From Fibrobacter sp. (GTDB taxonomy: Bacteria > Fibrobacterota > Fibrobacteria > Fibrobacterales > Fibrobacteraceae), in assembly GCA_024399065.1 (NCBI GenBank), contig JAKSIB010000017.1:464-64463 (forward strand): DNA of 64,000 bases, in the 5' to 3' direction. The notes under the pieces are model-generated. The model was not told the origin of the DNA and did no database searches. It was given only the letters and a program-made list of their open reading frames with translations. Shown piece by piece: positions 1 to 64,000 of this stretch. The position numbers and the translations under genes were made by a program. Each line of letters starts with the position of its first letter. The stretch's first letter is position 1.

Positions 1-922
1 TTTCGAAGCGGATGCCGCTGGCCTGTGCGTAGCCCAGGGCTGCGGTAGTGGCGCTGTCCGGGACGGAAATGACAATGTCTGCGTCCACCGGGCATTCCTT
101 GGCCAACTGCTTACCCATCTTGCGGCGGACCTTGTCGCAGGACTGCTCGAAGATCTTGGAGTCCGGGCGGCTGAAGTAGATGTATTCGAAAATGCAGTGG
201 GCCAGACGGTCCTTCTGGGTGAAGCGTTCGGAATGGAGGCCGTTGTTTGTGATGGTGAGGAATTCGCCGGGCTGGATGTCACGTACGTAGTGGGCTCCCA
301 GCAGGTCGAAGGCGCAGGTCTCGGAGGCCACGCACCAGGACTTGCCCATGCGGGCGATGGAAAGGGGGCGGAAGCCGAAGCCGTCGCGGGCCACGTACAT
401 GGTGTCCTTGCTGATGAAGATCAGACAAAAACAGCCGGTGAATTTGGTAATAGCTTTCTTGATTGCTTGTCCCAAGTCATCGGCTTCTGTGCGGGCGATT
501 TCATGAAGAAGAATTTCTGAGTCGGAAGTGGTCTGGAAAATGTGACCTTCGGCTTCCATTTCCTGGCGAAGCTCGTTGGCGTTAGTAATGTTTCCGTTGT
601 GGGCTACAGCCAGCTGGCCCCACTTGCAACTCACCAGGATGGGCTGGGCATTTGCGAGGGTGCTTGCGCCTGTGGTGCTGTAACGGACGTGGCCGATGCA
701 GGTGTTCCCCGGACATTCGTCAACGTTGTGTTCCTGCAAAAGGGTGGAGACCAGACCCATGGATTTACGGACGCGAATCTTGTCGCCGTCGGTCACTGCA
801 AAGCCTGCAGATTCCTGACCGCGGTGCTGCAGAGCGTACAGACCCATGGTAACATTGCGGACAACGTTCTCGCCATTGAAAATGCCGATGACGCCGCATT
901 CTTCATGAATTTCTTCGAGCAT
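1..922 (-). CDS. purF: amidophosphoribosyltransferase, 5' part (runs off window edge; not in ORF track)
   Basis: Minus strand from ATG at 922 reads MLEEIHEECGVIGIFNGE...GLYALQHRGQESAG; propeptide-Cys (ECG) and later YFSRPDS and VPDSATTAALGYA motifs. Confidence 0.95.
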   Translation of the reverse strand, partial: MLEEIHEECGVIGIFNGENVVRNVTMGLYALQHRGQESAGFAVTDGDKIRVRKSMGLVSTLLQEHNVDECPGNTCIGHVRYSTTGASTLANAQPILVSCKWGQLAVAHNGNITNANELRQEMEAEGHIFQTTSDSEILLHEIARTEADDLGQAIKKAITKFTGCFCLIFISKDTMYVARDGFGFRPLSIARMGKSWCVASETCAFDLLGAHYVRDIQPGEFLTITNNGLHSERFTQKDRLAHCIFEYIYFSRPDSKIFEQSCDKVRRKMGKQLAKECPVDADIVISVPDSATTAALGYAQASGIRFE

Positions 923-943
923 AACGCCTCTTTGGAAATGAAA

Positions 944-996
944 TCCTCCCTGCCTCAGGGGCCGTAGCTCACCGGAATCGGTGCAAGCAGGAGAAT
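944..996 (-). ncRNA. putative cis-regulatory structured RNA in the purF 5' leader (Fibro-purF-like)
   Basis: Minus strand: outer stem ATTCTCC-TGCTT / AGGCA-G-GGAGGAT enclosing CACCG-ATTC-CGGTG hairpin, ending about 20 nt before the purF ATG. Confidence 0.5.
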
Positions 997-1173
997 CAAG
1001 CGTCAAAAAAATAGACACCCGTAGAAAGGGTGCAAAGGGCGAAAATTTGAAAAATTTTTGCGAAATTTGACTAAAAACGGCAATTTCTTTACGTTTTATG
1101 TAAAAATGGCTGTTTTTGAAAAGTTGGTTTTACAAATTTTGAAAACGTATTTTTGCCGTAGAAAAGCGCAATT

Positions 1174-2130
1174 CTAGTACATCAAGGTTGGTTTCGTGTG
1201 AATGTAGGAAATGCTTGATATGAAAGTATAGTGAGGCTCTACGACGGTGCTTACCACCAAAGCGATTAATCCCAGGAACATGGCAATCTTGATCAGGCCT
1301 TGGGCTCTGTGGTATTTTCTCTGGTGAGCGGAAACGATGGCTGCCCCAAGGGTTGGGGTAAGAGTGGCGGCGGCAACGATCAAGAACCATTTGGAAAAGT
1401 AGCCCTGTACGACAGGCAGGGGCAGGAGGAGCCAGCTGAAAATGGCTAAGGCGCCAGCAAGGCGGCGTGCCGTGGGTGCGCCTGCAATGAGTGGAAAAGT
1501 CATGATGCCAGCCTTGAGATCCCCGATTTCGTCTTCAAGGTCCTTGTAGATTTCCCGGGTGGTGGTGAGCAGAAAGGCGAATAGCATGGCGGGATAGAGA
1601 TTTCCGAGTCGCGAGGAAAATGCAATAGATGTCTTATCGATAACAACAACCGTGTAAAGTAAGTTCAGGATTAAAGGGGTGGCGCAGAGAAATGCAACCG
1701 TCATGTTCTTCAGCAGGGGAATGTGTTTCAGCTTCTTGTTGTAGGCGATAAGCAAAAGAACAAGAGCCGCAAAGAACAGGGAGGGTGTCACATAGGCTCC
1801 GGATAAAATGCCGTCGGTAATCCCGCACATGACGGTAAGAATTGCCATGACGATCCATGCTGTTTTTGCCGTGCTAATGCTTATGCGGCCACTGGGTAGC
1901 GGGCGTTCAGGACGGTTCAGCTTGTCGCTTTCAAAATCAAGGACGTCGTTCTGGATGTTTCCAAAACCGATGGCGAAGGCGAAACCTAGAGCTTGCAGAA
2001 CAAGGCTGTAAACCGGGACGTCGTTCGCGCCAAGTGCGAGAACTCCCTGCAGAAAATACCCGATGAACAAGGTCACAACGGCAATAACGATATTCACGGG
2101 GCGGGTCATTTTGAAAATTGTTGCAAGCAT
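1174..2130 (-). CDS. UbiA-family prenyltransferase, DGGGP synthase-like
   Basis: Multi-TM protein with NDVLDFESDKLNRPERPLPSG and REIYKDLEDEIGD Asp-rich motifs. Confidence 0.85.
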   Translation of the reverse strand: MLATIFKMTRPVNIVIAVVTLFIGYFLQGVLALGANDVPVYSLVLQALGFAFAIGFGNIQNDVLDFESDKLNRPERPLPSGRISISTAKTAWIVMAILTVMCGITDGILSGAYVTPSLFFAALVLLLIAYNKKLKHIPLLKNMTVAFLCATPLILNLLYTVVVIDKTSIAFSSRLGNLYPAMLFAFLLTTTREIYKDLEDEIGDLKAGIMTFPLIAGAPTARRLAGALAIFSWLLLPLPVVQGYFSKWFLIVAAATLTPTLGAAIVSAHQRKYHRAQGLIKIAMFLGLIALVVSTVVEPHYTFISSISYIHTKPTLMY

Positions 2131-2274
2131 GCCTTAAAAATAGAATAGTTATCCAGTCTAGAAAATTTAAGCAAGGCTGTTTTGGGTAAAAAATATTTCA
2201 TTGGAATTGGACTTGTGCGAGTATTCTTGTCCAAGATAAATTGCCTCTAGTTTCACCTTAACAAGGAGTGTCCT

Positions 2275-2661
2275 ATGGAGAAACTAGCGTTCTTCCGCTG
2301 CCCTATGTGCGGAAACATCATTGTGTATGTCAAAAATTCCAGCATCCCCGTGGTCTGCTGTGGCAAACCCATGGTTGAATTGGTGGCCAATACAGTGGAT
2401 GCCTCCAAGGAAAAGCACGTGCCCGTAGTGGATGTATTCAGGAACTCGGCCATGGTTTCTGTGGGCTCCGAACCTCATCCCATGATTGATTCCCATTACA
2501 TTGAGTGGATTGCCCTGGAGACAAGTTCTGGATTTCAGATCCACTATATGGTTCCTGGGGAACAACCTAGCTATGAATTCTACATCCGTGATTTTGACAA
2601 ACCTGTTGCGGCCTTTGCCTACTGCAACTTGCATGGGCTTTGGAAAACCCGGATGATTTAA
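2275..2661 (+). CDS. desulfoferrodoxin / superoxide reductase
   Basis: CPMCGN...CCGKPM Fe site; EKHVP, HPM, HYIEWI, CNLHGLW SOR ligands. Confidence 0.93.
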   Translation: MEKLAFFRCPMCGNIIVYVKNSSIPVVCCGKPMVELVANTVDASKEKHVPVVDVFRNSAMVSVGSEPHPMIDSHYIEWIALETSSGFQIHYMVPGEQPSYEFYIRDFDKPVAAFAYCNLHGLWKTRMI

Positions 2662-2669
2662 AAACCTAT

Positions 2670-2697
2670 GGGGGAAGCCTTGAGCCTCCCTTTTTTT
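2670..2697 (+). terminator. probable intrinsic terminator
   Basis: Imperfect GC stem followed by a T7 run just after the desulfoferrodoxin stop. Confidence 0.55.
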
Positions 2698-2742
2698 ATT
2701 GCCCGGGCAGGCAGATTTTTTTTCATTACTATATTTTAGTCC

Positions 2743-3072
2743 ATGGCGTTTTTCACAAAGAGTAAGATAGAAGACCTTCGCAGGGAAGCGGACCAGCTTT
2801 CCATTTGTATAGAACATTTTCTGTACGCGTCGGATATTGTGCCCGAATGGGATTACAAGACCCGTGGCTTCTACGACAACTGTATTGAAAAATGCAATGG
2901 ACGCCTTAAGGCAATCCACTTTATTATGGAATCCATTCGCAGGGGCCGTCCGGTCACCGAAGCGGAACTGGATGAGGCTCGCGAACGTGAGGACTCCGAA
3001 GCTGGTCTTGCCGCCAAGAAGCGTGTGGAAGAAAAGAAGAACTTGAAGAACGGGGAAGCCGATGCGAAGTAA
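2743..3072 (+). CDS. hypothetical protein
   Basis: 109-aa ORF, host-like codon use, overlaps the rsgA start. Confidence 0.7.
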   Translation: MAFFTKSKIEDLRREADQLSICIEHFLYASDIVPEWDYKTRGFYDNCIEKCNGRLKAIHFIMESIRRGRPVTEAELDEAREREDSEAGLAAKKRVEEKKNLKNGEADAK

Positions 3073-4324
3073 TTTCGAAGCCGACAACGACTTTGAAGAG
3101 GAAGAAGCACCGCTTCGCTCTGTGCGCCCCACCCGCCGCGACCATCGCAGTCGACGTATCGACGTGATGAAGGAATTGGAGAGTGGCGTGGTCGATGAAC
3201 GTCCCATCAAGGAACGTTACAGCCGCGAATTTAAGAAGGCTAAGATCAAGAAGGTTAAGGACCCCATCGAAAATATCGGTGAGGAAAACTGCGTGGAAGG
3301 CCTGGTGATGGAAGTTCATCGCCGTACCTGCGAAGTGCGATTAGACGAAGCTAGATCCCCGATCGGGTCGGGGATGACATCTGACGCCTCGACCCTCGAG
3401 CCTGGAACCTCGAACCTGGAACCTGGAGCCTCGAGCCTCATCGTAACCGCCATGTACCGCGCCACCACGTCCAAGACCTTGGGCGAATTCCCTGCCGTAG
3501 GCGACCGCGTACTCCTGGGGCAGGTGAATGATGCTGAAGACGAAGGCGATGGCGTTGGCTCCCAGAAGTACTGCGTGGTACGCGTACTTCCCCGTAAGAG
3601 CGAATTGAAGCGCCCGGGCCCCCGCGATAGCTTTTATAAACAGCAGACTCTTGCGGCAAATATCGACCAGGTGGTCATTGTGGCAAGCGTGACTCAGCCG
3701 GAATTCAACTACGGCTTCATGGACCGTTTTCTGTTAGCGGCAAACTTGAACGACCTGCCCTTTGTGCTGGTTCTTACCAAGATGGATTTGCTTCCAGACG
3801 GAGAAAAAGATCTTTCCGAAGACATTCGGGACTTTATGTCCATTGCCGACAAGGTGATTCCCGTAAGTGTGCGGACTGGGGAAGGCCTGGAAACCTTGAA
3901 GGCAGAACTCAATGGAAAGTCCTCTGTCTTTAGTGGTCAGAGTGGTGTAGGCAAGTCTACCTTGGTGAACGCTCTCGTTCCCGAAGCTGAACTGCAGACT
4001 GGTGAAGTCCGCGAACGTGATGGCAAGGGCCGTCATACCACCACCTCCTCCAGCTTGTTCGACTTGCCTCTGGAAGATTTCCCCGATGGCGGTATCGTCA
4101 TTGATACTCCGGGTATCCGCTCCATCGGACTTATGGATATGGAAGGGGAGACCTTGGCAAAGATTTTCCCGGGTTTCTTTGAAGATGATTTGTTCACTTG
4201 CAAGTACAGTAACTGCCTGCACCTTAAGGAACCTGGCTGTGCAGTGCGTGCTGCGGTCGAAAGCGGTAGGCTGACTCCTGCTCGCTATGCAAGTTACTTG
4301 CGAATTCTGAATTCGAAGAATTAG
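3062..4324 (+). CDS. rsgA: ribosome small subunit-dependent GTPase A, with in-frame repeat insertion
   Basis: Circularly permuted GTPase motifs TKMD, GQSGVGKSTL, GRHTTT, DTPG; C-terminal CKYSNCLHLKEPGC zinc finger. Confidence 0.95.
   Translation: MRSNFEADNDFEEEEAPLRSVRPTRRDHRSRRIDVMKELESGVVDERPIKERYSREFKKAKIKKVKDPIENIGEENCVEGLVMEVHRRTCEVRLDEARSPIGSGMTSDASTLEPGTSNLEPGASSLIVTAMYRATTSKTLGEFPAVGDRVLLGQVNDAEDEGDGVGSQKYCVVRVLPRKSELKRPGPRDSFYKQQTLAANIDQVVIVASVTQPEFNYGFMDRFLLAANLNDLPFVLVLTKMDLLPDGEKDLSEDIRDFMSIADKVIPVSVRTGEGLETLKAELNGKSSVFSGQSGVGKSTLVNALVPEAELQTGEVRERDGKGRHTTTSSSLFDLPLEDFPDGGIVIDTPGIRSIGLMDMEGETLAKIFPGFFEDDLFTCKYSNCLHLKEPGCAVRAAVESGRLTPARYASYLRILNSKN
3353..3435 (-). repeat. composite repeat: GTCAT-tagged palindrome plus 7 x CCT(C/G)GAV heptamers, in frame within rsgA
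   Basis: ATCCCCGA-TCGGG-TCGGGGAT palindrome (3355-3375) followed by heptamers at 3387-3435. Confidence 0.85.
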
Positions 4325-4326
4325 TT

Positions 4327-4749
4327 TTGTTTTGGATGTTTATGGCAATTGCGATTAAGATTACTTTGATAGCGGCTGTGATTTTGATTGGGTACAACCT
4401 TTCCCAGGCGTTGACCTCCTATGAGGGCGTTTGTGAAAAGGTGAAAAAATTCAAGGAACTTGCTGTTGAAACGGATTCCAAGGATGATGAACTGAGACGC
4501 TCCAATACGGTTTTGACCGGCGTGCTGTCCTTGATTTTTGTTGGCCTGGTTTACTTGTCCGGTTTCGCTTTTTGGTTCGTTGCTTTGGTTATGGCGAAAA
4601 TGGGTTTTACCTGCTACGCCTCTTTTTTGGAAATTCAGAGCATTTTGAAAACCGGTGAAATTGAAAAGAATGTTTTTGTGTTGTCCCGGATGGATTCCGT
4701 GGCCAATGTGTTGACCGGGCTTGGTGTAGCCTTGATCCTGGTTCTTTAG
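4327..4749 (+). CDS. hypothetical membrane protein
   Basis: Several hydrophobic segments; in apparent operon after rsgA; exact start uncertain. Confidence 0.7.
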   Translation: MFWMFMAIAIKITLIAAVILIGYNLSQALTSYEGVCEKVKKFKELAVETDSKDDELRRSNTVLTGVLSLIFVGLVYLSGFAFWFVALVMAKMGFTCYASFLEIQSILKTGEIEKNVFVLSRMDSVANVLTGLGVALILVL

Positions 4750-4764
4750 TTTGTGGAGTTTAAA

Positions 4765-5358
4765 ATGAAAAAGAGTGTAATAAGTTTCCTGATGCTCCTC
4801 CTGATCTGCGTCTCGCTCAGCTTTGGCGACGAGGGCGCTTCTGCTGGAGGCGATGGTACTTCCGCTGGTGCAGCCGGTGGTGTTCAGGCTCCGTTCTTTG
4901 CCGGCGGTATTTTGGGCTTTGGTTCCGGTACAGGCGTTGGCTCCGCACGTGGCGTCGGCTTACAGCAGATTGCTCCGGTGATTGGTTACTGGTATCCGCG
5001 CTACGCATACCTCCGATTGGGCTATGGTTTCTCTAACTTTGAAGAAGCCGATGATGATGATAATAAGTACGCTGTAGATCATTCTGATTTCAGTGTGGAC
5101 TTGGCTGTTCACGCTTACGGCGATCTTTATATCATGGGTTCTTATTCCCGAGCAAAGGATTTGAGTGATCTTGGCGATGTGGCCTGGAATGAATGGGGCC
5201 TTGGTTTTGGTTCTGTGATTAATGTCGTGTCCAAGACGATGTTCTTTGCTGAAATGCAGTATCGCTGGGTGATGGATCATTACGATCCGTTCCTGGACAA
5301 GAATGTGAACGGAACCCGCTTGCAGTTTAACCTTGGATTTGCCGTCTATGTCTACTAA
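4765..5358 (+). CDS. putative outer-membrane beta-barrel protein
   Basis: Signal peptide from ATG 4765, alternating beta-strand pattern, aromatic C-terminus (FAVYVY). Confidence 0.7.
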   Translation: MKKSVISFLMLLLICVSLSFGDEGASAGGDGTSAGAAGGVQAPFFAGGILGFGSGTGVGSARGVGLQQIAPVIGYWYPRYAYLRLGYGFSNFEEADDDDNKYAVDHSDFSVDLAVHAYGDLYIMGSYSRAKDLSDLGDVAWNEWGLGFGSVINVVSKTMFFAEMQYRWVMDHYDPFLDKNVNGTRLQFNLGFAVYVY

Positions 5359-5983
5359 GAATGTTGCCATTCTTGGGGGAGCTTTCGATCCTGTACATAA
5401 GGATCATGTGACTGTTGCAAAGACTTGCCTTGACCGCGGTTTTTGCGACGAAGTTTGGTTCATGCCTAGCCCCGACCGTTGGGACAAGACATTGAACGCG
5501 AGCCCGGAAGATCGTTTCGCCATGCTGGAACTTGCGTTTTCTGGCGATACTCGACTGGTACTTTCTGACTTGGAAATTCAGCAGGGCGACTATCGTGGTT
5601 CCTATGTGTTTTTGATGGGTGTGAAGGAGATGTTCCCGGACATCAATTTCCGCTTGTTGGTGGGCGCCGACAGCTATGAGAATATTCCTCATTGGCGCGA
5701 CCCCATGAATTTCTTTGGCACCAACTATAATGGACATCTTCTGCTTCGCGATATTGAACTGATTGTATTCGCTCGCCAAGGTTACGAGAAGCCGAATATT
5801 GCCGCCCACAATGCCAAGGGCTACGCTCCGCTTTTGTGGCTGGGCCCGGAAGAAGGTTTTGAAGGTGTTTATTCTAGTACGGCAATTCGAAAGGCTTTGC
5901 TCTGCGATTATAACGAGTGCCCCGAGGGATTGGATCCCAAGGTATTTGAATACATCAAGGAACACGACCTGTATAGAGAGTGA
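5348..5983 (+). CDS. nadD: nicotinate-nucleotide adenylyltransferase
   Basis: VAILGGAFDPVHKDH, R-x-x-M-L, LLVGADS and SSTAIR motifs; start taken at ATG 5348. Confidence 0.85.
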   Translation: MSTKNVAILGGAFDPVHKDHVTVAKTCLDRGFCDEVWFMPSPDRWDKTLNASPEDRFAMLELAFSGDTRLVLSDLEIQQGDYRGSYVFLMGVKEMFPDINFRLLVGADSYENIPHWRDPMNFFGTNYNGHLLLRDIELIVFARQGYEKPNIAAHNAKGYAPLLWLGPEEGFEGVYSSTAIRKALLCDYNECPEGLDPKVFEYIKEHDLYRE

Positions 5984-6161
5984 TTATGAATTACGAATTA
6001 CAAAGTACGAGAATAATAATGGCGGCTCCGCCGCAAAAAAAGAATCTTGTTCCTCGCGTAATCTCATAATTCATAAATCATAAATCATAATTCATAAATC
6101 ATAAATCATAATTCATAAATCGTAAATCGTAAATCGTAATTCGTAGTTCGTAGTTCGTAGT
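5984..6161. repeat. heptamer tandem array (14 x TCRTA(A/G)W) with an inverted 4-unit array upstream
   Basis: Units counted at 6064-6161; TTATGAA/TTACGAA/TTACAAA/GTACGAG at 5984-6011. Confidence 0.9.
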
Positions 6162-6166
6162 AGTCT

Positions 6167-7222
6167 ATGGTTCCTTCTGATATGTACTTTGAAAGCGTGG
6201 TACAGCCTGAACATGAAGGCTGGCTGTTGCTTAAATCGCTGTGTGCCCGTTTTACTTACCATAGTGAGATGGACTGGGCGGATAAACTTGCCCGCGGTCT
6301 TGTGACTATCAATGGGAAAGTGGCCAACGCTTCTACAATCGCCCACAAGAACGACAAGGTTGTCTATCACGTAGAAAACTATACGGAGCCTGAAGTTCCC
6401 ACTAACTACGAAATCGTTTTTGAAGATGATGAGTTCATGCTGGTGGCAAAGCCGGCTGGTGTTCCTGTGCATCATACGGGGCGGATCTTCTACAATACAT
6501 TTACATCCATCGTTCGTCGCGGAACGGATTATGAAACGGCGACGCCCATGCACCGCTTGGACCGCGATACCGGTGGCTTGATGCTGTTTGCAAAGTATGC
6601 GGAATCCGCTGCAAGATTCCAGAAGAACTTGGATCGCATTCTGTTGCGCAAGTTCTATATGGCGGTTGTCCGCGGGGATTTCCAGATGGTGGTGCCGGAA
6701 CTTGCCGATAACGCCGCGGCACAGTGCGTGTCCCTCGGGGAGGATGATCGCGGTTCCTTTATGGATTGCAGGATACCCCTGCGCGAGGACCCGAACGATA
6801 ACATCCGCCTTCGCATGCATTATTTTGCAGATGGCAAGGAATGCCATACCCGCTTCCGTGTGCTGAAGCGCGGAACCTTGCCCAATGGTGAATCTTATTC
6901 TGTGGTGGAGGCGGAACTTCTCACAGGCCGCAAGCACCAAATCCGTGCTCATCTGTCTGAACTAGGATTCCCGATTTTGGGTGACCGCCTTTATAGCTTT
7001 GGCGGAAAGTTCTACGAGAAGATGACGGATAAGGTGGCGGAAGCCCGCGCACGAGGAGAGCTTAGTCAGGAAGATGCGTTGACTGAAGAAGATTATGCCG
7101 TTCTTGGCGGTCGTAGCCACATGCTTTACGCCTACAAGGCTGAAATTCAGCTGCCTTACTGGCGGGAATCCAGGGAGTTTTCCTGCGAAAATTTCCCGGA
7201 AGATATGGCAAAGCTGGTTTGA
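6167..7222 (+). CDS. RluA-family pseudouridine synthase with S4-like N-terminus
   Basis: KPAGVPVH, HRLDRDTGGL, LLTGRKHQIRAH, PILGDRLY motifs. Confidence 0.92.
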   Translation: MVPSDMYFESVVQPEHEGWLLLKSLCARFTYHSEMDWADKLARGLVTINGKVANASTIAHKNDKVVYHVENYTEPEVPTNYEIVFEDDEFMLVAKPAGVPVHHTGRIFYNTFTSIVRRGTDYETATPMHRLDRDTGGLMLFAKYAESAARFQKNLDRILLRKFYMAVVRGDFQMVVPELADNAAAQCVSLGEDDRGSFMDCRIPLREDPNDNIRLRMHYFADGKECHTRFRVLKRGTLPNGESYSVVEAELLTGRKHQIRAHLSELGFPILGDRLYSFGGKFYEKMTDKVAEARARGELSQEDALTEEDYAVLGGRSHMLYAYKAEIQLPYWRESREFSCENFPEDMAKLV

Positions 7223-7275
7223 TGGAGAAATCTTAAAGTTTTTTCAAAAAAAATCAGATTTTTTGCCCATATCCC

Positions 7276-7305
7276 TTGACAAATAATTCTGAATATCTAT
7301 ATTTG
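7276..7305 (+). promoter_or_regulatory. probable promoter for tRNA-Asn
   Basis: TTGACA (7276-7281), 16 nt, then TATATTTG (7298-7305) about 50 nt upstream of the tRNA. Confidence 0.65.
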
Positions 7306-7352
7306 GACTCGTCAATGAGAAACGCCGCAAGGCTGGAACTCAAAGACCTGAT

Positions 7353-7425
7353 TGCTTCATAGCTCAGTTGGTAGAGCCCGCGACTGTTAATCGCGTTGTC
7401 CTTGGTTCGAGTCCAAGTGAAGCAG
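7353..7425 (+). tRNA. tRNA-Asn (GTT), CCA not encoded
   Basis: TGCTTCA/TGAAGCA acceptor stem, AGCTCAGTTGGTAGAGC D-arm, CGCGA-CTGTTAA-TCGCG anticodon arm, CTTGG-TTCGAGT-CCAAG T-arm. Confidence 0.97.
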
Positions 7426-7428
7426 CTC

Positions 7429-7463
7429 AAGAGCCTCGATGAAAATCGAGGCTCTTTTGTTTT
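7429..7463 (+). terminator. intrinsic terminator after tRNA-Asn
   Basis: Perfect 12-bp stem AAGAGCCTCGAT-GAAA-ATCGAGGCTCTT followed by T-rich tail. Confidence 0.85.
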
Positions 7464-7470
7464 ATGTGTT

Positions 7471-7545
7471 TTTCAATTTAACGTTTTTCGATTTAGCGTT
7501 GTTTGACTTCGCGGCAGACGATTTCGCGGCAGACGATTTTGTGGT
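7471..7545. repeat. five degenerate 15-bp tandem units
   Basis: TTTCAATTTAACGTT / TTTCGATTTAGCGTT / GTTTGACTTCGCGGC / AGACGATTTCGCGGC / AGACGATTTTGTGGT. Confidence 0.6.
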
Positions 7546-7547
7546 AT

Positions 7548-7584
7548 AAAAGAAAAGCCCCGATTTCTCGGAGCCTTTTTCTTT
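7548..7584 (-). terminator. terminator for the beta-helix gene (possibly bidirectional)
   Basis: A-run, imperfect CCCGA-TTTC-TCGGAG stem, T-run. Confidence 0.55.
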
Positions 7585-7625
7585 GGCATTTGGCCGCTCG
7601 CTTTTATCGCGACCTTCAGACCTTC

Positions 7626-8981
7626 TTACTTAATGGGCTGTGCGCCGTACTTTTCCATGGCACCGAAGAGCTGGTACATTTCTTCAACTGGGTAGTGGTT
7701 GGCGTACATGGATACGCTGCTCTGGATGGAACCGACCTGGTTCATGCCAAGTGCTGCACGGAACAGGTTTGCAGGAGAATTCGGGTTGTAGTCGGTCTTT
7801 TCCTTGTAGCTTGCTATCAGGAAGTTTTCAAGGTAGTTCTGGTTGATCTTGGCGCCGAAAACCTTGGGGTCCTTCAAGGCGATATTGCCCTGCATGGACT
7901 TGTAACCCGGTTCGCCTTCGATGTCCTCAAATTCGTCAACACCGATGAACTTCATGTTGGGGCTGATGGTGAAGGACAGGTCGCCCTTCTTGTTCAGGAA
8001 GAACACGTTGTTATCGATCTTGATGTTCTTGGTCTTGTCTTCGCCCTTGGTCATGTCGACGCCGGAGAATACGCTGAGGCCGATGATGTTGTTATGGAAG
8101 TCGCAGTTGAACTTGGCGTTGCAACGGAGGCCGTAGCCCATGTCCACCATTTCGTTGGTGCGGGACCAGGTGAAGAGAATGGTGTTGTTTGCAACTTCGA
8201 GGTTTGCGATATTAGGTGTGGGCTTGCCGTACTGGTCCGGCTTTGCACCGGTAAGTTCCACGCCGATCATGCGGTTGTTCACGAACACATTGTTCAAAAC
8301 GCTGATCTTACCTTCGGGCCAGCCGCCCATGATGCCATAGTTGTCACCGTTGGCGAAAATGCAGTTCTGAATGGTGATGTTACCGGTGTCGTACACGCCG
8401 CGGATGTAGATCATTGCTGCTACGCGGGACGGGTTGGATGCTTCAACGGTGGGGTTGTCCAGGGTGTTGCCCTTTGCCGGACCCTGAGGAACCAGCATGC
8501 CCAAGGCGAAACCTTCCGGCTTGCCTTTCACCGGGTGGTAAGTGTTGGAGTAGGCTTCGTCGATGACGAGACCGTCGATGACCATGTTCACGTTCTGCTT
8601 GCCTTCAAAACCGATGTTGAGGATGCCGAGGCCTGTGCCCTGGTCCTTGTTGTTTTCGTTCTTGGGCTGGAGCATGGTGACGTTCTTGAGAGGGTCGCGG
8701 GAGCTGAAGTCGTCGGAGTAGCCGCCAATGATGCTGACCGGTTCGGTAATGTCGAACCAGCCGCGCTTGGTCTGGCCCTGGTAAACGCCCTGTGCCACGT
8801 GAATGACGTCGCCGGCCTGGGCTACCTTGAGTGCCTTCCAAAGATTCTTGTAGGGGGCAGCCTTGGAACCATCGTTACCATTGGCGCCGGTATTGAGGGA
8901 AACGTAGAGGTCTGCAGCCTGTGCGGAACCGAATGCTCCTGCCAGAATAGCTGCGGCAGCAAACAACTTGCTCTTTTTCAT
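7626..8981 (-). CDS. secreted right-handed beta-helix protein (DUF1565-like N-terminus)
   Basis: Signal peptide; LYVSLNTGANGNDGSKAAPYKNLWKAL..AQAGDVIHVAQGVY; repeated I.NN.F..N parallel beta-helix turns. Confidence 0.75.
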   Translation of the reverse strand: MKKSKLFAAAAILAGAFGSAQAADLYVSLNTGANGNDGSKAAPYKNLWKALKVAQAGDVIHVAQGVYQGQTKRGWFDITEPVSIIGGYSDDFSSRDPLKNVTMLQPKNENNKDQGTGLGILNIGFEGKQNVNMVIDGLVIDEAYSNTYHPVKGKPEGFALGMLVPQGPAKGNTLDNPTVEASNPSRVAAMIYIRGVYDTGNITIQNCIFANGDNYGIMGGWPEGKISVLNNVFVNNRMIGVELTGAKPDQYGKPTPNIANLEVANNTILFTWSRTNEMVDMGYGLRCNAKFNCDFHNNIIGLSVFSGVDMTKGEDKTKNIKIDNNVFFLNKKGDLSFTISPNMKFIGVDEFEDIEGEPGYKSMQGNIALKDPKVFGAKINQNYLENFLIASYKEKTDYNPNSPANLFRAALGMNQVGSIQSSVSMYANHYPVEEMYQLFGAMEKYGAQPIK

Positions 8982-9203
8982 TCTAAAAACACTCCTTCAA
9001 AAAACTGGGGTGCGGCAATTCGCACCTTCATTTTATGTTTCAAATATTTTGGTAACAAAAAGGTAGTAAAATTTAAAGTTTCAACAAGTTTGTTCCGAGA
9101 AATTCCAGGGAAAGTGAAGGATGGCAAATTCCTTATATTTGGGGCATAAAACAGCAGGTTTTATAGGCTAGATTTTTATATTTTGGTGCGAAAGGTGATT
9201 ATT

Positions 9204-9587
9204 ATGAAAAAAATCGTATTTGCTCTTCTCGCTTTGGCCATGTTTGCCTTTGCTGATCCGATTTCTGTTGAAGGTCGTCTTACCGAAATTCCGGGCAAGA
9301 TGCCTAGTAACGATTTGTATAGCTACGTCTATGTTTTCAAGTACAAGGTGATTTCCGGCATGGATGCCAAGGAAATTCTTGTGGGCGTGTATAATCCGCT
9401 GATTGCCCGTGGCAAGGTCAAGGACAAGATGGCTGACAAGTCCAAGGGTAATGTGGGTGAATTCAAGGCCAAGGCTAAGCACAAGTTGACTCTTGTTCCG
9501 CTGGAAGGCAACTGGGACGGCGCCGTGGAAGACGAATACTTTGACGATGAAAGCCCCCGTTACCTGGCTATCGAGGTGAACGAATAA
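9204..9587 (+). CDS. small secreted hypothetical protein
   Basis: ATG 9204 after GGTGA-like RBS; signal peptide MKKIVFALLALAMFAFA. Confidence 0.8.
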   Translation: MKKIVFALLALAMFAFADPISVEGRLTEIPGKMPSNDLYSYVYVFKYKVISGMDAKEILVGVYNPLIARGKVKDKMADKSKGNVGEFKAKAKHKLTLVPLEGNWDGAVEDEYFDDESPRYLAIEVNE

Positions 9588-9599
9588 TCTCGTCCTCCT

Positions 9600-11018
9600 A
9601 TGGTTTTTTCTTCTCAGCTTTTCTTGTTCTACTTTTTACCCACGTTCCTCGTCGGGTATTTTGTTCTGTGTAAGCTTGGTGCCAGGCATTCCTACCTGAA
9701 TTTCTTTATCACGGTTTTCAGCTATATCTTCTATGGTTGGTTGGAACCGTGGCTTGTTTTTTTGATGTTCGGCTCCACCTTGGTGGTGTACATTGCAGGC
9801 AAGCTGATTTCTGCGGAAGGAGCTAGCAAGCGTCAACGAAATCTTGGCTTGGCTCTCGCCGTGGTGACCAATCTTGGCGCACTGGGATTTTTCAAATACT
9901 ACATGTTTGGCATGGGGGCTATAAACTCGGTCCTTGTGAAACTTGGTTGTGAACCCTTTACCATTATGACGGTTCTCTTGCCGGTGGGTATTTCCTTCTA
10001 TACCTTCCAGTCCATGAGCTACGCCATTGACGTTTGGCGCGGTACTGCTCCTCCGGTAAAGAACTTTGCAACGTTTGCCTGCTATGTGGCCCTGTTTCCC
10101 CAGTTGGTGGCGGGTCCTATTGTCCGTTACAATACGGTGGCTGAGGAGTTGGATACAAGAACCCATTCCGTTGAGAATTTTGTTCGCGGTATAGAGTTCT
10201 TCTGCTTTGGTTTTGCGGAAAAGATTTTCCTTGCGAATCAGGTTGGTATTATTGCGGATAGAGTCTTTGCTGCTGATGCGCCTGGAGTCTTGAATTGCTG
10301 GTGGGGCGCCATTGCCTACATGTTCCAGATTTACTTTGACTTTTCTGCCTATTCTAACATGGCCATTGGGCTAGGCTTGATGCTGGGATTCCATTTCCCG
10401 AGAAATTTTGATGGTCCGTATAGGTCTCTCAGCATTACCGAATTTTGGAAGCGGTGGCATATTTCCTTGACTAGCTGGTTCCGTGACTACCTTTACATTG
10501 CCTTGGGTGGTAACCGCGTCAGCAAGCCCAGACTTTATTTCAATCTGTTCATGGTGATGTTCGTCAGCGGTGTATGGCACGGTGCCAACTGGACGTTCAT
10601 TTGCTGGGGCTTGTACCACGCTTTCTTTATGATTGTGGAACGTGCCAACAATAAGCAAGCTTTCTATGCGAAGGCTCCGAAAGTTATCCAGTTGTTGATT
10701 ACCCAGGTCATTGTCTTGTTTGGCTGGGTTCTGTTCCGTGCGGATAATATTGGTGAAGCTTGGCGTATGTGGAAAGCCATGTTGGGCTTGAATGCGGTTA
10801 GTGTTTATGATTCTGTTTTGACTGCAGAAATATTTACTCCGACCTGCGTATTTTTCATGATTGTCGCAGGAGTGCTTTCATTCTGGAAGTTCCGTTCCTT
10901 TGATTGGTGCAACAAGGTAAGCCCCAAACGAGCCGTCCTGGCTTTGGTAATTTTTGTGGTTGCGGTGCTGGCTTTGTTCACCCAGAGCTATAATCCGTTC
11001 CTTTACTTCCAGTTCTAG
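9600..11018 (+). CDS. MBOAT O-acyltransferase (AlgI/DltB-like)
   Basis: LPVGISFYTFQ, FFPQLVAGPIVR-like, YFDFSAYSNMAIG, EFWKRWHISL, catalytic SGVWHGANWTF. Confidence 0.93.
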   Translation: MVFSSQLFLFYFLPTFLVGYFVLCKLGARHSYLNFFITVFSYIFYGWLEPWLVFLMFGSTLVVYIAGKLISAEGASKRQRNLGLALAVVTNLGALGFFKYYMFGMGAINSVLVKLGCEPFTIMTVLLPVGISFYTFQSMSYAIDVWRGTAPPVKNFATFACYVALFPQLVAGPIVRYNTVAEELDTRTHSVENFVRGIEFFCFGFAEKIFLANQVGIIADRVFAADAPGVLNCWWGAIAYMFQIYFDFSAYSNMAIGLGLMLGFHFPRNFDGPYRSLSITEFWKRWHISLTSWFRDYLYIALGGNRVSKPRLYFNLFMVMFVSGVWHGANWTFICWGLYHAFFMIVERANNKQAFYAKAPKVIQLLITQVIVLFGWVLFRADNIGEAWRMWKAMLGLNAVSVYDSVLTAEIFTPTCVFFMIVAGVLSFWKFRSFDWCNKVSPKRAVLALVIFVVAVLALFTQSYNPFLYFQF

Positions 11019-11063
11019 AAAATCTGTTGGCGGATTGAAAATAGACCGGCTGAAAATTTGGAT

Positions 11064-11101
11064 AAAAAGAAAAATCCTCGGCGTAAAACCGAGGATTTTT
11101 T
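11064..11101. terminator. bidirectional terminator between MBOAT and metK
   Basis: AAAAATCCTCGG-CGTAAAA-CCGAGGATTTTT between convergent genes. Confidence 0.85.
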
Positions 11102-11151
11102 AATGTCTTTGTGCGGGGTAAAAACTCCGCGGCATTTGCTTGGAAAAGCGA

Positions 11152-12345
11152 TTACTTGATGCCGGCAGCTTTCTTAAGTGCGGCAGCCTTGTCAGTCTTT
11201 TCCCAAGTGAAGCGCTTGCCTTCACGACCGAAGTGGCCGAGAGCGGCAGTTGCCTGGTAACCCGGCTTCTTCAGGTCAAGCATCTTGTTGAGGCCTGCCG
11301 GAGAGAGGTCGAAGAACTTTGCTACGAGAGCTTCGATTTCGCGGTCGCCGATCTTACCGGTGCCGAAGGTGTTCACGAGAACAGAAACCGGCTTGGAGTA
11401 ACCGATGGCGTATGCAACCTGGACTTCGCAACGGCGGGCGAGGCCTGCTGCCACGATGTTCTTTGCAACGTAACGTGCAGCGTATGCGCCGGAACGGTCC
11501 ACCTTGGACGGGTCCTTACCGCTGAAAGCGCCACCACCATGACGGCCCATGCCACCGTAGGTGTCCACGATGATCTTACGACCGGTAAGGCCGCAGTCGC
11601 CATGAGGACCGCCAACGACGAACTTGCCGGTGGGGTTGATGAGGTAACGGGTCTTCTTGTCCAGAAGCTTAGCCGGAATCACCTTCTTGATGAGCTTTTC
11701 GATGATTTCCTTTTCGATCTGGCTGTGCTTCAGTTCCTTGCCGTTGACCTTTTCTTCGTGCTGGGTAGAGATAACGACGGTGTCCACGCGGACCGGCTTG
11801 TCGTTTTCGTCATATTCAACAGTAACCTGGGACTTTGCGTCCGGACGGAGCCACTTGATCTTGCCCTTTTCGCGGAGGTTCTGGATTTCTTCCATGAGCT
11901 TGTGGGCGAGGCTGATGGGGAGCGGCATCAATTCCTTGGTATCGTCGCAAGCAAAGCCGAACATCATGCCCTGGTCGCCAGCACCCTGCTTGTCGTCTTC
12001 CTTACCGTCGGCAGCCTTAGCGTCAACACCCTGAGCGATGTCCGGGGACTGCTTGTCAACTGCAACGAGAACAGCGCAGCTCTTGTAGTCGAAGCCGATT
12101 TCGGAATCGGTGTAACCGATGCCCTTGATGGTTTCGCGAGCGATGGACTGGTAGTCGATGTCTGCCTTGGTGGTGATTTCACCGGAGATGACCACGAGAC
12201 CGGTGTTCACGAGAGTTTCGCAAGCAACGCGGCTGGAGGGGTCCTGAGCAAGGCAGGCGTCCAAGATAGCATCGGAAATCTGGTCGCAGACCTTGTCCGG
12301 ATGACCCTTGGAAACGGATTCGGAAGTAAAGAGATAATGTGCCAT
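11152..12345 (-). CDS. metK: S-adenosylmethionine synthetase
   Basis: [49 protein letters not shown]. Confidence 0.98.
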
Positions 12346-12628
12346 TATTGGCTCCTTTTTGTGTTAACAGCACCGAAAAGATGGTCGCATTTTTGACCAG
12401 CCCAAGCGCTGAAAAAACGATTTGTGTTTTTCTATGCATAAATTTACAAATTTGCATAAAACCTGACAACGGGTTTATCATTATTTATTCGGAAAATGTC
12501 AGAAAATTGGGAAACGTGTCAAGAAAAGAAAAAGTGATTTTTTGCACAAATATCAGCAGCTTGCCACAAAAACGAAATTATTTCAGTATATTATCCATGT
12601 TTAAAATACGAACAAGGTTTTGTTTTTT

Positions 12629-13390
12629 ATGAAACTTAATGAATTTTCTGCTTGGTTGAATGAACTGCTTTCTCCGCAGTTGTTCCATGATTATTGCAAT
12701 AACGGCCTCTGTGTCGAGGCTTCTGACGAAGTGACTAAGGTGATTACCGGCGTCAGCTTCCGCGACCGCTTGATTGAAGCTGCTGTGGAAGAAGGTGCAG
12801 ACTGTATTATTGTCCACCATCCCAATGGCTTCTGGAAGAATGAGGACCGTATTCTTACGGGAAAGTTCGGTGAACGTATGCGCCGCCTTATGAAGTTGGG
12901 TATTTCCTTGTATGGCTATCATCTGCCTTTGGATGGCCACCGCGGCATCGGCAACAACGCCCTTATCGCCAAGGCTATGGGCTTGAGCAATATCCAAGGT
13001 TTTATGCAGGAAGGCGATGCTTCCGTTGGTATTATCGGCGAGTGGGAATCTCCTGCAACTCAGGTGGAATTCCTGGAAAGTGCAAACATTGCGTTCCCCA
13101 TGGGTGTCCAGAACCAGTTCCTTTTTGGAAGTGATTCCATTAAGAAGGTGGCGATCTGTAGTGGATCTGGAGCTAGCGGCATTGAAGAAGCTGTGAATTT
13201 GGGCTGTGACGCTTTCGTTACTGGTGAAATCAAGGAATCCGTTCCTATCCTGGTGGAAGAAGCTGGCTTCAATTTGATTTCTGCCGGTCATCATCGTTCC
13301 GAGGTCTTCGGTGTACGTGCCCTGGCCCAGAAAATCAATGAAGAACTGCGAATTCCCGCCAAATTCATCGACGTGGATAATCCTATTTAA
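12629..13390 (+). CDS. Nif3-like dinuclear metal centre protein (YbgI family)
   Basis: DYCNNGL.VE, IVHHP, YHLPLDGH..IGNN, AGHHRSE motifs; start taken at ATG 12629. Confidence 0.9.
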   Translation: MKLNEFSAWLNELLSPQLFHDYCNNGLCVEASDEVTKVITGVSFRDRLIEAAVEEGADCIIVHHPNGFWKNEDRILTGKFGERMRRLMKLGISLYGYHLPLDGHRGIGNNALIAKAMGLSNIQGFMQEGDASVGIIGEWESPATQVEFLESANIAFPMGVQNQFLFGSDSIKKVAICSGSGASGIEEAVNLGCDAFVTGEIKESVPILVEEAGFNLISAGHHRSEVFGVRALAQKINEELRIPAKFIDVDNPI

Positions 13391-13464
13391 GGCGAACGCC
13401 GCAAAATATGCTTGCATATTTTATGGCTGAGCCGCTATGGGGAGCACCGTAGGTGCCATCCTAT
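13391..13464. repeat. nested palindromic intergenic element (two hairpins)
   Basis: AAAATATG-CTTG-CATATTTT core inside GGC..GCC / GGC..GCC arms, then GCACC-GTA-GGTGC hairpin. Confidence 0.6.
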
Positions 13465-13586
13465 CTAAGGTGAGAGTCGCAAAATTCGTCTAGTTTGTAA
13501 AAATCTGTTTACTAAATTGCGGTTTTTACGCCCCCGGAAGAGGTCGGTTTGACTTTTCGGGGGCCTTTTTATATCTTTAGAGCCCC

Positions 13587-14507
13587 ATGGAATTCGTGAA
13601 AACCACAATACACTTCCAGAATTCGACTAAGTCCATGACGCTGCATGTGCCGGCGTTCTTGTTCAAGGCTTGGCCGGTTCTTCGTGTGTTTATGGTCATT
13701 GGCGTTATTCTGTTTGTGGTCCAGGTGGCTTCTACCACTATATATGATGGAATCTTGAACCACCAGATCAACAACCGTTTGGAGCTGGACAAGGAAATGT
13801 CCCAGATCCAGGAAACCATGGATTACCTGAAGAACACCTCCTCGGACTTCCTCAGGGACGAAAACCGACTTTATGCCCGCTTTGGACTGCCCACTCAGGA
13901 TGAAGCCTCCCGCTGCCTGGGTACCGGTGGCAACATCAGCCCCGACTCCTTGTTGCTCCGTAAGTCCTCTCCGGTTTTTGAACGTATGTCCGTCCTTGGC
14001 GAAACTGCCACTCGACTTGGCAACATGATCTCCAACAACGACGCCTCCTTCAGAAACTTGAACAAGTATATGGAACAGAAGCTCTCCATGTGGCGCTTCA
14101 TTCCGTCTATCGCCCCGACCCAGGGTCGATATGCTTCTTCTTTTGGCCCCCGCATTCACCCGATTACCGGTCAGGTGGGTAAGATGCACCAGGGCGTAGA
14201 TATTTCCAATGAACGCTGGACCCCGATTTTCGCCCCTGCCGATGGTGTGGTTGAAATCGCTCAGCTCAGCTCTTCCTTCGGAAACTTCGTTACTTTGAAT
14301 CATGGCAACGGTCTCAAGACCCGCTACGGCCACATGCAGATGTTTGTGGTTCATCCGGGCGAATTCGTTACCCGTTACCAGATTATTGGCTATATGGGAA
14401 ACACCGGTCTTTCCGTCGGTCCGCACCTCCATTACGAGGTCTGGATGGGAAACAACCCTGTGAACCCGCTTGCTTATATGCTTCCGAACGACCACTCCAT
14501 CGACTAG
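13587..14507 (+). CDS. M23-family metallopeptidase
   Basis: HQGVD, APADG, TRYGHM, GPHLHYEV motifs; N-terminal TM and coiled coil. Confidence 0.92.
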   Translation: MEFVKTTIHFQNSTKSMTLHVPAFLFKAWPVLRVFMVIGVILFVVQVASTTIYDGILNHQINNRLELDKEMSQIQETMDYLKNTSSDFLRDENRLYARFGLPTQDEASRCLGTGGNISPDSLLLRKSSPVFERMSVLGETATRLGNMISNNDASFRNLNKYMEQKLSMWRFIPSIAPTQGRYASSFGPRIHPITGQVGKMHQGVDISNERWTPIFAPADGVVEIAQLSSSFGNFVTLNHGNGLKTRYGHMQMFVVHPGEFVTRYQIIGYMGNTGLSVGPHLHYEVWMGNNPVNPLAYMLPNDHSID

Positions 14508-14581
14508 GCTTTGGAGCTTGTGGTCTGACCACTCCATCGACTAGGCTTTGGAGCTTGCGGTCTGACCACTCCATCGACTAG
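14490..14581. repeat. 37-bp direct tandem repeat, about 2.5 copies
   Basis: GACCACTCCATCGACTAGGCTTTGGAGCTTG(T/C)GGTCT at 14490 and 14527, partial at 14564; no spacers. Confidence 0.9.
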
Positions 14582-14674
14582 CCCAGCTAGCGAAGAGTCG
14601 TTAGAGGCTTTTCTACTCGAGAAAATAGCGCCGGCGTGACTGGCTAAGAGTGGACGCACCCTAGGGAGGGTGTC

Positions 14675-16087
14675 TTGCTTGAAATTATTGCGGCGTTGGC
14701 TTGCCCCATGCTGGTTGAAGTGCTTGCGGACCCGGTGGACGTAAGCGATTCCCAAGGTGAATTTGTTGAAATCCGGTTGCCCGACGAGGGCCGCGCGGCT
14801 TTTGACTCCTTGTTCATTCAGTTCGAGGAAAAATCGGCCTTGAAATTTCCCTTTCCGGAGGGAAGGCGGTTTGTCCTGACCCATGATTCATCCTTTTGCC
14901 CTAAGATAGAGGGGGTGGGCTGCGGCCTTCTTGGGGCTGTGAACCTCCCGAATTCCAGGGAAACCTATTGGCGGACCTGGGTGGGGCGTCGGGACGGGGC
15001 GTTAATTTGTCATGACTCAGTTTTGGTGCCGAGTCCTAAGGCAGGGAAGTCTCTTCAGCGGTTGAAGGAAACGGACCGTTGGGAGGTGACGGAACCAACC
15101 TTTGGAGAGGCGAGCCCCCTGTATGAATTGGGGGTGAAGGACTGTGGGTTGGATCCGCTGACGGCAACGGGCGAATGGAGCCTGCGTTTTTCCATGTCGG
15201 GGTGCGACTCGTCCCTGATTCAATATAGGGTGGAGGACTTGTTTAAGGGAACGACTTGGCAAGATTCTTCCGTAATTAAACCGTTTTTGCAGGTGGAGGA
15301 TGCGAAGGGTATGGCTTTGCGGGTAACGGCAAACCTTCCGAGGGATGAATCTTCCTTCAATGACACTTTGGATACCTTGCTTGTTTTGCCCGGCTCTTCG
15401 CCAATTGTAATTTCCGAGGTTCACCATTGTCCCCAGGAACCGGAGCCCGAATGGGTGGAGGTTTACAATCGTACAGGCCGCTCCTTGGCGCTTCAAAAGT
15501 TTCGCTTTTGCGATAGGGGAGGCTTGTGGGGAAAATCGGCTGCTGATTCCATAGCTCCATTCCAGTCCTTCATTTTCACGAAAGATTCCTCGGGGTTGCG
15601 AGAAATTCTCGGCTATAGGGATGCCCGCCTGGTTCAGTTGTCCATGGGCTATTTGAACAACGCCTCGGGAAGCATCAGCCTTTGTTATGGGGATGTTGTC
15701 CTTGATTCTGTTTCCTGGGACAAGTCTACGGTTTCCTGCCCATTGGGGTTTAGTCCCATTACGGGAAAGTCGGAATATACCCCAGGCTTTCAACGGTCCG
15801 CCCAGAACTCATCGTCTCAACAAAACGGAATTCCTTTTACATACAAATTATCATCAAGGATTGTCCGTCGGAACGGCTCTTTGAGGGTTTATGTGGAAAG
15901 TGAAAATTCTGTAGAATTGAAATTGCTGGATTCCGCGGGACATGTCCAATGGACTCAAGTTGCTCCGGCAAGATCCAATGCCTGGTGGAATGTTCCTTTA
16001 AGAGGCTTGCCTCGGACGGGGGTGGCCTACATCTCTCTTAAATCGGGTTCCTTTGAAAATCTGGTGGGATTCGTTTTGCGTCCATAG
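14675..16087 (+). CDS. lamin-tail-domain-containing exported protein
   Basis: IVISEVHH.PQEPEPEWVEVYN and N-terminal EVLADP...EFVEI LTD-type motifs; Ig-like C-terminal region; start uncertain. Confidence 0.65.
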   Translation: MLEIIAALACPMLVEVLADPVDVSDSQGEFVEIRLPDEGRAAFDSLFIQFEEKSALKFPFPEGRRFVLTHDSSFCPKIEGVGCGLLGAVNLPNSRETYWRTWVGRRDGALICHDSVLVPSPKAGKSLQRLKETDRWEVTEPTFGEASPLYELGVKDCGLDPLTATGEWSLRFSMSGCDSSLIQYRVEDLFKGTTWQDSSVIKPFLQVEDAKGMALRVTANLPRDESSFNDTLDTLLVLPGSSPIVISEVHHCPQEPEPEWVEVYNRTGRSLALQKFRFCDRGGLWGKSAADSIAPFQSFIFTKDSSGLREILGYRDARLVQLSMGYLNNASGSISLCYGDVVLDSVSWDKSTVSCPLGFSPITGKSEYTPGFQRSAQNSSSQQNGIPFTYKLSSRIVRRNGSLRVYVESENSVELKLLDSAGHVQWTQVAPARSNAWWNVPLRGLPRTGVAYISLKSGSFENLVGFVLRP

Positions 16088-16097
16088 GGGAGGTTTT

Positions 16098-16829
16098 ATG
16101 TCTTGTTTTGTAAGAATCTTGCTCTTGTGCGCCTTCTTGTGTGACGTGGCTTTATCGGCGGAAAGTCCCTTGGCTTTGACGGGTTTGCCTTGCTACGAGT
16201 CTTCTCCTGCAAGGAAATCTGCTCCTGGAATCGGCCTTTCTTTTACTTCCTTTATAAATACGGAAGAGTATGATTTTGAATCTTCGGGGGAGCTGGAATT
16301 CAAAAATCATCGCGGAGCGTTTCTTGTTGATTTTCACCGGCTGGACTCGGTTTACCAACGGATTTATTCAGAATTGGAATGGGGTTATCCTTTTTCCCGT
16401 GTAATCGCTGGCTTTGGATATGGGGTTTCCTTGGAATGGATTCCTGGGCAAACTCTTTGGACCCGCCATCGCTACAAGGTGGGCTTGTCCTTTGAATGGA
16501 ACCGGATGTACATTGGAGGGATGGCTAGCGGATGGTTTGATGACATGAAAAGAATCGATTTTCTTGTGGGGGGCGGATTTTCCGCTTCGGGTAGTTTCAG
16601 CATGTTCTATTCTTGGGACGGAAAAAATATCAATGTGGGAACCACGGTGGATGTTCATGGTGTTTCTTTGGCATCCGGGTTTCGTTTTCCTGGCTTCGGC
16701 GTGGCTTTGGCCTTGGATTTTTCATTAAGCCAGTGGAAGTTTGGTTGCGATTATGTTTTTGCCAATGAAAGACGCGATCTGTTTGGGGTAGGCTTGTCCA
16801 AAAGTTTAAAGAAAAAGACTATCTTGTAG
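16098..16829 (+). CDS. putative outer-membrane beta-barrel protein
   Basis: GGAGG RBS before ATG 16098, signal peptide, aromatic/Gly alternating strands. Confidence 0.6.
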   Translation: MSCFVRILLLCAFLCDVALSAESPLALTGLPCYESSPARKSAPGIGLSFTSFINTEEYDFESSGELEFKNHRGAFLVDFHRLDSVYQRIYSELEWGYPFSRVIAGFGYGVSLEWIPGQTLWTRHRYKVGLSFEWNRMYIGGMASGWFDDMKRIDFLVGGGFSASGSFSMFYSWDGKNINVGTTVDVHGVSLASGFRFPGFGVALALDFSLSQWKFGCDYVFANERRDLFGVGLSKSLKKKTIL

Positions 16830-16848
16830 GTAAGCTTTTTGGGACGTT

Positions 16849-18105
16849 ATGCAATTATCTCCTAGTGTTCTGGCAGTAGTCTTGTTTATAGGGTTTGCCC
16901 TCGTGGTAGCTTTGGCTATTACGCATATGCTGATGCGTGGCCTGAAGGAAAAACAGAGCGCCTATGTGAGCTTTGCTGGACATGTGGATGAGTTCCTTTT
17001 GTTCATGTCCAGGGACGGTCTCCTTCAGGATGCCCTGCCAAAGTTTATCCAGGACCCTTTGTATGAGAGCCTGTGCCAAAAGAGAACTTTCGTGGAAGTC
17101 TTGACTTCTGAGGAAAATTCCCGCCTGCAGGAATACCTGAAGGGTGCCGAGGCTTATCCTGATATTCCGTTTATCTTTTCCTATAAAAATGAACAGGGAA
17201 ACCGTTGGTATGAATTGAGAGCTTCGTTGAAGAAGTCTTTCAGTAATAGCTACTGGGAACTTTTGATAAAGAATGTGACGTTGGATGTCGATTCCAGAAA
17301 TCAGCGCGATATTCTGCAGGATAAGGTGGACATGCTTTTGCAGAATACGGGCGATTTTCTATGGAGTTTTGATGTGGATACCCGTCAAATCACGTTGCTT
17401 ACCCCGATCGCCGATGAAGATGGCCGCGTGATTCCCAGGTCTACGGGCGTACAGGATATTCATTCCTTGTTGTTGGATGAAGAATATGCGATGTTTGAAC
17501 GCCGAATCAATGCTTGCGTTATGGCTTTCCGTGCGTCGAACAGAAATGCCGATGAACATACGAACATTAAATTGAGAGTAATCGGACCTGACCGAAAACT
17601 GATTTGGTACAGCTTCCGCTGCAAGGCTTACCTGGAAGAAAATTCCAAGCTTGTCATCAAGGGCTCGGCAAGACGCATGGACTTGCTCTTTGACAATCCG
17701 ATTTATGATGAGGTGGTGAATCTGGATGCCGCTATCGGAACTATGCTGTCTTTCCCGGATGTTCGAATTTTCTGTGTCGATAGAGAAAACAGGGTGGTGA
17801 GCTGCAACCAGGCCTTCGCCTTGGATTTTAAATTCCTTGATCCGGAAAAGACTTTTGGAAAGCGATTACTTGAAGTTGTCCGTCCCAAGTACTATGCCTT
17901 TATCCAGGGTACCCTTTCTGAGGTTTTTGAAAGCGGACGTTCCAAGTCCTGGAAGGGTCCGTTCAATAAGGAAAGTCGTCTTTTGTGGTTTAACGCCGTC
18001 CCTCTGACAAGACCTGATGGTTTTGTATATCGAGTTCTAGGTGTTTATATCCAAATGGACGAGGCTGATTTTAGAGATAATAAAAATATTAAGGAGTTCA
18101 TATGA
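16849..18105 (+). CDS. membrane-anchored multi-PAS protein
   Basis: N-terminal TM; PAS-like segments (GDFLWSFDVDT.., IFCVDRENRVVSCNQAF...NAVPLTRPDGFVYRVLGV); no kinase or GGDEF motifs seen. Confidence 0.7.
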   Translation: MQLSPSVLAVVLFIGFALVVALAITHMLMRGLKEKQSAYVSFAGHVDEFLLFMSRDGLLQDALPKFIQDPLYESLCQKRTFVEVLTSEENSRLQEYLKGAEAYPDIPFIFSYKNEQGNRWYELRASLKKSFSNSYWELLIKNVTLDVDSRNQRDILQDKVDMLLQNTGDFLWSFDVDTRQITLLTPIADEDGRVIPRSTGVQDIHSLLLDEEYAMFERRINACVMAFRASNRNADEHTNIKLRVIGPDRKLIWYSFRCKAYLEENSKLVIKGSARRMDLLFDNPIYDEVVNLDAAIGTMLSFPDVRIFCVDRENRVVSCNQAFALDFKFLDPEKTFGKRLLEVVRPKYYAFIQGTLSEVFESGRSKSWKGPFNKESRLLWFNAVPLTRPDGFVYRVLGVYIQMDEADFRDNKNIKEFI

Positions 18106-18581
18106 AAAAAAAGTTGATTTGCCTGCTTGCTGGTGCTGCTTTTATGCTGGCCGGTTGTAACGAACAGAAGGCTGAGGCTGCAAAGACTGAAGTAAAAACT
18201 GAAGCTGCAGCTCCCGCACAGCCGGCTCCTGCTCCGGCTGTAGAGGAAACTGCAAAGAATCCTCCTAAGGTGGGCAAGGTTTACGAAGGAAAGATTGCCG
18301 TTGTTGAATGGGCTGAAGCTCTGAAGATGGCGGAAAATGGTGGCATTTTCGTTGATGTCCGTAATCCTCCGGAATTGAACGATGGCTTTATCAAGGGCGA
18401 ACTCAATATTCCTATGCCGGAAATCAGACAGCGTATTGGCGAACTTCCCAAGGACAAGGACTTGCTGATTTTCTGCCGCTCTGGCCGTCGTAGCGAAGTT
18501 GTTGCAAACTTCCTTGTTCAGCAGGGTTATGACCGCGTGTACAATGTGCTGGGCGGATTCCTTGCTTATCCTCACAAGTAA
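18102..18581 (+). CDS. rhodanese-like lipoprotein
   Basis: Lipobox LAGC; DVRNP.E...G, active loop CRSGRRS, VYNVLGG. Confidence 0.9.
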   Translation: MKKKLICLLAGAAFMLAGCNEQKAEAAKTEVKTEAAAPAQPAPAPAVEETAKNPPKVGKVYEGKIAVVEWAEALKMAENGGIFVDVRNPPELNDGFIKGELNIPMPEIRQRIGELPKDKDLLIFCRSGRRSEVVANFLVQQGYDRVYNVLGGFLAYPHK

Positions 18582-18625
18582 TCGGGACGTAGATTACTTG
18601 CTGTCTTAGAACGAACGGAAGAGTC

Positions 18626-19921
18626 ATGTCTGAAATTGGCAACTACATGCGTTTGGCCTTGGAATGTTCTGTGCATTCCATTGGCGTGAGCCGCCCCAAT
18701 CCGGCGGTGGGTGCTGTTGTTGTCAAAGACGGAATCGTCGTGGGGAAGGGGCGGACGCAGCGCCCCGGGAGCGCCCATGCCGAGGTCATGGCGCTGCGTG
18801 ACGCGGGCGAGTTGGCCCGCGGCGCGGCCATTTATGTGACGCTTGAACCTTGCTGCCATTATGGCCGCACGCCCCCCTGCACAAAGGCCATCATTGACGC
18901 TGGAATTGCTGAAGTCTATTATGCCCACGGCGACCCCAACCCTGTTGTCCGCGGGAACAGTAGGGCTGTGCTGGAGGCCGCTGGCATCAAAGTCTACGAA
19001 GGCGTGGACGCCTGCATTCGTGCGGAGTTTGATGACCTTTCAAGTGAACTTTCCGGGGACAGTTCCGGTTTCCAGTGCCGCTGCCTAGACGATTCCGAAG
19101 GCTGTCGCACCGTCTCTGAAATCGAAGCTGCCGGTCGCGAAGTCTTCCACGACATCGAACGTTACTTCGAAGCCTACGATTACTTCGTCTGTAACAAGCG
19201 AACCTTTGTAGAAGTCAAGTGTGCCATTACCGACGAAGGCTCCATGGGGTACGTTTTGCCCAATGGTTCCAATAAGCCCATGAAAATCACAGGGGAGGGC
19301 GCCAACTGCTGGAACCATGAACTCCGCGCCATCAGCGACGCCATTCTCGTTGGGGCAGGAACTGTTCTCGCAGACAATCCTTCCTTGAACGTTCGCAATG
19401 CTGCCGGAAACGACCCCGTAAAAATCGTATGGGCCGGCCATCACGAATTTTCCAAGGCAGAAATTGCAACACTGAAAGTTTTCGGCTTATGTCGTTCTGA
19501 GCGAAGCGCATCGCGCGGAGTCGAAGGATCTAGCGATCCTGTAAAACAGACTCTCGTTTTCTCCTGCATCCCGCAGCCCGCAATTGAGTCTTCGGATTGC
19601 GCCGAGATCGTCCTGCTGTCCGTTGGCACCTTCGCAGAAAACTGGGCCTTGATGGTTGACGAACTTTCCGCCCGGGGCATGCACCGTCTCATGGTGGAGC
19701 CTGGTGCCGGCCTCGCCAAGCAATTGTTTGAAAACGGCGGTTGGAACCGCCTGGATCTCTGGCGCTCCACGGACCACACCATTGAAGATGCCCTGGCATC
19801 CTTCATTGACGAAGGCTCTGTGGCCAAGACCTTGGATTTTCCCGCTATTCCGGAAAAGCTCATTGCCAAGGAATCCTTCATGGTGGGCCCCGACGTTTTG
19901 ACCGTTTTTTATCCGGCATAA
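18626..19921 (+). CDS. ribD: bifunctional pyrimidine deaminase/reductase
   Basis: PNPAVGAV, HAEV, TLEPCCH.GRTPPC deaminase; LRAISDAILVGAGTVLADNPSL reductase. Confidence 0.93.
   Translation: MSEIGNYMRLALECSVHSIGVSRPNPAVGAVVVKDGIVVGKGRTQRPGSAHAEVMALRDAGELARGAAIYVTLEPCCHYGRTPPCTKAIIDAGIAEVYYAHGDPNPVVRGNSRAVLEAAGIKVYEGVDACIRAEFDDLSSELSGDSSGFQCRCLDDSEGCRTVSEIEAAGREVFHDIERYFEAYDYFVCNKRTFVEVKCAITDEGSMGYVLPNGSNKPMKITGEGANCWNHELRAISDAILVGAGTVLADNPSLNVRNAAGNDPVKIVWAGHHEFSKAEIATLKVFGLCRSERSASRGVEGSSDPVKQTLVFSCIPQPAIESSDCAEIVLLSVGTFAENWALMVDELSARGMHRLMVEPGAGLAKQLFENGGWNRLDLWRSTDHTIEDALASFIDEGSVAKTLDFPAIPEKLIAKESFMVGPDVLTVFYPA
19490..19531 (+). repeat. GTC-tagged palindromic repeat, in frame in ribD
   Basis: TGTCGTTCTGAGCGAAGCGCATCGCGCGGAGTCGAAGGATCT; same ends as the copy at 54745. 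Confidence 0.75.
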
Positions 19922-19959
19922 TTTTTATAGATTAAGGCTGAATAAACGGGGAGGTTTGT

Positions 19960-20811
19960 ATGATTTTTTCGATAAAAGTCTGTTTGATTTCTTTTTTCAT
20001 TTTACTTCTTTCTTCGTGTGGGAATGGTGGCTCCAGCAGTTCAGCCCTTGATGGTGGTGACAGTTCTTCTTCCCAGTGTTCCTCATCTTCCTTGTCAAAG
20101 GAAAGTTCTTCTAGCGAAAATGAAAAGCCTGGATATGTGACGGATAGTCGTGACGGTCAGGTGTATCGAATCGAAAAAATCGGATACCAGATTTGGATGG
20201 CCGAAAACCTGAACTATCGTTATCTCGCCAAGACCTCGCAACTGGATTCGTCGAGTTTCTGCTATGACAATGACTCCTTGAATTGCGAAAAGTATGGTAG
20301 GTTGTATTCCTGGTCTGCAGCCATGGATTCTTCTTCTGAATTTGGCTCCAAAGGTGCTGGTTGTGGCTTCAATAAGGAATGCAAGCCAAAGGGATTTGTG
20401 AGAGGTGTGTGTCCTGAGGGGTGGCATTTGCCGACCGATGGGGAATGGATGACCTTGGTTTCGTTTGTAGGCGATAAGTCTCTTGCAGGTAAGGAACTGA
20501 AGTCCACCGATGGCTGGGGGTCCTATGGGGAATCCCGTAGCGGTAATGGTGTGGATACCTATGCTTTTGCAGCTCTGCCAGCAGGTATTCGCGTTGGAAT
20601 GACAAACGAGATTTACGATGAGTACGATGACATCTATTTTACCATAGGAAATTACGAGCAACTCGGTGGTATGGCTTGTTTTTGGAGTTCCACCGAAGAC
20701 GGTAAAGACTATGGTTATTACTGGATGTTTAGTCTTGGAAACTCTGTGGGAAATGCCTGGGTTGATAAGAGCATCGGATGTTCAGTTCGTTGCGTAAAGG
20801 ATTCTGAGTAG
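19960..20811 (+). CDS. Fibrobacter succinogenes major paralogous domain (FISUMP) lipoprotein
   Basis: Lipobox LSSC, Ser-rich linker, DSRDGQVY...QIWMAENLNY, YGRLYSW, CPEGWHLP, FWSSTE, SVRCVKD. Confidence 0.92.
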   Translation: MIFSIKVCLISFFILLLSSCGNGGSSSSALDGGDSSSSQCSSSSLSKESSSSENEKPGYVTDSRDGQVYRIEKIGYQIWMAENLNYRYLAKTSQLDSSSFCYDNDSLNCEKYGRLYSWSAAMDSSSEFGSKGAGCGFNKECKPKGFVRGVCPEGWHLPTDGEWMTLVSFVGDKSLAGKELKSTDGWGSYGESRSGNGVDTYAFAALPAGIRVGMTNEIYDEYDDIYFTIGNYEQLGGMACFWSSTEDGKDYGYYWMFSLGNSVGNAWVDKSIGCSVRCVKDSE

Positions 20812-20951
20812 AGTACATATTGGTGGATGTTAGTTTTAGCTAACTTGCAGTGCTGGTCCGACCCAAAATCATCCCCAAAAGCCGTTTTCAACCCGCTTTT
20901 CTTAAATCTTTAACCTTTAACCTTTCCGCTTTTTGCTAAATATGTGCCCGT

Positions 20952-21551
20952 ATGTTTACAGGTATTATTCAAAGTACGGGAACCATCCTTTCTCTTGAAA
21001 CAAGAGGGGATGCTCTCACCATGCGCTTATCAGCACCCGGTTTCTTCAAGGGCTGCAATCTGGGCGATAGTGTAGCTAACGACGGCGTCTGTCTTTCTAT
21101 CGAAAGTTGCTCCGACGACGAGGCTACCTTCTGCCTTATGCACCAGACGGTGGAAAACACCTCCTTTAAGCAGGCTGAACCGGGTAAACTTGTGAATCTG
21201 GAAAAGGCTTGCCGTGCGGATTCCTTCATGGGCGGACATTTTGTCATGGGCCATGTGGATACTTCCGTAAAGGTCTTGGCCGTTGCCAACCGCGAAACTG
21301 GGGTAGAGGTGGACTTGGAACTTCCCAAAGACCTGCGCCGCTATGTGATTCGCCGCGGTTCAGTGTCCCTCAACGGCATTAGTCTTACTGTTGCCGAAAA
21401 GTTCGAGGATTCCATCCGCGTGTGCATTATTCCAGAAACCCTCGCCAGAACCAATTTGCGTAACTGGGTGCCCGGCACTATTGTGAATGTTGAAGTAGAC
21501 ATGCTTGGCAAATATATCGAGAATTATTTGAAGGAGCGTGACCTTGCTTAG
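20952..21551 (+). CDS. ribE: riboflavin synthase
   Basis: MFTGII N-terminus, [25 protein letters not shown]. Confidence 0.95.
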
Positions 21552-22749
21552 TACGATCGAAGAAGCCCTTGAGGATTTCAAGGCCGGTAAATTCCTTATC
21601 GTTGTTGATGACGAAGAACGTGAAAACGAAGGCGACTTTATAATTGCCGCCGAGAAGATTACACCGGAAAAGGTGAACTTCATGCTCCACGAGGGCCGTG
21701 GCGTCCTTTGCTGCCCGCTGCCCATCAACCGTTGTCATGAACTGAATTTGACCCGCCAGACTGCCGAAAACACTTCTATTCTTGGCACTCCGTTCACCAT
21801 CATGGTGGATAAGATTGAAGGCTGCACCACCGGTGTTTCCGCCCATGACCGTGCCGCAACCATCTTGGCTCTGGCCGATCCCAATTCCAAGCCCAGCGAT
21901 TTTGGCCGCCCCGGCCATATTTCCCCGCTGTATGCCCAGGAAGAAGGCGTGCTCCGCCGTGCTGGCCATACCGAAGCTGCTGTGGACTTGGCAAAGCTTG
22001 CTGGACTTCGCCCCGCTGCCGCCCTCATTGAAATCATGAATGAAGACGGCACCATGGCCCGTATGCCCCAGTTGCAGGAAGTGGCCAAGAAGTTCGACCT
22101 GAAGATTATCTCTATCCACGACTTGATCGCCTACCGCCTGAAAACGGAAAAGCTGGTGCAGCGTGTGGCTGCTCCCAACGTTCCTACCAAGTACGGCGAC
22201 TTCAAGGCCTACGCCTACCGCAGCACCACCGATGGTGTGGAACATGTGGCATGGGTGGCTGGTAACCCCGACTTTTCAAAGCCGGTCTATGTCCGCGTTC
22301 ATAGTGAATGCTTGACTGGCGATATTTTTGGCAGCATGCGTTGCGATTGCGGTGAGCAGTTGGAAGCCTCTATGAAGTTCATTGGTGAACATGGCGGCGT
22401 GCTTCTGTACCTTCGCGGTCAGGAAGGCCGTGGCATTGGCCTTTGCAACAAGCTCCGTGCCTATGAACTCCAGGAAAAGGGTATGGATACTGTGGAAGCC
22501 AACATCAAATTGGGTTTCAAGTCCGACCTGCGCCAGTACGGTACCGGTGCCCAGATTCTGGCTGATTTGGGTGTTCGTCAGATGCGTCTTCTGACCAACA
22601 ATCCCAGTAAGATTAGCGGCATTTCCGCCTACGGCTTGGAAATTGTGGAACGCGTTCCTATCGAAATCAAACCCAACAAGATCAACCGCTATTACTTGCA
22701 GACCAAGAAAGACAAGATGGGCCACGACCTGAAGTTGGACGAGGCATAA
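21538..22749 (+). CDS. ribBA: DHBP synthase / GTP cyclohydrolase II
   Basis: [28 protein letters not shown]...[17 protein letters not shown]. Confidence 0.97.
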
Positions 22750-22758
22750 GGAAGAATT

Positions 22759-23226
22759 ATGAACGAACTGAAGAATTCTCTGAATGGTAACGGAATGAAG
22801 GTGGCTATCGCCGTCGCTCGTTTCAATGAAATCGTTACGGACAAGCTCTTGGAAGGTGCAGTCCGTCAGTTGACCACTCTCGGTGTTGCCGACAAGGACA
22901 TCACCGTGGCTCATGTTCCGGGTGCTTTCGAACTTCCGGGCATCTGCCGCCGCTTCGTGGATTCCGGCAAGTACGACGCCGTGATGGCTCTTGGTGCTGT
23001 GATCCGCGGCGAAACAAGCCACTATGACGTGGTGGTGAACAACTCCACCGGCGGTATTGCAAATATCGCCGCCGAAGGCAAGGTCCCCATGATTCTAGGC
23101 ATCCTGACTACCGACACTGTGGATCAGGCCATGAACCGCGCTGGCCTCAAGGCTGGCAACCTGGGTTGCAGCTGGGCTTCCACCGCTGTGGAAATGGCAA
23201 ACCTCTACAAGCAGATCAAGAAGTAG
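22759..23226 (+). CDS. ribH: 6,7-dimethyl-8-ribityllumazine synthase
   Basis: ARFNE, VPGAFELP, GAVIRGETSHY motifs. Confidence 0.97.
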   Translation: MNELKNSLNGNGMKVAIAVARFNEIVTDKLLEGAVRQLTTLGVADKDITVAHVPGAFELPGICRRFVDSGKYDAVMALGAVIRGETSHYDVVVNNSTGGIANIAAEGKVPMILGILTTDTVDQAMNRAGLKAGNLGCSWASTAVEMANLYKQIKK

Positions 23227-23308
23227 TTCGCTCAGTCTCGTATAATAGCTCGCGACGCTTTATAAGATTTTAAGTAAAGAAAAACGCAATAACTGGAAAA
23301 ATCGTTTT

Positions 23309-23746
23309 ATGGCACAAATCAGTTATAGACCCGCACGCGTATTTGCAATGCAGTTGCTCTACGCTATGGAAATTACAGGACAGACCGTTGGTCAGGCTCT
23401 TCCGGGCGTTCTGGAAGCACAGCCTCTTCAGGATAACCAGAAGAAGTATGGCATGAAGCTGGTGGACCTGGTTCAGGAACACAAGGCCGAACTGGAAGAA
23501 TCCCTGAAGACAAATTCTGTCCACTGGGAATTGGACCGCATTGCCCGCATCGATCGCCTTGTCCTTTTCATCGCTATGGTGGAATTGAGTTACATCCCGG
23601 AAATTCCCATGAAGGTGGCTATTACTGAAGCTGTGCAGATTGCTTCCAAGTTCAGCACCGATGGTTCTGATGGTTTTGTTAATGGTATCTTGGCTGGCTT
23701 TATGCAGAGCCGCGGCATGACTGCCCCCGAATCTAAGGAGAAGTAA
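23309..23746 (+). CDS. nusB: transcription antitermination factor
   Basis: ARVFAMQLLYA, W.L.RIA.IDR, VAITEAV.IA.KF....S..FVNGIL; follows ribH. Confidence 0.93.
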   Translation: MAQISYRPARVFAMQLLYAMEITGQTVGQALPGVLEAQPLQDNQKKYGMKLVDLVQEHKAELEESLKTNSVHWELDRIARIDRLVLFIAMVELSYIPEIPMKVAITEAVQIASKFSTDGSDGFVNGILAGFMQSRGMTAPESKEK

Positions 23747-23748
23747 TC

Positions 23749-26700
23749 GTGTTGAAAGAAAAGTGGATGAAGCATGTCTTTGCAGGAATCTCCTGCTTTA
23801 TCGCTCTTATTATTTACTGCCTCACCATGGCTCCCACCGTGAGCTTCTGGGACTGCGGTGAATTCGTTGCTTGCGCAAATACCCTCGGTATTCCTCATCC
23901 TCCTGGAACTCCGTTCTTCGTGTTCCTGGCCCGTGCGGTGATTGTACTTCTTCCCTTTGTTGAAGAAATCGCAAAGCGTGTGAACTACATTTCCGTGGTG
24001 AGCTCCGCTGCCACTGTTTATGTGACCGCTCTCTTCGCTTGGGAACTTTTGGCCATCGTCCTGGATTCCGCCAAGGAAAAGGGTGAAGGCATTGTGGAAC
24101 GTCTCGCCGACAAGATTTCCGGCAAGACCCGCACCATAGTTCTCGGTACCGCAGCTCTCGTTGCTGGTTTCCTCCTGACTTTCTCCGACACCTTCTGGTT
24201 CAACGCTGTTGAAGCTGAAGTGTACGGCATCGCCATGTTCATCTTGATGTTGGTCTCTTACCTCGGCCTCGTGTGGTACAAGCAGAAGGACGACGAAGAT
24301 TCCAGCGACCGCATCTTGATTTTCATTTGCTACATCGCATTCCTCGGTGTTGGCGCCCACCTTTACACCATGCTTACTGTTCCTGCAGTATTCGTGTTGC
24401 TCCTGGTGGCTCAGCCGAAAAAGATCGTGGAACGCATTCCTGTGTGGATTACTGGTACGCTCCTCTGCTCCGTGATCTACATGGTTTCCGCTTTCATTGA
24501 AATCTCCCTGGCTTGCCTTGTTGTTCTCGCTATCCTCGCTGTTGCAAAGCCTTTCAAGGCTGGCATGAACCGTAGCGTTCGCCTTTCCCTGGCTTTTGCT
24601 TTCTTCGCCCTCATCGGCTATAGCACCCACCTTTATATTCCTATCCGTTCTGAACTGAACCCGACCATCGACGAAAACAACCCGGAAATCAACATCCGTG
24701 ATGACCAGGGCAACCTGCAGTTGGGTAACCTCTTCAAGGCTGAAAACTGGGATGCCTTCAACGCATTTATCGAACGTAAGCAGTATGGCTCCGAAAGCAT
24801 GATTAGCCGTGCCTTCTACCGCCGCGCCCGTACCGCCCACCAGTTCCTCAGCTTCCCGCACATGGGCTTCGGTGGCTACCAGATGGCTCAGTACCTGCCG
24901 TACAAGGTGGGCGAGGTGAACTATGCTAACGGCGTCTATACCTTCGATGCAGGCGACAACCAGCCGGTGGAACGCCTTGGCTTCAAGTTCCCCACGCAGA
25001 TGAGCATGATGGGTGACAACACCTTCAGCCAGTTCCTTGTATTCCTTATCTTTAACGGCCTCCTGGTGATGGTTTGCGTATTCTGCTGGAAGCGCAATTC
25101 CAAGGTGGGCCTCTTCATGTCGGTCCTCTATGCACTCTGCTCCCTCGGCCTGTTGTTCTACATCAACTTCGCCGATGGTACCCGCATGGAACAGCGTGAC
25201 CATGACTACTGGGTAAGCGTCATGAGCCGCAATGTTCAAGACTTGAACAGCCGCGGTGCAGGCATTTCTTCTCTCCCGGATCCCAACGACTTGATCGACA
25301 TGCGTCAGAATATTGAACATGCCAAGATCCGTCAGGAAATGCTGAAGGCTCGTGGTGCCGATGCTAACGCTTTGGCTTCCATCCAGAAGGAAATCGAAGG
25401 CTATGAAAATTCCGCTGTCTGGCAGAACTGGCGCAAGATTGAAAACGGTTTTGCCCAGGTGGGTCAGCGCGCTCCGTTCCCGGAAGCAGTCCATCTTGAA
25501 GTCCGTGAACGTGACTACTTCTACACTCCGGCATTCATTGTCATGAGCCTTATTTTCGGTGTTGGCGCAGGTATCCTGGTGTTCCTCACTGCAACTGGTA
25601 CCATGGCAACCCTCGCAACTCCGCTGGCAGCAGCCCTCGTGCTTGTTTCCTTTATGGTGCCCTGCATTTCAAACTACAAGGAACATGACCGTTCCGGCCT
25701 CTGGGTTCCTTGGGATTATGCATACAACCTGTTGAACAGCTGCCGCCCCAACGCTATCCTCTTTACCAACGGAGATAACGATACCTTCCCGCTGTGGTTT
25801 GCACAGGAAGTTGCCGGTATTCGTAAGGACGTTCGCGTGGTGAACCTGTCTTTGGGTAACACCGACTGGTACATCAAGCAGATGCTTGAAAACGAACCGA
25901 TCCTTAAGCTCTCTTACGACAAGGCTGCCATTGACCGCGACATGGTCCTGGACAACAGCTCTGCAAATAACCCCAACCACCAGACTTCTACCTGGGTGAA
26001 GAATGCTAACCGCTTGATGCCGCAGCTCAAGCAGCGCATCGATGCTATGGAAGGCCAGCAGCTTTCTGCTGCAGATTCCGCCAAGCTCCTCCAGTTCAAG
26101 GTCCACTATCAAGTTTGGGATGCATTCACCGAATGGGCTGCACGTACTCGTAGCTCCATGATGCTCACTCAGCATAAGTTGGTTATTGACCTTGCTCTCC
26201 AGAACATGGACCGCCCCATTGAAATTTCTACCACAGTGGGCATGTCCAACTTCATGGGTCTTGAAAAGTACATGGTCCAGGAAGGCATGGTGTACAACTT
26301 CGTGAAGGGCGACCTTTCCGCTCGTCGTAACGACTTTGACGCCGCCTACACTGCAGGCTTGATTGACTCTGTCTACAAGTTCCGTGGCCTCGGCGACGGA
26401 ACCGCCTACATCAACGACGAAACTGAACGTCTGCTCTCCAGCTACATCTCTTTGTACCTGCAGATTTCCTTCAATGCTCGCGACCAGATTGAAAAGCTCC
26501 GCAACACCCATCCGTTCACTGCAGCAGTCAAGGCTGAAGTGGATAGCTTGGCTCTGTCCGCAGGCAAGTACCTGGAAATGGGCATGAAGCAGTTCCCGAA
26601 GGAATGGCGTAACTACTGGGCTGCCGCATTTGTCTACCAGGCTGCCGGCATGAAGAAGGAAGCCTTGGACGCTGCAACCCGCGGTCTCCAGAATGTTCCT

Positions 26701-26877
26701 TCCTTCGAAGAAGGTGGTCTTGCTCGCTTGAATATGGCTGTTCGTCAGATTGAAAACATGTCCGACGAACCGCTGAAGGTCGAAGAACCTGCTCCCGCAG
26801 TAGAAGCCAAGGCTGAAGATTCCGCCAAGGCCGACGAACCTGTTGTGGAAGAACCCGTTTTTGACGCTGTAAACTAA
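23749..26877 (+). CDS. DUF2723 (GT117/TMEM260-like) polytopic glycosyltransferase
   Basis: APTVSFWDCGEF...LGIPHPPG, FWFNAVEAEVY, LFTNGDNDTFPLW; TPR-like C-terminus. Confidence 0.85.
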   Translation: MLKEKWMKHVFAGISCFIALIIYCLTMAPTVSFWDCGEFVACANTLGIPHPPGTPFFVFLARAVIVLLPFVEEIAKRVNYISVVSSAATVYVTALFAWELLAIVLDSAKEKGEGIVERLADKISGKTRTIVLGTAALVAGFLLTFSDTFWFNAVEAEVYGIAMFILMLVSYLGLVWYKQKDDEDSSDRILIFICYIAFLGVGAHLYTMLTVPAVFVLLLVAQPKKIVERIPVWITGTLLCSVIYMVSAFIEISLACLVVLAILAVAKPFKAGMNRSVRLSLAFAFFALIGYSTHLYIPIRSELNPTIDENNPEINIRDDQGNLQLGNLFKAENWDAFNAFIERKQYGSESMISRAFYRRARTAHQFLSFPHMGFGGYQMAQYLPYKVGEVNYANGVYTFDAGDNQPVERLGFKFPTQMSMMGDNTFSQFLVFLIFNGLLVMVCVFCWKRNSKVGLFMSVLYALCSLGLLFYINFADGTRMEQRDHDYWVSVMSRNVQDLNSRGAGISSLPDPNDLIDMRQNIEHAKIRQEMLKARGADANALASIQKEIEGYENSAVWQNWRKIENGFAQVGQRAPFPEAVHLEVRERDYFYTPAFIVMSLIFGVGAGILVFLTATGTMATLATPLAAALVLVSFMVPCISNYKEHDRSGLWVPWDYAYNLLNSCRPNAILFTNGDNDTFPLWFAQEVAGIRKDVRVVNLSLGNTDWYIKQMLENEPILKLSYDKAAIDRDMVLDNSSANNPNHQTSTWVKNANRLMPQLKQRIDAMEGQQLSAADSAKLLQFKVHYQVWDAFTEWAARTRSSMMLTQHKLVIDLALQNMDRPIEISTTVGMSNFMGLEKYMVQEGMVYNFVKGDLSARRNDFDAAYTAGLIDSVYKFRGLGDGTAYINDETERLLSSYISLYLQISFNARDQIEKLRNTHPFTAAVKAEVDSLALSAGKYLEMGMKQFPKEWRNYWAAAFVYQAAGMKKEALDAATRGLQNVPSFEEGGLARLNMAVRQIENMSDEPLKVEEPAPAVEAKAEDSAKADEPVVEEPVFDAVN

Positions 26878-26890
26878 TTCGAGGTTTCGA

Positions 26891-37121: not shown

Positions 37122-38660
37122 ATGAAAATTCAGATTTTAAAGCCCGTATTGGGTCTTTTTGTCGCCGTATTTGCGACTGTTGCGTTTGCCGCTTCTCCTG
37201 TCCTGGGACCGGAAAACGTCCGTAACCTACGCCTTCTTGAAACTTCCCCGATGCTTTTTGAAATGCATCGTGTTACGACGAATAATGGTCGCCAGTTCTT
37301 TGCTTACCCGCGTCGTGATACTACGTTCCGCAAGAATTTCCTCAAGTCTGAAAATAATGCCCTGCTTGGTTATGACAATGTCTATGGCGGCTATGTCAAC
37401 GGCCGTGTTGCAGACACCTTGACCAATGTGCCCAAGATTGCTCTCGCAGTTTCCCTTGTGGGCGGTATGGATTACCGTGGGGGAGAATCCTTGAAGGATA
37501 CTATTTGGCCCAGCATCGATGGCGGTATCTACATTCGTGGCTTTGCCGATTCTGTGGATTTCGTTTTGGATGCACGCATTTATAACGAAGGTCATTCCGC
37601 AAGCCATCCCAAGTCCTTTGATGGAGAATTTATTGAATTCCAGAAGGGCGAAAATAATTCCGGCGTGGAATACACAAGTTTTGCCCGTTATCGTACCCAC
37701 TTTGCCGTTAACTACAATTGGGCTCGACTGGACTTTGGCCGCGATGTCATGCACTGGGGTCCGGGTTACTACAACAACCTGACCTTGAACCAGTTCGCTC
37801 TCCCTTACAACATGCTGTCCCTGGATTTGACCTTTGGTCCGTTGCATGTGCTTTCCTTCTACGGGGATTTGCGCATCGATTCCAACAGCATGAGCATCAA
37901 GAACAAGGCTGACAGAAATCTCTTTGGTCACCGTTACGAATTGGCTGTGGGTGATGCAACTTTCGGCATTAGCGAGTTGCAGGTCCTGTATGATGAATTC
38001 AAGCCTTGGCTTTTTGTGCCCACGGCTCCGCTCTTTATGGAAAAGGGCAACTACAGCGAACGTACCAATAATGGATCCTTGTCCCTGGACTTCAACTATC
38101 GCTTGTTCCAGACGGTTCGTATCTACACGGAATTCCTGCTGGATGATATGGAAAGTCCGGTCAGCTTGATCAAGAACGATAACATCGAAGCCAAGTGGGC
38201 TTGGATGGCTGGCTTGCAGGCAGCCCATGATTTTGAAATCAAGGGACATCTGTTGGAAACCGGTACCATTGCGGAATACGCAAGAATCGAACCTTATGTG
38301 TATTCCCACTTCCATCCCAATACCGCCCAGCTGGCACATCTTGGCCGTCCCCTTGGAAATCAGAATGGCCCCAATAGCCAGACCATCGACTGGACTTTGT
38401 ATGCACGCTTGGATAAGCACATTTTTGCTGCAGTCCGTAACACTTGGCTGTGGAAGGGAGCAGATTATGGTAGCGCGGTCAACGATACCACACCTTCTTC
38501 CAACCATATGAACCTTCCCAAGGAATTTATCAAGGATGCCAAGATGCAGTATTCCTTGACGCCTTCTATCAGTTATGAAGGTCAGTATGTCAGCTATATG
38601 GGCGAGTTCACCTTCTTTGACGACAAGAAGGTTTATGTCCGTGCCGGATTTAAGTGGTAA
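37122..38660 (+). CDS. capsule assembly Wzi-like outer-membrane protein
   Basis: Signal peptide; GRD..HWGPG, GHRYE, SELQV.Y, DFNY, terminal GFKW. Confidence 0.6.
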   Translation: MKIQILKPVLGLFVAVFATVAFAASPVLGPENVRNLRLLETSPMLFEMHRVTTNNGRQFFAYPRRDTTFRKNFLKSENNALLGYDNVYGGYVNGRVADTLTNVPKIALAVSLVGGMDYRGGESLKDTIWPSIDGGIYIRGFADSVDFVLDARIYNEGHSASHPKSFDGEFIEFQKGENNSGVEYTSFARYRTHFAVNYNWARLDFGRDVMHWGPGYYNNLTLNQFALPYNMLSLDLTFGPLHVLSFYGDLRIDSNSMSIKNKADRNLFGHRYELAVGDATFGISELQVLYDEFKPWLFVPTAPLFMEKGNYSERTNNGSLSLDFNYRLFQTVRIYTEFLLDDMESPVSLIKNDNIEAKWAWMAGLQAAHDFEIKGHLLETGTIAEYARIEPYVYSHFHPNTAQLAHLGRPLGNQNGPNSQTIDWTLYARLDKHIFAAVRNTWLWKGADYGSAVNDTTPSSNHMNLPKEFIKDAKMQYSLTPSISYEGQYVSYMGEFTFFDDKKVYVRAGFKW

Positions 38661-38675
38661 CTAGGAAACCTTGTT

Positions 38676-38703
38676 CCTCGAACCTCAAACCTCGAACCTC
38701 GAG
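38676..38703 (+). repeat. 4 x CCTC(G/A)A(A/G) heptamers, intergenic
   Basis: CCTCGAA CCTCAAA CCTCGAA CCTCGAG immediately before the U32 gene start. Confidence 0.75.
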
Positions 38704-38710
38704 CCTAATT

Positions 38711-40024
38711 ATGTACAAACCTGAACTTCTCGCTCCCGCTGGTGATCTGACCCGAATGAAGTATGCCTTTGCATATGGCGCCGATGCCGTTTATGCAGGT
38801 CAGCCGGCTTTCTCACTCCGTGCCCGCGAAAACGGTTTCAAGAACTTGAATGACCTTGCCGAAGGCATTGCCTATGCCCACAAGTTGGGTAAAAAGTTCT
38901 ATCTCACCAGTAACGTGATTGCCCGTAATACCAAGGTTGAAGCTTTCCAGAAGGCTCTGCTTGAAGCAATCGACCTGGGTCCGGATGCGTTGATCGTTGC
39001 TGACGCCGGTGTTATCGGCTGGCTCCGTCAGGTGCGCCCCAACGTCGAAGTTCACGTTTCTGTACAAGCTAATACCACAAACTTTTTGACGGCAAAGTTC
39101 TGGCACGACCTGGGCTGCACCCGCGTTATCCTCAGCCGCGAACTGCGTCTGCCTGAAGTTCTTGAAATCAAGGAACGTAACCCGGGCCTGGAACTGGAAG
39201 TGTTTGTACATGGTGCAGTCTGCATGTCCATGTCTGGCCGCTGCATGCTTTCCAACTGGGTGACCCACCGCGATGCAAACCAGGGCGCCTGCGACAACTC
39301 CTGCCGTATGCCGTACCGCCTGTACGCCAACGAAGGACCTCAGGTGGAAGACTACAAGGAACACGAGGGTAACTTCACCTTGCAGCGTACCGACCGTCCG
39401 GAACTGGATCCCATCGCTCTTGACGAAGACACTTGGGGAACCTACTTCATGAGTAGCCGCGACCTCTGTGCCTTGGAAGTAATTCCGGAATTGCTGAAGG
39501 CGAAGTTGGAATCCTTCAAGATTGAAGGCCGCACCAAGTCCGTCTACTATCTGAGCCAGGTGGTCCACACTTACCGCATGGCTATTGACGCCTGCATGGC
39601 TCAGGCTGCCGCAGGTGAGGAAATGTCCATTCCCGAAGAAAGCCGCCGATCCCTTTCCTTCCTGGACGGTCGCGGATTTATGTCCGGCTTCATGAAGGGC
39701 CCGCTTCCGCAGAACTACGAATCTACCCACACCGCTGCCGAAGGCGGTTGCGTTGCAGCCCAGATTCTGGACTACGACGAAGCCTCCCATTCCTTCCGCG
39801 TGAACGTGAAAAATCCCTTCACCATGGACGATTCCCTGGAATTGATGCTTCCTGAAGGTATGACACCGTGTGACGTTGTATCGATGAATGATTTCCGCGG
39901 TAGTGCAGTGGATAGACTGAATCCGGGTACCGAAGGCCGTGTTTTCTTATCCAAAAATATTACAATAAACACACAAAGTGCTGAATTTGGCTTTTTTGTA
40001 AGGAAAAATGCCCAAAATCCGTAG
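38711..40024 (+). CDS. trhP: peptidase U32 family, tRNA 5-hydroxyuridine modification protein
   Basis: MYKPELLAPAG...AFAYGADAVYAGQP; C.SMSGRC..S...R..NQG.C..SCR Fe-S motif; FKIEGRTK. Confidence 0.8.
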   Translation: MYKPELLAPAGDLTRMKYAFAYGADAVYAGQPAFSLRARENGFKNLNDLAEGIAYAHKLGKKFYLTSNVIARNTKVEAFQKALLEAIDLGPDALIVADAGVIGWLRQVRPNVEVHVSVQANTTNFLTAKFWHDLGCTRVILSRELRLPEVLEIKERNPGLELEVFVHGAVCMSMSGRCMLSNWVTHRDANQGACDNSCRMPYRLYANEGPQVEDYKEHEGNFTLQRTDRPELDPIALDEDTWGTYFMSSRDLCALEVIPELLKAKLESFKIEGRTKSVYYLSQVVHTYRMAIDACMAQAAAGEEMSIPEESRRSLSFLDGRGFMSGFMKGPLPQNYESTHTAAEGGCVAAQILDYDEASHSFRVNVKNPFTMDDSLELMLPEGMTPCDVVSMNDFRGSAVDRLNPGTEGRVFLSKNITINTQSAEFGFFVRKNAQNP

Positions 40025-40044
40025 TTTTTACTTAATTTTGAACT

Positions 40045-40488
40045 ATGGCAGCCGACGAAGCTACAAAGAAACAGAGTGAGCTAGAGCTTTATCAGATTGA
40101 TGATGAAGCTATCATTCCGTTCTTCGAGAATCACCTCGAAGATTTGAGGAAGTTCATTCAGGATCGTACGCCCCAGAACCTTTCCTTGCTGGAGATTCTG
40201 AAGCAGTTCATCCGCACCTACAAGCTTCCGTTCAACATGCAGCGCTACATGGCGGTTCAGACCACTTATATCAAGCAGACTCTCCAGGAAAAGATGCAGG
40301 ACCGTCAGATGGCGGTGAGCCGCTGGATCCAGGAAAACGCTAGCCGTCATCGCAGCCGCATGATTCAGCTCCAGTGCCTTTACCTGGACCGCATCAAGGA
40401 ACGCCTCCTTCCCGAAATCGAGAAAATGCTGGACGAAAAACTTGAGCAAAAGCTGGGTGAACTCCAGGAAAAACAAACAAAGCTGTAA
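40045..40488 (+). CDS. hypothetical protein
   Basis: 147-aa helical ORF with host-like codon use. Confidence 0.75.
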   Translation: MAADEATKKQSELELYQIDDEAIIPFFENHLEDLRKFIQDRTPQNLSLLEILKQFIRTYKLPFNMQRYMAVQTTYIKQTLQEKMQDRQMAVSRWIQENASRHRSRMIQLQCLYLDRIKERLLPEIEKMLDEKLEQKLGELQEKQTKL

Positions 40489-40850
40489 CTAATTGATTTT
40501 CAACGACTTATATAAAAAAGTGCTTAAATTCGCCTAAAAAGGGCGATTTTTTTTGTTTATAAGATTTTCGCAAGTTTTGTGACGTCAAAAAAATTACCCA
40601 ATTTTTTGTCAACCCATGGTTCAAAATTTTTCCGTTGATAAGTTGTGGAATTCATAGGGATGCTTGTTTGGTTCTATCGTGATTAAACAAGTGAGTAACT
40701 GTATAGTTAGGGACACAAAATGGGAATAAAAAATATTTGCCGTTTTTGGCCCAAAATCCCCAATTAAAAAGTTTTTTCAAAAAAAGGAGCCTCTTTCGGG
40801 GGGCTTTACTTAACTTTTGCATTGTCTTTTTTCTCATTTCTACTATCTGG

Positions 40851-42329
40851 GTGTTCGTGTCGAATACGGTTTCTTTATTAGATGTAGTAACTTCACCGTG
40901 GGAGTCGGTGTTGTCACTCGTACGTGCCGAATGTAACGACTATTTTGGCCTTACCATTCTTGATGCGGTAGGGTTCGAAGGTTTTTGCGACGGCTACGCC
41001 TTGCTTACTGTTCCTGATGAATTGCGTCAGAACTGGGTAAATTCCCATTATGGCGCTATTTTGCGCAAGTCCTTTGCTTCTGTCTTTGGTTCTGAATTCA
41101 AGGATTACAAGATTCGCCAGACGGCGCAGTCTGAAATTCCTGAAATGAAGCTTTCTGCGCCTGTTGCCCCTGCGCTTCCGGCTGTTGCCCGCGTGAAGCC
41201 CAAGGCTAAGGTTGCTGCAAAGCCCAGGCTTAAGCTGTACGCCGGCTATACTTTTGAAAAGTTCATTGAGGGTGACTGTAATTCCACTGCCCTTAGAGCT
41301 TGCAAGTCCGTTGCCGAAAATCCTGGCGATCCTTCCTTGAATCCGCTGTTCGTGTACGGCAATTCCGGCTTGGGCAAGACTCATTTGCTGCAGGCTATTG
41401 CTGCCCGCATGCAGAAGAGCAAGCCCCAGACCAACGTGGTCTACTGCCACGCCTACGATTTCCTGCGTGACGCTACCGCCATGGCCAAGGCTCTCAAGTT
41501 CAAGACCGGTAATGTCCGTGAACTTGCCCAGGCTTTCCAGGACAAGTACGAGAACTGCGATATTCTTTTGCTGGACGATGTTCAGCTTATTGAACGCGGT
41601 ATTACTACCCAGGAACGTTTGGCCATCCTCATCCGTCATCTCCGTGATCACGGCAAGCAGGTGGTGATTTCCTGCGACCGTCATCCGTCCAAGTTTACCC
41701 GTGCTGTAGACGAAGCTGATTTCAAGTCCAAGGTGAGCGCAGGCGTTCCCTGCATTTCCTCCAAGTTGCTGGCTCCGCTGGATTCCTGCGTGGCTGTGGG
41801 TCTGGACGAACCGGATCTCAATACCAGAATGCGTTTGATTCAGCAGAAGTCCGAAAAGATTCCTTTCGTGGACCGTGACCGTGAAGAAATCTGCCGCTTC
41901 CTCTCCATTCCGCCCCGCCAGAACTTCCGTGTTCTGGAAGGCCTCCTGGTGACTCTCGGTGCAATGAACGATCTCTGCCAGCAGAATCTTGACTTGCAGA
42001 CTGTCAAGCGCCTGCTGAGTTCCAACGAATCTTCCAGCACTGGCGAAATTACTCCCAAGAGCATTTCCGAAGTGGTTGCAGCTGAATTCGGTGTAGACAT
42101 GGTTGTTCTCGCTAGCAAGCGTCAGGATGCCAAGGCTTCTCTGCCCCGCAAGGTTGCCATGTACCTCTGCCGCGAAATGACTACGGAATCTCTGCAGAAC
42201 GTTGGAGCAATGTTCAATCGCGATTACGCCACAGTTATCGCCGCCATTCAGTCCATCAAAAAGCAAATGGATAAAGACGAAAGCCTTATGCAAAAGGTTC
42301 AGGATATCCAGTATTTGCTGGAAGCCTAG
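40851..42329 (+). CDS. dnaA: chromosomal replication initiator DnaA (divergent); start codon uncertain
   Basis: YTFEKFIEG, NPLFVYGNSGLGKTHLL, LLLDDVQ, domain IV RKVAMYLCRE...RDYATV; GTG 40851 preferred over ORF-track start 40737. Confidence 0.85.
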   Translation: MFVSNTVSLLDVVTSPWESVLSLVRAECNDYFGLTILDAVGFEGFCDGYALLTVPDELRQNWVNSHYGAILRKSFASVFGSEFKDYKIRQTAQSEIPEMKLSAPVAPALPAVARVKPKAKVAAKPRLKLYAGYTFEKFIEGDCNSTALRACKSVAENPGDPSLNPLFVYGNSGLGKTHLLQAIAARMQKSKPQTNVVYCHAYDFLRDATAMAKALKFKTGNVRELAQAFQDKYENCDILLLDDVQLIERGITTQERLAILIRHLRDHGKQVVISCDRHPSKFTRAVDEADFKSKVSAGVPCISSKLLAPLDSCVAVGLDEPDLNTRMRLIQQKSEKIPFVDRDREEICRFLSIPPRQNFRVLEGLLVTLGAMNDLCQQNLDLQTVKRLLSSNESSSTGEITPKSISEVVAAEFGVDMVVLASKRQDAKASLPRKVAMYLCREMTTESLQNVGAMFNRDYATVIAAIQSIKKQMDKDESLMQKVQDIQYLLEA

Positions 42330-42331
42330 CA

Positions 42332-43213
42332 ATGCTTGCTTTGGTGACTGGAGGTGCCGGCGTCGTAGGGAAGGCGCTGTGTCGGGAGCTTTTGCAACGC
42401 GGTGTGTGTGTGCGCGTTCTTACGCTTCCGGGCGATACTCTGGTGAATGCTTTGCCGAAGGAAGTCCAGGTGTTCTATGGCGACGTTACAAAGCCTGAGA
42501 CACTGAAGGACGCCTTTGAAGGGGTAGACTTGGTCTACCATCTGGCTGCCATTCTTCTTTCTACCAAGAAAGGTTCTTTTGACAGAATCAATGCCGGCGG
42601 TACCCGTAATGTGGTTGATGCCGCCATCGCTGCAGGCGTAAAGCGCCTGCTTTATGTTTCCAGCATTTCCGTGACCTACCCGGTGCTTACGGAGTACGGC
42701 CAGAGTAAACTGAAGGGCGAATCCATCGTGAAGGAAGCGGGGGAGAAGCATGGCCTCCAGTGGACCATAGTTCGTCCCACCCTTGTGATTGGCGATGGCG
42801 GCGGCATCGAGTTCAAGATGTTCGCTAACTACGTCAAGCGTTTCCCGGTTTATTTCATGCCTGGTGGCGGAAAGAGCCTCAAGCGCCCCGTTCGCAGCGT
42901 GGATCTGGTGCAGGGAATTGCTGCAGCAGGCCTTTCCGAACATGCCGCGGGCAAGACCTACGCCTTGGCCGGATCACAATCTATGACCATGGCGGAAATG
43001 GCCAAGGCGGTCCTGCGCGAAAACAAGATGCACCACGTGATGGTTCCCGTACCCTGGTGGATTTCCCGCAAGCTTGCGGTTCTTAAAAGCTGGATCGGCG
43101 GTAGACCCGTAACAGCGGAACAGGCCCTGGCAGGCTTCCTTTACGACGCAAATCCGTCAATAGATGCAGCTTTCCGTGATTTAGGCTACCAACCAGGCGC
43201 TCCTTTGGAATAG
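42332..43213 (+). CDS. NAD-dependent epimerase/dehydratase (atypical SDR)
   Basis: LVTGGAGVVG, HLAA, N..GT.N, Y.QSK. Confidence 0.88.
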   Translation: MLALVTGGAGVVGKALCRELLQRGVCVRVLTLPGDTLVNALPKEVQVFYGDVTKPETLKDAFEGVDLVYHLAAILLSTKKGSFDRINAGGTRNVVDAAIAAGVKRLLYVSSISVTYPVLTEYGQSKLKGESIVKEAGEKHGLQWTIVRPTLVIGDGGGIEFKMFANYVKRFPVYFMPGGGKSLKRPVRSVDLVQGIAAAGLSEHAAGKTYALAGSQSMTMAEMAKAVLRENKMHHVMVPVPWWISRKLAVLKSWIGGRPVTAEQALAGFLYDANPSIDAAFRDLGYQPGAPLE

Positions 43214-43269
43214 CGCGGTTGCTTTATCTCAAAAAACTTGTATATTGAGGGTAAATAAAGAGGTGTTTT

Positions 43270-44565
43270 ATGAAGATTAGCTTTCATAATGCGTTTTATG
43301 GCGTAAGGTATATTGCTGCGGCAGCCATGGTTTCCTTGGCTCTTGCCGCTTGTGGTGACGACGGTCCTACAAAGAGCGAAAATATTGAACATGGCGATAA
43401 GGACGTTAGCTCTAGCAGTATTTCCAAGGATGACGGAAAGTCCTCTTCTTCCAAGAAGGGTTCCTCTTCCGACAGTAAGAATTCCTCTGATAGCAAGAAT
43501 TCATCCGACAGCAAGCCGTCCTCCTCTTCTTCTGTAAAGGGCGACCAGCCGGCCTCTTCCTCTTCTGAAAAGGTTGAAGTCCCCGAAGGCGCACGTGCTG
43601 CAACTTTGGAAGACCTTGAAAAGAACATGTCCCTTGGTGAAATGTTCGGAACCACGGTTTACATGGCTACCGGTACAAAGCAGGGTCTGTTCTCCCTTTG
43701 GATTCCCGATACCGCATGGATTGCCGTAGCTTCCGACTTTAGCGATGGCGTTCTGAACGTCAATAAGAACGTTGCCGCTTTCACTGGCGTTTCCGGCTCT
43801 ACCACAGCCGACTCCATGAAGGCCTTGCTTGATGATGGCCTCAAGATTAACTTTGTTGTTGATGACGATGTTGTGCAGTTCTCCATGGATGGTGGAAAGA
43901 CCTATAAGAACGTAGGCTCAGCAACGGTCAAGTTGAGCGATAAGAGACTGTCCAAGGGTGAAGACCTGAAGAACGTCAAGCTTTCTTGCAAGAATGGTGA
44001 CAAGACAGAAGAATATTCCTTCTATGAAGGCCGTTACCATGTTGAAGTCAAGTCCGGTGACAAGGTTGAATCTTGGTCCGCAGGTTATTACGATATTCAG
44101 CGTAGCCATTTGATGATGCTCCCGAAGTTCTTCGATGGCCAGGTGAATTCCATGACGACCTTCTGGGTTGAGCCGGAAACCTACAATCTCAGCTTCTACA
44201 ACACAAAGCTTGATTGCGATAAGTCTGCTCTCGAATACACTGCCGTTACCGCCAAGGATTTGGTCAACGAATGGGAAGCAACCGAAGGCGACTATGAATG
44301 GACCTTCGAATTGAAGTCCAGCAAGGAATTCGACATGTCTGCTGTCAAGGGCGGTTCTTTGGTACAGTCCAAGAGAGGCTTGTGGGATGTCTATGGTGAC
44401 ATGCTGTTCCTCCATGCCACTGCTTGCCGTGACACCAAGACTTGCACCCAGGTGGTCAAGGGTTACGTTGGTGAATTGGATCCCAAGGTTGGCTTTGAAA
44501 TTGACCATAACGACAAGGCTGAACCTCTGATGCCTACTGTCTGGACTCTTCCGCAGTACGAATAA
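43270..44565 (+). CDS. hypothetical lipoprotein with Ser-rich linker
   Basis: Lipobox LAAC, SSSS/KNSSDS linker. Confidence 0.8.
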   Translation: MKISFHNAFYGVRYIAAAAMVSLALAACGDDGPTKSENIEHGDKDVSSSSISKDDGKSSSSKKGSSSDSKNSSDSKNSSDSKPSSSSSVKGDQPASSSSEKVEVPEGARAATLEDLEKNMSLGEMFGTTVYMATGTKQGLFSLWIPDTAWIAVASDFSDGVLNVNKNVAAFTGVSGSTTADSMKALLDDGLKINFVVDDDVVQFSMDGGKTYKNVGSATVKLSDKRLSKGEDLKNVKLSCKNGDKTEEYSFYEGRYHVEVKSGDKVESWSAGYYDIQRSHLMMLPKFFDGQVNSMTTFWVEPETYNLSFYNTKLDCDKSALEYTAVTAKDLVNEWEATEGDYEWTFELKSSKEFDMSAVKGGSLVQSKRGLWDVYGDMLFLHATACRDTKTCTQVVKGYVGELDPKVGFEIDHNDKAEPLMPTVWTLPQYE

Positions 44566-44583
44566 GATCGGATAATGTTTTGT

Positions 44584-44615
44584 AAAAAAAGCCTCGGTGA
44601 AAACCGAGGTTTTTT
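44584..44615. terminator. bidirectional terminator
   Basis: A7-GCCTCGG-TGAAAA-CCGAGGT-T5. Confidence 0.8.
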
Positions 44616-44678
44616 GTTTGCATAAAAAAAACGCCGGCATTTCGCCGACGTTCTTAAATAGCCTTGGGCTTTAAAGGA

Positions 44679-45260
44679 TTACTTATCCTTGCACTTGCAT
44701 TCACCTTCGCCACCGCACTTGCAGTCGCCTTCGCCGCCGCATTCGCATTCGCCGTCCTTGCCGCCGCAGCATTCGCCTTCGCCCTTGCCGCACTTGCACT
44801 GATGCTGCTGGAACGGAGCCAGGTCTTCTGCGGTTGCTTCGCGAACTTCAACAACTTCAATGGCGAAGTTGAGGTTCTTGCCTGCCAATTCGTGGTTAGC
44901 GTCGATCACAGCCTTGTCGCCGGAAACGGACTTGATGCGGATGGGCATGGGGCCTGCCGGAGTCTGTGCGTAGAACTGCATGCCTGCTTCAACCTTGTCC
45001 ACACCCTGGAAAACAGTGAGGGGAACTTCCTGAGTCATGCGTTCGTCGTATTCGCCGTAGCCTTCGGACGGAATAACCTTCACGTCAAACTTGTCGCCCA
45101 CTTCGTGGTCGACCATTGCCTTTTCGAGGCCCGGGACGATCATGTGCATGCCCTGGATGTACTGGAGGGGGTCGCGGCCTGCAGAAGAGTCGATGACCTG
45201 GCCTTCGTCGGAGGTGAGGGTGTAGTGCATGAGGACTACGGTCTTGTCTGCAATCTTCAT
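44679..45260 (-). CDS. slyD: FKBP-type peptidyl-prolyl isomerase with Cys-rich tail
   Basis: VLMHYTL, G...IVPGLE, P.EGYG, DANHELAGKNLNF. Confidence 0.92.
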   Translation of the reverse strand: MKIADKTVVLMHYTLTSDEGQVIDSSAGRDPLQYIQGMHMIVPGLEKAMVDHEVGDKFDVKVIPSEGYGEYDERMTQEVPLTVFQGVDKVEAGMQFYAQTPAGPMPIRIKSVSGDKAVIDANHELAGKNLNFAIEVVEVREATAEDLAPFQQHQCKCGKGEGECCGGKDGECECGGEGDCKCGGEGECKCKDK

Positions 45261-45326
45261 AAAAAATCCTTTTAGTTTGTGCGAACTGTATTGTTCAACT
45301 TTAGGTTGTGCAATTTAGAAAAAACT

Positions 45327-47426
45327 TTATTCCTGCAAGGTGAACGGAGTCAATCGAACACCGTTGGATTCGTCGTTTCTGTTGGAAATGGCCTTGGGAA
45401 GTTTCTTTTCGAAGCCTTCGTACTTCAAGCGTTCTTCGCTGATGCCCTTGTATTCCAGGTAGTCGTAAATTGCCTTGGCGCGGTCATCGGCAAGAGACTT
45501 TTGCGGTGCGGCGCACTGGATTTCCAGAGCGATAGGGTACTGGCGCATGTTTGCCACGATGTCATTCAATGCGGTGTAGCTGGAATTCAGGAAGGTGGTG
45601 TCCTTCTTGAACTTGATGCGCCTTGCGATGGCGTTGAAATTCAAGCGGTCGTTCATAGGACAGCCCTTGTTGTCTACGACGACCTTCTTGAAGGAGCCTG
45701 GGCATTGGTCAATCCAGTCTGCAATGCCGTCGCCGTCAGAATCGATGGGGCAGCCGAGGCTGTCGATAGGTGCGCCTGCTGGAGTGTTAGGACATTTGTC
45801 TTCGTCATCGAAAATGCCGTCGTTGTCTTTGTCTACGCGGCAACCGTTTTCGTCTACCATGACTCCGGGAATGGTTTCCGGACACTTGTCCTTAATGTCG
45901 GGAACGCCGTCGTTGTCCGTATCCAGAGGACAACCGTCGCTATTCACAGGTTCGCCTTCCACGCTGTTGGGGCACTTGTCCAGATCGTCGGGAACGCCGT
46001 CCTTGTCATAATCCAGGGGGCAGCCTTCGGTGTTGATGGATATGCCTTCGGGGGTGCCAGGGCACTTATCCATGTTATTTACGATACCGTCGTGGTCTTC
46101 ATCTAGAGGGCAGCCGGTTTCATCTACAGGCTCGCCTTCGGGAGTACCAGGGCACTTGTCGTTGTTGTCGTCAATGCCGTCTCCGTCGGTGTCCAAAGTA
46201 CAACCCTTGGCATCAACGGCAAAGCCTTCCGGTGTTCCAAGGCACTTATCCTGGTAGTCGAAAACGCCGTCCTTATCCGCGTCGATAGGGCATCCGTTGA
46301 AATCCACTTCAAGTCCGAGGAGGGTTCCCGGGCAAAGGTCCACGATGTTCAACACGCCGTCTTCATCTTCGTCCACAGGGCAGCCACGGGAGTTTACGGT
46401 CATACCGTGGTTGGTGTTGGGGCACATGTCTTCTCTGTTGATGACTCCGTCGCCGTCGGAATCCACCCAACTCATATTGATGCTCTTGCTTAAGGTTACG
46501 CCGATTCCAAGGTTCGGGGAACCAAGGGCGTTATACTTGACTGTGTTTTTGCTGGACAACAAGTTGATGGAAAGTCCGTCGTCGGGATTTTGACCTCTGA
46601 AATAGTTGAGGCCCACATCGCCAGAAATGGTGATGGTGAAGTCCTTGGGCAAGTGCATGCGTAGCGCCGGAGTAAACCTGAAGGGGCTGGACAGGACATT
46701 CTGGGCGATGTAGCTACTGTGCATCGGAGTTTCACCGGAAATTTCAAGGATGACGGACAAAATCTTTTCGGGAAGGATGGTGAGACCCACACCCCACAAA
46801 ATATCGCTTTCGGTATTGCTGATGACTTTCAAGATACCTACGTAGGAGCTAAGTTCCGAGGTGCCGAAGTTGATGGTGGCGTGAGCGTAGCCTGCGATGC
46901 CGAAATTTTTAGCCGTGTAGGCGTAGGCGTCTCCACTGGAATGGCGGAACCAACGATGTCTGGGGCGGAAACCTGCCACAGGTGTGCCTGTAGGAATGTA
47001 CAACTCGGTGCTGGCTCCGAAAATCCAGGAGTCGTTGATGGGAATGGAACCCTTGGCGCCTAGCTGCAGATCGCCAAACCCGAAACTATTTGATGTAGAT
47101 CCTTGGACCTTGCTGTCGTAATGGAAGGGGAGGCGGATATTCAGTTCGAGGTTGTCCAACACGCTGAAACTGAAGAAGACGGATTCATCGTTGGAAGATG
47201 TATTTTCGTCGATTTCAATCTTGTCGCCATCACCATTGATGTAGTAGCCTTCCATACTCATGGACTTGCTGTCGGTAACCATTTCGAAGCTACCTGAAAT
47301 AAACAAGGTGCCCTGCTCCATTGTTGCTGCAGATGGTACATGGACACCCGATGCCGAACGACCGATGCCGACCTGGGCAAAGGCTGCGGATGCAAGGCTT
47401 GTGAGTATGATAAGAGACTTCTTCAT
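45327..47426 (-). CDS. OmpA-family protein with thrombospondin type-3 (DxDxDG) repeats
   Basis: Signal peptide, beta-barrel region, nine D.D.DG...D.C repeats, degenerate OmpA-like C-terminus. Confidence 0.85.
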   Translation of the reverse strand: MKKSLIILTSLASAAFAQVGIGRSASGVHVPSAATMEQGTLFISGSFEMVTDSKSMSMEGYYINGDGDKIEIDENTSSNDESVFFSFSVLDNLELNIRLPFHYDSKVQGSTSNSFGFGDLQLGAKGSIPINDSWIFGASTELYIPTGTPVAGFRPRHRWFRHSSGDAYAYTAKNFGIAGYAHATINFGTSELSSYVGILKVISNTESDILWGVGLTILPEKILSVILEISGETPMHSSYIAQNVLSSPFRFTPALRMHLPKDFTITISGDVGLNYFRGQNPDDGLSINLLSSKNTVKYNALGSPNLGIGVTLSKSINMSWVDSDGDGVINREDMCPNTNHGMTVNSRGCPVDEDEDGVLNIVDLCPGTLLGLEVDFNGCPIDADKDGVFDYQDKCLGTPEGFAVDAKGCTLDTDGDGIDDNNDKCPGTPEGEPVDETGCPLDEDHDGIVNNMDKCPGTPEGISINTEGCPLDYDKDGVPDDLDKCPNSVEGEPVNSDGCPLDTDNDGVPDIKDKCPETIPGVMVDENGCRVDKDNDGIFDDEDKCPNTPAGAPIDSLGCPIDSDGDGIADWIDQCPGSFKKVVVDNKGCPMNDRLNFNAIARRIKFKKDTTFLNSSYTALNDIVANMRQYPIALEIQCAAPQKSLADDRAKAIYDYLEYKGISEERLKYEGFEKKLPKAISNRNDESNGVRLTPFTLQE

Positions 47427-47619
47427 TTAAGCGCTCAAGAAATTTAGTATATTTGTCCACCAAAGTGAAAAAGAGTTATTCAAATCAAGAACTGCCTAGC
47501 TGGCATAGAAAGGCCCAGAAGGGATACCGAGTCAATCGTGTTGTCATTATTTTACAGATGGTGGCTTCCTTGGTGATGTGCGGTGTGCTTTTGTACGGCA
47601 TGATGAAATTGGCATAGTG

Positions 47620-49989
47620 ATGGGATTGGTGAAACAGTTGAAGTGTACGGTGTTCTTGGCTGCCGCGATGGTTCTCGCTGGCTGTGCATCGAACAAACCC
47701 GCTGTAGAAACCAAAACGGTGTCTGCCGAGGCAACGTCTATTCCCGTTCAAGTTTCCGATACTACCTCCTATTCCGAAGTCGCCCTGCAGGAAAAGGTAT
47801 CCGATTCCCTGGCAGCACGACAGTCCTGGACCTATTACCAGTATGCCCTGCAGGCTATGGATAACCAGGAATGGCAACTTGCAAGGCGCTACTTAGATGA
47901 ATCCTTGCGTCAGTTGGTTGCAGAAAGGAACGATACCACTCATACAGGTTTTTCTTCTGCGGAAGATTCTTTGTACCACAAGCAGATGCCGGAACGCATC
48001 GTTAGCGCCATGGACGAAGTTTATCCCAACTTGAAGACCGAGGTTGAGGGTAGTACCGAAAATTTCGTCCGTAACGAAGTCTCCAACGAAGGTGTGGAAA
48101 ACCTGGACGAAAATGCCGCTGACAGCGCCTCCCTGCAGGTCATTGAAAGTTTCCTGGATACCTTGGACGTTTCCCAGTTCTCCCTGCCGGTGGAATTCAA
48201 CGAACGCGTGATGCAGGAAATCTTCTATATGACAGGTTCTGCACGCTCCTTTATGGAAGGCTCCCTGAATCGTAAGACCGCCTACGACTCCATGGTGTAT
48301 GCAAAGCTTGAAGAAGCCAAGATGCCTCGCGACTTGATTTACCTGGCCTTGGTGGAATCGGGTTTCAAACTGAAGGCCTACAGCCGCGCCAAGGCTTCCG
48401 GCATGTGGCAGTTTATTCCTGAAACTGGCAAGCGTTACGGTGTTGATGTGGACTACTGGGTAGACATGCGCCGCAATCCGGAACTTGCAACCGATGCTGC
48501 CGTCAAGTACTTGAGCCGCCTTCACGACGAGTTCAACGACTGGCTTTTGGCTATGGCCGCCTACAACTGTGGCGAAGGCCGCGTCCGCCGCCTTGTCCGC
48601 GAAATGAAGGAAGACTCCACCCGCGATTCCAGCCTTGCCGTGACCTACTGGGATTTGGAACTTCCCAAGGAAACCATGCGCTATGTGCCCCGTATTTTGG
48701 CCGCCATGGTCATTGGTCATTTCCCGGAACAGTACGAAATGACTGTGGGCAGGCAGTACCGCCCGGAATTCGATACGGTAACGGTGTTCGATTCCTTCCC
48801 GTTGGAAGAAGTGGCTAAGCTCCTCCGCGTCAAGGAAGATACCCTACGCGCATTGAACATGGAACTGGTGAAGTGGTGTACTCCGCCTAACAGGGATTCC
48901 TATTTGCTCCGTTTGCCGGTGGGTACCCGCGAAAGATTTGTGGACGGCTACGACAAGATGGAAAAGAACACCTTCTCCAGCTGGCACCACCACAAGGTCC
49001 GCAAGGGTGAAAACCTCGGTGTCATTGCAAAGCAGTACGACATCCGCGTCTCCGAGCTTCAGCAGGCAAACGACATGAAGACCACCCGCATTCGCGCCGG
49101 TCAGACTCTGCTTATTCCTATCAAGGTCACTCCCAAGCCCAAGTCCAAGAATTCCGCACCCCGCAAGCCTGAAAAGGTTCGCACCTATGTTGTAAGGAAC
49201 GGCGACAACATGGCTTCCATCGCCCGCAGGTTTGGTGTTTCCCAGGAAAGCCTCCGCATCTGGAATTCCATGGATGTCACGTCCTTTGTTAATGAAGGTG
49301 ACACAATCTACGTTTCCAAGCCGGAACTGAAGCCTAGTCCGGAATCAAAGTCCGTCACGGATGCTGCGTCCAAGGCTCCCGTGGAACGTCCGAAACTTGC
49401 CAAGGGTGAACGCTATGTGGTCAAGGCTGGCGATTCCTATAGCGAAATCGCTAAGGCTTATGATGTTCCTGTGTTGCTCCTGATTCAGGCGAACCAAGGG
49501 TACAAGAACCGCCTCACCGTAGGCGACTCCCTGGTGATTCCGCAGTTTGTTCGTAAGCCTGCCGCCAAGGCTCCTGCAAAAACCGCCGCAGCAGAAAAGA
49601 AGCAGGAAAAGCCTGCAAAGTCTTCCAAGGCAAGCAACGAAAAGACTTCTATCTATACCGTTAAGGCTGGTGACAACCTGAGCGCCATCGCCCGTAAGTA
49701 CGGCACTACCGTGGCTAAGATCCAGGCTCTGAACAACATGGGAACCAACACCAACATCGATATTGGTCAAAAGCTGAAAGTCGCTGGTGAAGCCCCTGCA
49801 GCCTCCGCCGCAACCTCCTCGAATTCCAGTGCAAATTCTGGCGAAGGCCGTATCCACACGGTACAAAAAGGCGAAAGCCTATGGGACATCTCTCGCCAAT
49901 ACAAGGTCACGATTGAAGAAATCGTCAAATGGAACAACTTGAACGACACCAAGATCAAAATGGGCGACAAGTTGAAAATCAACAAGTAA
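47620..49989 (+). CDS. mltD: LysM-containing lytic murein transglycosylase
   Basis: [34 protein letters not shown]; five LysM repeats; lipobox LAGC; start taken at ATG 47620. Confidence 0.9.
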
Positions 49990-49991
49990 AA

Positions 49992-50777
49992 TTAGAACAG
50001 CGTAATACCCACCGTAAGGAAGGGCTGGAAGTAGGTGTCGAAGTCAAGCATGAATTCGTCGCCATCCTTCGTGGAAGAAAGTCTACGTTCGAAGTAGGTG
50101 TGGAAGTATTCGTGAGAACTGCGGACACCTGCTGAGGCGAACAGACCGTGGAATGCGCAACGGACGCCAGCACCGTAGGCATAACCGTATGCCACTGGGG
50201 AAAGGAACTTGGTCTTGTCGGAGAAGAAGGTCTTACCCACGATAACACCAGCGAATGCGTAGGGCTTGATCATCAACTGGTAGTTGTAGTTGGTGTAGAT
50301 GGGGAAGGAAAGGTCTGCGCCGAACTGGAACAATGCCGTGTGAATGTTGTGGCGGCCCTTGAGGGTGGCGGAGTCGATAGGCATATCTTCTTCGTCATAG
50401 TAGTTGGCGTAATAATCAAGGTCGGCGTAGGCTGCAGCTTCGTTCTGGGGCTTATGGCTCACACCAATATGCTGGTAACCCACCACGAGGAAGATGTCGA
50501 ACCATTCCTTGAGGGGGAGGGAGCCGGTGGCACCGTAGATGTAGGTGTTTCCGATAGAAATGTCGTGCTTGTGCTCATGGACCTTGTAACTGTAGTTGAC
50601 GTTGTCCATGCTGATCTTGGAAAATTCGATGTAGGGGCCGAAGGAGCCGCGGTCGGTGTATTCCATGTCGTTGCGGTTGTCTCCGGACATGGAGGTGTCG
50701 GTAATGACTTTGACCTTGGCACCGAAGGCCAGGGTGGCGGCGGCGAGGGCCAATGTTACAAAAATCTGTTTTTTCAT
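49992..50777 (-). CDS. hypothetical outer-membrane beta-barrel protein
   Basis: Signal peptide, aromatic beta-strands, terminal Phe. Confidence 0.65.
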   Translation of the reverse strand: MKKQIFVTLALAAATLAFGAKVKVITDTSMSGDNRNDMEYTDRGSFGPYIEFSKISMDNVNYSYKVHEHKHDISIGNTYIYGATGSLPLKEWFDIFLVVGYQHIGVSHKPQNEAAAYADLDYYANYYDEEDMPIDSATLKGRHNIHTALFQFGADLSFPIYTNYNYQLMIKPYAFAGVIVGKTFFSDKTKFLSPVAYGYAYGAGVRCAFHGLFASAGVRSSHEYFHTYFERRLSSTKDGDEFMLDFDTYFQPFLTVGITLF

Positions 50778-50881
50778 GTGAATAAATTTAAATAATTTTG
50801 TGTAAATTGTTTTTTTTCGTGAAAAAATTCAAAAAATTGTGTAGTTTTAGTCCATAAAGTTTGAAAATTGGAGTTTATACC

Positions 50882-51622
50882 ATGAAGAAAATGCTTTTGG
50901 CACTCTGTGCCGCTGGTTTGATGGCATCTATGACCGCTTGTAACGACACTATGGATCCCAACGATCCGTCTTCCGTTCGTAAGTACCTCACCAAGCAGCA
51001 GATCGCTTTCACCCCGAACCAGTTTGTTTCCTTCGCTGTCAATAGCGATACCGCCAAGATGACTTTGTTCCTCCAGGCTTCTTTCGAAATTGACCAGCCG
51101 GCTGACAATGGCAACAACGCTGTTGCAATTGCTGCAAACAAGGGCAACCTCATGGTTCTCAACTACCTCTTCGACCACGGTGCAAAGGCCGATGTCCGCA
51201 ACGGTAACGGCGAAGCTGTCATCGACAACGCTGTCATGATGGGCAATAAGGAAGTTGTTGTTCGCCTCCTCGAACAGCTCAAGAAGGAAGGCGTTGACCC
51301 GCAGTCCCTCGGTACTGCAGTTCTCTTGGCTGCTAAGGCAGGCAAGGTTGACATGCTTGAAATCCTCGCTAACGCAGGTGCTTCTCTCGAAACCCGTAGC
51401 GCTGACGGTTACCTCCCGATCCACTGGACCGTCAAGAATGGTAACTACGATGCTATGATGTTCCTCATCAGCAAGGGTGTGGATGTCAACGCTAAGTGTG
51501 GTCAGGGCTACTCTGTTCTCGACTGGGCAACCAACGAAGGTTACACCCGCTTGATCAAGGAATTGAAGAAGAAGGGCGCAAAGATTACCCCGCAATACCT
51601 CAAGGACTCCAAGGGTAAATAA
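50882..51622 (+). CDS. ankyrin-repeat lipoprotein
   Basis: Lipobox MTAC; repeats AA.KG....L..L...GA, P.HW....G, L.WA...G. Confidence 0.88.
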   Translation: MKKMLLALCAAGLMASMTACNDTMDPNDPSSVRKYLTKQQIAFTPNQFVSFAVNSDTAKMTLFLQASFEIDQPADNGNNAVAIAANKGNLMVLNYLFDHGAKADVRNGNGEAVIDNAVMMGNKEVVVRLLEQLKKEGVDPQSLGTAVLLAAKAGKVDMLEILANAGASLETRSADGYLPIHWTVKNGNYDAMMFLISKGVDVNAKCGQGYSVLDWATNEGYTRLIKELKKKGAKITPQYLKDSKGK

Positions 51623-51708
51623 GGACGCAAGGGGGTTCACCCCGTAAATTTGCGGAAATTTTAAAGAATCCCTGCATTTTGTGCGGGGGTTCTTTGTATT
51701 TTTAGGTT

Positions 51709-52503
51709 ATGAAGTTTTCTTTCCTTTCCAAGCTGTGTCTATGCTTGTGCCTTACCTGCGTCTATGCGGGTGCACAAGAAACGGTGGAAAGCATCCGTCG
51801 CCAGATCAAGGCGGTAGAAGCTGAAACCGCTCGAGAAAAATCCTTACATGATGCCGAAAAGAAGCGCCACGCAGAATTCGTGGAAGTGGGCCGCAAGAAG
51901 GTCCAGGCTTTGGCTCAGCAGAACAAGACGCTGAAGGCAGAAATTGACTCTCTGAAGGTGGAAGTCAAGAATCTTGCCGACGCACGTCAGAAGACCACCG
52001 GCACCATCAAGTACTTTGAAAACCGCAAGGCAAAGTACGGCACTTCCTTGGCAAAGGTTATCGATTCCTTGGCTCCTGTGTTCGAATCCGATTTCCCGTA
52101 CCGTAATGAGGAAGTGGTGAACAGCGTAAAGGAAATTGCAAACCAGCTCTCCAAGGGCTTGATCGAAGCCGACGACGGTTTGAACCGCACTCTTGAAATT
52201 TTCTACGACCGTATTCGCCTGGGTTACACCACCGAAGTTTGGAAAGGCTTCTTGCAGGTGGATGCACGCAGCGTCGCAGGTACCTTTATGCGCTATGGCG
52301 CTGTTGCCGCCATCTTTGTTAGCAACGACGGTAACGACGTACTTTGGCTGAACCGCACCGAAAACGGTGGCTACGTTTGGAAGAACGTTTCCGATGACCT
52401 GGCCATGCGTACTGCCCTCAAGGACGTGATGAAGGTTGCCGAAGGAAAGACTGCCCCCAAGCTCGTCACCATCCCGGTGGCACTTCCTAAGGAGGCCAAG
52501 TAA
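51709..52503 (+). CDS. DUF3450-like coiled-coil protein (TonB-cluster associated)
   Basis: Signal peptide, coiled coil, D.PYR..E, R.G...F.S.DG; first gene of the TonB cluster. Confidence 0.7.
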   Translation: MKFSFLSKLCLCLCLTCVYAGAQETVESIRRQIKAVEAETAREKSLHDAEKKRHAEFVEVGRKKVQALAQQNKTLKAEIDSLKVEVKNLADARQKTTGTIKYFENRKAKYGTSLAKVIDSLAPVFESDFPYRNEEVVNSVKEIANQLSKGLIEADDGLNRTLEIFYDRIRLGYTTEVWKGFLQVDARSVAGTFMRYGAVAAIFVSNDGNDVLWLNRTENGGYVWKNVSDDLAMRTALKDVMKVAEGKTAPKLVTIPVALPKEAK

Positions 52504-54077
52504 TGAATAGACTCCAGGTTCGAGGCTCCAGGCCCCAGGTTCGAGGCTCCAGGCTCCAGGCTCGAGGTACGAAATGTCATTGCGAGCCTCGAAGAGGCGT
52601 GGCAATCGTAGCATTACTCTTCGCACTTTGCTCTGTTCCCGCCCTTGCCCAGCAGGGTGGTGAATCCATCGACGCCGTCAAGAAACGTGCCGAACTGAAC
52701 AGCGCCAAGGCTGACTTGGAAGAAGCACGTAAGAAGCGAGACATGGCTGTGGCTGCCCGCTGGAAGGATCGCGAAACTGCAAACCAGGAACGTGAACTCT
52801 TCAACGAAAAGTATCAGGAAAACAAGGAAAAGGTGGACGCTCTCATGAGCGAACGCGCTCGCCTTTTCGAAGACGTCCGTGTGGCCCGTGAAGACTTGGC
52901 CCAGGTCAAGCTCCAGGCCGAAAAGGCTCGCGCCGAATACTTGTCCTTGGCCGCAGGTCCGGAACGTTTGGAAACTCTGGCTAAGTTCCAGGAACAGGGA
53001 ATTCCTTTCAAGATTGCAGAACGTGTGGAAGTGCAGAACAAGGTCAAGAAGGAAATGGGCCTGTACCGCGACGACCCGCTGCGTATTGCAAAGTCCATCT
53101 TGAATGTGGCAAAGAACGAACTTGAATTTACTCGCGAAATCCAGATGGAACAGGCGGAGCTGGTATTCGGTACCGCCGTTGCCGAAGGTTCCCGCCTACG
53201 CCTCGGCGGTCTCTACGCCATGCAGATGGCAAACGCCGTCATGGATTCCGCAGGCAACCGCCCGTCGGCCTTGATGCTGCCGGTTGCTGGCGAAAAGAAG
53301 CGTGCCTTTAGCTGGCAGGAAAACCTCACTCCCGAAACCAAGACCGACGTGTCCAAGGTTTTCGCCGAGGCAAAGGATTCCGCATTCGTGAAGGTTCCTG
53401 TGGACGTTCTCCTCAGTACCGAACTTTCCTCCGAACTTGCTAACCATCAGGAAACCACTTGGAAGGACGAACTCCAGACCTTCTTCAAGAACGGTGGCAT
53501 CTTGATGTATCCCATCGTCACCATCTTCGGCCTCGGCCTCTTGATCGTCCTCTGGAAGTTCCTCTGGATTATGATCCGCGGCTTTGGCGGCTTGGGCGTA
53601 CGTCGCACCCTCAAGACTCTGGAAGCTGGCGATGTGGCTAAGGCTCGCGAACAGGTGAAGAAGGCTCACGGTTTGGTGGGCAAGGTTTTGAAGACCGTTC
53701 TCCTCAAGGAATACGGTGGCCGTGCCGCTGCAGAAAAGGCTTTGGAAGAACAGTTCTCTGCCCAGGTCCCGAAGATTGAATCCGGCCTCACTTGGGTTTC
53801 TGTGTTTGCTGCAACCGCTCCGCTCCTGGGCTTGCTTGGTACCGTCATGGGTATGATTGAACTTTTCGACGTGATTACCATGCACGGTACTTCCGACCCC
53901 AAGCTTTTGGCTGGCGGTATTTCCATCGCCCTCGTGACTACGGAAGCTGGCCTTATTGTGGCTATCCCGCTGCAGCTCCTGCACACCTTCCTGGCTAACC
54001 GTGCCGACGCTCTCCGCGGCCGCATGGAAAAGGCTGGCCTCGCAGTTCTTAACGCCCTTTGGATTCGCGAGAAGTAA
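52503..54077 (+). CDS. extended MotA/TolQ/ExbB protein (TtpC-like)
   Basis: Large periplasmic coiled-coil N-terminus; APLLGLLGTV.GMI..F, GGISIALVTT.AGL. Confidence 0.88.
   Translation: MNRLQVRGSRPQVRGSRLQARGTKCHCEPRRGVAIVALLFALCSVPALAQQGGESIDAVKKRAELNSAKADLEEARKKRDMAVAARWKDRETANQERELFNEKYQENKEKVDALMSERARLFEDVRVAREDLAQVKLQAEKARAEYLSLAAGPERLETLAKFQEQGIPFKIAERVEVQNKVKKEMGLYRDDPLRIAKSILNVAKNELEFTREIQMEQAELVFGTAVAEGSRLRLGGLYAMQMANAVMDSAGNRPSALMLPVAGEKKRAFSWQENLTPETKTDVSKVFAEAKDSAFVKVPVDVLLSTELSSELANHQETTWKDELQTFFKNGGILMYPIVTIFGLGLLIVLWKFLWIMIRGFGGLGVRRTLKTLEAGDVAKAREQVKKAHGLVGKVLKTVLLKEYGGRAAAEKALEEQFSAQVPKIESGLTWVSVFAATAPLLGLLGTVMGMIELFDVITMHGTSDPKLLAGGISIALVTTEAGLIVAIPLQLLHTFLANRADALRGRMEKAGLAVLNALWIREK
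52512..52607 (+). repeat. composite repeat: 8 heptamers plus GTCAT-tagged palindrome, in frame at the start of the TtpC-like gene
   Basis: CTCCAGG/TTCGAGG units at 52512-52567, then TGTCATTGCGAGCCTCGAAGAGGCGTGGCAATC at 52575-52607. Confidence 0.85.
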
Positions 54078-54114
54078 AATCGCGATGGTAACTCGCAAAA
54101 GGTAATGCGACAAA

Positions 54115-54792
54115 ATGGTCCTTGGCGTTGATCAAAATTCCGTTCTAGAAGCGGCCTTCGGCATCCTCTTTAGAGGTGGCTGGGTGCTCGCCCCGATCTT
54201 TGCATTGGGGTGGTTTGGATGGTTTTTGATGCTGGAACGCTACGGCTACTACTTTATGCTTCGTGGCAAATCCTCCGCCGCATTCTGGCACACCCTGAAA
54301 AAGAAAGGGGAGGACGTGGCCTTCGACAAGTTGAGCCGTCGCCCGTACGGTTACTTCTACGCCTTGGTGAAGGACATCCGCGATCATCGCGACGAAGGTC
54401 CCATCGCTGTGCGCAACGCCATGGAAGCAACACGCCATCGCATTTCCTTGAATCTTGCAAAGTCCCTGAAGACCATTTCCACCTGTGCCGCCATTGCTCC
54501 CATGCTTGGCTTGCTTGGTACGGTTTCCGGCATGGTCCATACTTTCGAAACGATCCAGCTTTTCGGTTTCGGTAACCCGGTGCTTTTGGCCGACGGTATT
54601 TCTGAAGCCTTGCTCACTACCCAGGCCGGCCTTTTGGTGGCGTTCCCCTTGATGCTTGCATACAACTATCTGGCCAGCTGTGTGGAAAAGGTGGAAGACC
54701 TCGCCTGGAGCGAAGCCCTGAAATTTGAATCTTATGCGCTGTCGTGTCATCCTGAGCGTAGCGAAGGATCTAGCACGGAGGTAAATAAATGA
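54115..54792 (+). CDS. exbB: ExbB proton channel
   Basis: APMLGLLGTVSGM, GISEALLTTQAGL. Confidence 0.9.
   Translation: MVLGVDQNSVLEAAFGILFRGGWVLAPIFALGWFGWFLMLERYGYYFMLRGKSSAAFWHTLKKKGEDVAFDKLSRRPYGYFYALVKDIRDHRDEGPIAVRNAMEATRHRISLNLAKSLKTISTCAAIAPMLGLLGTVSGMVHTFETIQLFGFGNPVLLADGISEALLTTQAGLLVAFPLMLAYNYLASCVEKVEDLAWSEALKFESYALSCHPERSEGSSTEVNK
54745..54771 (+). repeat. GTCAT-tagged palindrome at the exbB 3' end
   Basis: TGTCATCCTGAGCGTAGCGAAGGATCT, translated as CHPERSEGS. Confidence 0.8.
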
Positions 54793-55193
54793 GTTTTATC
54801 CGTAAACGCACTCGTGATGCTGGTGGCATCGATGTTTCTCCGATGCTGGACATGGTGTTCATCTTGCTCATCTTCTTTATTGTTACTTCCACCTTCACCC
54901 GTGAAACCGGTGTGGACGTAACCAAGCCTAAGGCAAGCTCCGCCAAGGACCTGGCCAAGGAAAGCATTTTGATCGGCGTGACTCGCCAGGGCACCATTCA
55001 TATCAATGAAACTCAGGTGAACCTCACCACCCTCAATACGGTGCTGCGCCAGATGATGGCCGAAGCTCCGGACCGCCCCGTGATTATCGTAAGCGACCGC
55101 GACGCTCCCAACGGAGTTGTGGTAGACATCTTGGACGAATGTAACCTCGCTAAGGTCCGCAAAGTTTCCATCTCCGCCAACAAGGAAGAATAA
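54789..55193 (+). CDS. exbD: ExbD
   Basis: IDVSPMLDMVFILLIFFIVT. Confidence 0.93.
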   Translation: MSFIRKRTRDAGGIDVSPMLDMVFILLIFFIVTSTFTRETGVDVTKPKASSAKDLAKESILIGVTRQGTIHINETQVNLTTLNTVLRQMMAEAPDRPVIIVSDRDAPNGVVVDILDECNLAKVRKVSISANKEE

Positions 55194-55201
55194 CCCTATA
55201 T

Positions 55202-55228
55202 TGTCATCCCGGGCTTGACCCGGGATCT
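55202..55228 (+). repeat. GTCAT-tagged palindrome between exbD and tonB
   Basis: TGTCATCCCGGGCTTGACCCGGGATCT with ATCCCGGG/CCCGGGAT arms. Confidence 0.85.
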
Positions 55229-55236
55229 CCAAAAAC

Positions 55237-55893
55237 ATGAAGCACTTCTCTTTCACAGATTTTATCGCAAAGTACTTCCGGTTTCCGGTAGCATTTGTGC
55301 TTTCCTTCGTGGTTAGCGCGGTGTTCTTCCTTGCGGTTCCTGTGTTGAATGCTTTGCTCTTCGATAAGGGCGTCAAGACCGAAAAGGAACTGGAAGCCGT
55401 CACCGAAGTTGAAGTTCTCGTTAGCGAAAAGAAGCCCGAGGTGAAGCAGAAGGTTTTGCGCACCGTGGTGAACCCCAACCCCTTCAAGATTTCTTCCAAC
55501 ATGGGTACCAGTCGCAGCCAGAATTTCTCCATGGACTTGTCCCTTGCCCGCGGTGCCGCTGGCGATGGTGTTGCCGTGGGAACTGGTGGCATGGAGAACG
55601 TGGTTTACGAAGCCGGTGAAGTGGATGAACAGGCTCAGGTCTTGCGTGAAATCCAGCCCAAGTTCCCGGAACGTGCAAAGCGTCTGGGAATTTCCGGCTA
55701 CGTTAAGGTTTTGCTGGTGATCGACGTTTATGGCGATGTGGCCCAGACCCAGGTCCTGACTTTGGACCCGCCGGGCTACGGCTTTGAAACCGAAGCTTTG
55801 AATGCTGTTCGTCAATGGAAGTTTAGCCCCGCTCAGCTAGGCGGATACCCCGTAGCACAAAAGGCTACAAAGGAGTTCCGCTTTGTCAAGTAG
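55237..55893 (+). CDS. tonB: TonB energy transducer
   Basis: N-terminal TM; C-terminal P.FPERA...G.SG.V.V...ID..G, A..AVRQWKFSPA. Confidence 0.9.
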   Translation: MKHFSFTDFIAKYFRFPVAFVLSFVVSAVFFLAVPVLNALLFDKGVKTEKELEAVTEVEVLVSEKKPEVKQKVLRTVVNPNPFKISSNMGTSRSQNFSMDLSLARGAAGDGVAVGTGGMENVVYEAGEVDEQAQVLREIQPKFPERAKRLGISGYVKVLLVIDVYGDVAQTQVLTLDPPGYGFETEALNAVRQWKFSPAQLGGYPVAQKATKEFRFVK

Positions 55894-56920
55894 TCGCATT
55901 TGTCATTCAGAACCAATCCTGCGTCATTCTGAGCCGAAGGCGAAGAATCCAGTCGTTATGTTCCTTGTGTACATGATGGCGTTGGTCTCTTTCGCTTCTG
56001 CGGCGGAGGATTATTTCTTCAAGGCTAACGAGCTTTACGACCAGGGGCGTTATAAGGAATCTGTCCCTCTGTATCGTGCCGCCATCGACGAAGGTCGTTA
56101 CGAACCTTTCGCCTGGTTCAACTTGGGCAATGCTCTCGTGCAGCTGGGCCGTAAGGAAGTGGCTCTTGTGGCTTACAAGCGCACCGTGGAACTGTTGCCC
56201 AATTTCGAAAAGGCCTGGATGCTCATGGGTGACATCTATTATCTCGCAGGGGATGCGGGGGAGGCCATTGCCGCCTACAAGCGCGCCGTGGAGCTGGGAG
56301 TAGAATCGGACCACGTTCATTTCGCCCTGGCTGAGTGCTACATGAAGGGTCGCGACTGGACCCTTGCCCAGAAGAACTTTGAACGGGCCCTCCAGCTGAA
56401 CCCCGACCGCATGGACGCCTGGTACGGCCTTGCCGAAGTCTACGAAAAGCTGGGCGACTACGAATACGCCATCAAGACCCTGCAGAATGCCCTGCAGATG
56501 ACCGCCACCGCCGGCGCCGACGTCCACTTTACCATGGCCTATTACTACCGCAGTATGGACTCCACCAAGAAGTCCCTGAACGAAATGGAGAACGGACTCC
56601 TCATGGATCCCGAGAACGTTTCCGCCCGCCGCTACCTGGCCCAGATGTACGTGAAGGCCGAATCCCCCTGGATGGCGATCTTCACCCTGGAAGAAGGCCT
56701 CCGCCACAGCAAGGGCAAGGCCGACCTGAACCTTGACCTGGGGCAGATCTACTTTACCCAGAAGCGTTACGACGAAGCCTTTGAATGCTACATGAAGGCC
56801 TGGCTGGCCGGCAATTCCCAAGGCCGCATCGGTGCCGAAAACGTAGGCCACGTCTTCTCCAACGCGGGGGAGACCGAAAAGGCCGAAAGCCTCTACAAGC
56901 GCATCCGCGAGAAGAAGTAA
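55883..56920 (+). CDS. TPR-repeat protein (TtpD-like); start may be 55958
   Basis: Multiple TPR units (AWFNLGNAL, A.AAYKRAVEL, AWYGLAEVY); last gene of the TonB cluster. Confidence 0.88.
   Translation: MSSSRICHSEPILRHSEPKAKNPVVMFLVYMMALVSFASAAEDYFFKANELYDQGRYKESVPLYRAAIDEGRYEPFAWFNLGNALVQLGRKEVALVAYKRTVELLPNFEKAWMLMGDIYYLAGDAGEAIAAYKRAVELGVESDHVHFALAECYMKGRDWTLAQKNFERALQLNPDRMDAWYGLAEVYEKLGDYEYAIKTLQNALQMTATAGADVHFTMAYYYRSMDSTKKSLNEMENGLLMDPENVSARRYLAQMYVKAESPWMAIFTLEEGLRHSKGKADLNLDLGQIYFTQKRYDEAFECYMKAWLAGNSQGRIGAENVGHVFSNAGETEKAESLYKRIREKK
55901..55950 (+). repeat. partial plus full GTCAT-tagged palindrome at the tonB/TPR junction
   Basis: TGTCATTCAGAACC and CGTCATTCTGAGCCGAAGGCGAAGAATCC. 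Confidence 0.7.
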
Positions 56921-57062
56921 CGTTAAAAATCGTTACAAAATGTGTGATTTATTCAAAAAAAACGAATAACTTAAAGAACTTATAAAAAAGTTACGCAATC
57001 CCTTTAAACTTTGTACAAAACTTTTTAACTTTGTGTGCAAAGTTTTTCTTTAAGGATAAAAA

Positions 57063-58226
57063 ATGAAAAAATTGTTTGGTTTGGCCCTCATCGGGCTGAT
57101 GGTCGGCACCGCCGGTGCTGCCTGTACTGTTGTTTCTGGATCAAATGGTTCTGACTCTACCTGTACTGAAGTTGTTACTAGAGCAGATACTATTAGCTAT
57201 GACTTTGGTGCTATCGTTGCTAATCGTGTTACGAATAAGATCGATACTCTTCATTCATCAAAGCATTGCGATGATTATTCGAATGGTTATGTGACTAAAA
57301 AGTGTAATAAGGATTGGGTTATTGCAGAAGGTGAAACGACTCACGGCCCTGATTCCGATGGAGGTTCTTTTGCCACCATTTATGGTGAAAAGTCTTCTTG
57401 CCCTGAAGATAATGCTGATTGTTACAAGAACTTGAATATCACTGAGAACGTTACCGTTTCAAATATTGACTTCAAGAGAACTTTTGTTCGCAATTCGAGC
57501 GACAATACTGTTGCTTCTACGGTAGTTTTTCCTTTTAGTTTCGCATCAAACTGTGTTAGTGGCGCAACGTTTTCTAAGCTTGAAACGATTTCTTACAACA
57601 AGAATGGCGACAATATCTGGCGTGCTCATGTAAAAATGGGGGAGAGTACTATTGAAGCGCATACCCCCTACATTGTAAAGGCAACAGGCAGTTCTTTGAC
57701 GTTCAAATCTTCTTGTAACTATAAGTTTGAACCGGGGTCTGCTAAGAATTATACCGTTAATTTAGATTATCATTCTTCAGTTGGTGAATCCTATTCTGGT
57801 TCTTGGAATTTTGTCGGTACCTATGATATGGTTCAGTGGGGAGAGGACAATTCTGAATTGGGTAAGGTTTATGGTTTTGCTGCTAATTCCAAGGGATCTG
57901 TTTCTGCCGGCCAGTTTGTAAAGGCTAGTGCAGGTGCAAGTGTTCCTGCAATGCGTGCTTATTTGAAGTATGTTCCTTCCATAAGCCTTCAAAAGGCTGC
58001 CTTTGGTGCTGTGTCTGCTCTTCCCGAAGAAGAACTTCCCACCTCCATTGAACTTGTTTTCGAAGATGGTGATAAGATCATGGCAATTGGTCAGTTGAAC
58101 ACCCGCACTGGTGAAATCTCTGTGGATGAAAATCTGTGGTTCGACATGAAGGGCCGCAAGCTGAACAAGAAGCCCTCCGTCAAGGGTACCTACTACAACA
58201 ACGGCCAAAAGGTCATCATCAAGTAA
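57063..58226 (+). CDS. secreted protein with conserved GASVP.MRAYL domain and CTD-like tail
   Basis: Signal peptide; tail WFDMKGRKLNKKPSVKGTYYNNGQKVIIK resembling T9SS-type CTDs. Confidence 0.85.
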   Translation: MKKLFGLALIGLMVGTAGAACTVVSGSNGSDSTCTEVVTRADTISYDFGAIVANRVTNKIDTLHSSKHCDDYSNGYVTKKCNKDWVIAEGETTHGPDSDGGSFATIYGEKSSCPEDNADCYKNLNITENVTVSNIDFKRTFVRNSSDNTVASTVVFPFSFASNCVSGATFSKLETISYNKNGDNIWRAHVKMGESTIEAHTPYIVKATGSSLTFKSSCNYKFEPGSAKNYTVNLDYHSSVGESYSGSWNFVGTYDMVQWGEDNSELGKVYGFAANSKGSVSAGQFVKASAGASVPAMRAYLKYVPSISLQKAAFGAVSALPEEELPTSIELVFEDGDKIMAIGQLNTRTGEISVDENLWFDMKGRKLNKKPSVKGTYYNNGQKVIIK

Positions 58227-58231
58227 GGAGT

Positions 58232-58393
58232 ATGAAAATGTTTAAGAAAGAATATGTCGCTCCGAAGATGGATATTGTTGATTTGAAGATGGAAGCCCCC
58301 CTGCTTGGCGCTTCTGACGGTCCCGAAGGCGTTACCGAATACGATGACGAATTCGGCTGCCTCTACAATCCCGAAATGGATCGCAAGGCTTAA
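58232..58393 (+). CDS. small peptide 1 with YxxPxM leader motif (putative RiPP-like precursor)
   Basis: MKMFKKEYVAPKMDIVDLKMEAPLLGASDGPEGVTEYDDEFGCLYNPEMDRKA; AAGGAG RBS 7 nt before ATG 58238; near-identical paralogue at 61347. Confidence 0.85.
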   Translation: MKMFKKEYVAPKMDIVDLKMEAPLLGASDGPEGVTEYDDEFGCLYNPEMDRKA

Positions 58394-58456
58394 TCGCTAG
58401 TCATAAAAATTTTACATAAAATCAGGGCGCATTTTACCTCAAAAAAGCGTGTTAAT

Positions 58457-58486
58457 AGAAGGCGGGCTTAAAAAGCCCGCCTTTCT
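58457..58486 (+). terminator. hairpin/terminator upstream of the Rpn-family gene
   Basis: AAGGCGGGCT-TAAAA-AGCCCGCCTT. Confidence 0.65.
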
Positions 58487-58507
58487 CTGTAACCGATAGG
58501 AGGTAAA

Positions 58508-59422
58508 ATGAATAGAGAACGATTTGCCTGGTTCCTTGGAGAACTGAAAGCAAAGAACGACAATGGCGAGGACATTGACGCCTTTGTCAAGCAGTATGAA
58601 AACGAAACCGTCTACATCTATAACGACGCTTGTCTTAGGAAGATTTTCGCAACCCAGGCGAATCTTCCTCTGACGACGGACCTGCTGAATGCGTCCCTGA
58701 ATCTCATCGGGTCTGACCGTATCATGGATCCCAGCCTTCGCAATCCCTTTATCCCTGGCGATTTGGGATACAGGTCAGTGGAGCCGGATATTGTCCTGAC
58801 GACTAACGGTGAGAATGGCGTCAAGGACAGAATCTCTATCGAGTTCCAGCATGAGGGTGGGGACCTTTACAAGGACCGCTTGGTGCTTTACGTGTCCCGT
58901 CACGAAAGCAACATGGTGAAGCCTGGCGAAGTTCCGAAACTGGACAACTTGCACATCATCAGTTTTCAGCTGTTCGACACGTTCCCGTGGGTTCATTCCA
59001 AAAATTACAGGCACACCATTAAGTTGATGAACCAGGATCACGATGTATTTTTCGACAAGCTGACTATCACCCTGGTGGAAGTCAAGAAGTTCCGTATCCG
59101 TGCCGCAGAGTTCGCTGGCGACTACAGTCGTATTGCTCAGTGGTTGCGCGCCATCGACGCCTTGAACGAAAACGCCGATTTCACGCCCTTCGCAAACGAT
59201 CCTGTTTTCAGGCTCTTGCAGCAGGAGGTGAAATTATGTAACTTTAGTTCAAGGTTTCTTCTGAAGGAGGCTATGGGTATGACAGATATGACTTTGGTGA
59301 AGTATAATGCTGCAAAGGAAAATTCCAAGCAGATTGCCCGCAACATGCTTGCGGAAGGAGCTTCAATTGAGTTTGTAGCAAAAACGACAAAGCTCACTGT
59401 AGAGGAAATCAAGGCTTTGTAG
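58508..59422 (+). CDS. Rpn-family (PD-(D/E)XK nuclease/transposase-like) protein
   Basis: PDIV...ISIEFQ, R...Y, IISF, EVKKF, QWL; C-terminal IARNMLAEGASIEFVAKTTKLTVEEI helix motif. Confidence 0.82.
   Translation: MNRERFAWFLGELKAKNDNGEDIDAFVKQYENETVYIYNDACLRKIFATQANLPLTTDLLNASLNLIGSDRIMDPSLRNPFIPGDLGYRSVEPDIVLTTNGENGVKDRISIEFQHEGGDLYKDRLVLYVSRHESNMVKPGEVPKLDNLHIISFQLFDTFPWVHSKNYRHTIKLMNQDHDVFFDKLTITLVEVKKFRIRAAEFAGDYSRIAQWLRAIDALNENADFTPFANDPVFRLLQQEVKLCNFSSRFLLKEAMGMTDMTLVKYNAAKENSKQIARNMLAEGASIEFVAKTTKLTVEEIKAL
59279..59422 (+). CDS. putative internally initiated 47-aa RpnS-like antitoxin (in frame within the Rpn gene)
   Basis: AAGGAGG at 59264-59270, 8 nt before in-frame ATG 59279. Confidence 0.55.
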   Translation: MTDMTLVKYNAAKENSKQIARNMLAEGASIEFVAKTTKLTVEEIKAL

Positions 59423-59504
59423 TTCCAAGACTTGCGAAAAAATCTTGCGCAATAAGGGCTACAAGTCCATCTCCGACAGAATTGCAAAGGAAGCTTTGAA
59501 ATGT

Positions 59505-59536
59505 AGAAAACACCGCTTTCGGGCGGTGTTTTTTCT
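59505..59536 (+). terminator. intrinsic terminator after the Rpn gene
   Basis: AAAACACCGCT-TTC-GGGCGGTGTTTT followed by further Ts. Confidence 0.8.
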
Positions 59537-59620
59537 ATAAAAAGTGACGGAAATCACTTTGACGAAAACTTACAAAAAACTATCTTTTGCATCGAAATTT
59601 TTATTAGGAATAGACAAAAC

Positions 59621-61339
59621 ATGAAAAAGATTTTTGCTCTTACCTTCGCTGCCGCCATGGCATGTGCAACAAGCGCCTTTGCCGATTGCGCAACTGGCGA
59701 ACATGGCGCCATTTCCATCCAGAATATTGATGGTGTCTGCACCGCTGTGATTTACGGTGATAAAGAATCTTCTGATGCTGCAGGAGATCCAACTCTTTAT
59801 ACAAAACTTAAAGAGTTTGAAGCATCTGTAAACAAGGTTGTTTACAAGAGATCTGGTATTGGTAAAAAACATCAGACAGTCGTTCTTCCTTTTTCCGCTT
59901 CGATTGGTGACTCTAAATGTTCTTTGACTGGCGCTAAATTTTACGCCATTGGAAAAAACGCAAGTGATAAGGAACCCTTCGTTGACAAGAATACAAGTGG
60001 TAAATGGATTGTACGCACTGGCAATAATCCTTTGAGTGAATTGGATGCTCATACTCCGTATATTGTTGTCTTTGAATCAAATCCCGCAGAATTTACAATT
60101 ACCTGTCCTAATGCCATAAATATCAATACCAAAGCCTCTGCTCTGACCTTAAGTAAGGAAAACTGGGATTTTGTTGGCACTTATAGCGGAGAATCTTGGC
60201 CCGACGGTAATCGAAATATCTATGGTATGGCCGGTAAGGCAAAGGACTATACGTTCAATGTCAATGGCAAAGACTCTACAGTAAACGTTAATATTGGCGA
60301 TTTCGTAAGGGCTGGTGCTGGCGCAAGTGTTCCGCCGATGAAAGCTTACCTTCGTTACGTTGGTTCTAGGGCTTTGTCTAAGGCTATTGCTAGTTCTGAA
60401 CTTGACGATAATTCTCCGGAAAATACTCCCGAATTGATATCTGTAAAGATTCCCTTCCGTGAAGAAGCTTGCTTCTTGGAAGGTGATGAAATCATTGAAT
60501 TCAAGACTGTGAACGGCAAGAAAACCGCTTGTATCGATGGCCAGTCTGAAGCTCGCTTGCAGACGCTCAGCATTCCTGAAGATGTTGAAGTTGACTCCGT
60601 TGTGTATAATAGAAAGTTTAAACAAAATGTCCTTTCTACAGTAATGTTCCCCTTTGGTGGTGAAATTCATGGTGTTTTTTATGGAGCTGAATTCTTTAGA
60701 ATTGCTGATGTTCAGTATGTGGACTGGGCGGGGGGATGGACTGTTCTTGCTTGGCAGGTGGGTGAAAAAGCTGATGGAATTTTAATTGCGAATACCCCTT
60801 ATATAATCAATCCGTATGAGGCTTCACAGCTTATTGATGGTGAGTATCTTCCGTTTTGTGTAGGTATTGCTAATTCCTGTGCAACATTGAATACAACAAC
60901 GGGAAATAAGACTACGACAATAGGATCATGGTCCCTGCGCGGTACTTATGAAAAACTGGAATACGGAAAAGCCCCGTTTGCGGGTAGTGCCTATGGATTT
61001 GCTGTAGAGGGAAATTCAAGTGGTGTTACAGCTGGTAAATTTGTAAAAGCAAAAACTGGTGCGAGTGTTCCTCCAATGCGTGCGTATTTGAAGTATGTTG
61101 GACCCGCTCTGAAAACTATGGCAAATGCTTCCATTGAAGAAGATTTGCCTGAGTCTCTCCGTCTGATGCTTCTGGATAGCGACGGCAATACTATGGGCAT
61201 CGGCCGTATAAATACCGTCACTGGCGAAATCAAGATGGATGACAATGTTTGGTTCGACATGAAGGGTCGCAAGATGAACCACAAGCCCACCGTCAAGGGC
61301 ACCTACTACAACAAGGGTCAAAAGGTTATTATTAAGTAA
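59621..61339 (+). CDS. secreted protein with two GASVPPM.AYL domains and CTD-like tail
   Basis: Signal peptide; tandem internal duplication; tail WFDMKGRKMNHKPTVKGTYYNKGQKVIIK. Confidence 0.85.
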   Translation: MKKIFALTFAAAMACATSAFADCATGEHGAISIQNIDGVCTAVIYGDKESSDAAGDPTLYTKLKEFEASVNKVVYKRSGIGKKHQTVVLPFSASIGDSKCSLTGAKFYAIGKNASDKEPFVDKNTSGKWIVRTGNNPLSELDAHTPYIVVFESNPAEFTITCPNAININTKASALTLSKENWDFVGTYSGESWPDGNRNIYGMAGKAKDYTFNVNGKDSTVNVNIGDFVRAGAGASVPPMKAYLRYVGSRALSKAIASSELDDNSPENTPELISVKIPFREEACFLEGDEIIEFKTVNGKKTACIDGQSEARLQTLSIPEDVEVDSVVYNRKFKQNVLSTVMFPFGGEIHGVFYGAEFFRIADVQYVDWAGGWTVLAWQVGEKADGILIANTPYIINPYEASQLIDGEYLPFCVGIANSCATLNTTTGNKTTTIGSWSLRGTYEKLEYGKAPFAGSAYGFAVEGNSSGVTAGKFVKAKTGASVPPMRAYLKYVGPALKTMANASIEEDLPESLRLMLLDSDGNTMGIGRINTVTGEIKMDDNVWFDMKGRKMNHKPTVKGTYYNKGQKVIIK

Positions 61340-61346
61340 GGGGACT

Positions 61347-61508
61347 ATGAAAATGATTAAGAAAGAATACGAAGCTCCGAAGATGGACATTGTTGATTTG
61401 AAGATGGAAGCTCCCTTGCTTGGCGCTTCTGACGGTCCCGAAGGCGTTACCGAATACGATGACGAATTCGGCTGCAACTACAATCCGGAAATGGATCGTA
61501 AGGCATAA
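61347..61508 (+). CDS. small peptide 2 with YxxPxM leader motif (not in ORF track)
   Basis: MKMIKKEYEAPKMDIVDLKMEAPLLGASDGPEGVTEYDDEFGCNYNPEMDRKA; AAGGGGA RBS 8 nt before ATG 61353; 3 substitutions versus peptide 1. Confidence 0.85.
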   Translation: MKMIKKEYEAPKMDIVDLKMEAPLLGASDGPEGVTEYDDEFGCNYNPEMDRKA

Positions 61509-61517
61509 TAAAACTGG

Positions 61518-62408
61518 ATGAGTAGTTCTCTGTACAAAGTTGCGGGTCACGTTTTCTCGATCGCATTCGAGAACGAGGCTCTGGCTGCGGAAATGCTTCC
61601 GCTGATGGGGAACTACATGCCGTTTCAGGTGGAGGCTGGCGCTGGCCTTGACCATACATTCGATTTGAAGGTCGTCGCAGATGCACTGGGCTCTGCAGGC
61701 GGCCTTTTTGATTACGTGGTGGAGACCAGTCAGGAAGACGAAGGTCAGACCATCGTTTGCGGGCACACTTTCGACGGCAAGGCTGTTTTCGATTTCAAGT
61801 TCGGCGACAAGCCTGCGGGCCTGCTGATCTGCTCCAATGAATACCGCCAGGCGGAACTTCACTTGTGCGCAACCTTCCGCAAGGCTGGCCTGGATAACGC
61901 CCTGATGGTGCTTTACGCCTTGGCTACGGCCCGTTTGAATACGGTGCTGTTCCATGCCGCGGTGGTGAGCAAGGATGGCAAAGGCTACATGTTCCTGGGC
62001 AAGAGCGGTACCGGCAAGAGTACCCACGCACGCCTATGGCTCAACAACATCGCCGAAACGGAACTGGTAAACGACGACAATCCTGTGGTCCGTATGCAGC
62101 CCGATGGCGCCTGGGTTTACGGCTCTCCCTGGAGCGGAAAGACTCCCTGCTACAAGGATTTGGCAATGCCGCTGGGCGGTGTGGTTTTGCTGAGTCAGGC
62201 TCCCCACAACAAGATTGCCCGCCTGGGTGGCTTGCAGGCTTATGCTGCCATCGTCCCCAGCATTTCCGGCAAGCGCTGGGACGCTTCCATTGCCGACGGC
62301 CTTCACGATACGGAAAACAAGATGGCTCAGACCGTTCCTACCTATTACCTGGAATGTCTGCCCGACGCCGCTGCCGCTGAACTCTGCTGCAAGACCGTCA
62401 AGGCTTAA
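61518..62408 (+). CDS. HprK-related P-loop kinase
   Basis: LFHAAVV, FLGKSGTGKST Walker A, NDD, VYGSPWSGK. Confidence 0.8.
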   Translation: MSSSLYKVAGHVFSIAFENEALAAEMLPLMGNYMPFQVEAGAGLDHTFDLKVVADALGSAGGLFDYVVETSQEDEGQTIVCGHTFDGKAVFDFKFGDKPAGLLICSNEYRQAELHLCATFRKAGLDNALMVLYALATARLNTVLFHAAVVSKDGKGYMFLGKSGTGKSTHARLWLNNIAETELVNDDNPVVRMQPDGAWVYGSPWSGKTPCYKDLAMPLGGVVLLSQAPHNKIARLGGLQAYAAIVPSISGKRWDASIADGLHDTENKMAQTVPTYYLECLPDAAAAELCCKTVKA

Positions 62409-62503
62409 GTTTCCGCGCTGTAAAAATCTCCGCGACTTTAAATCATCGCGCTGTTTTCGCGATTCGCTAATCTCAAACAAAATTTTTTGTGTATTTTCGA
62501 TGT

Positions 62504-63886
62504 ATGACCTTCCTGCTTGTTGTCATATACGTCGCCTTTATCGGCCTGGGTCTCCCGGATACCATTCTGGGGGCGGCTTGGCCTTTGATGCAGGAAGACT
62601 TGAATGCGCCTCTTTCGGCGGCGGGGCTCCTCTCCATAATCGTTAGCATTGGAACTATCATTTCCAGCCTGATTACGCCAACGTTGATCCGCAAACTGGG
62701 CACGGGCAAACTGGTGGCCTTTAGCATTTGCTGTACGGCCGCAGCGACGGCAGGTTACGGCTTTGCGACGGAATTCTGGATGATGTGCCTCTGGGCAATT
62801 CCCATGGGCCTTGGGGCTGGAGCCATCGACGTGGCCTTGAATAATTTTGCGGCCATCCATCTGGAATCGAAACACACCAACTGGTTGCACGCTAGCTGGG
62901 GAATCGGGGCATGTCTTGGTCCTGCGATTTTGTCTGCATCAGTATTTGTGGGGGCAGGCTGGCGCGGTGCCTACGAACTGAATGCGGTGCTGCTGGGAGC
63001 CATCGTGTTGATGATGCTTGCGGCGCTGCCTCTGTGGAAACGTTATGAAACTCCGAAATCCCGCGACGAAAACGGGCGCGGTGTAAACGAAAACGGACGC
63101 GGTGGAACGAACGCAGGTAGGCGAGGTGATAAAACCGGCGCTTCCTCGGACAAGGATATTTCCTTGCGTGCGGCTCTCCGCGTTCCGGGAATGAAACTTT
63201 CCTTCTTGACTTTCTTCTTTTATTCTGCGTTGGAAATTTCCACCAGCCTTTGGTGCGGCACCTACTTGGTTGCCCGCGGTTTTTCTCCTGAGATCGGGGC
63301 GTTGGCGGTTTCCCTGATGTTCGCCTCTGTGATGATCGGCCGCGTACTCAGCGGTTTCTTTGCCATCAAGTTTACGGACATGCGCTTGGTCCATGCTGGC
63401 ATTGCCATCGTGATTGCAGGCTGCTTTGCTCTGGTGTTGCCGTTGCCCTTGTGGTTCACTCCCGTTTGCATTTGCCTGCTGGGCCTGGGCTGCGCACCTG
63501 TTTATCCTTCCTTGATCCATGCGACGCCTGCCCGCTTCGGTGAGGAACTTTCTGGCCGCGCCATCGGTATTCAGATGGCTGGTTCCTACGTGGGTGCTGT
63601 GCTGATGCCTCCTGCCTTCGGTTTTATTGCGTCCAAATTCTCTGTAATGTTGTGGCCTGTGGCCTTGGCCATTTTTGTGGATTGCCTTTTGGCCTGCGTG
63701 TGGCTATTGGATTACGTGACCCGCAAAAAGCTGAACAACGCTTTTGCTACCGAACGGATTATGGATGTATTGCATCAGGTGGAAGAAATGAATGCCGCCC
63801 GCAACCGCCTTCGCAAGGAACGCCGCCGTGCCAAGCGAAAAGCTAAACTTTTGCAACAACAGAAGGCTCGTCGTAAAACCCGTTAG
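62504..63886 (+). CDS. MFS transporter
   Basis: YVAFIGLGLPDTILGAAWP, GLGAGAIDVALN, about 12 TMs; start taken at ATG 62504. Confidence 0.9.
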   Translation: MTFLLVVIYVAFIGLGLPDTILGAAWPLMQEDLNAPLSAAGLLSIIVSIGTIISSLITPTLIRKLGTGKLVAFSICCTAAATAGYGFATEFWMMCLWAIPMGLGAGAIDVALNNFAAIHLESKHTNWLHASWGIGACLGPAILSASVFVGAGWRGAYELNAVLLGAIVLMMLAALPLWKRYETPKSRDENGRGVNENGRGGTNAGRRGDKTGASSDKDISLRAALRVPGMKLSFLTFFFYSALEISTSLWCGTYLVARGFSPEIGALAVSLMFASVMIGRVLSGFFAIKFTDMRLVHAGIAIVIAGCFALVLPLPLWFTPVCICLLGLGCAPVYPSLIHATPARFGEELSGRAIGIQMAGSYVGAVLMPPAFGFIASKFSVMLWPVALAIFVDCLLACVWLLDYVTRKKLNNAFATERIMDVLHQVEEMNAARNRLRKERRRAKRKAKLLQQQKARRKTR

Positions 63887-64000
63887 AAAATAATCCTTTA
63901 TCTTAAATTATCCTTAGGAAGTGTAATTTTTTGTTGACAACGCTATTTTCGGATCCAAACCGAGAACGGTGAACTTATATTTGTCTCAGAAGTTTTGCGC

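Follow-up and report, generated by a model that had tools for sequence, protein, structure and literature searches.

The window, a 64,000-nucleotide stretch of a Fibrobacter genome, carries two genes for secreted proteins (cargos 1 and 2), each followed 6–8 nt after its stop codon by an open reading frame (ORF) of 53 codons (Table 1). The two encoded peptides are identical at 50 of 53 residues, the differences being F/I, V/E and L/N only. Peptide 1 consists of a leader, (MK)MFKKEYVAPKMDIVDLKMEAPLL, a GAS junction, and an acidic core, DGPEGVTEYDDEFGCLYNPEMDRKA. In both ORFs a GGAG/GGGGA box lies 7–9 nt upstream of the second ATG, as against 1–3 nt upstream of the first, and the second ATG (58238 in peptide 1 and 61353 in peptide 2) is therefore the likelier start, in agreement with the preliminary description of this DNA. 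That description had also reported the paired ORFs, their three-residue difference and their position directly after secreted-protein genes; all were found again, and both micro-ORFs and their arrangement in the window are confirmed as beyond chance. Peptide 2 is followed after 9 nt by a gene for a kinase-like P-loop protein, which has the previously noted motifs GKSGTGKST (Walker A; residues 161–169), NDD (185–187), and GSPWSGK (202–208), all invariant in 23 homologues. Downstream of peptide 1, a hairpin (−24.8 kcal/mol, z −4.62, none of 200 shuffles as stable), which a simple consensus scan for terminators missed, is terminator-like and would close the transcription unit of cargo 1 and peptide 1.

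Table 1. Features of the window and of other contigs (C numbers) of the same genome
Feature	Position	Strand	Remarks
Cargo 1, secreted	57063..58226	+	387 aa; signal peptide; module HMM 309 bits
Putative precursor peptide 1	58232..58393	+	53 aa; leader HMM 43.8 bits
Intrinsic-terminator-like hairpin and U-rich tract	58456..58489	+	3' of peptide 1; RNA fold
Cargo 2, secreted	59621..61339	+	572 aa; two beta-sandwich copies, basic tail as in cargo 1
Putative precursor peptide 2	61347..61508	+	53 aa; leader HMM 43.9 bits
Putative ScmC/HprK-like P-loop kinase (LppK-like)	61518..62408	+	296 aa; single copy in genome
Ser/His signal-peptidase-like protease, soluble	C78:2836-3282		TIGR02228 27.6 bits, below cut-off 51.85
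PqqD/RRE protein	C78:3286-3555		PF05402 50.4 bits, above cut-off
MsbA-like ABC exporter	C78:3552-5174		200 bits to MsbA_rel
PF14907 nucleotidyltransferases, two copies	C56 and C117		unlinked to operon

The ORFs are short, the two peptides matched no curated family, and database entries for them are almost lacking (three matches), as might be expected if they were no genes but frames open by chance within a conserved terminator or 3' untranslated region. Purifying selection is nevertheless evident, with dN/dS values of 0.08–0.17 (for peptide 1, 0.12 against both peptide 2 and the L008 orthologue). In addition, ribosome-binding sites are present, the leader is conserved as protein across phyla while the DNA varies, and the frame stays open across the copies listed, over 150 in number, with a single internal stop noted. 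Conservation, dN/dS, and ribosome-binding sites already contradict the chance-frame reading, whose probability we put close to nil.

A peptide family and its surface-protein cargos

A leader HMM gave exactly nine matches in the 3.8-Mb genome (25.8–45.6 bits; next-best 10.5 bits). The family leader reads KKxYxxPxhxhhxh......LLxxS and is followed by an acidic tail. Among 26 aligned peptides from Fibrobacter, Prevotella, Bacteroidaceae, and Proteiniphilum, the proline is invariant, and both lysines, the tyrosine, and the serine reach 90% conservation or more with unvarying spacing, the serine of the leader–core junction lying 20 residues after the tyrosine. The core is net negative in 43 of 45 peptides, with a mean charge of −4.2.

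The C-terminal module of cargo 1 comprises a beta-sandwich of ~150 residues (..ANTPY..WxFxGTY..YGF..GxFVK..PMRAYLxY), a linker, and a basic tail, WFDMKGRKLNKKPSVKGTYYNNGQKVIIK. Cargo 2 matches the module HMM twice (C31:60447-60926, 93 bits; C31:61116-61799, 270 bits), and the two cargo genes are 79% identical over their last 150 nt and ~31% identical further upstream. The AF2 model of the cargo 1 module has a mean pLDDT of 79.7, and no PDB fold match was found for the conserved 'RAYL' beta-sandwich. Cargo tails carry charges of +5 to +7.

Only six proteins of the genome, cargo 1 among them, bear this tail and module, and eight of the nine peptides sit behind them; the ninth, on C29, has no cargo. 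A peptide directly follows all six module-bearing proteins (6/6) but none of the 64 TIGR04183 matches in the same genome (0/64), which strengthens the speculative view of the peptides as partners of surface proteins. Elsewhere, a peptide follows 17 of 23 module-bearing proteins. The coupling is seen again in Prevotella, Bacteroidaceae, and one Clostridia locus, and many gut Bacteroidales have it. The peptide starts between 49 nt after the cargo stop and 4 nt before it, that is, with overlap.

Like type A cargos of the type IX secretion system (T9SS), which include those with a Fibrobacter basic terminal domain (PMC6851124), the cargos are large secreted or surface proteins with a basic, beta-rich tail (..D.xGRxh......GxYxxxxxxKhhhK). 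The genome also encodes the SprA translocon. However, the cargo tail is always preceded by the 'RAYL' beta-sandwich, and one relative of the cargos is encoded in a locus labelled as Clostridia. A T9SS is not expected in Clostridia. TIGR04183 matches neither the six cargos nor 29 relatives (0/29 tails at E ≤ 0.01), and none of its 64 genomic matches is a peptide-linked cargo; the assignment of the cargos as T9SS type A CTD proteins was rejected.

Kinase, dispersed maturation genes and their co-inheritance

The kinase carries the precomputed Pfam label PF27840 (ScmC), and its best family match is ScmC of the SynChlorMet cassette (TIGR04249, 33 bits), followed by HprK_rel_A and HprK_rel_B (~20 bits); none of the three scores reaches its cut-off. 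ScmC, too, has a PqqD homologue as partner, in a cassette presumed to modify peptides. The score of the kinase is nevertheless far below the TIGR04249 cut-off of 125 bits, and no radical SAM/SPASM partner is conserved near the kinase in 83 neighbourhoods. Assignment as an HPr kinase/phosphorylase was rejected (TIGR00679, 14.4 bits against a cut-off of 240; PF07475, 13 bits against 33.3), with only the P-loop region aligning. A homology search gave at least 7,987 matches at E ≤ 0.001 among 8,000 scored candidates. The AF2 model of the kinase has low quality over its P-loop half and does not suffice to establish the fold; Foldseek returned nothing informative from it.

The preliminary description was correct that the window encodes no RRE, leader peptidase, or lasso cyclase, and its prediction that PqqD, S24/S26 peptidase, and nucleotidyltransferase genes would co-occur with the peptides is borne out by a peptidase–PqqD–ABC operon on C78 and the PF14907 genes on C56 and C117. 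The whole-genome RRE search that it had proposed yields exactly one PqqD, the sole PF05402 match, encoded directly after the peptidase. Among solved structures, its best relative is TfuB1, a lasso RRE; it resembles LppB weakly (E 2e-4, 38 residues aligned). The peptidase shares 31% identity with LppS over 74 residues (BLASTP, E 6e-8), with Ser32 and His70 aligned to the catalytic S29 and H68. LppS D93 aligns with Gly91 of the peptidase, and peptidase Asp85 with LppS D87. The exporter is MsbA/CydCD-like and has no C39 peptidase domain. An operon-adjacent nucleotidyltransferase homologue scores 146.7 bits for NTP_transf_5, and such a gene adjoins the operon in 22 of 83 loci.

In nearly all of these 83 loci, from Prevotella, Bacteroidaceae, other Fibrobacter, and two Clostridia, kinase, peptidase, PqqD, and ABC genes form one operon in this order. 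The kinase is detached from the remaining maturation operon in the clade of the window's Fibrobacter, and kinase, peptidase operon, and nucleotidyltransferases are mutually unlinked in its genome. Among 151 Fibrobacterota genomes, the kinase is found in 34, the peptides in 32, the cargo module in 33, and peptidase plus PqqD in 33, with all four components common to the same 32. Three congeners have none of the four. One retains only decayed kinase and PqqD fragments, with neither peptides nor cargo. In Bacteroidaceae, all 31 genomes in which a leader could be detected have the kinase (31 of 31), the background being 120 of 151 sampled species; the genomes in these counts are not phylogenetically independent. 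The phylogenetic profile shared by kinase, peptidase plus PqqD, peptides, and cargo module is near-perfect. Gene content, coupling, and co-inheritance are matters of observation.

These profiles bear on whether the peptides could be unmodified small partners of surface proteins, such as secretion chaperones or assembly factors, with the kinase behind peptide 2 incidental. The ORFs are probably translationally coupled to cargo, peptide and cargo charges are complementary, and the kinase adjoins only one of the nine peptides in this genome. We nevertheless consider it quite improbable that the peptides go unmodified, given the common profile of the four components (including their joint loss and the decayed remnant), the RRE-binding YxxPxh motif of the leader alongside a single genomic PqqD, and peptide cassettes at most 10 kb from the full operon in most other genomes.

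The YxxPxh leader and a PqqD related to lasso B1 would also suit precursors of a true lasso peptide with the cyclase and B2 protease genes located elsewhere. Paeninodin (pade) and pseudomycoidin (psm) clusters share with the Fibrobacter system an HprK-type kinase, a PF14907 nucleotidyltransferase, a B1-type PqqD RRE, a D-type ABC exporter, and a [Y/W]xxPxh leader (PMC8498205). Unlike these clusters, the Fibrobacter system lacks cyclase and B2 cysteine protease: no Transglut_core3 (B2) match in the genome exceeds 13 bits, Asn_synthase finds just two short PP-loop matches (229-aa and 462-aa ORFs) and no lasso cyclase, and neither gene is conserved in the 83 neighbourhoods. The peptides have no Thr at −2 and no consistent Asp/Glu at core position 7–9, and they lack the C-terminal Ser at which paeninodin is phosphorylated. 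The earlier view that this is not a canonical lasso cluster holds, a true lasso product is very improbable, and on the gene content the product of the Fibrobacter system must be linear. The operon in nearly all 83 loci, the shared profile, and the missing lasso genes likewise support the earlier view of a RiPP-like, non-lasso system with the peptides as putative kinase substrates.

Relation to linear polyphosphorylated peptides and proposed pathway

Linear polyphosphorylated peptides (LPP) are encoded by lppAKBSDN clusters and have been described as confined to Bacillota (Popov et al., Nat Commun, May 2026; PMC13381572). LppK polyphosphorylates Ser3 of the core, a conserved serine just after the cleavage site, and LppS cuts after T-1 only when the leader is presented by LppB (PMC13381572). 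Both systems have a discrete PqqD/RRE protein, an MsbA-like exporter, and a PF14907 nucleotidyltransferase, and neither has a macrolactam cyclase or B2. The kinase of the window and the C78 protease are candidate counterparts of the HprK-like kinase and of the archaeal-type, signal-peptidase-I-like Ser/His leader peptidase of LPP. In both, one to several precursors combine an N-terminal YxxPxh leader with a variable C-terminus, and the conserved serine follows the tyrosine at a similar distance (18 residues in LPP, 20 in the Fibrobacter family).

The present system, by contrast, occurs in Fibrobacterota and Bacteroidota; its leader has LLxxS in place of the HQxIxFETxxS of the LPP motif YxxPxVLxHQxIxFETxxS (PMC13381572); its cores are short and strongly acidic instead of Gly/Asn/Lys-rich; its precursor genes lie behind surface-protein genes instead of in the operon or capsule loci; and, in the window's genome, its kinase is split from the operon. 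Since the full LPP leader motif is not matched, the system is filed as a variant of LPP type rather than a plain member. The preliminary description had called it undescribed; this holds only in part, since the gene set itself has been published as LPP in Bacillota (PMC13381572).

We consider it reasonably likely that the two micro-ORFs are precursor genes of an LPP-type RiPP pathway, derived from lasso pathways but without a cyclase, and that the peptide is made with, and acts on or with, its coupled surface protein. From homology to the LPP experiments, we infer steps of binding, phosphorylation, cleavage, phosphate extension, and export, with one genome-wide machinery serving nine precursors. 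The YxxPxh leader would be bound as a beta-strand by the PqqD/RRE protein, and the nearly invariant serine of LLxxS would be phosphorylated, possibly several times, by the kinase of the window. The Ser/His protease would then cut off the leader inside LLxxS or beside it, which would leave the phosphoserine among the first three residues of an acidic core of 10–30 residues. The PF14907 nucleotidyltransferase may extend the phosphate, and the product would cross the inner membrane via the MsbA-like exporter. Cut site and target serine rest on analogy, because the leader HMM gives the two published LPP precursors only 3–4 bits, with no match beyond YxxPxh, and the FET cleavage motif is absent here. 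The preliminary description had noted Ser, Thr, and Tyr in the acidic core; the LPP paper shifts the likely target from these to the junction serine (PMC13381572).

Alternatively, LPP-like machinery might make free exported products (bacteriocin, microcin, or signal), the position behind cargo genes reflecting co-expression only, with no physical or functional tie. RiPP machinery with an ABC exporter typically goes with natural products that are exported, the LPP authors propose dynamics of conflict type in which gains and losses are numerous (PMC13381572), the kinase tree suggests inter-phylum transfer, and the C29 peptide is an orphan. The coupling is, however, too specific and too recurrent across taxa for convenience, the cargo module follows the same phylogenetic profile as the machinery, and the 1–10 different precursors of a genome have a separate cargo apiece. 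The 83 neighbourhoods contain no conserved immunity gene, acidic cores are unusual for membrane-active antimicrobials, and the core of some peptides replicates a strand of the cognate cargo protein. We therefore regard a free product as unlikely.

In the LPP-type reading that we favour, the precursor gene would be transcribed, and probably translationally coupled, with the gene for a module-bearing surface protein; the mature polyanionic peptide would therefore most likely be made in step with this cargo and act on or with it. Binding to the very basic cargo tail is one possibility, and the link of the peptide to cargo function is speculative. What is new, on these comparisons, is the phyla, a different leader subfamily, and the tight coupling to a dedicated surface-protein class. 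Peptide genes placed directly behind a special class of surface proteins offer a clue to the role of such peptides.

Micro-peptide genes and their cargo proteins

In the window, each of two secreted proteins (cargo 1 and cargo 2) is followed by a micro-ORF encoding an acidic peptide. The two peptides are near-identical, as the preliminary description had stated, and differ at three residues (F/I, V/E and L/N), with the position of a Shine-Dalgarno-like box favouring the second ATG as the start of both ORFs. The values of dN/dS, for peptide 1 against peptide 2 and against the orthologues in a second Fibrobacter, L008, are 0.08–0.17; the peptide frames are therefore under purifying selection, the lack of which the preliminary description had named as grounds for refutation. 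The two cargos have a common basic C-terminal tail, ..WFDMKGRK(L/M)N.KP.VKGTYYN.GQKVIIK. Downstream of peptide 1, direct folding detects a strong hairpin with a U-tract (-24.8 kcal/mol, z -4.6), for which a consensus terminator scan gave no match. We note that the cassettes are alike only in the last ~150 nt of the cargo gene and in the peptide gene, and that the residues at the three variable positions occur in shuffled combinations in this genome and L008; the pattern points to recombination or gene conversion of a 3' block.

Locations of the peptide, cargo and associated genes (window positions unless a contig is named)
Feature	Location	Strand	Description
Peptide 1 ORF	58232-58393	+	53 codons; starts 6-8 nt past the stop of cargo 1; likely start ATG 58238
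Peptide 2 ORF	61347-61508	+	53 codons; starts 6-8 nt past the stop of cargo 2
Cargo 1	57063-58226	+	387 aa, signal peptide; C-terminal module at 57534-58223
Cargo 2	59621-61339	+	572 aa, signal peptide
Nuclease gene	58508-59422	+	304 aa, Rpn / PD-(D/E)XK_2 'transposase-like'; PF12784, 79 bits; between the two cassettes
Putative kinase	61518-62408	+	296 aa, P-loop protein
Second-type peptide	C24:92185-92310		cognate cargo C24:89625-92039
Second-type peptide (locus L001)	C24:98613-98771		cognate cargo C24:94276-98637
Ninth family member	C29:10787-11035	-	MSTQQKKPYTPPSMKVIEFDFTTSLLACSSNDNPYWNGCWEESEEGYWKGND; no cargo gene upstream
Kinase and PqqD fragments, congeneric genome G046	G046:C3:34071-34677		125 residues with in-frame TGA; 47 residues

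A tblastn search and motif scan of the 3.8-Mb genome, followed by an HMM of the first 26 residues, yields exactly nine family members (25.8–45.6 bits; the next match scores 10.5 bits). A tBLASTn comparison had been proposed earlier as a check on conservation. All members share KKxYxxPxhxhhxh......LLxxS at fixed spacing, in which the Pro never varies and the two Lys, the Tyr and the Ser show at least 90% conservation. The tail behind this leader is variable, and its net charge is negative in 43 of the 45 members sampled (mean -4.2). A lipobox reading of LLxxS was rejected because Cys is not conserved. Neither the peptides nor the cargo tails match NCBIfam or Pfam, and the leader profile finds nothing meaningful among PDB sequences.

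Many cores carry Y(D/C)DE(L/F)G (L090-L109, L019, L022, L027 and window 58313-58390). Some peptides end exactly at the Gly of this motif (..YCDELG), and other cores run ~12 residues past it (LAPTHNDDRLA, CLYNPEMDRKA, FNLNKGTDRHA); this difference in core length may point to an additional processing site or a follower segment. About 1 kb from the ninth member lies a 367-aa ORF that ends in a zinc-ribbon-like CxxC...RDxNAAxN stretch and may encode a TnpB-type transposon protein.

Eight of the nine genomic peptides lie directly behind a large secreted protein. Two cargo HMMs, one of the last 45 residues and one of the preceding 185 residues, pick the same six proteins in the genome, the latter adding one weak match (27.6 bits), and all six have one or two peptides behind them. 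The genome also encodes the T9SS translocon (SprA, 1106 bits) and 64 matches to TIGR04183, the ordinary T9SS tail family, none of which is among the six cargos or has a peptide behind it. TIGR04183 also finds no match among 29 cargo tails taken from several taxa. The conserved cargo module, a ~150-aa 'RAYL' beta-sandwich with a basic tail, is distinct from such type A tails. The 230 conserved C-terminal residues are modelled with confidence by AF2 (pLDDT 79.7) as a beta-sandwich, one helix and a small beta domain, for which a Foldseek search of the PDB returned neither a fold match nor a T9SS CTD. The N-terminal parts of the cargos contain adhesin-type repeats, BspA LRR, Listeria-Bacteroides repeats and beta-helix. 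Outside this genome, a leader match is found within 450 nt behind 17 of 23 proteins with the Fibrobacter-type tail, and most other peptide matches sit behind cargos with a diverged tail.

SprA and the ordinary T9SS-type tails were examined at C78:6199-8232 and in the 64 TIGR04183 matches; one such tail is ..FDLNGVMARKG..GTYLVRAGGRVIKVR, on a GH43-like protein. That this genome has SprA and dozens of these tails is in keeping with the suggestion that the 'basic terminal domain' of Fibrobacter acts as a T9SS signal (PMC6851124). The one-to-one joining of precursor genes to a dedicated surface-protein class is new relative to the literature searched, in which no paper was found that joins PqqD with type IX secretion.

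Putative modification genes and their relation to linear polyphosphorylated peptides

A P-loop protein, a putative HprK-like kinase, starts 9 nt past peptide 2 and carries GKSGTGKST, NDD and GSPWSGK, as had been described; these motifs are invariant in 23 homologues. The family is very large (at least 7,987 homologues among 8,000 scored candidates), has the precomputed Pfam label PF27840 'ScmC', and includes Prevotella and Bacteroidaceae members 55–59% identical to this protein. A profile search of PDB sequences gives only P-loop-level matches to ABC ATPases, PEPCK and HprK/P, and the AF2 model (23 sequences) is poor in the P-loop half (pLDDT 26–56), with nothing below E 0.26 by Foldseek against the PDB.

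The genome-wide search for RRE proteins suggested in the preliminary description finds only one PqqD gene (50 bits). It is on contig C78, between the genes of a Ser/His signal-peptidase-like protein of 148 aa and of an MsbA/CydCD-like ABC exporter of 540 aa; peptidase and PqqD together span C78:2836-3555. In the exporter no peptidase domain was found, and a GG-type or C39-processed bacteriocin is rejected for this reason. The gene order kinase-peptidase-PqqD-ABC is near-universal in 83 loci from other genomes; in the clade of this genome the kinase stayed beside the cargo-peptide cassettes and peptidase-PqqD-ABC moved elsewhere. A PF14907 nucleotidyltransferase adjoins the operon in 22 of the 83 loci, and two unlinked copies occur in this genome. 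The 83 neighbourhoods hold no further conserved neighbour; a radical-SAM (SCM-type) cassette is rejected because no rSAM gene is conserved there. Neither the lasso leader protease B2 nor a lasso cyclase is present in the genome, so a canonical lasso pathway is rejected, in line with the earlier judgement.

What appears to be the same gene set characterizes the linear polyphosphorylated peptides (LPP) defined in Bacillota and stated by their authors to be restricted there (Popov et al., Nat Commun 2026, PMC13381572). The LPP core genes encode an SpI-like leader peptidase LppS (S29/H68/D93), the RRE LppB, the HprK-like kinase LppK, the NTP transferase LppN and the MsbA-like exporter LppD, with no cyclase, and each precursor joins a conserved leader, YxxPxVLxHQxIxFETxxS, to a variable C-terminus (PMC13381572). 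In a heterologous host LppK adds up to four phosphates to core Ser3, LppS cleaves after T-1 only when the leader is presented by LppB, and LppN was inactive (PMC13381572). LppS and the Fibrobacter peptidase are 31% identical (E 6e-8); their alignment pairs the catalytic Ser and His and sets D93 against a Gly. LppB aligns weakly with the Fibrobacter PqqD, whose best solved relative is the lasso RRE TfuB1. Both leaders contain YxxPxh and a near-invariant Ser, which lies 20 residues past the Tyr here and 18 in LPP; the rest of the leader differs, the Fibrobacter peptides forming a distinct subfamily. Because the defining leader motif is absent and the chemistry is a prediction by analogy, we do not file the system as a plain LPP member.

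The distinct acidic precursor family is new relative to the literature searched; only PMC13381572 was found on polyphosphorylated RiPPs, and the system is absent from a Bacteroidales RiPP-mining paper. The earlier label 'undescribed' thus holds for the leader subfamily, the phyla and the cargo coupling, but not for the class, published earlier for another phylum (PMC13381572). The reading of the peptides as RiPP-like kinase substrates is supported, with the likely phosphorylation site being the junction Ser rather than the acidic core.

The observations are of gene content, a missing cyclase, cargo coupling and co-inheritance, and the pathway steps are drawn from LPP and lasso biochemistry. 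By this analogy, PqqD would bind the leader, the kinase would phosphorylate the junction Ser, the Ser/His peptidase would take off the leader, PF14907 may extend the phosphate, and the ABC exporter would carry the product out. We infer that the conserved Ser of LLxxS is phosphorylated and that the cut falls within or next to LLxxS, such that the core of the window peptides would begin around G-A-S(P)n-DGPEGVTEYDDEFGC(L/N)YNPEMDRKA.

Co-inheritance and spread

Among 151 Fibrobacterota genomes (54 genera), the kinase is found in 34, leader peptides in 32 (1–10 copies each), the cargo module in 33, and the peptidase with PqqD in 33, these co-occurrence counts not being phylogenetically independent. 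The same 32 genomes hold all four components, which bears out the co-occurrence of peptide, kinase, PqqD and peptidase genes that the preliminary description had proposed to test. In herbivore-gut Fibrobacter, all four are present in 32 of 36 sampled genomes of the genus, and three genomes of the genus lack every one of the four. Another genus includes a single positive genome, again with all four, among congeners that have none of them. Several distinct gains and losses vary together. The congeneric genome G046 retains only fragments of the kinase and PqqD, with peptides and cargo module both absent; what is left resembles a degraded relic of the complete system.

In Bacteroidaceae, the family of Prevotella sp. 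tf2-5, the kinase occurs in 120 of 151 species sampled (~80%), major gut and rumen genera included. All 31 genomes with a leader match are kinase-positive, and with the Fibrobacter-weighted leader HMM peptides are detected in only 31 of the 120 kinase-positive genomes. Four operon-bearing genomes (two Prevotella, Proteiniphilum and a Clostridia-labelled MAG) have 1–9 leader matches each. The presence of the system in Fibrobacterota and Bacteroidota, where it is very common, is new relative to the literature searched.

In a kinase tree (L007-L089 and the window), read without support values, the Fibrobacter sequences are nested within Prevotella/Bacteroidaceae and are not monophyletic, and nearly all Fibrobacterota that have the system belong to one genus; both suggest inter-phylum transfer in the herbivore gut. 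Loci L071 and L075, on contigs labelled Subdoligranulum and Vescimonas, have the full kinase-peptidase-PqqD-ABC operon (44% kinase identity), and in L071 a leader peptide lies directly behind a 571-aa protein with a ..PFRAYIY.. motif. Provided that these contigs are binned correctly, the cargo coupling may therefore be independent of T9SS.

A possible partnership between peptide and cargo

On contig C24, in cassettes where a cargo has two peptides behind it, the C-terminal end of one peptide nearly repeats the first beta-strand in that cargo's tail domain. For the peptide end DDLPETLNVIIR against the cargo strand DELPESMDVVIR, none of 2000 shuffles scores as well; this end, which runs to the stop codon, was also set against the cargo stretch DELPESMDVVIRG. 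Another end, LPDRMGVVVDD, again at the stop codon, matches cargo PNYLDVVVDD with p 0.0075. For the C24 peptides the match is strongest with the cognate cargo. Only these second-type peptides show the resemblance, the window's own cores having no cargo mimicry (p 0.86). The strand copy could reflect strand mimicry or complementation, or local duplication; its occurrence in the second peptides suggests strand mimicry, which fits a partner role. The charges are also opposite, an acidic core with its predicted phosphates facing a cargo tail of +5 to +7. Opposite charges and strand copies fit a physical partnership without proving it.

A specific form of this partnership, which we consider rather improbable, is that the acidic peptide, once mature and (poly)phosphorylated, would be no free-standing natural product: it would pair stoichiometrically with its own surface protein, as a partner dedicated to it. 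The exported peptide would bind to the C-terminal module (the RAYL beta-sandwich and the very basic tail), or offer it a point of attachment, and so govern secretion, anchoring or assembly of the adhesin-like protein.

In sum, a machinery of the LPP kind, which had been described as confined to Bacillota (PMC13381572), is common in herbivore-gut Fibrobacter, where its substrates are a large unannotated family of acidic micro-peptides, whose ~50-codon genes are of a type routinely missed by annotation pipelines. These genes are hard-wired, cassette by cassette, to adhesin-repeat surface proteins whose C-terminal module, with a putative sorting or partner role, had not been recognised before and is unlike the known T9SS tails. 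The cargo coupling offers a first testable handle on the role of LPP-type peptides; if the partnership is real, the peptide would be a RiPP that serves to make a protein complete, and the LPP family would gain its first biological role.
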